Shown: positions 1 through 64,000 of the stretch, piece by piece
How the letters are laid out: each line of letters opens with the position of its first letter
Numbering within the stretch: the stretch's first letter is position 1
Source of the DNA: Gekko japonicus
Lineage: Eukaryota
NCBI RefSeq assembly: GCF_001447785.1
Contig: NW_015176566.1
Location: 1 to 64,000, forward strand
Direction of reading: 5' to 3'
DNA length: 64,000 nucleotides
Notes under the pieces: model-generated
Seen by the model: the letters and a program-made list of their open reading frames with translations, nothing else
What the model was told of the DNA's origin: nothing
Databases searched by the model: none
Translations under genes and position numbers: made by a program

Positions 1-1980
1 GAGCCCCATGACCACTGTCTATCCTGTGCGACCCACACATACAATAATAAAAGATAGGTAATACTATGTGTGTGTGTGTGTTAAGTGCCATCAATGTGGT
101 TTCAACTTATGTCAACCATATGAACTAATGACCTCGAGAACATCCTATCATTAAGAGCATGGCTCCAGTCTTGTATGCAGTAATAAGTATAGCATAAATA
201 ATTACAGAGTACCTTTCCACAGGAAGGGTTGTGTCCCCCACACCAATGTCAAAGCTTAGCTTCGTCATATATATGAAGTGAGTGGAAGGGTTTCCATCTC
301 TGTTCTTTCCACTCTCACCTCAACATGGAACACTGGAAATTGGGACAGAGAGATTGCCAGGGTACACAGAGGAGGACCAGCTGGCTGTGGAGAAGGAGGA
401 GTAACACCATTCCCTCCAACTATGGGGAGATGGCTCGTTTTGGTGTAACTGTTTTGCTGGTTTTACTTTCCCTTCTTTGTAGTCAGCCTGTTGTTGTCTT
501 GGTGATTGCTCATGTGCTGAGGTGAGGGCACAGAGATTGTTGATATAGGGGGATTCTGGAGAGGATGGGCCTTTCCATCTTGGAATGATGCCTAAAGGTC
601 AAGTAGGCTCACACCTGTTCTCCAGTCCCTCCGGCAGTAGCGGTTTCAATGTGGGAACCACCTGCCAACCACAAGCCCTACTGGGCAATGATCTGGAGGA
701 CTTTTCAGGAACATGGAAAGGGCACCAAATTGGGGATGAGCCATAGGTAGCTTGTCAATAAGCTATATCTGGCCTCTGAGGCAGTGAGTGAGTATCTCTG
801 GTGTATGTCATGTTGATAAAGGAAAAATACGTGCTCATTAGTGTCTTTCAGTGATCTTAGCCCACAAAATAGGCCTCAATGATACATTATTCCTTGAATG
901 CAACCCTTCCCCACAACTACTTACAATATACATCCTTCAAGGAAACATGCTCTGTCCTGTCTATATATGTGTGGAACCTCTTGTTTGCCTTCTATACTTC
1001 TTGGTAAAGAACATAATGAATCCATTTTGTTTTCCACAATTCTGGGCATGTTATAAGCTGAACACACACACCCCAAAAAAGGAGGGGGAAAACCCAATTA
1101 AAAAATTGAGTTGGGTACCACAAAAGAAGAATAAAAAATGTTTGAGTGTATGGTTGTGTGTATGTTTGTGTGTGCATGTATATTAAATAAACAAAATGAA
1201 ATTATTATACAGTGCACTTAAAATACAAATTTAAAAACATAGGCTTTGAATTAGCCTTTGGGCTAAAAGTAACCAGACTAAGTAGTCCTGAATATACAAT
1301 ATATAATACAAACGAGTATCTCAAAACTGATGGTATACAAAAAAGACCACAGTTAATCAGACTCAGTGATTACCTCAAGGACGAGAGTTCACAAACAAAG
1401 TCACAGTAAACAAGACCAAACTCATTGGCTATATGGGCTTTCTTCACAAATACACACATAAACACCAAGAACAAGTCTTGATATAATAAGCCAGACCATG
1501 TGTTAACTGATTGCTGAAAAATGAGGACAAAAATGAATATTTTAATTAAAACACCCGGAAAATGCAATAATATTTTTTTTTTAAAAAAAAAAACCTCGCT
1601 GGGAAGAAATTTTAATAATCACTCACAAGTGCATTTTATTCCTTGTAGTCAAATGGAGACATTAAAAAGATCATGGATTTTGTTCCATTATTTTCATGCT
1701 CACATATAAAAATGTCAGATTATAAATCACATTTAAATTACATCTAATCTGCCAATACGTAATGGTATAATATTATTATATGTACATATATTTGTGTTGT
1801 ACTATCAAAATGACCTTAATGAAAATTATAATAAATAAATAAAATGTATTTCCAACCAACATGAATGGCTAAGATTAGGTTGGTAACACATTTTACTCAT
1901 CCTTTATAATTTTTGATCATTTTGATAGTACAGTAGGCAGACTGGGGAATCAGACCTGGGACTTCTAGCTTCTAGTCTGA

Positions 1981-2263
1981 GAATGATTTTGCACTAGAGC
2001 TGCCTCGATGTTGCACTGCCGTTTGCCCCGATACTATTGGTCAATTTCACACCCGAAGCTGCGGGGCTGCATTTTGACTCGCGCCTTCGCCAGATTTCCC
2101 CCACAGTTTCTTGATCCTGTTTTTTGAGGATCACGAAACTGCGGAGGAAATCGGGCAAAGCCACGGGTCAAATGCAGCCCCGCGGCTTCGGGTGTGAAAT
2201 TGACCAATAGTATCGGGGCAAATGGCGGCGCAACATCGAGGCAGCTCTAGTGCAAAATCAGCC
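1981..2263. mobile_element. Foldback MITE (PIF/Harbinger-like) inserted into a SINE
   Basis: Near-perfect ~135-bp inverted arms (tgattttgcactagagctgcctcgatgttg...caacatcgaggcagctctagtgcaaaatca). 3-bp TSD TGA at 1978-1980 and 2264-2266. The flanks rejoin as SINE-like sequence. Confidence 0.85.
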
Positions 2264-2507
2264 TGACTCTTTTCACCATTACACCATGCTGGCTCTCATG
2301 TGCTGCAAATATACAGAAGACTGGAATCTCCTGCTGACTGTGCTCCTGATGTGACTGATAAAATGTTTAGAAATTGGGAAGGAGGAACAATAGATATTTC
2401 CCATTATATTTGTTCTACCTTGGAAAACAGATTAGGTTATACATAATCAAGAAGAAATATGGGTGAAGTGTTGGACAGATCCTTATTTTTGAAAAGATCC
2501 CAGACTC

Positions 2508-3027
2508 TCACCATTTTAATATCTTCTTAAATGATGCCTTCATCTCCTTGTTTGGTAAGCTGTAGATGATAGGGTTTAGTAATGGTGTGAGGCTGCTGTA
2601 TTGTATAGAAAGAATTTCATCCAAAACTACTGATGATGCTGAGCTTGGTCTAAGATAGCGGAAGTAACCTGTCCCATAGAAAAGAGTCACTACACTGAGG
2701 TGGGAGCTGCAGGTAGAAAAAGCTTTTTGCCTGAGCAAAACATCCCCTGACAGATATAGTCTTCTCTTTGGCAATGGTGGTCTCCAGCATCTTTGGGAGT
2801 GTGACCGATGAGTAACAGACATCCAGGAAAGAGAGATGACTCAAGAAGAAGTACATGGGGTTCTGAAGCTTAGGGTTGGATTTCACAGCCAGCATGATCA
2901 TAACATTTGCCACTACAGTCAACAGATAAATTAACAAGAAGAGGACAAAGAGGAGAATCTGGAGCTGAAGATCTTTGGAAAGACCAAGGAGCCAAAAGAA
3001 GCATTCATCAGTTTGGTTTCCTACCAT
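2508..3027 (-). pseudogene. Olfactory receptor pseudogene with ~400-bp internal deletion and frameshift
   Basis: MVGNQT...LQNPMYFFLSHLSFLDVCYSSVTLPKML...GCFAQ joins out of frame to RQKAFSTCSSHL...PLLNPIIYSL. TM3-TM5, including MAYDRY, is missing. Upstream acceptor tttccatAG at 3047-3048. Confidence 0.95.
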
Positions 3028-4184
3028 GACTGACAATCCATGACACCTATGGAAATGAGGAAATAGCAAAATGTGAAAAATAACCCTCTGAACATAACAT
3101 AACAGCAGAACATCTTTTTTGTAGTGTGATAAATTTGCCATGGAGGTACTCAGTAAGGCAAAACATTCACATGATTTTGAAGAAATGCAAAATAATTTTC
3201 GGGAAAAAAATGGTGTTTCCTGTCAGTTTCCTCAGAGCTCACCTTGGAATTGCTGTCACTCAATGCAATACGTTAGTCTAACAGTTCAATGAACTGTATC
3301 TGTCTCTCACCAATGCTGTTGAAGGACTGTGAATGTAGAAGGTCTCAGCTTTAATCCCTGTCATCTCCCAAATTAGGAATTCAAGGCAGCACAGGTCTGA
3401 AAAGCCTCTATTAAGCCACTGACAGTGAGAGTAGACAATACTGCTATGTATTGACCAATGGTAGAAGTCTGCTTTCTAGGGAGATCTTTTAGGGAATGTA
3501 TGTACGGTTGGGTGGGTGGAGGGGTGACAACCTCTGTATACAGATGGCAGAAGTGATCAGACCTGAGACTAAAATTACCAACAAATCTTGCCTGTCAGAA
3601 TTATAGAGGCAAATGCTACAAAAATTTCAAAGGAAATTTTGTTGCTAAGATTAGTGACACATGGGGTAACCACATGTCCCTCATGGATTTCCAGTGTATG
3701 TAGGACTGCATCAAGGTCCAAGCTCAGATCATACCCAAGTTCAACAACAAAAAAAATTGGTTATGAAGCACTTTCTGCAAAGAGGAAAAACTAAGAAATC
3801 CAGATACATCTATGGAAGCAAAACCACTTGTGCAAGGTCATTCCTACCACTGCTGGAATAAATATGTTATCAGTAGTATCCCCATGTTCTCTCCTTGCTG
3901 CCTAATCACCACTCTGCCTTCTATCTCCATCACTTTCATTGGCCAGCATGCAAGAAGAAAAGACTGGACTCCTTATACTTGCAATTACAGAATTAAAATG
4001 GAATTTTTAAATTCTTTTAAAAGTACAAAAGTAGTTTTTAAAGTATAAAATGTGTGTAAGAGAAGGGAATGTTGTGGGACTATTAAAATTCTCATAGAAA
4101 CAATAAATGTTTAAATTGCAGACTGTCTAGCTAGAGCTTGTTGTTAGTAGAAACAGGTTTCTACAGAAAAATCTCCCCTACCAC

Positions 4185-4364
4185 CAATGCTCCCTCTAAA
4201 CTATGGAGTCTTGTGAGCAAAGATTCTACTTTGTGAGCAATTTGGCTACTGCATAAAATAGTTCAGTCTGGAGGCATCCTTCTTGAGCTAAGACAAAAAT
4301 GTGTGAGCTGAAGTCTAAAAAACTGTGAGCTAGCTCACACTAACTCAGCTTAGAGTGAACACTG
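4185..4364. mobile_element. hAT-type MITE
   Basis: TIRs caatgctccctctaa / ttagagtgaacactg; perfect 8-bp TSD cctaccac. A partial relative lies at ~57825-57905. Confidence 0.85.
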
Positions 4365-4414
4365 CCTACCACAAAAAGCAGAAAGGGGCTAAAGATGGGG
4401 AAATTGCGTTGCAA

Positions 4415-5400
4415 TATCTTTTTTTTACAATTTTTTTTAATTTTCACAATAAAATGCAAACATGAGGTTCAAATATGATAAACATGTATAAATACGATAG
4501 AACTTATAAAAGAAAAAATAACATATTATGCACTTTTACAACATCAACAACAATAAATGTAGGTGAAGAGTAGATGGTGAAATAGGTTATGAATAAACAC
4601 TTCATAAATTGAACAAGAATATAAGAAGCAATGCTAGTTAGCTAGAGTAGAATATTTAACACTACCATAACCAAAGTTCATCAATCACTTTAAAAATGTC
4701 TTTTTGTCCAGAGAGGTATTCTAAGATAGGAAACTATGTAGCTACAAATGTGGTAGGGGCAGATATTTTATCAAATCACGTAAGATTGTCCGAGAGTTTA
4801 GCCATAATATATAAATCCCACATCTTTTTATGCCATTGTGAAAGAGTGGGTGTCATTGATGTAACTGATGTTTTCCAGTGTGTGGCAATGACAGTTCTAG
4901 CTGCAAAAAGCAATAAGGAGACCCTTTTTGTAATAGAAAAAGCAGAGTGGTGAACAGCCCAACTGTTCAAAAACAGGTGTTCAGGTGTGGGTATAATGTC
5001 TATGTTAATAATGGATTTAATTTGGGTCAGAACTTCCTTCCAGAAAGGAAGAACTTTAGGACAAAAGATCCAGCAATGTAAGTAGTTACCTATGCCTCCA
5101 CATTGTTTCCAGCATTTTGGACTGCAGGATGGGTTAATAGGAGCTTGTTTGAGTGGTGTAAGATACCAGTGACATAAAATTTTGAAAGATTGCAGTTTCA
5201 TAGCTGTAATTTTTGAATAGAATGGAGGGGAGCATTGCAATATCTTATGCCCCTTCCTATGTACCAAAGATGTGAAATCAGGTCATTACAATAAACATAA
5301 TCAGACTCACCAAATGTGCTTGAGGTTATAATACTTGGAATGTAATCTGTTTCTCTTGTATCACCCCAATTTTTCTCCCAGCATTGCATCTGCCCTTCTA
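4415..5400 (-). mobile_element. L1-clade LINE 3' fragment (ORF2 Cys-rich C-terminus, 3'UTR, A-tail)
   Basis: ORF 4776-5267 reads HWYLTP...CWKQCGGIGNYLHCWIFCPKV..FW, typical of the L1 ORF2 C-terminus. T-runs at ~4418-4440 are the poly(A). Confidence 0.8.
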
Positions 5401-5733
5401 GTGCTTTACATGTATTCTGATTCCTAGACTGAGGAGATACCTTGCCATTTCCTACTTACTGAGTAAAACTTCTTTCAAATAGAAACTCTACTACTTGTGT
5501 TTTGTGTAATATAAACACTCAAAGTTCCTTGAACACAAAACATTGAGTTGGGTCCAGCTAACTTGGAGAAAATGGGCAAAGAGCCCTCAATGAACAAATG
5601 TCATGTGGAGATGGGATGTAGTAAGCCATAAGTGCCTTCCATTGATAGGGAACAGAACTTCTTGTCTGACCTAATACGTTTCAAACCAATCCATTTTTTT
5701 CCATTGTCTGAACATGACAGGAAGCTATTCTCT

Positions 5734-5850
5734 CATATTTTAACAGTATAAAACGTACGTTACAAAGATAATGCAAGTTCTTTATTTGCATCCCATATTT
5801 TAACAGTATAAAACATACATTACAAAGATAATGCAAGTTCTTTATTTGCA
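5734..5850 (+). repeat. Tandem duplication, period 60 bp
   Basis: catattttaacagtataaaac...gttctttatttgca occurs twice. Confidence 0.95.
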
Positions 5851-8509
5851 ATAGCTTGTACAGTTTACAGTTATGCTGAAAAATAAGGAAGGTGCCTCTT
5901 CAGCTTTAGTCAAGGAGCTCAGGGCAGTGTAGAGTGTCATTTTTCTCCAAAATAGTCCTAAGAGGTAAGTTAGGCAGAGAAGAAGTGAAAGGTCTAAGGT
6001 CATCCAGTGATCTACGTGATAGAGTGGGGATTTGCACTGTGGTCTCTCCAACTGGAGTCACCATACTCACAGTAGCTATCCTGTACCCTTAAGGTCTTCT
6101 TCAGTCATTACAGTTAACATAATCAGACTTACTGGTTGTGCTCACTCCCTGAAGGACTGCAATCTGTTTCCCTCTATGATTCCAAATTTCGCAACATAGT
6201 GAGAAAAGAGAAATGGTACTACCTTGTATTCATTTGAGTCTTCTATATGTCTTTCCCCCCCTCCTTACTAGTAAAGAAATATCTTTCTGTATAATGTAAC
6301 AAGTTCTCATAAATTCATTTATCTATCCAGCAGCTTGTTCCATTGGTGACTAGCTGCTACTGATTATGAAGATCTCAGGTCAGCTTTGCAGATGCATTTA
6401 AAGATTGCCTGGAATTCTTAATTATTCCCATTGGAAATAAAACAGAACACTTAATTTCCTGATGTGAAGGAACCTAGAAAACCATGCAGTCCAAGTTCCC
6501 TGGCTCAAAGAAAAAATGTCCCCCTATTTTAACATTCCAACCCAACCCTCCTTAATCCAGTCCATACTACACCATACTCCACCCAGACCACAATCACAGA
6601 TCAAGGGCACCTTAGTAAAATGTTTGAAAACAGATCCAGGTTAAAGACAGACGGTGGACACAGTATCTTTACCAGGGTTGCTGCTTCAGTACTGCAGATA
6701 GTATTTGTGGGTGCAGCTGATGGCATCACTTCCTGGTACAAGGTTCTTCTGTCCATTCAGGAGCCATGCACCTCCACGGTGCTGTAGTCCCTCTATTGTT
6801 GTCTCCATGTGAAATAGATGTTCCTAATATTCGTGTTTTCACTATTTGACTTCACCAAATGTATCATTCGGAGCACCACAAGTCAGGGCTGTGATGCCTG
6901 AGAACAGAAGCATTCAAGAGAAAATGATGCTATTCCTACCTTTCCTTGACAAACCAAATTGGTATTTGTCCTGTTTAGGCTAACTTCTTGTCAATGTTCT
7001 TTTATTGTTTCTATTTTTTTGTGTATTTTGTTGCAGTATTGGAAGTTGTTTCAAATGCAGTTAGGAATGGGATGAAAAACACAGCAAACAAAAAAAAATG
7101 CTAAGCAATACAAAGTGACTACTGAACTCACCAATGATTATACTGAAATGTATATTGTTAATCTCTGTGTTATTGGATTTTTGTTTTCATTGGCTGCCTA
7201 AGACTAACAAAGATAAGCATCTGGAGTTGTGGACACCCAGAAACCCTGGATTACTTATTTTTAATGGAATTTGTATGCAGCCTCTCCAGACCTGCCCCTA
7301 GAAGATCCCAATTAAAACAATAAAACAAAACTAATCAAGACAATAAAATGCCAATAAAACAAATAACACAACAAAAAGGTCAGCAAGACAGTAGAATAAA
7401 TTAATAAATAAATCAATAAAAAACTTGGCAGTAAAAGCAAGCTAAGCCAATTAAACAGGGCATGAAAGGTCATAAAACAATCAGAGCATTTTAGACTAAT
7501 TGTGTTACTTCTCTGTTTCTTGCCTCTCTCCAAGGCTATTCTTTTCTGCGTCCCAAAACTCTCTGTTGGCCTGTGTAGCTGAGGTCAGTCTAGTGACACA
7601 ATGGACTGATGGTCTAATTCAGTATAAAGAGAGTTCATGTGTACCCCACCAATTAACCAATCTTTAAGAGGCAGTTTCAATTATGACTCACCATGAAGCT
7701 CATTTGGCAGCCTTGGACCAGTAATTTTCTCTCAGCTAATCTATCTGGGTAAATTGGAGATGGGGAAAGCCATAAAAACTGCTCTGACTTCCTTGAAGGA
7801 ATGGTGATATAATAAAATAATTTGGAAAACGAGAATGACAGCAGCTATTAAAACATATATCAGTAGGTTACAAAAAATATAAAGGGGCAATTTAAGTCTT
7901 TTAAAATGTTTTACAGAAAATACTTTTAAAATATACACATAAAATACAGATATCTCATCACTGAGAGACAGAAGAATGGCCCCTGTGTATGTCTCAGGAA
8001 ATGTTTCTGTGGTGTAACAATGCATTTTTATGCAGCAGAGCATAAATATAATAGCCTTCCCCTGTCATTTATCACCAGAAAATGGCATTTGGAGTCCTGC
8101 CACCTCTGTACATAGAGTTTCTATTCACTTGTCATGAATAATAGATACCAACAGGATTTTCTTAACAATTTATCTGTTCCTTTATTAAAAGCAATTTTTG
8201 ATGGTGGCCATCATGTGATCATGATTTAAGCACATAAGATCAGCATTGTTGGAGCAAACCAATGGTCCATCTTCTCCGGCATCCCTTCTGTTTCTTCCAG
8301 TGCCAACCAGATACCCCTGCGTACTGAGCCCAAATCCTCCCTCTATTGTTTCACTCCAGCACTGGTGCCTAAAGTGTTACTGTCTTTGAACACAGAAGGT
8401 AGGTATAGATATCACAGCTGTTGAACCTGTTCTCCATGAAATTGTCTAATCCTCTTCCAAAGTCAATGGAACTACAAGTTTGTCATTGTCTGTCATGCTG
8501 ATAGACATA

Positions 8510-9468
8510 ACAAGAGGAGACCCGCAACAAAATGTTGCGTAATGTATTGTGGTCCTACAGCCCTACATACATACGCACCCACATATCCACAGCTATATAT
8601 CTATAGATACACACACACACACACACACACACATCTATAGAGACACATACATACACATACATGCGTGTGTACACACACACGAGAGACATACATAAGCACA
8701 GGGCGGGGACAGGGCGAAGGCGGGCCCGCAGAAGAGTCTCCCTCCACGGAGGCACCTGAGGCAACCCGCCCCCTAGAGAGAGGAGAGTCCCTTTAAATGA
8801 GGAGGAAGCGGCCGGTGACCCCGGGGCTCAGTGGCGACAGGGGGGGAGGAGGGGGGCTGGGGGGTCCAGGCTGAGCCCGGCCGTGAAGGACGAGGAAGGC
8901 AAGCCCGGCCAAGAGAAACCGGCGACCTGGAGGTGGAAGGTGGAGGTGACCGCCCTCCACCCCCCTCCCGCCCTCCACCTGGACCCCGCCTGCCTGCCGG
9001 CCGGTCTCGTAGCCCGTCCCCGCCTGCTCTGTCCCGCCCGGCTAGCGGAGTGTCCGGCAGAGCACCTCACCTGCGTCCTCCTCAGCATCGCCTCCGTTCT
9101 TTCCTCCTCCTTCCGGGCGGCGCCGCCCGGCTCATCCCGTAAGGCATCGGGGCCGAGCGCTGAGGTAAATGGCGGTGGCGGCTCTGGCCAGTCGCCTCAA
9201 TGGGTGCGGCGTTACCGCCATCCCGGCGCCATTACTGGGCGACAACTGACACTGGGGGGGAGGGGAGAGTGCAAAGGGGCGGCCAGGAGCAGCGGCGCCC
9301 AGCAGGGCAGGAGCCACTTTGGGAAGTCTCGTGAGGAAGCCGGCGGGAAGAGCAGGAAGCCGCTCGTCCCTCGCTATTTCCCTCCCCCCGCAAGCCGGCA
9401 CTGAAGCCGTCCCTTGCTATTTCCCTCCCCCCCCCCCAACCCGGCCCCCAAGCCGGGCCGCAAAACTA
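8510..9468 (-). mobile_element. Helentron (Helitron2)-like non-autonomous element with captured GC-rich cargo
   Basis: The minus-strand 3' end is CTTGT(T), preceded by a perfect hairpin cgcaaca-aaa-tgttgcg (8523-8539). Asymmetric subterminal IRs: gtattgtggtcc (8544-8555) vs gggccgcaaaac (9455-9466), 9/12. Internal CA/TA microsatellite; A/T-run boundaries; no TSD. Confidence 0.6.
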
Positions 9469-9793
9469 AACCAATCATGTTAGGCACCTTGAATGCTATG
9501 TGTATCTTTTAAACAAAACTTAGTTTATTTAAGGTAACCAATCTGCTCATCAGATGCATAAATTATGTGTGTGAGAGAGAGAATGTTTAAATTAGCCAGT
9601 GGGTATCACATGCAAATGTTTAGTTCAGCAGAAGGTAACTGGTTTGACACTGTGAAACCAGATGGGAGATTAGGTGGAACACTGTTCTGATCCAGCATAG
9701 TATATCTTATGTTTTTAGTCCAATGGTGATCCTTTCAGTTTGCTACCATTATTGTGACTGTTATTATTCATGTCTCTGTAGCTGTCTGATATA

Positions 9794-11131
9794 ATGGAGA
9801 AGGAAAACTGAACTGTGGTTGCAGAATTTGTCTTTCTTCATTTCACTAGCATACCAAGCCTTGAGGCAGCACTGTTTGTGCTGTTCTTTATCATCTACAT
9901 CCTGGCACTTCTGGGCAACCTGCTGATCATTGTCATCGTGGTGGTGGATTCATGCCTCCAGACTGCCATGTATTTCTTCATCTGCAACCTGTCAATGGTT
10001 GAGGTTTGGTATGCCACCATCACAGTGCCGAAGATGCTGGTGAACCTCCTGGCAGACAAGAGGGCCATTTCAATCCAGGGTTGTATCACCCAATATTACT
10101 TCTTCTTTGCCTTTGCTGCTATAGAACTGTTCCTCCTTACAGTCATGGCTTACGATAGGTACCTTGCCATCTGTAAGCCACTAAGCTACTCCACCATTGT
10201 AAGGGATGAGAGAAATGAGGTCACAAATTGCCACCCCCCAGTGAGCAGAAAAGAGCGTAAGTTTGGGCAGGATTACACCTTGAGGGAAGGAGGCTGCACG
10301 CCGTGCTAATCACCAGCAGCTGTAAGGTTTTGTTATCTGAAGGGAGTTTCAGCAGATAAGATATGCTTCTTACAGGACGCACCTCAGTTTGTGTGGCGGG
10401 GATCTGACGAATAGTCCTGGAAGATGGCCCAACGTGCTACCAGGAACGATTAGGAAGAGAGCTGCAGCTTCCTTTTATGAATGAACATTTTATATTTGTG
10501 AGTTACCTATTTTATTGCCAACGGCTTCAACGAGGGCTGTTTTCTGCTCTGCATACAGCCCGGGAGAGTAAAGACTGTTTTATTTATTAAATGAACTGCT
10601 TTTAACAAATATTTTCCCTGCTGTTGGGAGCTGCGTCTGTGGTTGTATTGACACTTGGCAAGCTGAAGCGAACCCACAAGGATCCTTACAGTCATGGCTT
10701 ACGATAGGTATCTTGCCATCTGCAACCCACTAAGCTACTCCACCGTCATGAACCCAAAGACATGTAAAAATGTGGCTACCCTTTGTTGGTTTGTAGGATT
10801 TATATGCCCTACTTTTCCATCTTTCATGTTAGCTAAAGTTTCCTTCTGCTATATGCATATTGTGGTCACCATATTAAAAATGTCTTCTGCTGCAGCCCGA
10901 AGGAAAACATTCTCTACATGTATCTCACCCCTCCCAGTAGTCACCATCTATTTTGGGACCCTCATTTTCATGTACGTTTGCCCAGCAGTAAAGTACAAAT
11001 CAAATGCCAACCAAGTAGTGGCTGTTTTTTACTCAGTGATAAGTCCACTGTTGAATCCAATGATCTACACACTAAGGAACAAGGATGTGAAAGAGGCTTT
11101 GAAGAAAATATTCCTCAGAAATAAAATCTAA
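9794..11131 (+). pseudogene. Olfactory receptor pseudogene (early stop, LTR insertion, in-frame deletion)
   Basis: ATG GAG AAG GAA AAC TGA gives a stop at codon 6. Motifs LQTAMYFF, MAYDRYLAIC, KTFSTC and PLLNPMIYTLRNKDV are present. Interrupted at 10198-10690. The SFC-to-YMH junction at ~10849 removes EC2/TM5. Confidence 0.95.
10198..10690. mobile_element. Solo LTR (Gypsy/ERV-like)
   Basis: 493 bp with TG...CA termini and inverted ends TGTAAGG...CCTTACA. ATTAAA/AATAAA-like signals inside. Interrupts OR coding sequence. Confidence 0.75.
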
Positions 11132-11393
11132 ACTGATGGGAGGTGCAGGTGGTAAGGGAGCTAGATAAGACCTAGAGTGAATGACAAATTGAGTGCCCAT
11201 GTTCATGTAGACTGCTGAATTAACATGGTAATAGTCCTCTGATTGCTTTGTGCCCAACCAAGATCACACATCATTCTTCAGAGAGCTCATAAATATGTAA
11301 CAGCCCATAACTTGTGCTTGTGGAAAAGCAATTGTGTGATCATGATCACATGGATGTGTTGAGCTCTATGAACACAGAAGTGTTAGTCCTGTT

Positions 11394-11749
11394 CTGCCGG
11401 CCGGTCTTGTAACCCGTCCCCGCCTGCTCCGTCCCGCCTGGCCGGCAGAGTGTCCAGCAGAGCCGCCTCACCTGAGCCCTCCTCAGCGTCACCTCCATTC
11501 TTTCCTCCTCCTTCCAGACGGTGGCGCCCGGCTCATCCCATAAGGCGTCGGGGCCGAGCGCTGAGGTAAATTGCGGCGCCAGCGGCTCCGGCCAGTCGCC
11601 TCAGCGGGCGCGGCGGTACCACCATCCCGGCGCCATTACTGGGCGACAACTGACACTGGGGGGGAGGGGAGAGTGCGAAGGGGCGACCAGGAGCAGCGGC
11701 GCCCGGCAAGGCGGGAGCCACTTTGGGAAGTCTCGCGAGGAAGCCGGCG
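11394..11749. repeat. Second, direct copy of the GC-rich cargo at 8994-9345
   Basis: Colinear ~355-bp match at roughly 85% identity. No element termini or TSD seen. Confidence 0.9.
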
Positions 11750-14009
11750 AGAGGCTGCTGAATGCATAGGTCTAACAAATAAAAGGTTTAATCAAATAGA
11801 CATTCATAGATTCCCACTCAGACCTGCTCTACCATGCAGCAGAATGAAATGTAGAAGTCTGAGAAAGCAGAATGGGCTGTATCACTATTGAATACATAGG
11901 GGAGGGAATCATATTTTTCAGTGCACCCCAGGGGGAAAAGATTCTAAGTTAGCCCTTTGCTAGATGTGCTAATTTTAGGGCATTGCTAATATAGGATAAA
12001 TTAGAGAAATATAGGGCGCAGTCCTAAACAGGTCTCACAAGTAAGTGCCATGAAGTTGAATAGGATTTGCTCTCAGGTCACTGCACATAGGCCTGCAGCC
12101 ATAATCCCTTACCTGCATTCTGAGGTGGTGCAGTCCATTCTACCACCTCTGACTCCTCATTACCATCTCCTTCTGCTGCATGCCTACAGCAGGCTTCAGA
12201 TTACTGAAGACAGTGGAGTCACCTGTTCATAGTTGTTGTTGTTCAGTCGCACTGTTCATAGTGGGGAAGGGGAAAACAAGAGGGATTGAATGCATCCCAC
12301 TCCCTCTCCATAAAAAATATGACTGACAGCATACTAATTATTTGAATGAGGCTGCATATATCCAATTGGCAAGTGAATGTGTCTTTTGACTTATGGGAGC
12401 TGTACAGATTCCCTGATTGCATGTGTTCTTCATTATGTCTGCTAACGCACATCTGTGCATTATGTCTTCATGTCTGCTAAGTACACAAGTCTGAAGGCTT
12501 CATTCCATGCATGTATGCCTCTAACTGGATGGGAGTTCTGAGTTTCAAATTTCAGTTATGACTTTCAGAATCTAACCTTTGCTTTTAGTCCAAACTAATA
12601 GTAAATTAGGGTGTTGGCATCCAAAATATGAGATAAGAGAAAATAAGATGGTCATATTTTATTTTAGATTATACTTTAAGTGTGTTTGTGTGTGTGCGCG
12701 CGTGCGTGTGTAAATTGGTGTGATATAGCAAAAACAATCAAATCAACAAAAATGTAGGGAAGGAGCTGCAGATATATTAAGAAAATTGGAAACATTTCAT
12801 TTATGAGGATCTTTTCTTCTCAATGTTTTTATTTTGAAAAAGTATTATTATTTATTATTATTAAAATTTCTGAATCACCCCATCCCTGGGGTGATTTACA
12901 ATACATTAATATACACAGTACGGTTTAAAATCAACAATCAGTTAATCCCAAAGTTTCACAGACTTCTGATGGTATTTATAATTTATCATCTGTTTATTAC
13001 AGAACTTCCCCATAACATACAGTTGCCCTATCAACATTATTACACTTATGTGTAAACTACGATGCTCTCCCATGCTTGACTTATATGCCTTTTCAGTCCT
13101 TTCTTGAAATTCCTGTACAAAATAATTTATTACAAATGTTAAAAGAAATGTTAAAAACCCTTCTGAGACCATTGGGTTCCATGGCACCTTAAGGACTACC
13201 TGTTTTGGGCTACAACAATAGAGTACTATTCAGTCCTTAAGCTAACAGGGTTGTGTCCCCCCAAAAAAATTAAGAGGGTGGTGCATGCAGAAGGTCCTCA
13301 AGTTCAGTTGCTGGCATCTCCAGATAAATGGATATCTGAAATCCACTCCAGTCAAAGTATGAGATTCTGGGCTAGATGGATCAATGGTATAAGGCAACTT
13401 CATATGTTCAATGATATAAACCTTTCAGCATAGTAAACCCCATTAAATCCAGTGGGGCTTCCAAATCAGTATACATATGATTGAATAGAATATTAATGAA
13501 GCCTTCTGGACACTAGTTTAGGGAAAGGTTTTGTTTTGTTACTGTCACAAGACCCTGACGACTCCCCTTTGCTGCTGCTAAAGTCCTCAAGCCCCCCTTG
13601 CTCCACCACCTTGGTGACCCACCCTTTAAAGCAGCAGGGGCCTCAGACACCTGAACGGGGAGGGTCGGCTACTTCACCATCCCTACCACAATGTTCCCTC
13701 TGGATGGTTGGCGCTCTGTGTCTCTATTCCAGAATTGCCCTATTCCAATCCAGGTAGTCATCCCTGGCTGCATCTCACCTGAATCAGGAAGTAGTAGCGG
13801 AGATCGCGGCCCCTCCCAAGAGTTGGCATCCTCAGTTATGGAGGGGGCGGGGCTTGGGAAGGGAGGAGGGTGGGGAGAGCACAGGGAACACTGGGACACA
13901 GCAGTAGGAAATAAAAGGAAGCAGCAAAATCTCTTTTAAAGGGACAGAGCATTTTTTTCTCCAGGCTAGTCAGTAACCTTCTCCAGTATGGTATTCAATG
14001 AAGATGTAA

Positions 14010-14150
14010 GCTGAATTATCATTAAATGACCCAATTTTTTGTACCATTGTTTTTGGTGCAGATTTCTTTAGGCCTTATTTTAATGAAATTTGCTCTTCAC
14101 CCAGGAAAGCTATCCACCTCTGTCTTTCCCAGAAATTCCTGGAATATTTC
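14010..14150 (+). promoter_or_regulatory. Candidate OR promoter (homeodomain + O/E sites)
   Basis: TCATTA 14019-14024, TTTTAATGA ending at 14086, O/E-like CACCCAGGAAA 14098-14108, TTTCCCAGAAA and TTCCTGGAA. About 6.7 kb upstream of OR 20826. Confidence 0.35.
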
Positions 14151-14167
14151 CAGTCAACTTTGCTTTC

Positions 14168-14310
14168 TCTAAAGACTAACAAGATTTTTGGTAGGATATG
14201 AGCTTTTGTGAGTCACTGGTATCTGAAGAAGTGAGCAGTGATTCACAAAAGCTCATACTCTACCACAAATTTTGTTGGGCTTCAAGGTGCTACTGGACTC
14301 TTACTCTTTT
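14168..14310. mobile_element. Short palindromic Penelope-like pLTR remnant
   Basis: Inverted arms (atgagcttttgtgagtcact / agtgattcacaaaagctcat) around ctgaagaagtg. Ends resemble 25560-25640. Confidence 0.7.
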
Positions 14311-15074
14311 CTATTGGAGGACAGCTTGACAAACTTGATCTGCAATTTGTGAAAGCAGTTGTAAGTTAACCTCTGAGAATTATCAAAAAGTAAATTAAAC
14401 ATTTACCTTCTGAGGTTCCTGTGAGATAATGTGCCATTTCATCATGCCTTTCACTTCACAGTTAAAAACAGGGACACTCAACAGGGACATTCTTGGGGTT
14501 TTGTAATGTCCATATTTGTGGGCCCAGGGGCATGGAGGGAGTGCAGGTGAAGAACTGAAACAGACACCGTGATTTGAAGAAACAGATTTTTATTGATTAT
14601 ACCATAGGAGCATTGGTGTAATACAGAGATGGATCCAGAATCAGGTGACCCACCTGTCATCCAATGAACGCTGCACACACAGCTCGCCTGCTGGGGCGCT
14701 ACCAAGGAGTGGCAAAGACTAGGGAACAGCGTGGCCACTGGCTACTGTGTAGTTCCCTTGCCACCTGGTGTTGAGAGCCCTGCTGACAGCCCCCAAGCTG
14801 GGCATGCCACTGAATTGGCTCTCCCAGAAACTCTTTAAGGGAGTCCTCTGAAGCGCAGTAGGCAGGCATACCACTGGCAACCCTCCATCATTAATCACTA
14901 CTGAAGAAAGTCCATAGGTGCAAATATTCTAGGGGCAAAATGTCTCCATTACCCACTCAGTTTTGGGAGTTGTCAAGATGGCAACACTTCAGACTGCAGG
15001 GGAGGAACTATAAATCATATTTTGACATTATTTGTGTTAACAATTCCCTGTAAGTGGGAAACTAGCACCATATG

Positions 15075-15812
15075 CAGAGGTTGATTCGGGGGGAATTGCG
15101 GGGGATCACCATTCCCCCAGGTGAGGTGTGGGGGCGGGGCACATGATGAAGCCCCACCCCCTGCTTCCGGCCGCCCCGCTTCTGGCCCTCATTCAGCCAG
15201 GAGGAGGCAGGAGAAGAGGGAGAGTAAGTTTCTTCCTCCCCGCCTCTCCCCACCCCTGCCTACTTGGGGCCAGGGAGGCCCTTGGCGGGGCTTGCTCGCA
15301 CTCCTGCTGGCCTTGCAGGTCCACCGCCGGGCCGCTGGGACCGTTCGGGGTGGGGGGTGGGGGCCCTTCACAGGGCTTCCTCGCCAGGGCTCGGATCAGG
15401 GCACCGGAGGTGGAGTGGGCACATGGTGAAGCCCCGCCCCCTTCTTCCGGCCACCCCCTGCTTCCAGCCTCATTCTGTTGCAAAAGGAGGAAGAAGCAGG
15501 AGGGTAAGTTGGCGTCCCCCCCCCTCTGCCTGGCCGAGGCCACTCCATGTGGCCTCCGCAAGGACTCCCAGCCCTATCCAGGAGCTTCCCCGAGGTAGCT
15601 GTGTTAGTCTGTTGCTGCAAAATAGTCCAAGAGTTCAAATAGCACCTTTAAGACTAACAAATAGCACCTTTAAGACTAACCTTTAAGACTAAGACTAACT
15701 GAGTGGTGGGTGTGGCCTTATGACACACTTCCGGTGATGGCAGGGGGTGTGGCATATGCTAATGAGTTATGCTAATGAGTTCCCCTAGCTCTTTTCTACG
15801 AAACGACCCCTG
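15075..15812. mobile_element. hAT non-autonomous element with GC-rich interior and nested Penelope fragment
   Basis: TIRs cagaggttgattcg / cgaaacgacccctg; perfect 8-bp TSD accatatg at 15067-15074 and 15813-15820. Confidence 0.85.
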
Positions 15813-17139
15813 ACCATATGTGAAGGATTAGGGTACAGCCTTGTCCTAAAATGCAAACTGAGAAAAATGCACCCTGTGCCACTAAATAAGTATGTTGATG
15901 AATGTAGCATCATAAACACATGAACATGGAAATGTAAGAATTCTCATGATGAATCATATCAAAGTTTGTCTAATCCAGCATTCAATTTCCAAACATGGCA
16001 ACCTAGTTTTGAGACCAGTGTGGTATATTATATAGACTATTTTATTTGGTTACCACCTGTTTATCCTGCACCTTTCTCCTAAAAGCTCAGAATGGCATAC
16101 ATTGTTTTTTCCTCCACTATTTTATGCACACAACACCCCTATGAGGTTTTTTAGGCTGAGTGAAAGTGACAGGTTTAAGATCACAGATAAAACTTCATGG
16201 AAAATGGGGATTTTAACCCAGTTGTCCTGAGCACTAATACAGAATTCTAGGTGCCACACCACATTGGACCACTAACTTGAAGGTTATGGTTACTACTGTC
16301 TTTGGACAGAATTACCAAACTATTTTCCATAAATACATTATGTAGTGACTTACAACCATTCATATCATTTATATTATCAGTGATTATTTATGCCACAAAC
16401 TGAGATCTCTCATGAATTTAGATCACAGGTCATAACACACCTGCAAACTCTTGGAATTCAGTGATCCATCCATTTCAGTTACTCATCTTTGTCAGATGTG
16501 TGCTGGCAAAAAAAAATGTCTGAGATTTTGGGTGAGAAAACCAAAATTGGGCAAGCAAATGTGCCCTATGGTAGGTGCTTGCCAATTTTTGCATTGCTAA
16601 CCTAACTTTCCACTGGCACAATTGTGATATAGTTGTAATAACACCTGCTGATTGTAATATGTTGATTATTTGCTAAAGAAAGATATGAAGAAATAACCAT
16701 TCCCTTTGAGAATCAATTTTCCCTTGCTTAACTGGGGAACAGTGTTTACACAAAACAGAGAACATATAATCACTATGCATTCCATCAGGTCATTAATATT
16801 TGAAAGAACTCATGGATTCTATCAGGATTAGAGTCAGGGTCTGGTTTTCCTACTTATGTCTTAAATGTTCATTGTAGAAGATGTGTTATTTTATCCCACT
16901 GCTTGTGACCATATCGGGTGAGTTCATCCATCTTTTTTAAAAAAAAATATTCATATCTAGTGGCCACTACCACAATTACAAGTTCCTGAACAAATATAAA
17001 TTTGTAAGCAGGGTTAGTTTATGGGAGACATCTGCAGCTCACTAGGTTTAACTGTACACAACAGTAAAATGGTGTTCCTGTTCCATCTCAAAGGACACAT
17101 GACACATTGACTAATCTGCTGAACAACCCCTCAGCACAT

Positions 17140-19820
17140 TGATTGGGTCAATATGTGTTTATGTCAGGAGAAAGTGATTAGGTTTTTAGATACTCTCAAT
17201 GACTCTGCCATGGAGTGGATGGTCACAGAACCTACCAGGGGGAGGCAATCCCGGACTTGGTCCTTAGAAATACTCAAGACCTAGTGAGAGATGTAAACAT
17301 GATAGCACTGATTGGGAACAGTGACCATAATACTATTAAGTTTAGCTTTAATGTAAATAGGGAATTGCCCCCAAAATACCAGCACAATCACATTTAACTT
17401 TAGAAGGGGCCTTGTGCATAAGAAACTGAAAGGAAAGGTAAGGAGGGTCAAATCCCTTCAGGAAACTTGGAGTCTATTTAAAAGTATGGTCCCGGAAGCT
17501 CAGATGAAATGTATACCACAAGTTAGGAAAGGCATGAATGGACATTTTTAAAAGGGCTGCACGATTAACAAAAGGCCTGCATGGTTAAGAAGCAAAGTAA
17601 TGGAAGTGATAAAAGATAAGGAGGATTCCTTTGTGTAGTGGAAGGCTAGTCCAAGTGAGGTAAATAAAAGGGAGCACAGGCTTTGGCAAATAAAAGGCAA
17701 GTTGGTACTCAGACAGGCAAAAAGTACTATGAGGAGCATATGGGAAAAAACATAAAGACCAATGATACTTTTATTTCAAATACAAGTAGAAAACCAGCCA
17801 GGGAGGCAGTGGGGCCCTTGGATGACTAAGGGGTGAAAGGATTACTAAAGGATGAAAGGGAAATGGCAGAGAAGTTGTAGAAGATGGGAGGTGCTTGCCC
17901 ACTCCAAAACCATACATTTCAAAAAGGGTTGTCAGAAGACATGAGTCAGATTGAGGTGACGAGAGAGGACATCTTACAACTGATGGACAGATTTTTAAAA
18001 ATGACAAATCACCAGGCCCAGATGGCATACATCCTAGAGTTTTGAAAGAACACAAAGTGAACTTGTGAACCTCCTGATAAAAATATGCAATCTATCACTA
18101 AAATCTGCCTCCATTCCCAAGGACTGGAAGGTAGATAATGTAACCCCCATCTTTTAAAAAGGTTCCAAAGAGATCTGGCAAATTACAGGCCAGTCAGTCT
18201 AATGTCAATACTAGGTAAGTTGGTGAAATCAATTATCCAAGACAGAATCAGTAAGCACATTGATGAACAAAAGCTATTGAGGAAGAAACAGCATGGGTTC
18301 TGGAAAGGACAATCTTGTCCCACTAACCTTTTAGAGTTATTTTTTATTGTATAACCATGTGATAAATAAGATATTGAACATATAAGATGCACAGAACACC
18401 ATACACAAATACTTCTCAATTATGTTGCATTAGAGAAGTGGGTCATAACACCAAATTTAAATCAACCAACTACCAAACATATCATACATATCATACAACC
18501 TTTTAATGTCAGATATTAGGCTTTGAGGGGGTGAACAAACATGAGGACAAGGGTGATTCAGTAGATGGTTTTTACCTAGACCTCCAGAAAGCTTATGATA
18601 AAGTTCCTCATCAAAGGCTCCTAAGTAACCCCAGTAGTCATGGAATAAGAGGATAAGTCCTCTTGTGCATTAAAAACTGGTTAATTAATGGAAAACAGAG
18701 AGTGAGTATAAACGGGCAGTTTTAAAGGTAGTAAGTAGTGGGATACTGCAGGGCTTGGTACTAGGGCTGGTGCTTTTTAACTTCTTCATTAATGTTTTGG
18801 AGTTGGAAGTAAGCAGTGAAGGGATCTGTTGAGGCTGGGCAAGGTATCTGTTGCCCAGAGGGATCTATTGAGGCTGGGCAAGTAGGCATCAACTTGGAAA
18901 ATGAAGTTCAATGTGAGCAAGTGCAAAGTAATGCACATTGGAGCAAAAGATCCTAACTATAAATATACATTGATGGGGTTCAAATCGGTAGTAACTGACC
19001 TGGAAAGAGATCTTGCGGAGTCGTGGTAGTTAACTTACTGACGATGTTGACTCAGAATGCAACTGCAATAGAAAGGCAAATGCAATGCTGGGGATTATTA
19101 GGAAGGGGATTGAAAACAAATCAGCCAGTATCATAATGACCCTGTATAAATCAATGGTGCAGCCTTATTTGGAATACTGTTCTGACAAATGTTCTGACAA
19201 CTGCACCTCAACATAGATGTTATAGAATTTGAGAAGGTGCAGAAAAGGGCAACAAGAATGATTAAGGGGTGGAACTCCTTCCTTATGAAGAAAGGTTAAA
19301 GAGGTTAGGGCTTTTTAGCTTGCAGAAATGACAGCCAAAGGGTGACATGACAGAGGTTCATAAAATTATACATGGGAAAGAGAAGGTAGAGAAAGAAGCA
19401 CTTTTCTTCCTTTCTTATAATACAAGAACTTGTGGGCACTCAATGACATTGATGAGCAGTAGGCTTGATGCAGATAAAAGGGAAGTAATTCTTCACTCAA
19501 AGAGTAATTAACACATGGAATTCACTGTTACAGGAAGTGGTGGCAGCACAAGCATAGACAGATTCAAGAGGGGATTGGATAAACAAATGGAGCAGGGGTC
19601 CATCAGTGGCTATTAGCCACAAGATATAGATAGAACACTGTCTGGGGCAGTGATACTCTGTATTCTTGGTGCTTGGGGGCAAGACTGGGAGGGCTTTTGG
19701 AGTTCTGTCCCTGCTGCTGGGCCTCCTGATGGCACCTGGGTTTTGACCACTGTGTGACATGGACCGTTGGGCTGGATGGGCCACTGCCCTGATCAAACAT
19801 GGCTTCTCTTATGTTCTGAT
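17140..19820 (+). mobile_element. CR1 LINE, degenerate ORF2 (EN end and RT) plus 3'UTR
   Basis: CR1-type nucleotide motifs (tcaccaggcccagatggcatacatcctagagt; aattacaggccagtcagtcta; aagttcaatgtgagcaagtgcaaagtaatgcac) and a cttatgttct tail. Many stops. Confidence 0.9.
18339..18520 (-). mobile_element. AT-rich insertion nested in the CR1 (probable LINE 3' end)
   Basis: Separates CR1 cttttagagtt from ctttgagggg; starts with a T-run. Confidence 0.55.
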
Positions 19821-20825
19821 GGTCTTAACCCCAACATTGCTCATACATCATCCCTGAATATTACAAAAGATTTTGGGGGACACTGTGTCCATACAGGATG
19901 CATTACAAGGGAAAACAAGTAATGGTGGTCAGCGAATCTTCCAGAACAGTTTGTCCCCCATTATTTATCTCTTTGGGGATCACTTTTTAAACTTCTAAGG
20001 AATCTCAGACCTCCTGTGAGCTCTATTGGCAAACTACTACAATAGTATGGGTGAGATCTAGGATTTTCACTCTGTCTCACCCAACTCCTCTCCTTACTAC
20101 AGTTGCCATCTCACATGGCTTTTGTCCTTGCAGGTTCGATGTTCCTTTTCGGGGTGGTCAAATGGAAACCTCCCTTCCTTCCTCCAAAAGGCTGGCTGAT
20201 CTCACCCTGTTTCACAAGTTGCACTTGTCTTAAATTTCTGTTTCTTTTAACATAAACTTTAATTTCTATGAGTCAAAGGTCAATGTGACTTCATGTACTG
20301 CATATGGTGCTTCTTTTCTCTAAAACAGAATAGCATGCATAGATTAGGGATAAGTGTATGTATGTCTGTTGTTCCATGAATTAATAATATATGTAGTTAT
20401 GGTGCTTTGACATGTACATCACCACCACCATCATTATCATTATCAGATTTATAAACCACCCTCCCATGGAGGGCTCAGGGTGGTGTACATTATAAATTAA
20501 ACATGAACAATTAAAAAAATAAATAGACAATAATACATTGTTAAAACAGATAAAGCATATAATTAATCCAGATAATAGATGGCATACATATAATTTTACT
20601 CCCTCTGTAGGATGGATCACATGCTGTGGTTGGTAAGGCCAGGTGAAAGCCATAGTAAGGAACTGTTGCTGTCCTCAACTGTAGGCCTCGTGGGACATCT
20701 CTGCTTTGCATGCCCTGTAGAACTGAGCAAGGTCCTGCAGGGTGCTGATGTTATATTAAAGTCCAATCAAATGCAATGGAAAACAATGAAGATGCCCTTT
20801 TTCTTTTACAGGTAGCTAAAAACAA

Positions 20826-21746
20826 ATGGAGAACCAAACCAGTGCCTCGGAGTTTATTTTCTTGGGACTTTCCAAGAACCCTCAGCTGCAGATTTTCTTA
20901 TTTTTTGTGTTCTCCACCATTTACCTAATCACATTATCAGGCAACTTAACCATCATTCTGGTTATAAGAATGGACCCATCACTTTATACACCAATGTATT
21001 TTTTTCTGTCTCACCTGTCTTTTGTTGACATCTGTTATTCTACGGACATTGTCCCTAAAATGTTGATGGATCTTCTGACAAAACAGAAGACGATATCCTT
21101 TGTAGGCTGCCTTACACAAATGTTTTTCAGCCTTCTGTTGAGTGTCGCAGATGTTTTCATTCTTTCAGCAATGGCTTATGACAGATACACTGCTGTGTGT
21201 CACCCACTGCACTACGTTGTGATCATGAACAAAACCATATGCACTTACTTGGTGATGGGTGCATGGATAATGGGTGTTCTTTTTGCAATTATCAACACAG
21301 TGCCAACATTAAATGTACAGTTTTGTGGCTTCCGTGAAATCAGCCACTTTAGCTGTGAACTTCCACCACTACTAAAATCATCTTGTTCTGACACTTTTAT
21401 GAATAATGTGATTCTTTTTTCTTCTGTTGCAATTTTTGGGCTTGGATCCTTCCTACCAACTCTGGTCTCCTATATTCGCATAATCTCTACCATCCTAAAG
21501 ATCCGCTCTGCAGAGGGCAGGAGCAAAGCCTTCTCTACCTGCAGCTCCCACCTTATTGTGGTTGGCTTGCTATATATGACAGGAATGACACAGTATATGA
21601 AACCCAGCAAAGTCTCTTCCATGACACTGGATGAGATCTTCTCCATCCAGTACAGTATTTTGACTCCCATGTTGAACCCGATTATCTATAGCCTGAAAAA
21701 TAAGGAAGTGAAAAGGGCTCTTGGGAAAATATTTGGAAGCAAGTAA
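20826..21746 (+). CDS. Olfactory receptor, class II, intact (306 aa)
   Basis: N-glycosylation site ENQT; LYTPMYFFLSHLS, MAYDRYTAVCHPLHY, KAFSTCSSHL, PMLNPIIYSLKNKEV; seven hydrophobic segments; acceptor ttcttttacAG just upstream. Confidence 0.97.
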   Translation: MENQTSASEFIFLGLSKNPQLQIFLFFVFSTIYLITLSGNLTIILVIRMDPSLYTPMYFFLSHLSFVDICYSTDIVPKMLMDLLTKQKTISFVGCLTQMFFSLLLSVADVFILSAMAYDRYTAVCHPLHYVVIMNKTICTYLVMGAWIMGVLFAIINTVPTLNVQFCGFREISHFSCELPPLLKSSCSDTFMNNVILFSSVAIFGLGSFLPTLVSYIRIISTILKIRSAEGRSKAFSTCSSHLIVVGLLYMTGMTQYMKPSKVSSMTLDEIFSIQYSILTPMLNPIIYSLKNKEVKRALGKIFGSK

Positions 21747-22082
21747 AGACTATACACTGTTTGCTCTAAATTGTTAGAATAGTGGTGGAAGTTTGAACTT
21801 GATTTTGCCAAAAATGATTCATTGACTTTTGGCACAGTAACCAGATGATACAGTGAGAACCTGTTATCTGTCCTTGGAATTGTTGAATTGACCAGATACC
21901 ATAATATAGGGTGAGCCTCACCTCACTGAAAACTCTGTGAACTTTTCCACTGTCAAACTAACTTTTTATTTCTCTCTAGGGATGTTATAATATTCCCCTT
22001 TTCACTTGATCTGTGTTTATGTGTTTTGATCCATTTTCATTACTGTTATTTCCAACTGATTTTTATAGCATTTTAATACCTC

Positions 22083-22292
22083 TGTGTGTGTGTGAAGTCC
22101 TGTCAAGTCATAGCTGAGTTATAGTGGCTCTGTAGGGTTTTCAAGGCAAGAGGAGGTTTGACATTGCTTTCCTTTGCGTAGCAAACCTGGAATTCCTTGG
22201 TGTTCTTCCATCCAAATAGTAACCAGGGCCAACCCTGCTTAGCTTCCAAGATCTGATGAAATTGGGCTAAACTGGGCCATCCAGGTCAGGGC
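22083..22292 (-). mobile_element. 5S rRNA-derived SINE
   Basis: Reverse complement reads gatcttggaagctaagcagggttggccctggttactatttggatggaaga (5S internal control region), followed by a non-5S tail and (CA)n. A partial copy lies at ~39775-39885. Confidence 0.8.
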
Positions 22293-22581
22293 AAACCATT
22301 TTATGCTCTTTGTGTGCAATTAATGAGAAACCAGCATTCATTTAGTGGGGAGAATTTGTCATGAAGAAACAGGAAATTGTATCTATTATAATAAAAAGGA
22401 TCCATCTTTCGCTCTGTTCATCCGTCCATCCATCTGTGGCATGCATGACACCTCAGAGAATGAAGCTAGGAGACTCAAATTTGGACCTCCATTTCAGGAT
22501 GATAATGGGAGCTGTAGTGCCATACTGGAAGGGAACTGGAAAATCCTAACCCACATAATCTCCAGTCCACACAGACACACA

Positions 22582-23067
22582 GGCTGAGTTCAGACTGGCA
22601 GTTTGGCCCGATATAGGCATGTTTCACAAACAGATTAAAGGGGACAGTTCACACAGCCACAGCTGTCAGGCATTCCCCAGCCGTACTCAACCCGACCTAT
22701 GATGATTCACTACCAGGGGTCATTTCTTGCAGGAGCACACAGGAGTGGAGCTCTGGCAGCAAAGAGCCCAGGGGGCAGGCACATGCAACAAGCCCCACTC
22801 CCTGCTCCCAGCAGCCCTCAGTCAGAGCAAGAAGCAGCCAGGTAAGTTGCAGAGCTCCCGGCGCATGTTGCCAGAGTGGAAAAAAAGCCGCTTACAGCTG
22901 TGCCTCCACCAGGGGCAAGCCAACAGTGCAAACGCTCCCTTGCGCCTCCTCTCCGGTATGCTCCCACATCAGTAGGTGCAGTGCAACCGGGAATCCCCAG
23001 CACAACTTGGTCCAGGTCTTTTTGCCCCACCTCCCTTGTGCTTCATACTGCCAGTCTGTCCTCAGCC
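22582..23067. mobile_element. PIF/Harbinger-like MITE
   Basis: 21-bp TIR ggctgagttcagactggcagt (2 mismatches); 3-bp TSD ACA. Confidence 0.85.
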
Positions 23068-23708
23068 ACAGTGTTTCCATTTGAAGCTATGGGTGTTTCT
23101 GGAAGGTACAACTCATTAGAAAATAAAGGTCTACATTTGACAACTGATCACCAAGTTCAGCATGATGATTGATGGGTGCTGCGGTGGCAAAAACGAAGGG
23201 ACTGTGGAGATCCTAGACTGGGTTATGACCACCAATGCTATTTGCCATGAAAGGAAAGGTTGTCTGTGGCAGGCACAACTCATCAGAGCCCTTAAATTGG
23301 CCACCAGTTTCAGGATAATCAAGGGACTCACAGTAATTTGCAATTGAAGAAAAAAATTACATCAACAGTAAATGGAAAAAAATAATACAAATACTTGGAA
23401 AAGAATACATTTTTTGTCCTTATAATTAAAACAAGAATTGTGACATTTTGAAGTTTAACAGGTTTATTGTGCTGTGAGCTATGCTGATTAGACACCACTC
23501 CATTACTATAATTTTTCTACCACTGGATATGTTGAAACAAGACAATAATATTTAAAAGTCCTGCCCAGGTAGATCTCTCTGGACACTGAGTATTGGGCAT
23601 GCAATGCAAACACACAGGGTTGGATCCAGCTTTTCTGCTGGTGAAAGAGAGAGGAGAGCTCTAGCCACCATAAAAGCCATGCAGAAGATCATGGGGCATG
23701 CATGTTTA

Positions 23709-24752
23709 GGATCGATGTGTGACAGAGACAGCAATCAAGAGATGAATTGGGCAACATTTATTGAGAGAACATCGAGAGAACAGCACTGAGAGAATTGTGA
23801 CTGATCCAAGGTCAACTAGCTGGCTGCATATGGAGGAGTGGGGAATCAAACCCAGTTCTACAGATTAGAGTCTGCTGCTCTTAACCACTACACCAAACAG
23901 GAAATAAATAAATAAAAGATAAATCTAGATACATAAAGATTGCACAAGTATTTTATACAAAAGGGAAAAAATACATATATGGTAAGAAGTAAACAATGGG
24001 AGCATACCAGATTGATCTCCATGTCATCTAGAACCCTTTTAAAGTTTTATGTACAAATAATGATAATTGTGCTTCATTTGACTCGCGTGGAGCCACCCTA
24101 ACCATGCAGTCCCAAACAAAGTCACACCCTTCTAAACCCATTCACACAGTATGGGAGGGGTGTCAAACATAAGGCCTGGGGGCCAGATCAGGCCTGTCCA
24201 GGGCTCTTATGAGGCCCGCGAGCAAATGATGGATCGATGTGTGACAGAGACAGCAATCAAGAGATGAATTGGGCAACATTTATTGAGAGAACATCGAGAG
24301 AACAGCACTGAGAGAATTGTGACTGATCCAAGGTCAACTAGCTGGCTGCATGTGGAGGAGTGGGGAACCAAACTCAGTTCTACAGATTAGAGTCTGCTGC
24401 TCTTAACCACTACACCAAACAGGAAATAAATAAATAAAAGATAAATCTAGATACATAAAGATTGCACAAGTATTTTATACAAAAGGCAAAGATACATATA
24501 TGGTAAGGAGTAAACAATGGGAGCATACCAGATTGATCTCCATGTCATCTAGAACCCTTTTAAAGTTTTATGTACAAATAATGATAATTGTGCTTCATTT
24601 GACTCGCGTGGAGCCACCCTAACCATGCAGTCCCAAACAAAGTCACACCCTTCTAAACCCATTCACACAGTATGGGAGGGGTGTCAAATATAAGGCCCAG
24701 GGGCGGGATCAGGCCCATCCAGGGCTCTTATGAGGCCCGCGAGCAACTGATG
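23709..24752 (+). repeat. Tandem duplication, period 522 bp, nearly identical copies
   Basis: ggatcgatgtgtgacagagacagc...gaggcccgcgagcaa starts at 23709 and again at 24231. Confidence 0.97.
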
Positions 24753-25092
24753 CAAGGGAGGGAGTGCTGGGGGAGGGCAGAGCCACTCCATTACAGCTTT
24801 AGCAAAGCAGAACAACCTCTACTGCAACAGTCAAACATTGTGGGAGCATCTGTCCAGTATGGCACTGCTGCCTCTCCAGACCGCCTCTGTGGGTTTTCCT
24901 CTGCATACCCCTCCCACCCCAGGAGGCCTTGCAGTGAGGACACACCAACTTGGAGCATACCAGCTGCTGTCCTTTATACAGTTTCTATCTCTGGTACCTG
25001 GCATTACATTTTATGGCACACATGGCCCAGCCCAATAAAGAGAAATTTATGTCAGATCCAGCCCTTGTAAAAAAATGAGTTTGACACCTCTG
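24676..25092. mobile_element. hAT MITE
   Basis: Ends aggggtgtcaaa / tttgacacctctg; degenerate 8-bp TSD cagtatgg / tagcatgg. Confidence 0.75.
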
Positions 25093-25512
25093 TAGCATGG
25101 TATAGATCTGTTTAGGATTGTATGACTGTTATCTGAATGAAGTCCCCTTTATCTACTCTATACCGTACCAATAAGTGCTTTTCAGATTGAAATATACAAT
25201 ATTCACCATTAAACAGGCAAGCAAACAGAGAGAAACAACAATAATACAGGGCATGCTTTGAAAGCCTGTACTATGGAATCTCAAACTGAAAAAGAAGTTT
25301 GGAGAAAATTTGAATATAATTTTAATTAAGAGTTTTTCAATTTTACAATATCTAGAAGTCCATACAAAAACTACTCATAGTTAGCTGATATAAGATGACA
25401 ACGAAAGATCCATTGCAATAAAGAGTGACAGAAAGAGAAAATTATCTGGGAAGATTTGGCAGAGATGCATGTAGGAAAATCCAGAATTATGCTACCTCTG
25501 CTCTCCATGAAA

Positions 25513-26281
25513 CTAGATTCAGGTAGGTAGCTGTGTTGGTGTGAAGCAGCAGAACAACGTTTTAGTCCAGTGGCACCTTTAAGACCAACAAAATTTTATT
25601 CTGGGTATAAGCATTTGTGTGCATGCACACTTCTTCAGATTCACTGCAACAGAAGTTACCAATCATTACACATATGTAGAGGGTAGGGAGGGTGTTGCCA
25701 AGAGGGGCTAATTCCAGACAAGATCCATAAGTAACTGAGTGATAAATACAGCCAAGACTGGATGAAAGCAATTGGTAAGACCTGTGAAGAGCAGTAAATT
25801 AGCATACAACATAATACAAGAGTTCACAAACAGATGCGAGGACTGAATGACATTAGCATGTGAAGTGAGATAAGAAACAAATATCTCTGTTAAGACTTCA
25901 GGCTTCCATTGTCCTGTGTGTGGTAGTAACTTGTAACTCAGCAACTTCCCATTCTAGTCTGTTTCTGAAATTCCTTTGCAATAAAAAAGTTAATTTGAGG
26001 TCCCCCTTAGAATGCCCTGGAAGTTTGAAGTGTTCTATATGTCTCTCAGCTTTGTGATTCTCAATATCAGATTTGTGTCCATTTATCCTTTGATGTGGGG
26101 TTTGACCTGTTTGCCCTATGCAGTAAACTGAAGGGCTATTAACAGGTCTTGCCAATTCCTCTCATCCAATCTTAGTAATTTATGCATCTTGACTGGAATA
26201 AGCCCTTCCTGTCAAAACCCTCCCCACCCTCTACCTATGTGTTATTGTTGGTGACTTCTGTTTCAGGGTATCTGAAGAAGT
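25513..26281 (-). mobile_element. Penelope-like element (GIY-YIG endonuclease fragment, pLTR, inverted partial pLTR)
   Basis: ORF 25898-26155 reads CIGQTGQT..QRINGHKSDI...HF..PGHS..DL. 26170-26281 is an inverted copy of 25625-25720. Confidence 0.85.
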
Positions 26282-26282
26282 A

Positions 26283-26675
26283 TTTGTTGTTGTTCAGTTG
26301 CACAGTCGAGTCCGACTCTACGGGACCCCATGGACCAGATCCCGCCAGGCCTTCCTGTCTTCCGCCGTCCTCTGAAGTTGGCTCAGTTTCATGTTCGCTG
26401 CATCTATGACACTGTCTAACCATCTCATCCTTTGCCGTCCCCGTCTTCTTTGGCCTTCAATCTTTCCCAGCATCAGGGTCTTCTCCAGTGAGTGCTCCCT
26501 TCTCATTTGGTGGCCAAAGTATTTGAGCTTCAGTTTCATTATCTGGCCTTCCAGGGAACAGTCAGGGTTGATTTCTTTTAGGATTGACTGATTTGATCTT
26601 CTTGCAGTCCAAGGGACTCTCAAGAGTCTCCTCCAGCACCATAGTTCAAAAGAATCTATTCTTCGGCACTCGGCC
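26283..26675 (-). mobile_element. RTE-BovB 3' end
   Basis: RVPWTARRSNQSILKEINPDCSLEGQ..KLKLKYFGH..RR..SLEKTLMLGKIEG.RRRGRQRMRWLD; (CAA)n tail. Confidence 0.95.
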
Positions 26676-27058
26676 TAACACCAAAAAAAGATGTCCTTAT
26701 TATCATAGGAGACTGGAATGCTAAAGCAGGAAGTCAAAAGTTAATCAGAATAATGTACAGGTTTAACCTTGGAGAACAAAATGAAGCCAGTCAAAGGCTA
26801 ACAGAATTTTGTCAAGAGAATGAACTGGTCATAGCAAGCACCCTCTTCCAACAACCTAAGAGGCAACTTTACACATGGACATCTGATGGGCAACAACAAA
26901 ATCAGATTGCTTATATAATTTGCAGTCAAAGATGGAGAAACTCTATACAGTCAGTACAAACAAGACCTGGAGCTGACTGTGGCTCAGATCATGAGGTACT
27001 AATTGCAAATTCAGGCTTAAACTAAATAATTTGGGAGAACCACTAGGCCATTCAGGTT
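26676..27058 (+). mobile_element. RTE-BovB endonuclease-domain fragment, inverted relative to the adjacent 3' end
   Basis: GDWNAK...LFQQPKRQLYTWTS...TRPGADCGSDHE, an APE endonuclease signature. Confidence 0.9.
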
Positions 27059-29784
27059 TAGTAGCCTTGCCATGCCGCATCTGTCTCCTTCCTGTTTTTG
27101 CCGTTATGTTGTAATAATTAATAAAGTGGCCCGTTAGTACCCAATATTGTTGTCTGCCTCGTTATTCCGGCTTGGGGGGCAAAGAAGGGAAAATGATAAA
27201 AGAAATGAAGTACATAATCATTTAGTCAATGAGGATTATTAAGAATGCAAATTTAATAATAATATTACAGTACGCATTGATACGTGACTACCACGTTCAA
27301 AGTAAGACCAAATTTTCTCTCACTAATCCTTTATAATACATATTTAAATTAGACATGTTTCAACATACTGCATTGGGAGTGAGGCTCAGAAATAACAGCT
27401 AGACTGAAACCATACTGTGAGTTCACAGTGAGAGAAGATTTGAGGCAGGGGCTTCCTTCGTATCCCACACTCTTACTTACTATGCTATAACCATTTGACT
27501 AATTTTCCTTCCTCTGGACATCTGTTGATTGTCAGTCCTTCCCAATGCCCATTTGCAGTCTGTTGATTGCTAGTCAGAAAGGATCCTCAGAGAAAGTAAA
27601 AATGTCTTCACCTAGACAGGATAATCTTAAATTTCTGCCGTTTTAGTTAGATTATAATCTTTCCTTTCTTTCACTGAATGAAAGAAAAACAACCAAATTC
27701 CCTTCAGTAAGTAGGAATAATATTGAAAATGGACTTTGTAATATGGCTCCAGGAAAATGGCAACCAAACAATAACGTTTCATGAAATACTTTAATAAGTT
27801 ACTTACCTTTTTAAAATTTTGAATGACTGGAAATTTCACTGTTGTGCTTCCTTTTTGCCTCTCACATATGACTGGAGAACCAGGAATGCAAAGAAATGTG
27901 TTTGGAAGCAATGGTATCGCTTTAGGACATAAAAGCAGGTTATGTGGATCTGCAGCTGTGTCACTGAGAGCTGTGACTCAAGGTGTTGTTTCAGAGAATG
28001 TTGTGAAGCACATGATGGAGCTTCCTGCACCTCTACCAAAGTGACAGAATGGTGGGAAATATAATCCCTTCCACTTCCCATCTCAATTCTCACTGGGAGC
28101 TTTGGTTTCCACAGAGGACCGATACTCTAATAAGATCTCCCCTGACTCCGATAATTAGGTTGGAAAAACCTTTGTGAGGGAGGGGGAGCAGATATTCCTA
28201 TGCGTAACTTTTTAGTTGTGCAGATTCCATGTTGTAATTTTTTTTCTGGCCAAAAAGGAGCAAGGAATTCCACAAATTGGGATGTCATGAAAGCATGCCT
28301 GGTTGAGGAGGTCCCTAATCACACACTGAGTCAGGTCCAACCAGTACGGTTGCCAAAAAGCAGGGCTGCCAGCCTTCAGGTGGGGCCTTGAGATCTTAAG
28401 ATCACAGAGATCAGCTCCCTTCAGAATAGGGTTACTCTGGAGGATGAAATCTATGGCGTGATACTTTGTTTAGGTCCTTCCCCTCCCTAAATCCCACACT
28501 CACCAGGCTCTACCCCAAACCCAGAGTTAGCAACCCTACCAAAAAGCCACATGAAGTGTGGACTGTAATAAGGAGGAGAATGTGTCAGGACTGAGCAAAA
28601 AAAAAGCTGGCTGGATCCAGCCCATGATATCACTGGTTTAGTGGAGGTAAGTGAGTGTGCCATTGGGGGAAGTCCTGTAACTCAGTAGTAGAGCACCTCC
28701 TTTGTATATGCAGAAGGCAACAAAGGCAAAGTGGTGCAATGGCCACCCTATGATTAGGAAGATCCAGTCCATATAAAGGTCCAATCAGTCTTGCATCTCT
28801 TGGTGATCTTGGGCCACTCACTATTTGTTCAGCCTTCATTCCTCTGCAGTGGCCGTAACTGTCACCACAATTTTCTTTTCATCACATCATCTGCTTTGAC
28901 CATATACATTATCTCATTTATTTGTTTGATGACCTATGGACCTAATTTTTTAGAAAAGCACCCTCTCAGTGGCATGGAATTGTTAAAAGATAATATTATT
29001 ATATAAAGTAATTCAAATGAAATCACAGAACTGCAGAGTTGGAAGAGACTGTTGGGATCCGTTGGGATGGATTGCAAAGAAAAGCAGGCTTTTAAAAAAA
29101 AAATGCTGCTTGTGTCATTGAGTCAGGGAGTTCATGGGTTAATTTTCCACTCAGTTCAAGAAATCCAAATATCTGGATCCAACCCATCAAGTTGTTGCTT
29201 GCTTAAGTCCATGCCTGCTTGCTGTAGTATTTTTGTTCACAAAAATTGTGAATATTTTTATTATTATTTCAATAAAACCATTCTAAGCAACAGTTTGCTT
29301 GTGACTGTTAAATAGTCTAATAATGAAGATGTATTTCTCTATGCAGTTTTGCATGGAACACCTGCCTATTTTAAAACTTCATGAAACCACAGCTGTCTTG
29401 TAGATGTTGCTTCTTACTTTCTTTTTCAGGGTCATTGTACTATAGTAGTATAGAGTATCAGATGAGAACCTGAGACAGCCTGGTTTGGATCCTCACTCTG
29501 TCCATTAAAGCCTGCTGAGTGACTTTAGACTCATCACAATCTCTCAGACTTAACCACCATACAATGTATTTCATTTTATTTAAGTTACTTCATTTACACA
29601 CCACTTTTCTCCCCAATGGGGAGAAAGTGGTTTCCAATTTTCTGCCCTTCATTGTATTTGTATGTCACACTTAGCTCAACTCTGCTGAGTAGGCAAAGGC
29701 AACTCCCAGTCCATGAAGGATGGGAATTGGACTTGAATTCTTCTGGAAAGTTCTACAAATTAAGACATTATTCCTGTTGGAAAA

Positions 29785-30452
29785 CAGGAGTGTTTAAGAA
29801 TGCAGTGGCCAGTCTGTTGCTGGGCCTTCTTATGTGGGAGCACTTCCAGCCTGTGCTAAAGTCTCTGTACTGGCTGCCAATAGCATTCCGGATTCACTTC
29901 AAGCAGCTGGTTTTGACATTTAAAGCTGTATATGATCAGGGGCCTGTCTAGCTGAGGAACTGCCTTTCCCCACATGCTCCCTAGAGAGCACTGCGATTAG
30001 GAACACAAAACCGCCTGGCCCTCCCTGTTCCTAAGGATGTCAGGTTGACTTTGACCGGGACCAGGGCATTCTCCCTGGCAGCACTGGCACACTGGAATGA
30101 GCTCCCTGGTGAGATCAGGACTCTGTGGGACCTTCAGCAGTTCCACAGGGCCATGAAAACAGAGTTTTTCCAACAGGCATTCCAGTAGGATCAGCACCAT
30201 ATTGTCTGGACCTGTGCCATTTGGCCAGTTGAATTAATCTAAAAGTGGCTGCATCATGAAAGATGCTTTGAATGCACTTTGTCATCCTGTGCCACCAATG
30301 AAATACAAATGGTTTTAAATTGTACTTATATCAAAATGAAATTATGTTTTGTATTGGAATGTATACTGGTTTTACTGGTTTTATGTAAGCCTTGGCGTGA
30401 GGGCGGGATAAAAGTTAAATGAATGAATGAATGAATGAATGAATGAATGAAT
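29785..30452 (+). mobile_element. L2 LINE 3' fragment with (GAAT)n tail
   Basis: NAVASLL...LKSLYWLPIAFRIHFKQLVLTFKA is typical of the L2 ORF2 end. Absent at the paralogous site ~40990. Confidence 0.85.
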
Positions 30453-30721
30453 GTTTTACTGTATTTAAAATACAATGAACAATGACCACAAATTCAAAAG
30501 TTGGCAAATTGTAAGTTAAGAGGGGAGGGGGATGCTTTGAATTTCCCCCCCTTCTTGTTTGCTCATGTCTACTACAAAACAATTAAACTTGATGAAGAAT
30601 CTGTTCTTTTGATTAGCATCATTATATGTTAAGGCTTGGAAGAATATCATTGTTCCTCTCTGATGATATTATATCTTAAAAATTAAACAGATAACTTTGA
30701 AGGCCTTTTTGGCATTACTAC

Positions 30722-33270
30722 CAGGGCCGGTTCTTCCATAAGGCAGAGTTAGGCAGCTGAAAGAGAGAGAGAGGGAGGGAGGTGTGATCCGTTGGCCCTG
30801 GCCGAGATCTGGTCACAGAAGAACGGGCTCTTCCCTGCCATTCCCAGCTCTGGGGAGGGGGGAGGATCTGGAAAAGTGGTGCCTGGTGCAGCAGAACAAC
30901 CACAAAAAGTGTGGAATGCAAACTTTGGATGAGCCCTCCTCCTGGCCTCAGCCCATGGCTCCCTTTAACTCCTAATGGCCAGCAACGCTATCTCCCTTGA
31001 ACTCCTAATGATCAGGTGTGAGGGTTCCCCCCCATGCCCTGGAAGGCTCCCTTTAACTCCTAATGGCCTACTGTGCCCCTCGCACTTGATCTCTGAAATC
31101 AGCAGGGGCACAGGAAGCGTCCCTTTCTCCTGTCCAGCCTCGCCCCATACCATTGATTTCCAAGTGCCTCTGCTGCTGGAGATTTTGTGCAAGGACCTTG
31201 AAGGCTGCCTTTAAATCCTCCTGGCCCGCAGCACCCCTCAGGATTGATCTCCAAGCTGCTTTGCTGCTGAGAGATAAGGTGTGAGGGGTTTCCCCATTCC
31301 CCCAGGCTCTGGAAAGGCTTCCTTTGAATCCTAATGGCCATCAGCACTGGTGCCCCTCACATCTGATCTCCAAGCATGAGGCCCCCCTCCCCCAGGACCT
31401 GGAAGTCTTCATTTGAATTGTAATAGCCCCCTCATGAAGGGCTTCTTTCCACTGAGGTACTGGAAGGGTCCCTTTAAGTCCTTCTGCATACTCGGCCCCT
31501 CAGGTGCTAGAAGGTTTTTTGCACTGAGCACAGGAATTGGATCTCTAAGCAGCTACCTGTCGAAGAGCTGTTCGGAGTTCAGGTGTGCTGTTGGCAGCTG
31601 CGGAGCCACCCCTGTCCCTTATCTCTTCAGGATTTAAGGGGACCCCCACAGATTCAGTAGGGCATGGATCAGCTGGAGGGCCCTTTAAATCTCTAAGGAG
31701 GGAAGCGAGAGGGTTGAGTGCAGGCAGTTGGGCTTAGGGCTGGGGTTTCAGGTGTTCAAAGGGTGCAGACCTTGCTTGAGTCAGCTTGCTTCTCTCCTGT
31801 GTGCAGGGGTTCTGAGCCTGGCACCCCACTTCTCAAAGGTCAGGAAGACACCTGAATACCAGTCCTCCTGAGCTCAGTTTAGTGATAACAGCTTTGGTTG
31901 TCTCCTGGTGAAAACATAATTGTTGCTATTTTCTACTTGAGAAGCAGAGAGCATAGATCAGCAAGATATAAGACAGGTGGCCATGACCTGTTGTGAATGC
32001 TAGTTAATTTATTTTAGATTCTTATGCCCTACTTTTCTCCCAAATGGGGACCCAAAATGGCTTATAACATCATTCTCCCTTCCTTTATTTTATCTTCACA
32101 ACAGCAACCTGGTGAGGTAGTTAGGCTGAGAGAATGTCACTAGCCCAAAGGCACACAGTGAATTTCATGCTAGAGTAAATATTTGAACCCAAATTCTACT
32201 CTTGAGACACTAACCACTACCAAACTCTGCTTAAAATGGTACTCATTTAAAATACCTGGAGTGGGAGGTGGCTGCTGCTTAGAAGGTCAATATTTATTAT
32301 ATTGTGCTGTGGATTCTTAATCTGACTCATATTGTGCTCCAGATCTGTGATTACTATTTTTTAAGTACCCGTTAGGTACACTTTTATTACTTTTCATATT
32401 ATACACAAACCAACATACATACAACATATAACAAACATCCACTTACAAACATAACACTTACAAAGAGATCAGTATAACTCTATTACCATATTTAACAATT
32501 TTCTTAAATCACTTTCTATGGGTTTGCTTAAGTTTCTTTACACTCTTATCTTTTTACCATAGTTTCTAATTAACTAAATGAGATTAATAATACCAAAATT
32601 TACATTACTTTAAACTATGCATTTATGTTGTACCAGTCATACAGTTTTTCCACGTCTTTTGAAATGTTGGGTCTGTTGTCCCTCTCATCAACGATGACAA
32701 TTTGTCATTTTCAGCCGTCTCCAACATTTTATTCACATATTCTTGCTTCTTTGGTGCTTCCATTTGTTTCCAATATTTTGCATATAATATTATTGCTGCC
32801 GTAGATAGGTGTACTATCAAATATCTATCACCTTTATCAAAATCCCTTGGAAATATGTTTAGTAGTGATATTTCTGGCAAAAATTGTATTTTAGTTCTCA
32901 ATATCTCTTGCATCATCTCGTGGATCCATCTCCAGTATCTCTCTGTTACATTGCAAAGCCACCACATCTGTGATTACTATTAAACATAGTCAGTAAATAG
33001 ATGTGGGCCATAATCCAAAGAAGTCATTTGCATATGAGTAAAAAGAAAATATCATCAATCTGCACTTTTTCTGAATATTGTTCAGAATCCACTTCAGAAG
33101 AGCCAAGCTACTTCTTCTCACAATTAAAAAAAAAAAATAGCCATTTCAAATGTTGTGTTTTTCATTCTTCCTAAAATAAATTTAGGCTTAAAAATTGGTG
33201 GGCCCATGGGGGGTGGGGGTGGGAAAAAGTAGCCTCGCCTAGTGTGCAAAAAAACCTGACACCACCCCTG
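30722..33270. mobile_element. Large non-autonomous hAT element with nested SINE and L1 fragments
   Basis: Ends cagggccgg / ccacccctg; 8-bp TSD attactac / gttactac; empty site gttgctac at 41268-41275 in the paralog. Confidence 0.85.
32380..32980 (-). mobile_element. L1-clade LINE 3' fragment
   Basis: ORF 32623-32967 reads MWWLC...YW..IH..MQ.IL...AA..LYAKYWK. Confidence 0.75.
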
Positions 33271-33551
33271 GTTACTACAATTTCAGATGAAGAGAGCCTT
33301 GCTTCTCCCAGAGGATGGTAGTAGCTTCAACACAGCAAGAAAGATAAATTACCACCAAGGGAATTTATTTGCAGTTGGACTTTTTCATAGTAGTAGGCTC
33401 ACAATATGGCTCCTCTGTCATTTATATATGCCTTTCCAGCCAGAGGAGGACCCATTGTGACCTCTTTGGAACCCATCGTGGTCATTCAGGTCACGTTTTT
33501 TGTATAAAGAATCTGGTTTTTACTTGGGTTCATTGAACACTATATATTTAT

Positions 33552-33725
33552 CTCTCAGTTACTTATGCATCTTGATTGGAATTAGCCCTTCCTGCCAACA
33601 CCCTCCTCACCCCATGTGGAATGGTTGGTGACTTCTGTTTCAGGATATGTATGCAAACAAATCCTTATACCCAGAATAAAACTTTGTTGGTCTTAAACGT
33701 GCCACTGGACTCAAACTTTGTTCTA
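33552..33725 (+). mobile_element. Penelope pLTR fragment in the OR 3' flank
   Basis: Matches 26175-26270 and the reverse complement of 25560-25610. Confidence 0.75.
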
Positions 33726-33751
33726 CCTCTGCTGTATTATCATTGGCATCT

Positions 33752-34735
33752 CTAATGCATTATCCCACCTGAAACGCCACTTGATTTTGATGACAACATG
33801 CACTTCCCCCAGACTGCTTTCTGCAGAGCATCTTTGACCTCCTTGTTTCTCAAGCAGTAAATGATTGGGTTTAGCATGGGGGTGATCACAGTGTAGAACA
33901 TGGATATGACTTTGTTGAAGTCCACAGAGTTCACGGAGAAGTCGGATGTTGGACGCACATACATGAACATCAGGGTGCTGTAGAAAATAGTCACAACAGC
34001 CAGATGGGACCCACAAGTTGAGAAGGCTTTTTGACGCCCAGAAGAGGAAGGGATTTTCAAAACAGTGATTATTATGAGAATGTAAGATACCAGTATGAGG
34101 AGGAAGGAACTGACGATGACACTGGTTGCCACAATGAAATTGGACAGTTCGGCTTCATGGGGTTGAATGCAAGAGAGTTTCAATAAAGGGGGTACATCAC
34201 AAAAGAAATGATCAATTTCATTGGGCCCACAAAATGGAAGTCGACATAGTGAGATTAGTGGTGGAATGTTAATTATGAAAGCAACAACCCATGCACACAC
34301 CGCCAAATGAAAGCAAACTTTGTTATTCATGAGAGTTGGATAGCGCAGAGGGTTGCATATGGCTAAGTAGCGATCGTATGCCATGATTGCCAGAATGAAA
34401 CATTCTGCTGTACCAAATGTGATAAAAAAATAGAGTTGGGTAATGCAGCCAGTGTATGTGATAGTTTGGTCTTTACCTAGGAAGACTTCTAGCATCTTGG
34501 GAACAATATTAGAGGTGTACCATATCTCTAGGAAGGAGAAGTTGCTGAGGAAGAAGTACATTGGAGTGTGGAGACGTTGGTCAATGTGTACTATGGTGAT
34601 AATGATGAGGTGTCCACACAGGGTCAAAATATAGACCACCAACCCACCAAAAAAGAGGAGAAGCTGAAGTTTCTTCAGAGCTGGGAAGCCCAAGATGATG
34701 AAGTGGGCTACGGTTGTTCTATTACCAGTGACCAT
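33752..34735 (-). CDS. Olfactory receptor, class II (family 6/11-like), intact (327 aa)
   Basis: GNRT, LHTPMYFFLSNFSFLEIWYT, MAYDRYLAICNPLRY, HFFCD, KAFSTCGSHL, PMLNPIIYCLRNKEV; acceptor cttttccatAG at 34754-34755. Confidence 0.97.
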   Translation of the reverse strand: MVTGNRTTVAHFIILGFPALKKLQLLLFFGGLVVYILTLCGHLIIITIVHIDQRLHTPMYFFLSNFSFLEIWYTSNIVPKMLEVFLGKDQTITYTGCITQLYFFITFGTAECFILAIMAYDRYLAICNPLRYPTLMNNKVCFHLAVCAWVVAFIINIPPLISLCRLPFCGPNEIDHFFCDVPPLLKLSCIQPHEAELSNFIVATSVIVSSFLLILVSYILIIITVLKIPSSSGRQKAFSTCGSHLAVVTIFYSTLMFMYVRPTSDFSVNSVDFNKVISMFYTVITPMLNPIIYCLRNKEVKDALQKAVWGKCMLSSKSSGVSGGIMH

Positions 34736-35834
34736 GCTGACATAATTTCTAGTCTATGGAAAAGAAGGATTTCAAATATTTAATAACAAATACAATACTG
34801 GTCATTATGACCAATAAAATAAGCTTAAATGATATAGCACAGTTTATCTGATATGTTTTATTATGCCTTTTCTCCAAGGAGGTCAGTTTGACATATTTAG
34901 TTCTTCCCATTCCTGTTTTATCCTCAAAGCAACTATATGAAATAGATTTAAGCTGAGTGAGAGTGACTGGCTGAAGGGCTAGGGGAGGGAAACAAAGTTT
35001 TTGTATTCAAGTTTATTCTGGGGATCTCCAGTTGAAGGAACTCAGGTGTTCGGATAGGGCCAACTCTGCCTGATACTGGGGAACTGCTGCTGGTGAGAGG
35101 AGATAATAATAATAAGCTCAGTATTATCAGGATAAGACAGTTCTATATGTACATATTCTGTATCAAGTGAGCTTCAAGGGATAATGGGGACTTAAGCCCT
35201 GCCCAAAGCACTAACCACCACACTATGGTGGCTGTTGGCCTATGACCTTTGAAATAAGTTTATGGAATTCTAGACAGCAGAGAACTGGATTGGGGAGGGG
35301 TTGATAAAATAATGAAGTACATAATCATTTAGTTGATGAAGATTACTGAGAATGCAAATTTAATAATAGTATTATAATATGCCCTAATACGTTACCACCA
35401 CATTCAAAGTAAGAACAAATGTTCTCTCAACAATTTTTAAATTAGACATGTTTCAACATACTGCAGATGGGCATTGGGAGTGAGGCTCAGATATAATGGC
35501 TAGACTGATACTATACTGTGACTTCACAGTGAGAGAAGATTTGAGGAAGGGGCTTCCTTCATATCCCACACTCTTACATACTGTGCTATACAACCATTTG
35601 ATTAATTTTTCTTCCTCTGGACATCTGTTGAATGCTATTCAAAAAGTATCCTCAGAGAAAGCAAGAGTGTGTCCACTTAGAAAGGTCCTTCCCAAATTTC
35701 TGTCATTCTAGGTAGAGTATACCCTTTCCTTTCTTTCACTGAGTGAAAAAACAAACAAATTCCCCTCAGCAAGTAGAATAATATTGAGAATGGACTTTGC
35801 AATGTGGCTCCAGGAAATGGCTGCCAAACATTAT

Positions 35835-36880
35835 AACACTCAATCAGTCAAATATTTAATACGGTCAAAGACCCATCAAATAATCACCAAAGTCTTTAAA
35901 ACAGATAGGATATATAATTCAGCCCTTATAAAATTTTAAGCATAACATTAAACTAGGCATTCCCATTTAAAAATTGTTGACTATATCTTATGGCCTACAC
36001 AGCAAATGTTGCCACCATTAAAGTAATTTCTTGATTCCTCTTGGCTAAAAGTTTGTCTAAATAAAATTTAATATTTCTCTCCAGGAATTGGAGGCAAACA
36101 GGCACTAAATGAACAGAACAAAAGTTCTGGTAAAGTTTACATTCAGAAAGAACATGTTCCCTCGATTTCCATACATATTCTTCATAGGAATGCCTTTTGT
36201 ATATACCCTCTGTAACCGCTGAAGGGAGCATATTTATTCTCATAAGAGTAAAAGCTCTTCTATACTCAGCTTTATCTAAATTATGTAGGTATGCCATCAG
36301 TGATATTTGATTCAATATCTCTATACCTGGAAGACAGCAATTAATCTGAGACAGATTGTGCTGTCTTTCAATATCCAGGATTCTTTGTTTAAGAAAAGGT
36401 TTAACAGAACTATATTCCTGCTGCATAATAAACTACTTAGAGAGCCCATAATAACCCAATTTGAGCTCAACTTCCTTGATCCATTAAGGTGTCATAGAGT
36501 ATCTCAATATCAAGCTTGGTGGGCTTGGACACTAATTTGAACCAATATAGGATAGCAGCAATCCATAATCTTTAGGGTAACCATGCCAGTTTCCACCCAA
36601 ATGAGTGCATTTGAAACACTAGACAGGACCTATAGGATATGACATAAAAACTTGAACTTTTTCAAATGCCTGCCAATAAGTTTGATATGAAGATATGCTC
36701 AAAGGAGCCCAATACAGTAATTGGGCAAGAGGTTAGGATTAAAGATCCAAACTGCTGCACCTACGTTCCATCCCCCTGAGTTCTAGTAGAATTTCTCAAT
36801 TGCACCCACACTTTTTGTCACACATGAAGTAACATAATCCACATGCACCTTTCTGGAACCTGAGGACTGGAAAACTGAAA
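35835..36880 (-). mobile_element. Non-LTR retrotransposon 3' fragment (RTE-X-like)
   Basis: ORF 35995-36426 reads KQRILDIERQ...YRRAFTL.R.N.LPSAV.EG.Y...EHVL..C.LY. Absent from unit A. Clade assignment is from memory. Confidence 0.65.
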
Positions 36881-38394
36881 CGCTTTAATAAGTTACTTAC
36901 CTTTTAAAAAATTGAAAGACTGGGAATTTCACTGTTGTGCTTCCTTTCTGCCTCTCACATATGACTGGAGAATCAGGAATGCAAAGAAATGTGTTTGGAA
37001 GCAATGGTATCGCTTCAGGACATAAAAGCAGGTTATGTGGATCTGCAGCTGTGTCACTGAGAGCTGTGACTCAAGGTGTTGTTTCAGAGAATGTTGTGAA
37101 GCACATGATGGAGCTTCCTGCACCTCTACCAAAGTGACAGAATGGTGGGAAATATAATCCCTTCCACTTCCCATCTCAATTCTCACTGGGAGCTTTGGTT
37201 TCCACAGAGGACCGATACTCTAATAAGATCTCCCCTGACTCAGATAATTAGGTTGGAAAAACCTTTGTGAGGGAGGGGGAGCAGATATTCCTATGCGTAA
37301 CTTTTTAGTTGTGCAGATTCCATGTTGTAATTTTTTTCTGGCCAAAAAGGAGCAAGGAATTCCACAAATTGGGATGTCATGAAAGCATGCCTGGTTGAGG
37401 AGGTCCCTAATCACACACTGAGTCAGGTCCAACCAGTACGGTTGCCAAAAAGCAGGGCTGCCAGCCTTCAGGTGGGGCCTTGAGATCTTAAGATCACAGA
37501 GATCAGCTCCCTTCAGAATAGGGTTACTCTGGAGGATGAAATCTATGGCGTGATACTTTGTTTAGGTCCTTCCCCTCCCTAAATCCCACACTCACCAGGC
37601 TCTACCCCAAACCCAGAGTTAGCAACCCTACCAAAAAGCCACATGAAGTGTGGACTGTAATAAGGAGGAGAATGTGTCAGGACTGCGCAAAAAAAAAAAA
37701 GCTGGTTGGATCCAACCCATGATATCACTGGTTTAGTGGAGGTAAGTGAGTGTGCCATTGGGGGAAGTCCTGTAACTCAGTAGTAGAGCACCTCCTTTGT
37801 ATATGCAGAAGGCAACAAAGGCAAAGTGGTGCAATGGCCACCCTATGATTAGGAAGATCCAGTCCATATAAAGGCCCAATCAGTCAAGCATCTCATGGTG
37901 ATCTTGGGCCACTCACTATTTGGGCCACTCACCATGTTGTAATTTTTTTTTACTGGCCAAAAAGGAGCAAGGAGGTCCCTAATCAGTACGGTTGCCAAAA
38001 AGCTGGGCTGCCAGCCTCCAGGTGGGGCCTGGAGATCTTTATACCACAGAGATTAGTTCCCCTGCAGAATATGGTTACTCTGGAGGGTGGAATTTATGGT
38101 GTTATACTTTGATGAGCCCCCTCCCTAAATCCCACCCTCACCAGGCTCCAGTCCAAACCACTAGGAATTTCCCAACCCAGAGTTATCTGCCCTACCAAAA
38201 AGTTCATGCTGAGGATCATGGGACCTGTAAGGACAAAAGCCACAAGAGATGGAGGCTGTAGTAAGGACAAGAATGGGGCACAATTGAGCAAAAAAAGGTG
38301 GTTGGATCCAACCTGTGATAGTACTGGTTTAGTGGAGGGAAGTGAGTGCTCCATTGGAGGAGGTTCTGTAACTCAGCAGTAGACGACATCCTTT

Positions 38395-38853
38395 GGCTGA
38401 GTTCAGACTGGCAGTTTGGCCCGATATAGGCATGTTTCACAAACAGATTAAAGGGGCCAGTTCACACAGCCACAGCTGTCAGGCGTTCCCCAGCCATACT
38501 CAACCCATCCTATGACGATTCCCTACTGCATTAAAAAAGTACCAGATGAAAGCAGTAGCAAACCCTGGAGGGCGCGTTGATCCAGCTTCCCGGAATTGTG
38601 CACGCTAAAAGCCACCGCATTGCTGCATCTATGCACCTATCCACATAGGCACATTTTGCCGGAATGAAAAAAAGCCACTTACAGCCGTACCTCCACCAGG
38701 GGTGGGCCAACAGTGCAAATGCTCCCTCGCACCTGCTCCCCGGTATGCTCCCGCATCAATCGGTGCAGTGCAACTGGGAATCCCTGGCACAACATGGTCC
38801 AGGTCTTTTTGCCCCGCCTCCCTCTCACTTCATACTTCATACTGAACTCAGCC
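38395..38853. mobile_element. PIF/Harbinger-like MITE, same family as 22582-23067
   Basis: TIR ggctgagttcag / ctgaactcagcc; TSD TTT; empty sites at ~28700 and ~37796. Confidence 0.88.
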
Positions 38854-41800
38854 TTTGTGTATGCAGAAGGCAACAGAGGCAATGTGGTGCAATGGTATCC
38901 CTAAGATTAGGAAGATCCAGTTCAAATAAAGGTCCAATTAGTCTATTTTTTTTCAGCCTTCATTTCTCTATAATGGCTGTAACTGTAACCACAATTTTCT
39001 TTTCATTTCATCATCTGCTTTGACTATTTGGATCATCCAGTGTATTTGTTTGATGATCTACAGACCTAATGAAAAAACTCTTAGGGATATGGAGTGGTTA
39101 AATGATATTATTATATAAAGTAATTCAAATGGAACCATAGAATTGCAGAGTTGGCAGGGACGGTATATAGATTATCTAGTCCAATTTTCTGCTCAGTACA
39201 GGAAATCCAAATGAGTGTTCAAAAAAAAGAAAAAAGGCTGTCCAGCATCTCCTTGAAAGCCACTAGTGAAGGTGAGCCCCCCCCCCCAGTAGATGGTTCT
39301 ATTGTCTATCTTCTCTTACTATTAGGAAGGTTCTCAGAATGTTCAACAAAAATAGTTTACACATGCACCTTTTTTTTTATTTGCAAAAATTATATCCAGC
39401 CTTTCTGTACTCATCAGGACCACCAAGGCAGCTAACAGATTAAAAACAAACGTAATAAAAACACATCTTAAAAAACCATTCAAACCAAACAAAAGCACAT
39501 CATTAAAACAATTAAAACCAAAGCTAAAATATACATACAAAAACAACAATTAAAAGATAGGGCAGGAAGGATGAATCACTGATGCAGCATCAAATGAAAC
39601 AAAAAAAGTGTTTTCTACTGGCTAATAGATAGGTGCAATTTTTTCCTTACTTGAGGGAGAATCTTTCTTTAATGGAGAGAAGTCTTTGAATACTTTCCCC
39701 TTTTTTTGCTGTCAAGTCTCCCAATGCCCCTTGTAGCATCAGTCAAAAGGTGTTCTGTGAATGGTGGTAATGGAAAGTGCTGTCAAGTCATAGCTGACTT
39801 ATGGCAACCCCATAGGGTTTTTAAGGCAAGATACATTCAGAGACGATTTGCCATTGCCTCCTTCTTTGGTGGTCTGCCATCCAACTAAATGGGATTAAAA
39901 TGGGAGTCAAAATATCATAAATCGTTAAAATCACAGCATAAAAAAGAGGAAAAATTTGAAAACAAGGATAGCATAAAATAAAACTTGTGACAGTAGGAGA
40001 AAGTTTAAAAAATGTGGGTCAATAAGAATATCTGACACCAGAAAGACTCCATTAATTCCGTAATAGTAATAGCTGGTTAAGCAAGCTTCAGAAGGTTTTT
40101 GGTCATTGAGCCTTGATCAGTGAATGATGGTGAATTTTTCCCATACAATCATAGAGTTACATTAATAGGGCCACATTAATCTGCTACATGTTTGTAAGAT
40201 ACCTATATCTACAGATCTATTGAGAGAGGCATAGATAGATCCAACCAGCTTTCCCACTGGTGAAAGAAGAGGGGTCACATTTGATCTCCCCAAAGGGCTA
40301 TACTGTTTATAGGATCTGTGTGGGGACAAAAGCCATGTGGAATGGGGGCAATAGTATGGGGGGAAACTGGATGAGATTTTGTTAAACAACAACAAGAAAA
40401 TGCCTGGATCTAACCGATAAAGTTGTTTCCTGACTAACTCCATGCCTGCTTGCTGTATTTCTGTTCACAAAAATTGTGAATATTTTTATTATTATTCCAA
40501 TAAAACCATTCTAAGAAATAGTTTGCTTGTGACTGAGAAATTTTCTAACTTTTCTAATAATGAAGATATATTTCTGTATGTAGTTTACTGCACAGAACAC
40601 CTGCCTACTTTTAAACTTCATGAAGCCACAGCCTCCTCATAGATGTCCTTTCTTACTTTATCTTCAAAATCATTGTAGGATAGCAGTTAGAGTATCAGAC
40701 GAGAACCTGAGACAACCAGTGTTGGATCCTCACTCTGTCCATGAAAGCCATGACTTTGGGCCCATCACAATCTCTCAGGCTAACCCATCATATAATGTAT
40801 TATATTTTATTTAAGATATTTTATTTATGCACCACTTTTCTCCCCAATGGGAACCTAAAGTGACTTCCAACTTTCTGTCGTCCACTGTATCTTTATGTTG
40901 CACTTAGCTCAATGCCCAGTTCATGAAGGATGGGAACTGGACTTTTATTCTTCTAGAAAATTCTACAAATTAAAACATTATTCCTATTGGAATGTTTTAC
41001 TTACTGTAGTTAAAATACAATGACCACAAACTCAAAACTTGGAAAATTCTAAGTTCAAAGGGGAAGGGGATCATTTGATTCCCCCCCCCTTGTTTGCTCC
41101 CTTTTGCTACAAGATGATTAAACTTGATGAAGAATCTGTCCTTTTGATTAGCATCATTAGACATTAAGGCCTGCAAGAATATCATTGTTCCTCTGATGAC
41201 ATTTTATTTTTAAAAATGAAACAGATCTCTGTGAAAATGAAGGCCTTTTTTTTTTTTTTGCATTTCAGTTGCTACAGTTTCAGATGAAGAGAATCTTGCT
41301 TCTCCCAGTGGATGATAGTAGCTTCAACACAGCAAGAAAGATAAATTACCACCAAGGGAATTTATTTGCAGTTAGACTTTTTCACAGTAGTAGGTTCACA
41401 ATATGGCTTCTCTGCCATCTATGTATGCCTTTGCAGCCAGAGGAGTATCTATTGTGACCTCTTTGGAATCCGTAGTGGTCATTCAGGTCACTGTTTTTGT
41501 ATAAAGAATCTGGATTTTACTTGGATTCATTAAACACCTACTGAGTTCTGGATGACAAATAATTAAATAAATAAAGGAAGGCCCAAGTGTGTGATTAGCT
41601 TGTGAGAAATACAGAGTCTAATTATCCTGACTAGAAACAAGTTTCTTCCTGTGGGGTTATTGAAAGGGCATCTCTGATCAAGCAGTAATGAGGAATGATG
41701 CAAAAAAATAAATTAGATTTGCCAACATGCTTTGTTTACTGGAATATGTGATGCCTCATTAAAGACTTGTTTATCTAGAGCTTGATTAGTAAGTGTGTTG

Positions 41801-44169
41801 GAGGGATGAAGTCTCTTCTCATCATACTGTTAATCTTATTGCTTGTTAGTTCCAATGAACAGTTTACAAGAGTATGCATGGATCTTCTTGAAAAAAACTG
41901 TTTTAGTGGGTGTTTTGAAGTTCTTGAATAATGGTGATCAGCTGTGCCACATAATCTCAAAATCAGGCACAGAATATAGATAGGACTGGATCTGATCAGC
42001 TTTTCTGCTGATAAAAATGAAAAGATGTTCCCCTTTGTTCACCCTAAAAGGCTATGGCAGAGATCATGGGGATTGTCAGAGACAAAAGCCAGGAGAGACA
42101 GGGACTGTAGAGAACTGAGCAAGATAGAGCAAACAAGCTGTGTGGACCCAACCCATGAACGAAACATAAACACATGTAAATCCCTATGAACACAGATTAA
42201 ACCAATGCAAATCCAATTGATTTTGATGGGAGAGAGTTCGGCATGTGTGTAACTCTTTCAATGAAATCAATGGCATTTCAAATGAGAATCTCTACTCTGC
42301 ACCCTAAAACATTTGAAAGGTGAAAGTAGAAACACTACTATGTTTGAGGGAATCCAGAGATGGGTTGTGGGGTTGGAGTAGCCCAGACGTCTGTGCTCAG
42401 GACTGTTGCAAGCCCAATGGGTCAACCAGATCAAGTTTTGCACACATAAAAATAATCCAACATAATTAATCTAGAACCAGAGAAACAAATTTAGATGAGA
42501 TGTGGAAAAGCACTGCCACAAATGCTCATCAAAAAGTAGGGGTACTTAATTTTAACATGCCAACTGTTAACTCCTTATCGTGTAAACACAATAATGAATA
42601 AAGTATGGTCAGGGACATATATTCTAACTTTCTCCTAATTGGATATCTCAGAAGAATGAACCTGGAACCTTCTCTGTGCACAAGATTCACTCTATAACTC
42701 AAACACAGGGTCACCAACTACCAAGTGGGGGCAGGAGATATATCAGAATTATAGCTATGGAGAAAATGTCTGCTTCGGTGGATGGACTGTATAGCATTAT
42801 ACCCTGCTGACACTCCTCCCCTCCTCAAACCCCACAGTCATCAGGATCTACCCACAAATTCTCCAGCAATTTCTTAACCTGGAGTTTGCAACTCTAGAGA
42901 CACAAGACATCCAGGGCTACTGAGGGGGGTGGGGGCACAAATTCTCAGGGCCCAAGCCAACTGGAGGGCCCCTGAAGCCAGTATCATGCTGCAATCCTGT
43001 AATTAATTATTTTTTACACTTAATGCAGTTCTCAAGTTCTTTGCTACAGCCACTAGGGCTGCAAGGAAGGCATAGCACAGTAAACAAGAGTTACTCTGAC
43101 TTATTATGAGGCTGAGGGAAACCCTTGCTTCTGAGATCCTGCTAAACCCATCAGCCAAACCTGCACTGGTGCAAGGCAAGTCCAGCCAGCACAATTTACA
43201 GTCATTGCCAAGATGCAGCCTCCTAACAAGGTCATTTTCAGAAACAGTCTATGGTTTCCATCTTCCTTTAGTTCCATCCAGGTCCATAGTACTATGTGCA
43301 ATGGAAGCTAAGGTTGTCAATAACAGACATTACTCACCTGAAAAGAAAGCTAGTAGCCTCTGAACTGGCCACAAGCTTCAGAATGATAGTGGGAGATGCA
43401 ACATCAAACATGGAAGGGAATTAAAACATCGTTCCAGAGGTCATTATGACAAACTACTCTTCCCCTTGCTATTGGTCATGAGAAGCCCAGGAAAGTACAG
43501 GCTGCACAGATAAGGAGGTGGAAAAATTCTTCTCTCTGAAAAAATAAAAGGGGTTTAACAACTCTCCTGACCTATCAGAGTCTCTGTCATTTAGTGGTTA
43601 AAATGCTGGACTAGGATCAAACAGATCCTGGGTTGAATCCCCATTCTGCCCCCAGGAGGTTACTGAAAGATTTGGGGGCAGTCACACACTCTCAGCCAGA
43701 CCTTCCTGATAAATTGATAAATTGTTGTGAGGATGAACTGGAGGACAAGAGAATGATGTAAGCTGTGTTGGGTTTCCATTTGGGAGAAAGGTGGAGTATG
43801 ATATTTGTTATACATCTGAGTTTATCTAGAGCTTGCCAACAAAAACGTTATTGTTCCTTATGTGGCTTCATAGCATGAGGCAGAACAGCTCATTCAGTAT
43901 TCAAACTACTCTTCAAACTACTCTTAAGTATCATGATCAGCACAGTGAACTACAGTAGTGGCAAGCTAAGCAAGCAGATACAGAGCCCCTAGTTTCTAAT
44001 AACAGAATTAGCTATGGACACAATAGGATAGAACTTCTTATGGTATGTATTTTCAGATTATTTTTTACCTTTAAGGGACTATTTCTTCAATTGAGATGAG
44101 GTGTTGCCATGCAAGCCTATCAATGTGTTTTTTATGAAATATGAACTATGCAAAGGGACCTGAGAATAC

Positions 44170-45160
44170 CTGTTGAGACTGCACACCTGAAAGAGGGACA
44201 CCTTCCTTTAGTGTTGCTGCCATAGTGTTAGTCCAGAGTCATCAGACATCTCACCTGCTGTGAGATGAAGCAGTTCCATAAGCCTGTACACAGCCTCAGA
44301 TGCCATGCCATGGAAAGGCACAAAGACAGAGAACTTCAAACTCCATTAGGAGTTTCTTCAAGCACATGTAGGCAACCCCCCCCTCTTCCAAACCTGCTAA
44401 GCTGCATGGAGCTCTGTGACTCCAATAATAGTTGCTTAGCAACTAATTGCTCAGCCATCAGCCAGCCAGCTAGGACCATCAAGAGACAATAGCCCTAGCC
44501 TGATGATTCAATCATCCTTCATCCAGGTCCTCAGTCTAAGTTTCTAGCTCTCAATATTGCCCACTCCTTAGTCCCCCTCACCTCTTCCAGCCAGCCAATA
44601 GTATGTTTTATGGGATGGACTAATAGTAGGTGTTACAGGGGGATGTGGCCAGCCTAGGCCCCCCACACCACGTTATAAAAGATGCTGCCCGACCACATGG
44701 TCTCTCTCTTACCCTCTCCACGACCCCTATCGAAGCTTTAACCCTCTTATGTCCAGCTTACTATCCATATACCCTACCTCCATCTTTAAACTCTAGATCT
44801 GCAGCTAGAGTCCACGTGTTCTGCCGGTTCAGAGCACGTGTCCCCCATTTTTTATTTCTAAACCCCTCCATTCTTCCATTGAAATGGCTCAATCAATGAG
44901 GACAGGTAAATATTGCCCAGCCAACGAATGTCCTGCTAATGCAACTGTGTTAAAGACCTATCTTTATTTCTGAGAATAAGCATAATTGTGTGTGTGTTTG
45001 TGTATTGTTTGAATGATACATATCCTTCAGTAAAAAGACATTATATTTTACTGAATACAGTCTCTGTGTCTGTTCTGGTACGTACAGCAAGGGTGGGACC
45101 TCTGTGTACGTTGGTGTGAATCCTAATTTGCCTATTGCCAATTAATAATCATAACCTTCC
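44170..45160 (+). mobile_element. Possible ERV solo LTR (boundaries uncertain)
   Basis: TGTTG start, TATAAAA at ~44675, poly(A)-like signals and a GT-rich 3' part. No TSD confirmed. Confidence 0.35.
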
Positions 45161-45938
45161 CTAGACTAATTAAGAATTCAAGGCAATTTGGCTAACATAG
45201 GTAACTGTAGATTTTTTGACAATTAAGTGTTGTATTGGTTAGAGACTAGAGTGTTAAACCAGAATTTTAGAGACCCAGATTCAAATCCCTGCTCAGCTAT
45301 GGTGCTAACTGGGCCAGTTGTAGTCTCTCAGTGCAAACTACTTTACAGGGTTGTTGTGAGAATAATATTGTGAGAATAAAATGGAATAAGGGATGCCAAT
45401 AGGGTTGCCAGGCCCAGCCTGCCAACTGGCAGGAGGGTTGGGGGTGCAAGACATTGGCTGTGTCATTACATCACTTTCAGGGAAAACCTAGAAGTGATGT
45501 TGTGTAGTTCTAGGAATCCCTGGAAACTCTATGGCTTTACCATAGAATTTCTGATGATTCCTAGAGCTAACCCATAAGTGATGTAGGATTCCTGCATCAC
45601 GGATCCAATTTTGAATCCAGGTTAAATAAATGAGAAGAATTAACGCAGCCAATGTCATTGTGTGCCCCACCACCATCAAGAGCAGTGGTGAGCAAAGCAG
45701 CTTGCCAGCAATATTCCTGGCTTCCACTATAGCATGAGGTCTGGAAGCCCCTGATGCTAATGTATGCTGCTCCGAGCTTCTGAGAGGAACCATCTGCAAT
45801 AATGAAAAGCTGTAGTGGATTGCAGATGCAGTGCAACCATCAATACAAATTGTGTAAAAAAGAAAATAAATAATGGAGACTTTAATTTCAGCAACAATAC
45901 TGTGTGCCTGGAGACAATATAGAAGATGATCTTAGAAG

Positions 45939-46356
45939 CAGGGCTATTTTTGGGCAGGAACACACAGGAACGGAGTTCCGGCTGGCTTCAGAGCTGGCCA
46001 TGCTCACTACAGCCAAAACCTCTGTGTGTGTGGCTACAGAGGGAAGGTCTGGAGAGCGACCCCCCCCTGGTGACTCCGAGGCAAGTGGGCCGGGGGGGGG
46101 GCCTGGAAGGTTTGGGGAGGCACTTAAATGCCTCCCCATGCCTTCCCCCGCCTGCCCNNNNNNNNNNNNNNNNNNNNNNNNNNNNNNNNNNNNNNNNNNN
46201 NNNNNNNNNNNNNNNNNNNNNNNGGGGTGTGGCCTAATATGCCAATGAGCTGCATTGTCATGGGTGTGGCCTAATATGCTAATGAATTTCTGCTATTGGG
46301 TGTGGCCTATTATGCTAATGCATTACTGCTAGGCTTTTTCTACAAGAAAAGACCTG
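45939..46356. mobile_element. hAT MITE related to 15075-15812 (spans an N gap)
   Basis: TIR cagggctatttt / agaaaagacctg; perfect 8-bp TSD cttagaag; repeated ggtgtggcctaatatgctaatg. Confidence 0.9.
46158..46223. other. Assembly gap
   Basis: N run. Confidence 1.
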
Positions 46357-47348
46357 CTTAGAAGGATCTGTAATGCACAAACATCTGATTTGCACACTCT
46401 TCCCCTCTTCTTACGGGTGAAGAATGGAAAAAAAATTGGATATGTTTGTGTACCCTCCTCTCTCTAGTCTTGTCCCATGTGGCCTTTGTCCATTTGGGTA
46501 CAACAATCCCTAGTATGGCATTTGGGGTGGTCAAAAGGAAGCAATCCTCACTCTTTTTGCAGTGGAAGTGCTGGAAGGATCCAACCTTTCATCCTCAAAT
46601 CTTCAATTAGATAGGGACCAATTCTTTATTAGTCAAGTTCACAGGGGTTTAGCATGGTGATCAAAAATTGTGGAATAGTTTCCATTACTTTAGTAAGTAC
46701 TGTTTGTAGAGGTGGACAAGTTAATAAGGCTGCCAAAAAGAGGTTCTATGTTTCCTAACTTTAAACTCCAGTGTCTGATCCTTTGGAGATCAGGTTCCCC
46801 AGAGTTTGAATATGCTAATGAAACAGCTTTGACTCATAAAGTGCTTATATGCTGGGGAAAATCTTCACATGTAAACAAGATGATACAATTTAACTTCTGG
46901 TCAGTGGTTGAGAATATGTCAAACATCCATGTTATATTTTTCTTTCTAACCTCCTTGGCTATCCTATTTTTCACTTTCCCTTCTTCCTGCTTGGCGATAA
47001 TCCATGATACATATCTTCCTACATTGTTCCAGAAAGGATTAAAAGCCTACCTCCTACCGAAACAGGCTTAGAATAAAAATTATTTTCAAGATGAGAGGTT
47101 TCCATTAATGTAAGTATGGTGATGCCATTTCACCACTACCTGATTTAATGTAACAGATGCTGATTTAATGATACCCAATTTTTAAATGTCCAGAAAATGC
47201 AAAATATTTCAAAACATTGACTGTTTTAGTTACAAGATTATGTTAATGGTTATATTACATTTATATGATCTAATGATTTTTTTATACTAACAGGGATAAG
47301 CTTTAAAATTTTCTTTAAATATAAGTTTTTTTAAGCTGGTGTCTGTGA

Positions 47349-47636
47349 NNNNNNNNNNNNNNNNNNNNNNNNNNNNNNNNNNNNNNNNNNNNNNNNNNNN
47401 NNNNNNNNNNNNNNNNNNNNNNNNNNNNNNNNNNNNNNNNNNNNNNNNNNNNNNNNNNNNNNNNNNNNNNNNNNNNNNNNNNNNNNNNNNNNNNNNNNNN
47501 NNNNNNNNNNNNNNNNNNNNNNNNNNNNNNNNNNNNNNNNNNNNNNNNNNNNNNNNNNNNNNNNNNNNNNNNNNNNNNNNNNNNNNNNNNNNNNNNNNNN
47601 NNNNNNNNNNNNNNNNNNNNNNNNNNNNNNNNNNNN
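47349..47636. other. Assembly gap
   Basis: N run. Confidence 1.
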
Positions 47637-47896
47637 TACAAAGTTCCTTTTCCTCTGGCTACTATTGCTTGAAAACATAATAATCTTTATTTTATGTTGT
47701 AAAATACATAATGCATAGGACTAGCTTTCCCGAATATTTTATTGGAAATCTTTGCTCAATTGGAGACTTTTAGATTAGTCTGTCAAACTATTCCTACTGA
47801 AAAATCATATAAAATACTCAGAATGTATTCACTAGGGCCAACAACTATCATTTAAAATTTCTTTTTCTCCTTTCCAGGTAAAGAACCAATTGGAAG

Positions 47897-48826
47897 ATGG
47901 ATCTTTCAAACCATACGAGAGTGAATGAATTCATTATCACAGGGTTCCCCACCCTGCAAAAGATAAGAGTACCGTTATTTGTTCTGGTCTCAATAATGTA
48001 CACACTATCGCTAATAGGGAATATGGTCATAGTCTTTATCACCAGATATGAACCCTCTCTCCATACACCCATGTACTACTTTCTGGGCAACTTTTCCTTT
48101 CTGGAGATCTGTTTTACCTCAGTCACAGTCCCAACAATGCTGGTTGACCTCATGAGGGAAAAGAATATTGTATCCTTCAACAATTGTCTTGCCCAGATAT
48201 ATTTTTTCCACGGTCTTGGCGGTGTTGAATGCCTACTTTTAGCTGCTATGGCATATGATAGGTATGTGGCTATACGATCCCCTCTGAGGTATAACACCAT
48301 TATGAGTAGTACTGTTTATATTCAACTTACTGCCTGGTGCTGGATCATTGGTTTGGTCCTGCCATTAATACCAGTGATTCTTATCTCTCGGCTCAACTAC
48401 TGTGGCAGCAATGTGGTGGATCACTTCTTTTGCGACATCTTGCCTTTGTTGAGGCTGGTCTGCAATAGGACCCAATTGAACGAGATGCTGAGTTTCTTCA
48501 TCTGCTCATTTATCCTTGTTGGCTCTTTCACAATAACTATAGTTTCTTATGTTGCCATCATTATCACTGTTCTGCGCATCCCATCTCCAGCTGGACGCAA
48601 AAAGGCCTTCTCCACTTTTGCCTCTCACTTGACAGTGGTTGGTATTTTCTATGGAACAATGATGTTCATATATGTCAGGCCCACCCGAAACCTTTCCTTC
48701 AATATGGACCAGTTAGTGGCTGTGTTCTACTGCTTGGTTACGCCAGTCTTAAATCCTATTATATACAGCCTCAGGAACAAGGACGTGAAAACAGCCCTTA
48801 AGAAAGTTCTCTTTGCAAAGAGGTGA
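47897..48826 (+). CDS. Olfactory receptor, class II (family 6/11-like), intact ORF (309 aa) with two motif Cys substitutions
   Basis: SNHT, LHTPMYYFLGNFSFLEIC, MAYDRYVAIRSPLRY, HFFCD, KAFSTFASHL, PVLNPIIYSLRNKDV; acceptor tctcctttccAG upstream. Confidence 0.93.
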   Translation: MDLSNHTRVNEFIITGFPTLQKIRVPLFVLVSIMYTLSLIGNMVIVFITRYEPSLHTPMYYFLGNFSFLEICFTSVTVPTMLVDLMREKNIVSFNNCLAQIYFFHGLGGVECLLLAAMAYDRYVAIRSPLRYNTIMSSTVYIQLTAWCWIIGLVLPLIPVILISRLNYCGSNVVDHFFCDILPLLRLVCNRTQLNEMLSFFICSFILVGSFTITIVSYVAIIITVLRIPSPAGRKKAFSTFASHLTVVGIFYGTMMFIYVRPTRNLSFNMDQLVAVFYCLVTPVLNPIIYSLRNKDVKTALKKVLFAKR

Positions 48827-48836
48827 ACTTCAATGA

Positions 48837-48906
48837 GAGATAAGTATTTCATGGAGGCTGAAATAAACCAGGAGATAAGTATTTCATGGAGGCTGAAATA
48901 AACCAG
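48837..48906 (+). repeat. 35-bp tandem duplication containing AATAAA in the OR 3'UTR
   Basis: gagataagtatttcatggaggctgaaataaaccag occurs twice. Confidence 0.95.
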
Positions 48907-50930
48907 AAAGGAAAGATAACAGTGACTCTGTATAAAGGTGACAGAAATAACTCAGACTCTTAGAGTTTTGGACAATCACATTTAATGGCTGACAAAATCA
49001 GTTCTTGACAACATGATGACTATTTCTGTTAAACCTTTCTGATTGCCTTATCATAGTTTCCATAATCATTGCTTAAAGGTTTAGGACAACATTTACAGAT
49101 TACTTTGAATTGCAATCTTATACACCTCTCCTCAGAAATAATTCTCAGAGTTTAAGAAGATCTCTTTTTCACCAAATAAATATGGATGATTGAAGACTTA
49201 TGTTTGGGTATCTAACCAGCTTTACTGCTGGTGAAAAAAAGAGATGAGGTTTCCCTTTGACCAACCTCAAAATGGTGGGGACACTGTGATCTGTGTGGAC
49301 AAAAGTCATGTGGGATATGGATGGTAATAATGAGGAGAATTAGGCAAGACTGAGTGAAGTGGGGGGAAAAACCAGGCTGGATCCTATTCATTATTTAATA
49401 CTAGGAGCAAGGCCCACTGCAGCAACAATGCAATGATCTCTAGACGGGGGGGGGGGCATCTCCCCTCCACTGATCCCCCACTTGGTAGTTGCTCCACAGA
49501 CCCCGGGGGTGCTGTACTGTGGCAATGGCCCGGCAGTGGCTCCATGCCTGGGCAGTCTCTGAGCACACAGGGGGCTGGCCACCAACTCCTCCCTCCGTCC
49601 CACAGTCTGTCCCTCATCCCCTGGACCAATTTCTCTGGAGCATCTTCCTTTGGGGTCGCAACCCTCTCCGCTCCCCCCAGCACCACCTGGCCATCCTGCT
49701 GGGCTCCTGCCCTTGGTGGCATCCCTGAGTGGTATGTGCTGTCCCTGGGGCTTTCCCTCTCCCCTTCCCTCCCCGCCCACCAGAATCCGCGTGCTGCTGC
49801 TGAGCAGAGGCGGCGACAGAGAGGAGTCCACAGCAAGGCAGGCGGTGGCGTTTTTGGCATGTCTCCCTCTTCCACCTGCCTCCATCCAGGGCCCAGCTCT
49901 CCACAGCCCTCGCACCATTGCGCGGCTGCAGGAGAGAGGCATGAAGAGGCCACGGCCGGAGTCTGGGGAGGGAGGTGTGGGTGGAGGCAGTGGTGGTGGT
50001 GGTGCAGGCCAGGTGAGTTCAAGCTGGGGCTGGAGCTGGAGGGAGCCAGCAGGCAACAGCAAGGCCAGCCAAGGCCGTCCTCCTGGCTCCCGCTGGGTGA
50101 ATTGGAACACAAGATATGTGCATGTCTCTGCCTGCGGCCGGCGGAGGGTGCATCTTGTTGATGTGTGTTTCTCAGTGCCTGTGCCCACCGGAGGGTCCAT
50201 CCCATTGGGCGTCTTGGCATAAACTGAGAGCGAGAGGCTGGCGGGGGCCTCTGTGGGCAGGACTCTGCCCCCCACTGACTGGCAGTTCATGCGGCCAACG
50301 GGTTTTGGTGTGTATAGAACGATGCCACCCCAAGTGGCTTTTATAATATAAGGAAGGATTAGAGATGTATGTGCTTCTCTGTCCTTTGTGTGTGTGTGTG
50401 TGGGGAATCTTCTCTAAAATTATGTTGTTATGGGGGGAGGGATTTCTTCTTCCAAACTTCACTTTTTTTAGATATGGCCATTGATTCCTCTTATCTTCTT
50501 TTTCTCTTTTAAAAGAGAAGTTTGTCTTCCCCCCCCTCATTTTTTCTTTGCCTGCCTCTATGGAGTGAAATTTTGAATTTTTTTATAACCTCCCTTTCCA
50601 GCCCTTCTTGAATTTCTCTTTGAGAAAACCAGAATTGATTAGAAACTGACCCCACATTTGTGCGTGTGTGTGTGAAAATAAATTGATTGTTGGATTTCAG
50701 GGAAAACCTGTCTGAAGAGAAATTAACTCTGAAAGATTTACTGATTGGTCAGCCATATCTTAAATGAGCAAACAATTTAAATTTGGTTTGTATACAGATA
50801 TTTTTGATATTTTAAAATAGTTTCTGATTTTCATGATTACTCTTATTCTTCCTCAGTTCTTCTTGGGTTCCATTGTCTACATACCATAATATAACCCAGG
50901 TGCTAAGTAGCTTATTATGGAATGGATCCA

Positions 50931-51431
50931 NNNNNNNNNNNNNNNNNNNNNNNNNNNNNNNNNNNNNNNNNNNNNNNNNNNNNNNNNNNNNNNNNNNNNN
51001 NNNNNNNNNNNNNNNNNNNNNNNNNNNNNNNNNNNNNNNNNNNNNNNNNNNNNNNNNNNNNNNNNNNNNNNNNNNNNNNNNNNNNNNNNNNNNNNNNNNN
51101 NNNNNNNNNNNNNNNNNNNNNNNNNNNNNNNNNNNNNNNNNNNNNNNNNNNNNNNNNNNNNNNNNNNNNNNNNNNNNNNNNNNNNNNNNNNNNNNNNNNN
51201 NNNNNNNNNNNNNNNNNNNNNNNNNNNNNNNNNNNNNNNNNNNNNNNNNNNNNNNNNNNNNNNNNNNNNNNNNNNNNNNNNNNNNNNNNNNNNNNNNNNN
51301 NNNNNNNNNNNNNNNNNNNNNNNNNNNNNNNNNNNNNNNNNNNNNNNNNNNNNNNNNNNNNNNNNNNNNNNNNNNNNNNNNNNNNNNNNNNNNNNNNNNN
51401 NNNNNNNNNNNNNNNNNNNNNNNNNNNNNNN
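50931..51431. other. Assembly gap
   Basis: N run. Confidence 1.
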
Positions 51432-53061
51432 AAATTAATCAACTACCATTTTCTTTTTAAAAGAAATGGGGGGGGGGGTCCTGAATGTTTGATGTTCCAC
51501 AGGCCAGAGATTCCCAACTATTGTTCTGAATTCTTACACAAAAATCTAATTCCTGCATGTATGGATCCCATTTTGAATCCAGGTTAAAAAAATGAAAGGA
51601 AGAAGCGGAGACCTGCAAGTAATGTTATACCATCAGCATTCTTGATGTAAGTCTACTTCAATCCTATATGATAGACTGACAGGATCTGATCTTGTGGTAA
51701 CAGTAGAAATTGTGGTGTTATGTGAAACATCAACTGAGTGTGCAACAGCACAGAAGAAGACAAAAGTCATGTTGTGCATTTTTAGGAAAGGGAAGGAAAA
51801 TAAACTATTCTCATAATGTCTTTCAATAAATCTATAATGTATTGGCATTTGAGATGCTGTGTATAGTTCTGGTCACCCAAACTCTAAAAGATATCACAGA
51901 TAAGAAAAATTGCAATAAAGGGCAACCAAAATGATCATGGGGTTGGTACACCTTCTAGCTAAGGAACACCCAATGGTTTGGGCCTTTTTGGTTAAGAGGA
52001 AGTCTAAAAGAAAGCAGGATGAAGGAAATGATGCACAGACATTATATATTTCCCCTCTCATAATATTAGCATCTGTAGTTATTCAAAATTACAGTAAATC
52101 CAGAACAGCTAAATTATTTACATAACACACTGCTCACATATAGAATTTGCATCCATGGGGTATTATAGAGGACCCCATCAGGGCCAGGCACACAAAAGCT
52201 GACCAATTGGAGGCAGGCTCGCCAGCCAGGTCCGGTGGCATCTGCCTCCACACAGAAATCCTGTTGGAGTGAACTGCAAGTTCTATATGAAGAACCAACT
52301 AGGACCCAAAACTGGAGTGGCCCAGATAGTACAGTGGCCTCCACAGCCAGAGTAGAAACCAGAGTGGGTCTTGAGAGGCTTGCACAAAGGCAAGCCAGAA
52401 CAAAAGCCAGGTCTGGGCCAGAGAAGCCTGCATGAGGGTAAGTAAGCTCCAAGTCCTGAACCTGAGAGGTCCAGGGAAAAGCAAGGGGTGGGGACTGAGG
52501 GCTGGCAGCCTACCCCAGCCAACCCTCTGGCATAGACAATAGGGCAAAATGGGTGAAGAATCATCCAGCAGCCCAAGAGGAGGGATAGGGGAGGAGTGAA
52601 TCATCACCCTTTCTCAAAGAGAGGCCAGGTATGCTCAGGGAAGTAGTGAGGGTGAGGTTGCCAGCCACCCAGTGAGTGACAGCAGGATAATTTATTAAAA
52701 ATGGCTGTCAAGCAATGGCCAGTCTTCCATATCCCCATCCATCTGGTCTCCTGCCAGAGTCCAAAGCAGTAATTTTCCGCTAGGAAAGTGATCCCTATAG
52801 TCTAGTAATTTGTAATTCTGGGAGATCTCCAGTCCTCACCTGGAGGTTGACAATCCTAAGCAAGGCTATTTGGAGCTTTAAATGCAGGTTTCTGGGAAAG
52901 GCCAAGGAGGAGAGGAGGATGAATGGGCAAGAGCCATGGTCCTGGGGAAAGGACAAGAAATAAAGTTGTGCAACCCCCTCTCCTTTCCCATTCCGAGGCC
53001 TGGGGAGACCTGCAGGAGACACCCAGCAAGAGAGCTGAAAGCAAGCCAGTAGGGCTGGCGT

Positions 53062-53347
53062 GGGAGGAGCCTCCCATCTGCAGAGCCACCATTTTGTTGC
53101 TTTTGGTTTAGAGGTGCTAGCTGCATGTCTTCTTCAGACAAATTCCATGGAAGCACCACCATTTCCTGCTGGTGCACAACTGAGTAGTGGGAGAAAATGC
53201 GGGGGGGGGGGGAGGAGCCTCCCATCTGCAGAGCCACCATTTTGTTGCTTTTGGTTTAGAGGTGCTAGCTGCATGTCTTCTTCAGACAAATTCCATGGAA
53301 GCACCACCATTTCCTGCTGGTGCACAACTGAGTAGTGGGAGAAAATG
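53062..53347 (+). repeat. Tandem duplication, period 148 bp, joined by a poly-G run
   Basis: ggaggagcctcccatctgcag...gggagaaaatg occurs twice with no differences noticed. Confidence 0.95.
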
Positions 53348-56326
53348 TGTGGGTGGGGATGTCAATGTGTCAGTGTCACTTCTGGCTAAAACCTAGAAGT
53401 GATGTTGCCAACTGTGTAGAATGTCAGTAATATTACTTTCGAGTTTTATGTGGATGAAATGTTGACACATCAGCTGTGTCCTTTCTCCTATGCTCCACTG
53501 TCAAAGTCTGCTGGGGTTTATAGAATTAATTTATGTTTTTTTGGTGTTTTCTCTGAAGTGACAAAGTGGCACAGAAAACACTAGCACTTAAAAAAAAAGT
53601 TCTCCCATCACTGCTTGGACTGCCAGTAATAGGGATAGGCATGAACCAGGAAAAATGCAGTTTGTTTCAATTTGTGTTTTATGGAGTACTCAGTTCATGA
53701 GCCAATGACCTTCACAAACCTTTAGACATCAAATGAACCAATTCAATTTGTGAAGTTCATGATAGAGGAGAATGCTAGAGACACCAAATTTGCACAGCAT
53801 CTCTGGATGACTCTCCTCTACCTGGCCTCCAAGTTTGGTGAGGATTGGATTTATGGGGTCTGATTTACACCTCCCCCCAAGGAAGGTGCCCCCAGGAAAG
53901 TGCTTTCTAGGAAAATGACTGGACAAGGTTCATGAGGTTCCAGAGCATGTAAAACAGACCCTGTGGAAGCTAGAGTTATCAATCTCACAGAGGACCTCCC
54001 TCTTATCCTCCTCTACATGCCCTCCAACTTTGGATTTAGGGGGTCCAAGTTATGGTCCCATAAAGAAGATGCACCCAGGAAATTCCTCTTGTAGAAAATG
54101 TCAGGTGCAGGTTCAAAAGTGTATAGAATGGACCCCCTGTAAGCTACACACATCAAACATGCAGAGAACCTCACCCTGCCTTTGCAATTTGGTAAACACT
54201 TTGACTGAGCAGAGACAGTCCATCTGGACATGCATTCATTCACAAACTGCTACAACCCTCTTGAAAGTTCATGAAAAGTTCTGGTTGACCTGCCGTGAAC
54301 TTCAGTTCACAAACCATGATTTGGCCAAAATTCATCACAGACTCTAGCTCTTGATCCAATGCATGCTCTTCCCTATCCAGTAACAAACCAATGAGCCACT
54401 GCAGATTTTGAGATTAGATTAAAACAAAATAAGGCTCTATCACACACAAGTTGCAAATCTTATCAAATCGAGTTTAGGCCCCCTTTGAGCTTGAGACCCG
54501 GGCCAAATGCCCCTCCCTCCACAGTTGACCCAGCTCAGGAACATCTTTTTTTCCTCCAAATATCTTGAATATCTAGACAATGGAGACTCCTGTGTGATAT
54601 GAAAGCATGCCACTACATATTGTTTGGTATTTATTCAATTTTATTTATATTATTTATAGTATGCCTTTTTCATTAAGAATCAATGTGGATTGCATAATAT
54701 AAACCAATGCAATCAATAGAATAAGACATCTGCTACGGGAAGTAGTAACTAGGATTACAGAAATCTGAAAACAAAGCATAAGTATTATCCCTATGGATTC
54801 AGTAATGGGATATACAATACAGCTTCCCCGAAGAATTGAATTACATCAAACACCAGCAAATACAAATGGAGATTCTCTTGCTTCCTGTGCTCTCATGCCT
54901 TGCTGTGGACCCAGAAGTATTTTGTTGTTTCAGTGAAGGGAGAACTTGTGTAAGATGGTATGTTGGTTGCCATTAAACCAAATGGCAACCGTCTGATATT
55001 TTGGTATCTCCGTCTGATATTTTGGTATCAGAAGGTCTAAATAATTTTACATTAGAATGAAATGAATAGATTTCGTTGTTCCAAGAGTCAGTTTTTGCAT
55101 GCTTATCTGGTGAGCTAGATTCTGCCAAGACAGGAGAATCCACAATTTTGACTATTATGGTAGTGCCATGTCTAATGATATGTGGATCTTTATATAGAAA
55201 AGGGCATTGTCCAGATAGTAAATTACAGTGGCACAAGATATGTCAGTGTTTAAAGCATCTCTGTATTAGGAGCAAATGTCATTTGGGGCTGTATTGATGA
55301 CAGCTAGTGTGGTGGTAGTTGTTGAGTGTCATACTAAGCTCTGGGAGACGGAGGTTTGAATCCCACTCTGCCATAAATGCTCACTGGGTCACCAGTCTAA
55401 GCTTCCTCCTATAATGTTATGAGAATAAACATGGAGGAGAGGTCGATGACGTAAACTGTTTTGGGTCCCCATTGGAGCAAAAGGATGGGCATAGATGAAA
55501 TTTTTTTAAAAAACATTTTCCTTAAAAAAACCCCACCTCTCTTACCATTTATTTTAGGTGTTCTCCAAATAGTAGTGGTGATTTAAAATGTGTCACTTAT
55601 CCTGTTTTCCTTTCCTCTTTCCTACATAAATATTTAGTATTAAAGCTCAGTAAGCCATCAGACGCTGTAGGCTAACTTAGGTCATGGAACAATATGTTGT
55701 ATCTTATCACTCCACTCAGCTAAAACCACATTCCTCCAATACAAGGAGTTGTCAGCTAGTAATTATAAACCATATATGGATTTAGTAGGCAGTAGTTAGA
55801 AAAGCTAACTAGATTACAACAGTAGGAGAGAGTAACTGGCACTTTGTGGAACCACAATCATGAAACAGTAGAAATTTTGAACAGGAAAACAAGGGTTAAA
55901 AAAAACCAACCATGTGTGAACTTGATCCAAAGGCCAATCTCCTGTACACTTTCAGGTTTCTATGCAATGGCATGGCTTAATTGGTACTATGGATGGATTT
56001 TTGAACAAGCCGGTCTCTAAAATGGCCTGTCAACTTGGACCTGTGAATGAACCAATTTGGTGGCATGCAGATCAGGTGAGTCTACATTCAAACACACTGA
56101 GGGTTTTTTTTTAATTGTCCCCAAACGTTCCATGGATTGATGGTGGACTGCCAGAAAACAACAACAACAGTATGAAGCAAGGGATGAATAATGGCAGGAA
56201 CCTGAGCTTTACATCACATTTCATGGACATCTGCAATTCCCTAATGTTGCCTATAGGATCACACAATAAGGTCTGTGTGATGCACACTGCATATTGAATC
56301 ACAAAGGTATGAGAATGTTTTCAGAA

Positions 56327-57771
56327 CAAAAATATACAGGATGAGGATGTAAATTCATGAATCTTAGTTGTATGAACCTGGATGGACCTTACTCTCAAAT
56401 ATAGAGGTCACATACAACTATATATCTATCCTTTGCTGCCTTTCTGTTAAGGAACAATAGGTTGCATAATCAATAGACTAGTGGAATAACATTATTTATA
56501 TTTGTGTTTACCTCTCTCTCTCTCTCTCTGTATGTGTGTGTGGTCGAATTCCACTAGCTTTTCCGCTGATTCAAAAGGAAAGCTGAGCCCCTTTTGAGCC
56601 CTGAAAAGATTGTGTCAGAAATCATGGGGCAGAGGATGAAACAGTAGCAAGGAAGGTAATGTCATGAGATATCCTTCCTCTCTCTTGTGCCAGTTTCAGG
56701 GGGGAAACAACAACAACCAAACACTGAGATTATATAAACTATAATGTTCTGAGTATTGATGGCATTTCACGGACATTGTCAAAAATCCTTTCAACAAACC
56801 TGGAAGGTGGATCAGTATTCCTTTGAAGATGGGAAAACCCAGATAGCTGCTGGCTACTTAAGGCTTTATGGAGGAGACACAACTTGAACTTCCAGGCTCA
56901 CCTCTTCACCATCAGGGTCCTCTTAGGGTTGTAAAACCACAGACCTTCAGAAACATAATACTTAAAATGGGGAAGAGAGGAAATGTTTTAAGTTTATTCA
57001 AAAATGGAGAGAATCAGAAAAAGCCAAAAATATACAGGATGAGGATGTAAATTCGTGAATCTTAGTTGTGTGAACCTGGATGGACCTTACTCTTGTAGAG
57101 GTCACATACAACTATATATCTATCCTTTGCTGCCTTTCTGTCAAGGAACAATAGGTTGTATAATCAATAGACTAGTGGAATAACATTATCTGTATTTGTG
57201 TTTACCTCTCTCACAGTCGGACTCGACTGTGCGACTGAACAACAACTCTCTCTCTCTCTGCATGTGTGTGGTTGAATTCCACTAGCTTTTCCGCTTATTC
57301 AAAAGGAAAGCTGAGCCCCTTTTGAGCCCTGAAAAGATTGTGTCAGAAATCATGGGGCAGAGGATGAAACAGTAGCAAGGAAGGTAATGTCATGAGATAT
57401 CCTTCCTCTCTCTTGTGCCAGTTTCAGGGGGGAAACAACAACAACCAAACACTGAGATTATATAAACTATAATGTTCTGAGTATTGATGGCATTTCACGG
57501 ACATTGTCAAAAATCCTTTCAACAAACCTGGAAGGTAGATCAGTATTCCTTTGAAGATGGGAAAACCCAGATAGCTGCTGGCTACTTAAGGCCACCTATC
57601 AACTTTATGGATGAGGCAAAACTTGAACCATGGACTTCCAGGCTCACCTCTTCACCATCAGGGTCCTCTTAGGGTTGTAAAACCACAGACCTTCAGAAAC
57701 ATAATACTTAAAATGGGGAAGAGAGGAAATGTTTTAAGTTTATTCAAAAATGGAGAGAATCAGAAAAAGCC
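56327..57771 (+). repeat. Tandem duplication (~700 bp) upstream of OR 58668
   Basis: caaaaatatacaggatgaggatg starts at 56327 and at 57025. Confidence 0.95.
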
Positions 57772-58071
57772 ACTCTCTGAGTACTAAAAAGTTTTGGAGG
57801 GAACATTTGAAAATATTTTTTTTCTTTGCTGAGACAAATATGTGTGAGCCGGAGGCTAAAAAACTGTGAGCTAGCTCACACTAGCTCAGCTTAGAGGGAA
57901 CACTGATTGCCATTTGTCTGTTTGTTAATGTTTTAAAACAAATTTCTTTTCATATGTAGAATGCAAACTGATTGCTTTACATTTTAAAATCTGTTAATGA
58001 CAGAATTCTACCTATGTTTTGATTATGGATTAAAGAACTGATGTTCAAGTATGATGGTATTGAGTGGAGAC

Positions 58072-58333
58072 GGAAACAACAACAACCAAACACTGAGATT
58101 ATATAAACTATAATGTTCTGAGTATTGATGGCATTTCACGGACATTGTCAAAAATCCTTTCAACAAACCTGGAAGGTGGATCAGTATTCCTTTGAAGATG
58201 GGAAAACCCAGATAGCTGCTGGCTACTTAAGGCTTTATGGAGGAGACACAACTTGAACTTCCAGGCTCACCTCTTCACCATCAGGGTCCTCTTAAAATGG
58301 GGAAGAGAGGAAATGCTTTAAGTTTATTCAAAA
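58072..58333 (+). repeat. Third partial copy of the 56327-57771 unit
   Basis: ggaaacaacaacaaccaaacactgag...aagtttattcaaaa; shares copy-1 indels. Confidence 0.93.
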
Positions 58334-58667
58334 TCCAGCTATTTTTGTATGTTTCATGAAAAAATATTTGAAAAGATGGCTGGTTCAAAACAAAGGTGTG
58401 TGAGAGGGAGAAGGAGAGAGAAATTTTCCAAAACCACCATGGCATGTTCCCCTAATGCCACCACATGTAACAGTTTCCTGCTGCAATAAATAATGGTTGA
58501 CATACAAACATATACCAAGAATTGCTATTGAAGGGGTGAGTGTGATGAAGCTCATACTATTTTATGTATAAATGTGATATTCTAAAATTTGCAACAGCAC
58601 CTATGCCATTTACTTATGGGTTTGTTTGTTTGTTTGTTTTGTATTTATAAGATTTAGATTAGAAATC

Positions 58668-59639
58668 ATGAACCTGTCCTACTCTGGGAATCAAACATCC
58701 ATCAAGGAATTCATACTATTGGGATTTATCAATATCAAGCAAGGAAAGACTTTCCTTTTTGTCCTCTTTCTTACCATGTATACTATCTGCTTATTAGGAA
58801 ATTCACTCATAATTGCTGTGATTCTCTTAAATCAGACACTCCACACCCCTATGTATTTCTTTCTTGGCAACCTCTCTTTCCTAGATGTCTGTTACATCTC
58901 TGTGACTGTACCAAAAATGTTAGCAGATATTTGGGCTGATTATCCAAGCATTTCTTTCATGGGATGTGTAGCACAGATGCAATTTCTTGTAACTTTAGCG
59001 GGTGCAGAGGGATTCCTGCTGGCCTCTATGGCTTTGGACCGTTACTTTGCTATATGTCGCCCATTGAGCTACGCCAGACTCATGAGTAAATGGACTTGTC
59101 TCCAGATTGCTGCCACCTCATGGATTTGTGGCTTCCTCAATGCTTCTCTTCACACAACACTCACATTCCGTCTGTCATACTGCCAATCTAATGGAATCAG
59201 CCATTTTTTCTGTGATATCCCTCCACTGCTGAGTATCTCATGTTCAGACACATCAGTCAATGAAGCAGCTCTTTTCACAGTGGGTGTCTTTGTAGGACTT
59301 AGCCCTTTTTTCTTCACTCTAGTCTCCTATGCTTTCATCCTTCATGCCATTTTGAGCAACCGACAGAAACGGAAGAGTCACAAAGCTATTTCTACTTGCA
59401 TATCCCACCTGACAGTTGTGATTTTGTTCTATGGCTCTGGCATCTTCACTTATTTCCGCCCTACCTCCAGCTACTCACTTGAAAGAGATCAACTTTTTGG
59501 GGTTCTATACAATATCTTAACACCAACACTCAACCCTCTTATCTACAGCCTGCGGAATAAGGAAGTGAAATTGGCAATGAGGAGGTTGGTGGTCAGAGAA
59601 CATTCTGTTTTGGAAACGAGGCTCTTCCACAACAACTGA
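58668..59639 (+). CDS. Olfactory receptor, class II, intact (323 aa from ATG 58668)
   Basis: MNLSYSGNQTS, LHTPMYFFLGNLSFLDVC, MALDRYFAICRPLSY, HFFCDIPPLL, KAISTCISHL, PTLNPLIYSLRNKEV. The track start at 58626 is a non-ATG codon. Confidence 0.95.
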   Translation: MNLSYSGNQTSIKEFILLGFINIKQGKTFLFVLFLTMYTICLLGNSLIIAVILLNQTLHTPMYFFLGNLSFLDVCYISVTVPKMLADIWADYPSISFMGCVAQMQFLVTLAGAEGFLLASMALDRYFAICRPLSYARLMSKWTCLQIAATSWICGFLNASLHTTLTFRLSYCQSNGISHFFCDIPPLLSISCSDTSVNEAALFTVGVFVGLSPFFFTLVSYAFILHAILSNRQKRKSHKAISTCISHLTVVILFYGSGIFTYFRPTSSYSLERDQLFGVLYNILTPTLNPLIYSLRNKEVKLAMRRLVVREHSVLETRLFHNN

Positions 59640-60687
59640 GTTTAATTGACACCCTAAATTTGTGGCTGAAGAGCTCAAAACCATAAGAAACATTCAAGGG
59701 ACATTTCAAGGAATTTAGCCATCACATTATCTGTGGGAAGTGAGAAAATAGGGATTCTTAATAAATTTTATTAAATATTTTATAAGAATAAATACAAGGA
59801 GTGGTTTCAGGGGTGCCAGTTTTGTTGGTATCATTGATTTGTCCAGCTAGCTTTTCTACTGATGAAAAAAGAACAAAGGGTTCCTTTCAACCACTCAGAT
59901 AGGCTATGCTGGGGGTCATCAGGCCCTTGTGAATGAAGGCCAAGGAAGGCAGAGGCTGTAGTAAGAGAGAGAATTGAATGAGTCGGGCAAGAAAGGGTTG
60001 AATCTTGGCACTGTTCTGAAAGGGTGAATTAGAGATCCTAGATGTTAAGGACAAGAATCACATCTGGGGACCTAGCCTCTGTTGAGAAAACTATAGGAAG
60101 GACACTGTTTTTTTTTCTGCTTGCCCCAAAGAGGGCATGGTTTATTTAAAGGTTTCCCCCCCCTAAACACAAACATACAATTTACAAACATTAACACACA
60201 CACAAACACATATGGGGGGGGTAATAATGCATAGTACATGGTTTCACTTTAAACCTTATATACAAACAGTTTTCTCAATGCAAGTAACTAAAAAAAGAAA
60301 TCCATTTTCTTTGTTGGCTTCTATATTTTTTATAATTTTCTTGTTAATCCCGTCTTTATTAATCAGGGTATATTATTATAACTATTGTACCAAATATAGA
60401 ATCTTGACCATGTATTTTGAAATGAATTGTTAAAGGGAAGGACACTGGTTTTGAAAGGAAAGTGGATTGCCCACTGAAAACCCCTTCCTAGGTGCTTTTC
60501 TCCAACAGATGTCTGCAGACTCTGGTACTTCCATATGCACTCTCATCTGTTTTATGTGTAACACATACACTTTCTTCTGATTTTGTATTTAATTCATAGT
60601 CTTCCTCCATATGAACTTTTGTGACAGCTCCATTTTTTTCACCAATTCCTACTACTAGTCCCCACCAACCAGATTGTAAGATCTGTG

Positions 60688-61310
60688 GTAACATTATGCT
60701 GTCGAAGGCTTTCACGGCTGGAGTTCATTAGTTGCTGTAGATTTTCTGGGATGTGTGGCCATGGTCTTGGCATTGTAGAACCTAACGTTTTGCCAGTAAC
60801 TGTGACTGGCATCCTCAGAGGTATAAACACAGAAACATGGAATACTCTCTGTGTCAAGGTGAGAAGAAAAAGGTAGGCTGTAAATTTATATCTACTCCAG
60901 AAGGTGGGTAGGGCTGAGTCATTGTCTTGTAGGAGTTCCCTAGGCTATGGACATGCTAATGGAGGAGCTTTTCTGAGGAGGTTCTTTTGTTTCCTGAGGT
61001 GGTTTCCTGCTTCCTGAGGAGGTTGTTGAAATTCTAATCTTATCTGTAGTGCTATTGTCTGATGTAAAGCCTTTTGTGTTTTTCAGGACAGGAAGCCATG
61101 TCCTATTTATTTTTAAACTATCTTCTTTCCTGTTGAAATTATGTTTATGTTTGTGAATTTCAATTGCTTCCCTGTGTAATCTGACATGATAATTGAAAGT
61201 GTTGCCAAACCTTTCAGTGTCTTGGAACAAAATACTGTGTCCTGTTTTAGTTAGGCTATGTTCAGCCACTGCTGAGTTTTCAGGTTGGCCAAGTCTGCAG
61301 TGTCTTTCAA
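60688..61310 (-). mobile_element. Penelope-like element (Poseidon-type GIY-YIG C-terminus plus pLTR)
   Basis: ERHCRLGQPENSAVAEH...GH.I.F..T...R..REAIEIHKH..NFNRKE; pLTR end gccgtgaaagccttcgac on the minus strand. Confidence 0.88.
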
Positions 61311-62535
61311 TGTTTAAAATAAAGAAGCAAAAAACAAATAAAGATTTGCACATCTTGTCTCAGCCCACATTTGAGTTACCAAATATCATAGAATGTCTTC
61401 ATTTTCACTGTGTTCAGAATGATCCCCCACTCCAACCGCTCACGGAGTGTGAATAACATATTTGATTTTTGGGCTGCTGGGTAATTCTGCTCCCCTTAAA
61501 TTATTTGGGTTTTGGGAGTCAAACTGACCTTTTTTTTACAATACTTTTCTACTTTTTCAACACCAGGAACATACGCATCAGACTTCAAGGTGGAGTCTTC
61601 AGAGGTGAGAGCATTCCACAGGCAGGGTGCCCAGGGCCTTAGCTAAAGCCTTCCCAATGGGGAAGGCCCTGGGGAAAGTGGGGTGGCCGGAGTGTGTGCG
61701 TGCGCATGCTTTGCGCGCACGCACGCCGCACACGCATCAACCCGGAAGTGACGTAATGCCCTCCCCCTTCTCTCTCTCTCCAAGCTCCCCCCCCAATGAA
61801 TTCTATGCCACAGCCTCAGCAGCCCTTCGTTTAAGTCTGGATGAGCTACACACAAGAGGAAAGCAGGATCACTAAACTGAAACAACCCCTGAATGAAAGG
61901 AAAAGGTGGGAATTATTGTCTTGCAGTGGTTCATAAATCAGAAACAAAACCCCAGCACTGACTTCCTTGTGTGACCTTGTTTGAGGTGGTTTAGCTTTTC
62001 CTGATCATTTTTATTTCCTTGAGAAAAGGAGGGAAACACCTTTGTGTGAGGGCACAAGAGAGAAACGCTCAGGGATCACCCCCACTCCGTCAAGGACAGA
62101 AGCCCAAACAGAAAGCAGAAGTTGGCCCTGTTTGCATCAGCCTAGCTACCAGCTTCCTGTCTGCTTACTTTTGCTGGGGTGTCCGGCTGCTCCGGCAGCT
62201 CGCGGAAGGGAAGGGAAGGGGAGGAGCCCGTCAGGCTCCGGCCAGTCAGAGCTGCATCTGCCGCTCTTGCTCGCTCACCTGCCTCCCCCCCCCATCTCGC
62301 TTTATTTTGTTTTGACCACAGGGCGCCTTCCTTGGAAGCCCGGCAGTCAAAACAAAATAAACCAATATGGAGGGGAGCGGAGCCTGATGGGCTCCTCCCC
62401 TTCCCTTCCGCGAGGCTTTGCTTTTTTCCATCACGGAAGGTGAGCCCCCCCGATGCAGCATGCCACCACCGACGCTTGAGTCCCAACGAGAAGCCGCCGC
62501 CACCGCCAAGCCACTCCCGGAGCAGCCGGATTCCA

Positions 62536-63052
62536 CCCAGTGTAGTGGTTAAGTGTGCGGACTCTTATCTGGGAGAACCGGGTCTGATTCCCCACTCCTC
62601 CACTTGCACCTGGCTGGATGACCTTGGGCAAGCCATAATTCTGGCACAGCTGTTCTTGAAAAAGAGCAGTTTTCTGTCAAGAGCTCTCTCAGCCCCACCT
62701 ACCTCACAGGGTATCTGTTGTGGGGAGGGGAAGGGAAAGGAGTTTGTAAGCTGCTCTGAGACTCCTTTGGGTAGTGAAGGGTGGGGTATAAATCCAATCT
62801 CTTCTTCTTCTTTTACCTCACAGGGTGTCTGTTGTGGGGAGGGGAAGGGGAAGGAGTTTGTAAGCTGCTCTGAGACTCCTTCGGGTAGTGAAGGGCGGGG
62901 TATAAATCCAATCTCTTCTTCTTCTTCTTCTTTTACCTCACAGGGTGTCTGTTGTGGGGAGGGGAAGGGAAAGGAGTTTGTAAGCCGCTCTGAGACACCT
63001 TTGAGTAGTGAAGGGTGGGGTATAAATCCAATAAATCCAATCTCTTCTTCTT
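62536..63052 (+). mobile_element. tRNA-derived squamate SINE (Squam3-like) with triplicated 3' tail
   Basis: A/B-box head gtgtagtggttaag...gggtctgattcccc, then three copies of acctcacagggtgtctgttgtgggg...aatccaatctcttcttct. Confidence 0.88.
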
Positions 63053-63661
63053 GTGATTCCTGAAGTCAAATTTAATTTAAGGTTTGACCTGTTTGCCCTA
63101 TGCAGAGATCTAAATGGCATTGTTGGCATTTAATGGCATATACAGTGTTAGAAGATGAGCAAGTGAAATGAGCCTGAGACGGCTTAGATTTTTTAAAAAT
63201 ATATATATTTAAAAATATTTCAACCTTCCAGGACATTTAGTGGGGGACCTCAAAGGACCTTTTTATTGCAAAGGGATTTCAGAAACAGTCTAGAACAGAA
63301 GATAGCTGAATTACAATTATTTTCATTTTGTAGAAACGTAACATGCAATTTCAAATATAACGTATAACCGTCGGATCGCGGGCAGGTTTCCTTTGGAGTG
63401 AGTTGTTGGGGGAGAAACTTTGACCTCTCGGGAGGGAGGGAGGGAGGGAGGGAGGCCAGGGTAGGACGCCCCAGTAGCCTGCGGGATGCCGGAGGTGGCG
63501 GCGGCGGTGATGGGCAGGGGGAGGGGGAGCAGAGGATTGGGAGGGAGGGGGCCCGCAAAACCAGCAGGGAGAGCCGTGCCCCATGGGCCCCACGCAGGCT
63601 ACGAGCCTGAGGGTGCCACTACTGAGAAGGTCATCCCACTAGGTTACTGCCCACCAAAGAG

Positions 63662-63780
63662 CCAGTTTGATGTACTGGTTAAGAGTGGTGGACTCTAATC
63701 TGGAGAATGGGGTTTGATTCCCCACTCCTCCACATGAAGCCAACTGGGTGACTTTGGGTCAGTCACAGTTCTCTCAGCCC
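63662..63780 (+). mobile_element. tRNA-derived SINE head
   Basis: gccagtttgatgtactggttaagagtggtggactctaatctggaga...ggtttgattccccactcc. Older copies at ~5870-6080, 16060-16270, 32010-32230, 43590-43800 and 55300-55500. Confidence 0.8.
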
Positions 63781-64000
63781 AAGAAATTAAACCTAGCCTG
63801 CCACAAAAAGAGCTAGAGTTTCACGCTGCCAGACAATCTTCGGATCTCCTGGCTATATTATACCCACTACCACATGATTACTATTATTACTGCCTAACAC
63901 ACTTCTCCATAATGACTATGCTTTACAGGTGAGCTGTAATTTATGGGAGAAGGTGGTCCTTCAGTTACCCTGGTTCCAAGCCAATTAGGGCCCTTATTAT

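Follow-up and report, generated by a model that had tools for sequence, protein, structure and literature searches.

A non-autonomous Helitron carrying the 5' end of CEP350 in Gekko japonicus

At about nine places in the genome of Gekko japonicus, a non-autonomous canonical Helitron contains a piece of the host gene CEP350 that comprises its likely promoter, exon 1 and the first part of intron 1; the element is likely mobilized in trans by RepHel-coding elements, and the copy studied here is likely methylated and inert. We place the probability of this reading at about 0.9. The copy lies within a stretch of 64,000 nucleotides (contig NW_015176566.1, positions 1 to 64,000; hereafter the window), for which a preliminary description had proposed a rolling-circle element into which a housekeeping gene's CpG-island 5' end had been captured. 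That proposal holds, and the donor can now be named as CEP350. The features discussed below are as follows.

8511-9466, minus strand: non-autonomous HLE1 Helitron copy; 3' end and cargo common with seven other contigs; 5'-truncated here or mis-joined in the assembly
8511-8556, minus strand: Helitron 3' terminus, a 7-bp hairpin (8523-8539) and then CTTG; the target T is 8510
8557-9070, minus strand: 5' part (~510 bp) of captured CEP350 intron 1, including an unused AG at 8927 and a TG-rich tract; 8557-8597 matched to the parent, the rest inferred
9066-9073, minus strand: CEP350 exon 1 splice donor CAG/GTGAG, with six spliced reads; the intron starts at 9070
9071-9280, minus strand: captured non-coding exon 1 of CEP350, from RNA depth at 9060-9281; upper bound approximate
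9281-9350, minus strand: likely CEP350 proximal promoter, judged from its place upstream of the RNA-covered part; CGCG-type motif at 9327-9336
9351-9466, minus strand: remnant of the Helitron's own 5' interior, with two repeat units (9365-9389 and 9408-9432) that have similar units in sister elements; not a terminal inverted repeat (TIR)
9794-11131, plus strand: olfactory receptor (OR) pseudogene; codon 6 is TGA, an LTR-like insertion interrupts it, and part of its interior is deleted
11394-11752, minus strand: second, terminus-less cargo fragment with promoter motif, exon 1 and donor; 89% identical

Results

Origin of the cargo

As first noted, the cargo is a CpG-rich island in AT-rich DNA (GC content 0.67 and CpG observed/expected ratio 0.79 at 9001-9500). 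RNA labelled as from the same species was aligned to it at 85% likeness, which gave 5, 10 and 4 reads from 3-12% of three runs of unstated tissue, and one contig. None of them reaches 99% likeness to the window copy, so that their source is another locus. At the 9071/9070 donor, six reads (three each from X1 and X2) depart from the cargo, which confirms the consensus donor of the preliminary description as genuine, and they share one 17-nt loose end. This loose end has a single match in the 2.49-Gb genome (C16853:50873-50889; the reversed control gave 0). The match begins four bases into an exon preceded by an AG acceptor, and these first four bases are identical to the ones common to the reads and the donor. 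The exon is CEP350 exon 2: its 14th base is the ATG of P0001, the centrosome-associated protein 350-like of Gekko japonicus, whose N-terminus it encodes and which is 99% identical to an exon further downstream. A LAP1_C gene, which we take to be TOR1AIP1, the usual CEP350 neighbour, lies upstream of the locus.

About 10 kb upstream of CEP350 exon 2, a gap of 658 N lies between GC-rich edges. Its right edge (G000:C16853:40755-40795) aligns to 8557-8597 at 36-37 of 41 nt (E 1.6e-8), with 5-6 of 19 nt matching beyond; the parent thus diverges from the cargo where the Helitron terminus begins. Direct DNA searches for the parent returned Helitron copies only, because exon 1 of the single host locus that the cargo matches, a locus without the element's ends, lies in this assembly gap. 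The gap is shorter than the ~750 bp required, its left edge has no overlap with the cargo, and reciprocal alignment of reads on exon 2 listed the exon 2-3 joint (4 + 5 reads) and no loose end upstream of exon 2. Given the spliced reads into CEP350 exon 2, along with the match at the gap edge, the cargo derives from the start of CEP350 and comprises the promoter region together with exon 1, which is non-coding, and ~510 bp of the first intron.

Hence, the exon-intron-exon cargo proposed earlier gives way to exon 1 with part of intron 1. The AG at 8927 does lie 144 bp from the donor, but no RNA joint uses it as an acceptor, and a 144-bp intron was rejected, with no such joint listed and zero depth over 8838-9059 in all four RNA sets. 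Similarly, the anticipated parental locus with spliced reads exists, as one CEP350 locus, but no joint listed for its reads involves that acceptor. The TG/CA tract (~8598-8695) described as an internal microsatellite is present, but its DINE-type reading finds no support, as the tail matches the CEP350 intron; on sequence comparison, this TG-rich tail is captured intron in at least its last 41 nt. Both promoter motifs assigned to the minus strand are likewise present, namely TCTCG(C/T)GAG at 9327-9336 (here with T), presumably a BANP motif, and the YY1-like ATGGCG near 9167, but both read on the plus strand.

Mechanism of capture

A single capture would have taken place, at the DNA level because an intron is included. 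A template switch most probably joined the family's 3' end onto CEP350 intron 1 at a short duplicated motif, GTAGGAC, without the making of a new end. Of 22 ends without the cargo, 10 have GTAGG(A/G)C ahead of the terminus; this motif also closes the stretch that matches the parent, and is duplicated at the junction. A microhomology-guided template switch is therefore the mechanism that we somewhat favour, on the strength of one 7-nt motif.

The main competitor is end-bypass, in which a Helitron located upstream of the CEP350 promoter was read through to a second 3' end in intron 1, on an allele since lost. In the parts of PMC4778049 available to us, such bypass is shown for Helraiser, as is an insertion bias toward CpG islands and promoters, and the cargo, which lies in sense orientation and abuts the 3' end, has the expected arrangement. 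However, the present parent has no Helitron terminus at the capture point, the 3' end is the family's standard one rather than new, and the junction carries the duplicated 7-nt motif, so that we regard end-bypass as the rather unlikely route.

The element would have been mobilized in trans by RepHel elements with matching ends; RepHel spread in trans is established Helitron biology (PMC4778049, in part). A RepHel search gave 34 matches, and of 13 loci fetched two (L079 and L082) carry the element's 3' end. L082 is a 7.5-kb element that starts with TC after A and ends with CTTG before T, and encodes Helitron_like_N and PIF1 domains; both loci are broken by stops.

Copies and their fate

Cargo that extends beyond the 5' repeat unit is found at nine places on eight contigs, eight of the nine with the 3' end; the eight places other than the window copy are 88-97% identical to it. 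There is a further element with matching ends whose interior lies in a gap (C3391), and a 3' tail (C1715) whose flank is shared with the copy on C7929. The second copy of the preliminary description was also recovered, as the cargo fragment at 11394-11752; it shows 4.5% non-CpG divergence from the majority of copies, has no Helitron end nearby, and its lower flank is single-copy, the genome search having matched the flank itself alone. This fragment sits 1.9 kb from the main copy and is more diverged than it; a deleted second insertion and a repair patch are the options.

C95284 (L104, 1-479; 479 bp) is 98% identical to window 9467-9800 and shares the OR stop at codon 6. The contig runs on for 9 nt beyond the junction, where 4 nt agree with the far flank. 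An A^T empty site would account for this, but the same letters are similar to the terminus as well; possibly, C95284 is an empty allele or a paralog. A search with the other flank for an empty site returned repeats only.

Compared with the majority sequence, eight copies (which are not independent) carry transitions at 64 of 680 CpG bases and at 19 of 1,748 other C/G bases, an 8.7-fold excess, while non-CpG change amounts to 52 of 2,636; with such non-independent copies, the p-value of the excess is overstated. Omitted from the CpG count were the C7929 copy, whose 5' half is possibly shared through assembly, and the C3391 copy, whose cargo is in the gap. In a sister capture with an assembled parent, the copy has lost 18 CpGs to decay and the parent 3. 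The excess of CpG decay points to germline methylation of the copies. They would then have been silenced, and the window copy is likely silenced or inert, as judged from 19 reads (3-12% of three runs).

It is also conceivable, though improbable, that after the same capture some copies are active promoters or exon traps that splice the CEP350 donor into neighbouring genes; the window copy might then drive transcription in the antisense direction toward the OR. In favour of such activity, about 90% of CpGs survive, all five copies that include the splice donor have it intact, the YY1-like motif is likewise intact in five, one RNA read is 95-99% alike to the window copy, about one read covers 8764-8837, and the bat HelibatN3 offers a precedent (PMC4778049, in the part available). 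Nevertheless, all loose ends listed at the donor lead to CEP350 exon 2, with no chimeric transcript from the copies among them in this shallow RNA sample, and no RNA depth was found at 9467-9651 (three runs, 3-12% sampled). Together with the absence of reads at least 99% alike, the CpG decay and the dead OR, the loss of the CGCG-type motif from the window copy speaks against activity there; the motif has decayed in the copies on C7929 and C6134 too, but is intact in the C2251 copy and in the second copy of the window.

Element ends and classification

The 3' hairpin of the preliminary description is present, with a 7-bp stem (8523-8529 / 8533-8539) placed 12 nt from the CTTG end at 8511, after which the next base is T; its fold has a z of -2.6, and an equally good fold arose in 3 of 200 shuffles. 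No target site duplication (TSD) is visible in the flanks of 8511-9466, again as described. The reported pair of subterminal inverted repeats, by contrast, is at chance level: between the element ends, the best inverted match has 5 nt if exact and 7 nt if one mismatch is allowed, a length of 7 nt being reached in 71% of 300 shuffles.

A search with the 3' terminus yielded 367 first-look candidates, 40 of them scored, and one with the family's 5' end yielded 3,296, neither figure being a copy number. Among 30 3' ends that were fetched, 29 read CTTG and one CGTG, all 30 followed by T. The 13 5' ends found at most 1.5 kb from them all follow A (12 TC, one CC), as do 24 of 24 further 5' ends, which gives 37 of 37; six of the seven cargo copies with an assembled 5' end start with TC. 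Hence, the termini are multicopy, as had been anticipated, but not at TT sites.

Nowhere in the window does the TC 5' end of the family occur, and the copy there lacks a ~215-bp TC-start segment present in seven other copies. Over its first 527 nt, counted from the 5' side, the window copy is identical to the copy on C7929, which likewise begins at this base, behind a gap; further on, the two differ at 36 places. Because of this identity and the common start base, the 5' junction in the window, which had been taken for a terminus, may be an assembly product.

By the definitions of HELIANO (PMC11417382, in the portion available to us), the element is HLE1 in every tested respect except the consensus CTRR end, which none of the fetched ends match. 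We consider CTTG to be a family variant of this consensus because the RepHel-coding L079 and L082 end likewise, and the element is filed as an HLE1 variant on features other than the CTRR end. An endonuclease domain is expected in an autonomous Helentron partner; neither an endonuclease family nor DUF6570 was detected in ORF pieces of at least 70 aa of L082 (21 pieces) and L079, whose broken state limits sensitivity. In the same source, HLE2 (Helentron/DINE-1) elements are defined by a T^T target, TIRs of 12-17 nt and DUF6570 (PMC11417382, same portion). The earlier assignment to this class, as an element with subterminal inverted repeats, a microsatellite of its own and an exon-intron-exon cargo, could draw on the hairpin near the 3' end, the TG tract, the missing TSD, the end that is not CTRR and the TT at the 3' flank here (as in 18 of 30 fetched ends), but is practically untenable and was rejected in favour of a canonical Helitron, given TC starts that follow A rather than T, the lack of TIRs above chance and of an endonuclease match in L082, a tail that matches the CEP350 intron, and an 8927 acceptor without a joint.

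Two further arrangements were seen among the relatives. A second type of 3' end, with another hairpin but also CTTG before T, is paired with the same 5' end at L134, L138, L146, L147 and L152, and head-to-tail Helitron pairs, in which a CTTG end is directly followed by a new TC start, occur at L012:2455 and L052.

Sister elements with other cargos

We examined 46 non-cargo elements and tested two other cargos. The first coding exon of PTPN23, with its donor, lies in sister Helitrons with the same 5' end at three places (L143:1852-1935, plus strand; L145:1195-1278, minus strand; L180; PDB match with E 4e-10). A PTPN23 parent was not found in the assembly, all three matches being at Helitron 5' ends. 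Within the PTPN23-bearing Helitron L145, an intronless ANKRD13-family piece (342-983, minus strand), a retrocopy, lies downstream of the captured exon. The third capture (L047:680-1480 and L158:1308-2051) comprises a CpG-island exon with a donor and has an assembled parent at C11199 (88%), where the assembled part of the locus shows no Helitron end and the upstream side is a gap; one of its 64 ORFs has a Pfam match, a reverse transcriptase, which yields no gene name. CpG-rich interiors resembling other gene starts were also observed at L054, L141, L151, L152 and L053.

A broader reading, which we put forward only tentatively and think doubtful, is that the gecko harbours a Helitron radiation on the scale of that in bats, CTTG-ended and with thousands of 5' ends, which would systematically take up promoters at CpG islands, along with first exons, from many housekeeping genes, CEP350 and PTPN23 among them, some paired with retrocopies, and would provide working promoters or exon traps at some sites.

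The neighbouring olfactory receptor

The preliminary description placed the element ~330 bp upstream of, and divergent from, an OR coding exon. The distance and orientation are correct (the ATG at 9794 is 327 bp from the element, divergent), but the OR is a pseudogene. It is split by the LTR-like insertion (10198 to ~10690), and its second half resumes at position 184 of the 7tm_4 profile after a deletion. The insertion (10198-10690) has 7-nt inverted ends, and 62 nt of OR sequence are duplicated around it (10134-10195 / 10683-10744, 95%), far longer than a normal TSD. Elsewhere in the window, 27809-28827 and 36902-37922 form a local duplication with ~9.1-kb spacing and 97-100% identity.

Discussion

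The element had been put forward as a candidate for an undescribed system; however, the same capture pattern is published for Helitrons of bats and Xenopus. In the following, published systems are compared on those parts of the cited papers that were available to us. The promoter-capturing Helibat elements of vesper bats, e.g., HelibatN3 (NUBPL), come closest (PMC4224331; PMC4778049), and by analogy we regard the gecko family as the counterpart of HelibatN3. Both are non-autonomous canonical Helitrons of ~1 kb with an A^T target, and in both the cargo, from one host gene, spans the promoter, 5' UTR, exon 1 and part of intron 1. They differ in that the gecko family has a squamate host, CEP350 as donor, a CTTG rather than a CTAG end and ~9 copies rather than 1,000 or more, and in that no chimeric transcript of the gecko copies was seen in the shallow RNA sample. 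In the bat HelibatN424, a retrocopy is nested beside a captured promoter, which parallels L145. CEP350 and PTPN23 are absent from the four of five bat supplementary files that were searched (PMC4224331; PMC4778049).

In Xenopus laevis, Heli1Xen1 of the Helitron1 family has captured genes repeatedly and at low copy number, with a bias to their 5' ends (17 of 19 fragments; PMC12001565). By description, the gecko family resembles it as a vertebrate Helitron with recurrent, low-copy capture of gene 5' ends; unlike that survey, which concerned coding sequence, the gecko cargo is a non-coding exon with intron. Neither cep350 nor ptpn23 nor gekko had a match in five supplementary files of that study (PMC12001565). 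Among squamates, the non-autonomous families of Anolis Helitron-1_AC and -2_AC are internal deletions, and capture is rare and limited to TE fragments (PMC3014272, in the portion available). The gecko elements share with them the canonical Helitron structure without TIRs and the presence of young non-autonomous derivatives; unlike them, the gecko family repeatedly captures host gene starts. With Helentron/DINE-1 elements they share the 3' stem-loop and the lack of a TSD, but not the TIRs, the T^T target or the start, which is TC here. Our literature search, the scope of which lay outside Dfam, Repbase and subscription journals, returned no report of such capture for squamates or geckos, or for CEP350.

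With this finding, a squamate lineage joins bats and Xenopus among the vertebrates whose Helitrons capture gene 5' ends. The reason for this preference is called unexplained in the part of PMC12001565 that we could consult. The gecko family is young, its donors can be identified and its junctions can be read, so that the 5' bias, as well as end-bypass versus template switch, can be tested on it independently. For the window locus alone, the consequence is probably nil. On the genome scale, captured copies can attract reads that stem from parental promoters missing from the assembly, and they explain stray CpG islands in the OR clusters of the gecko.
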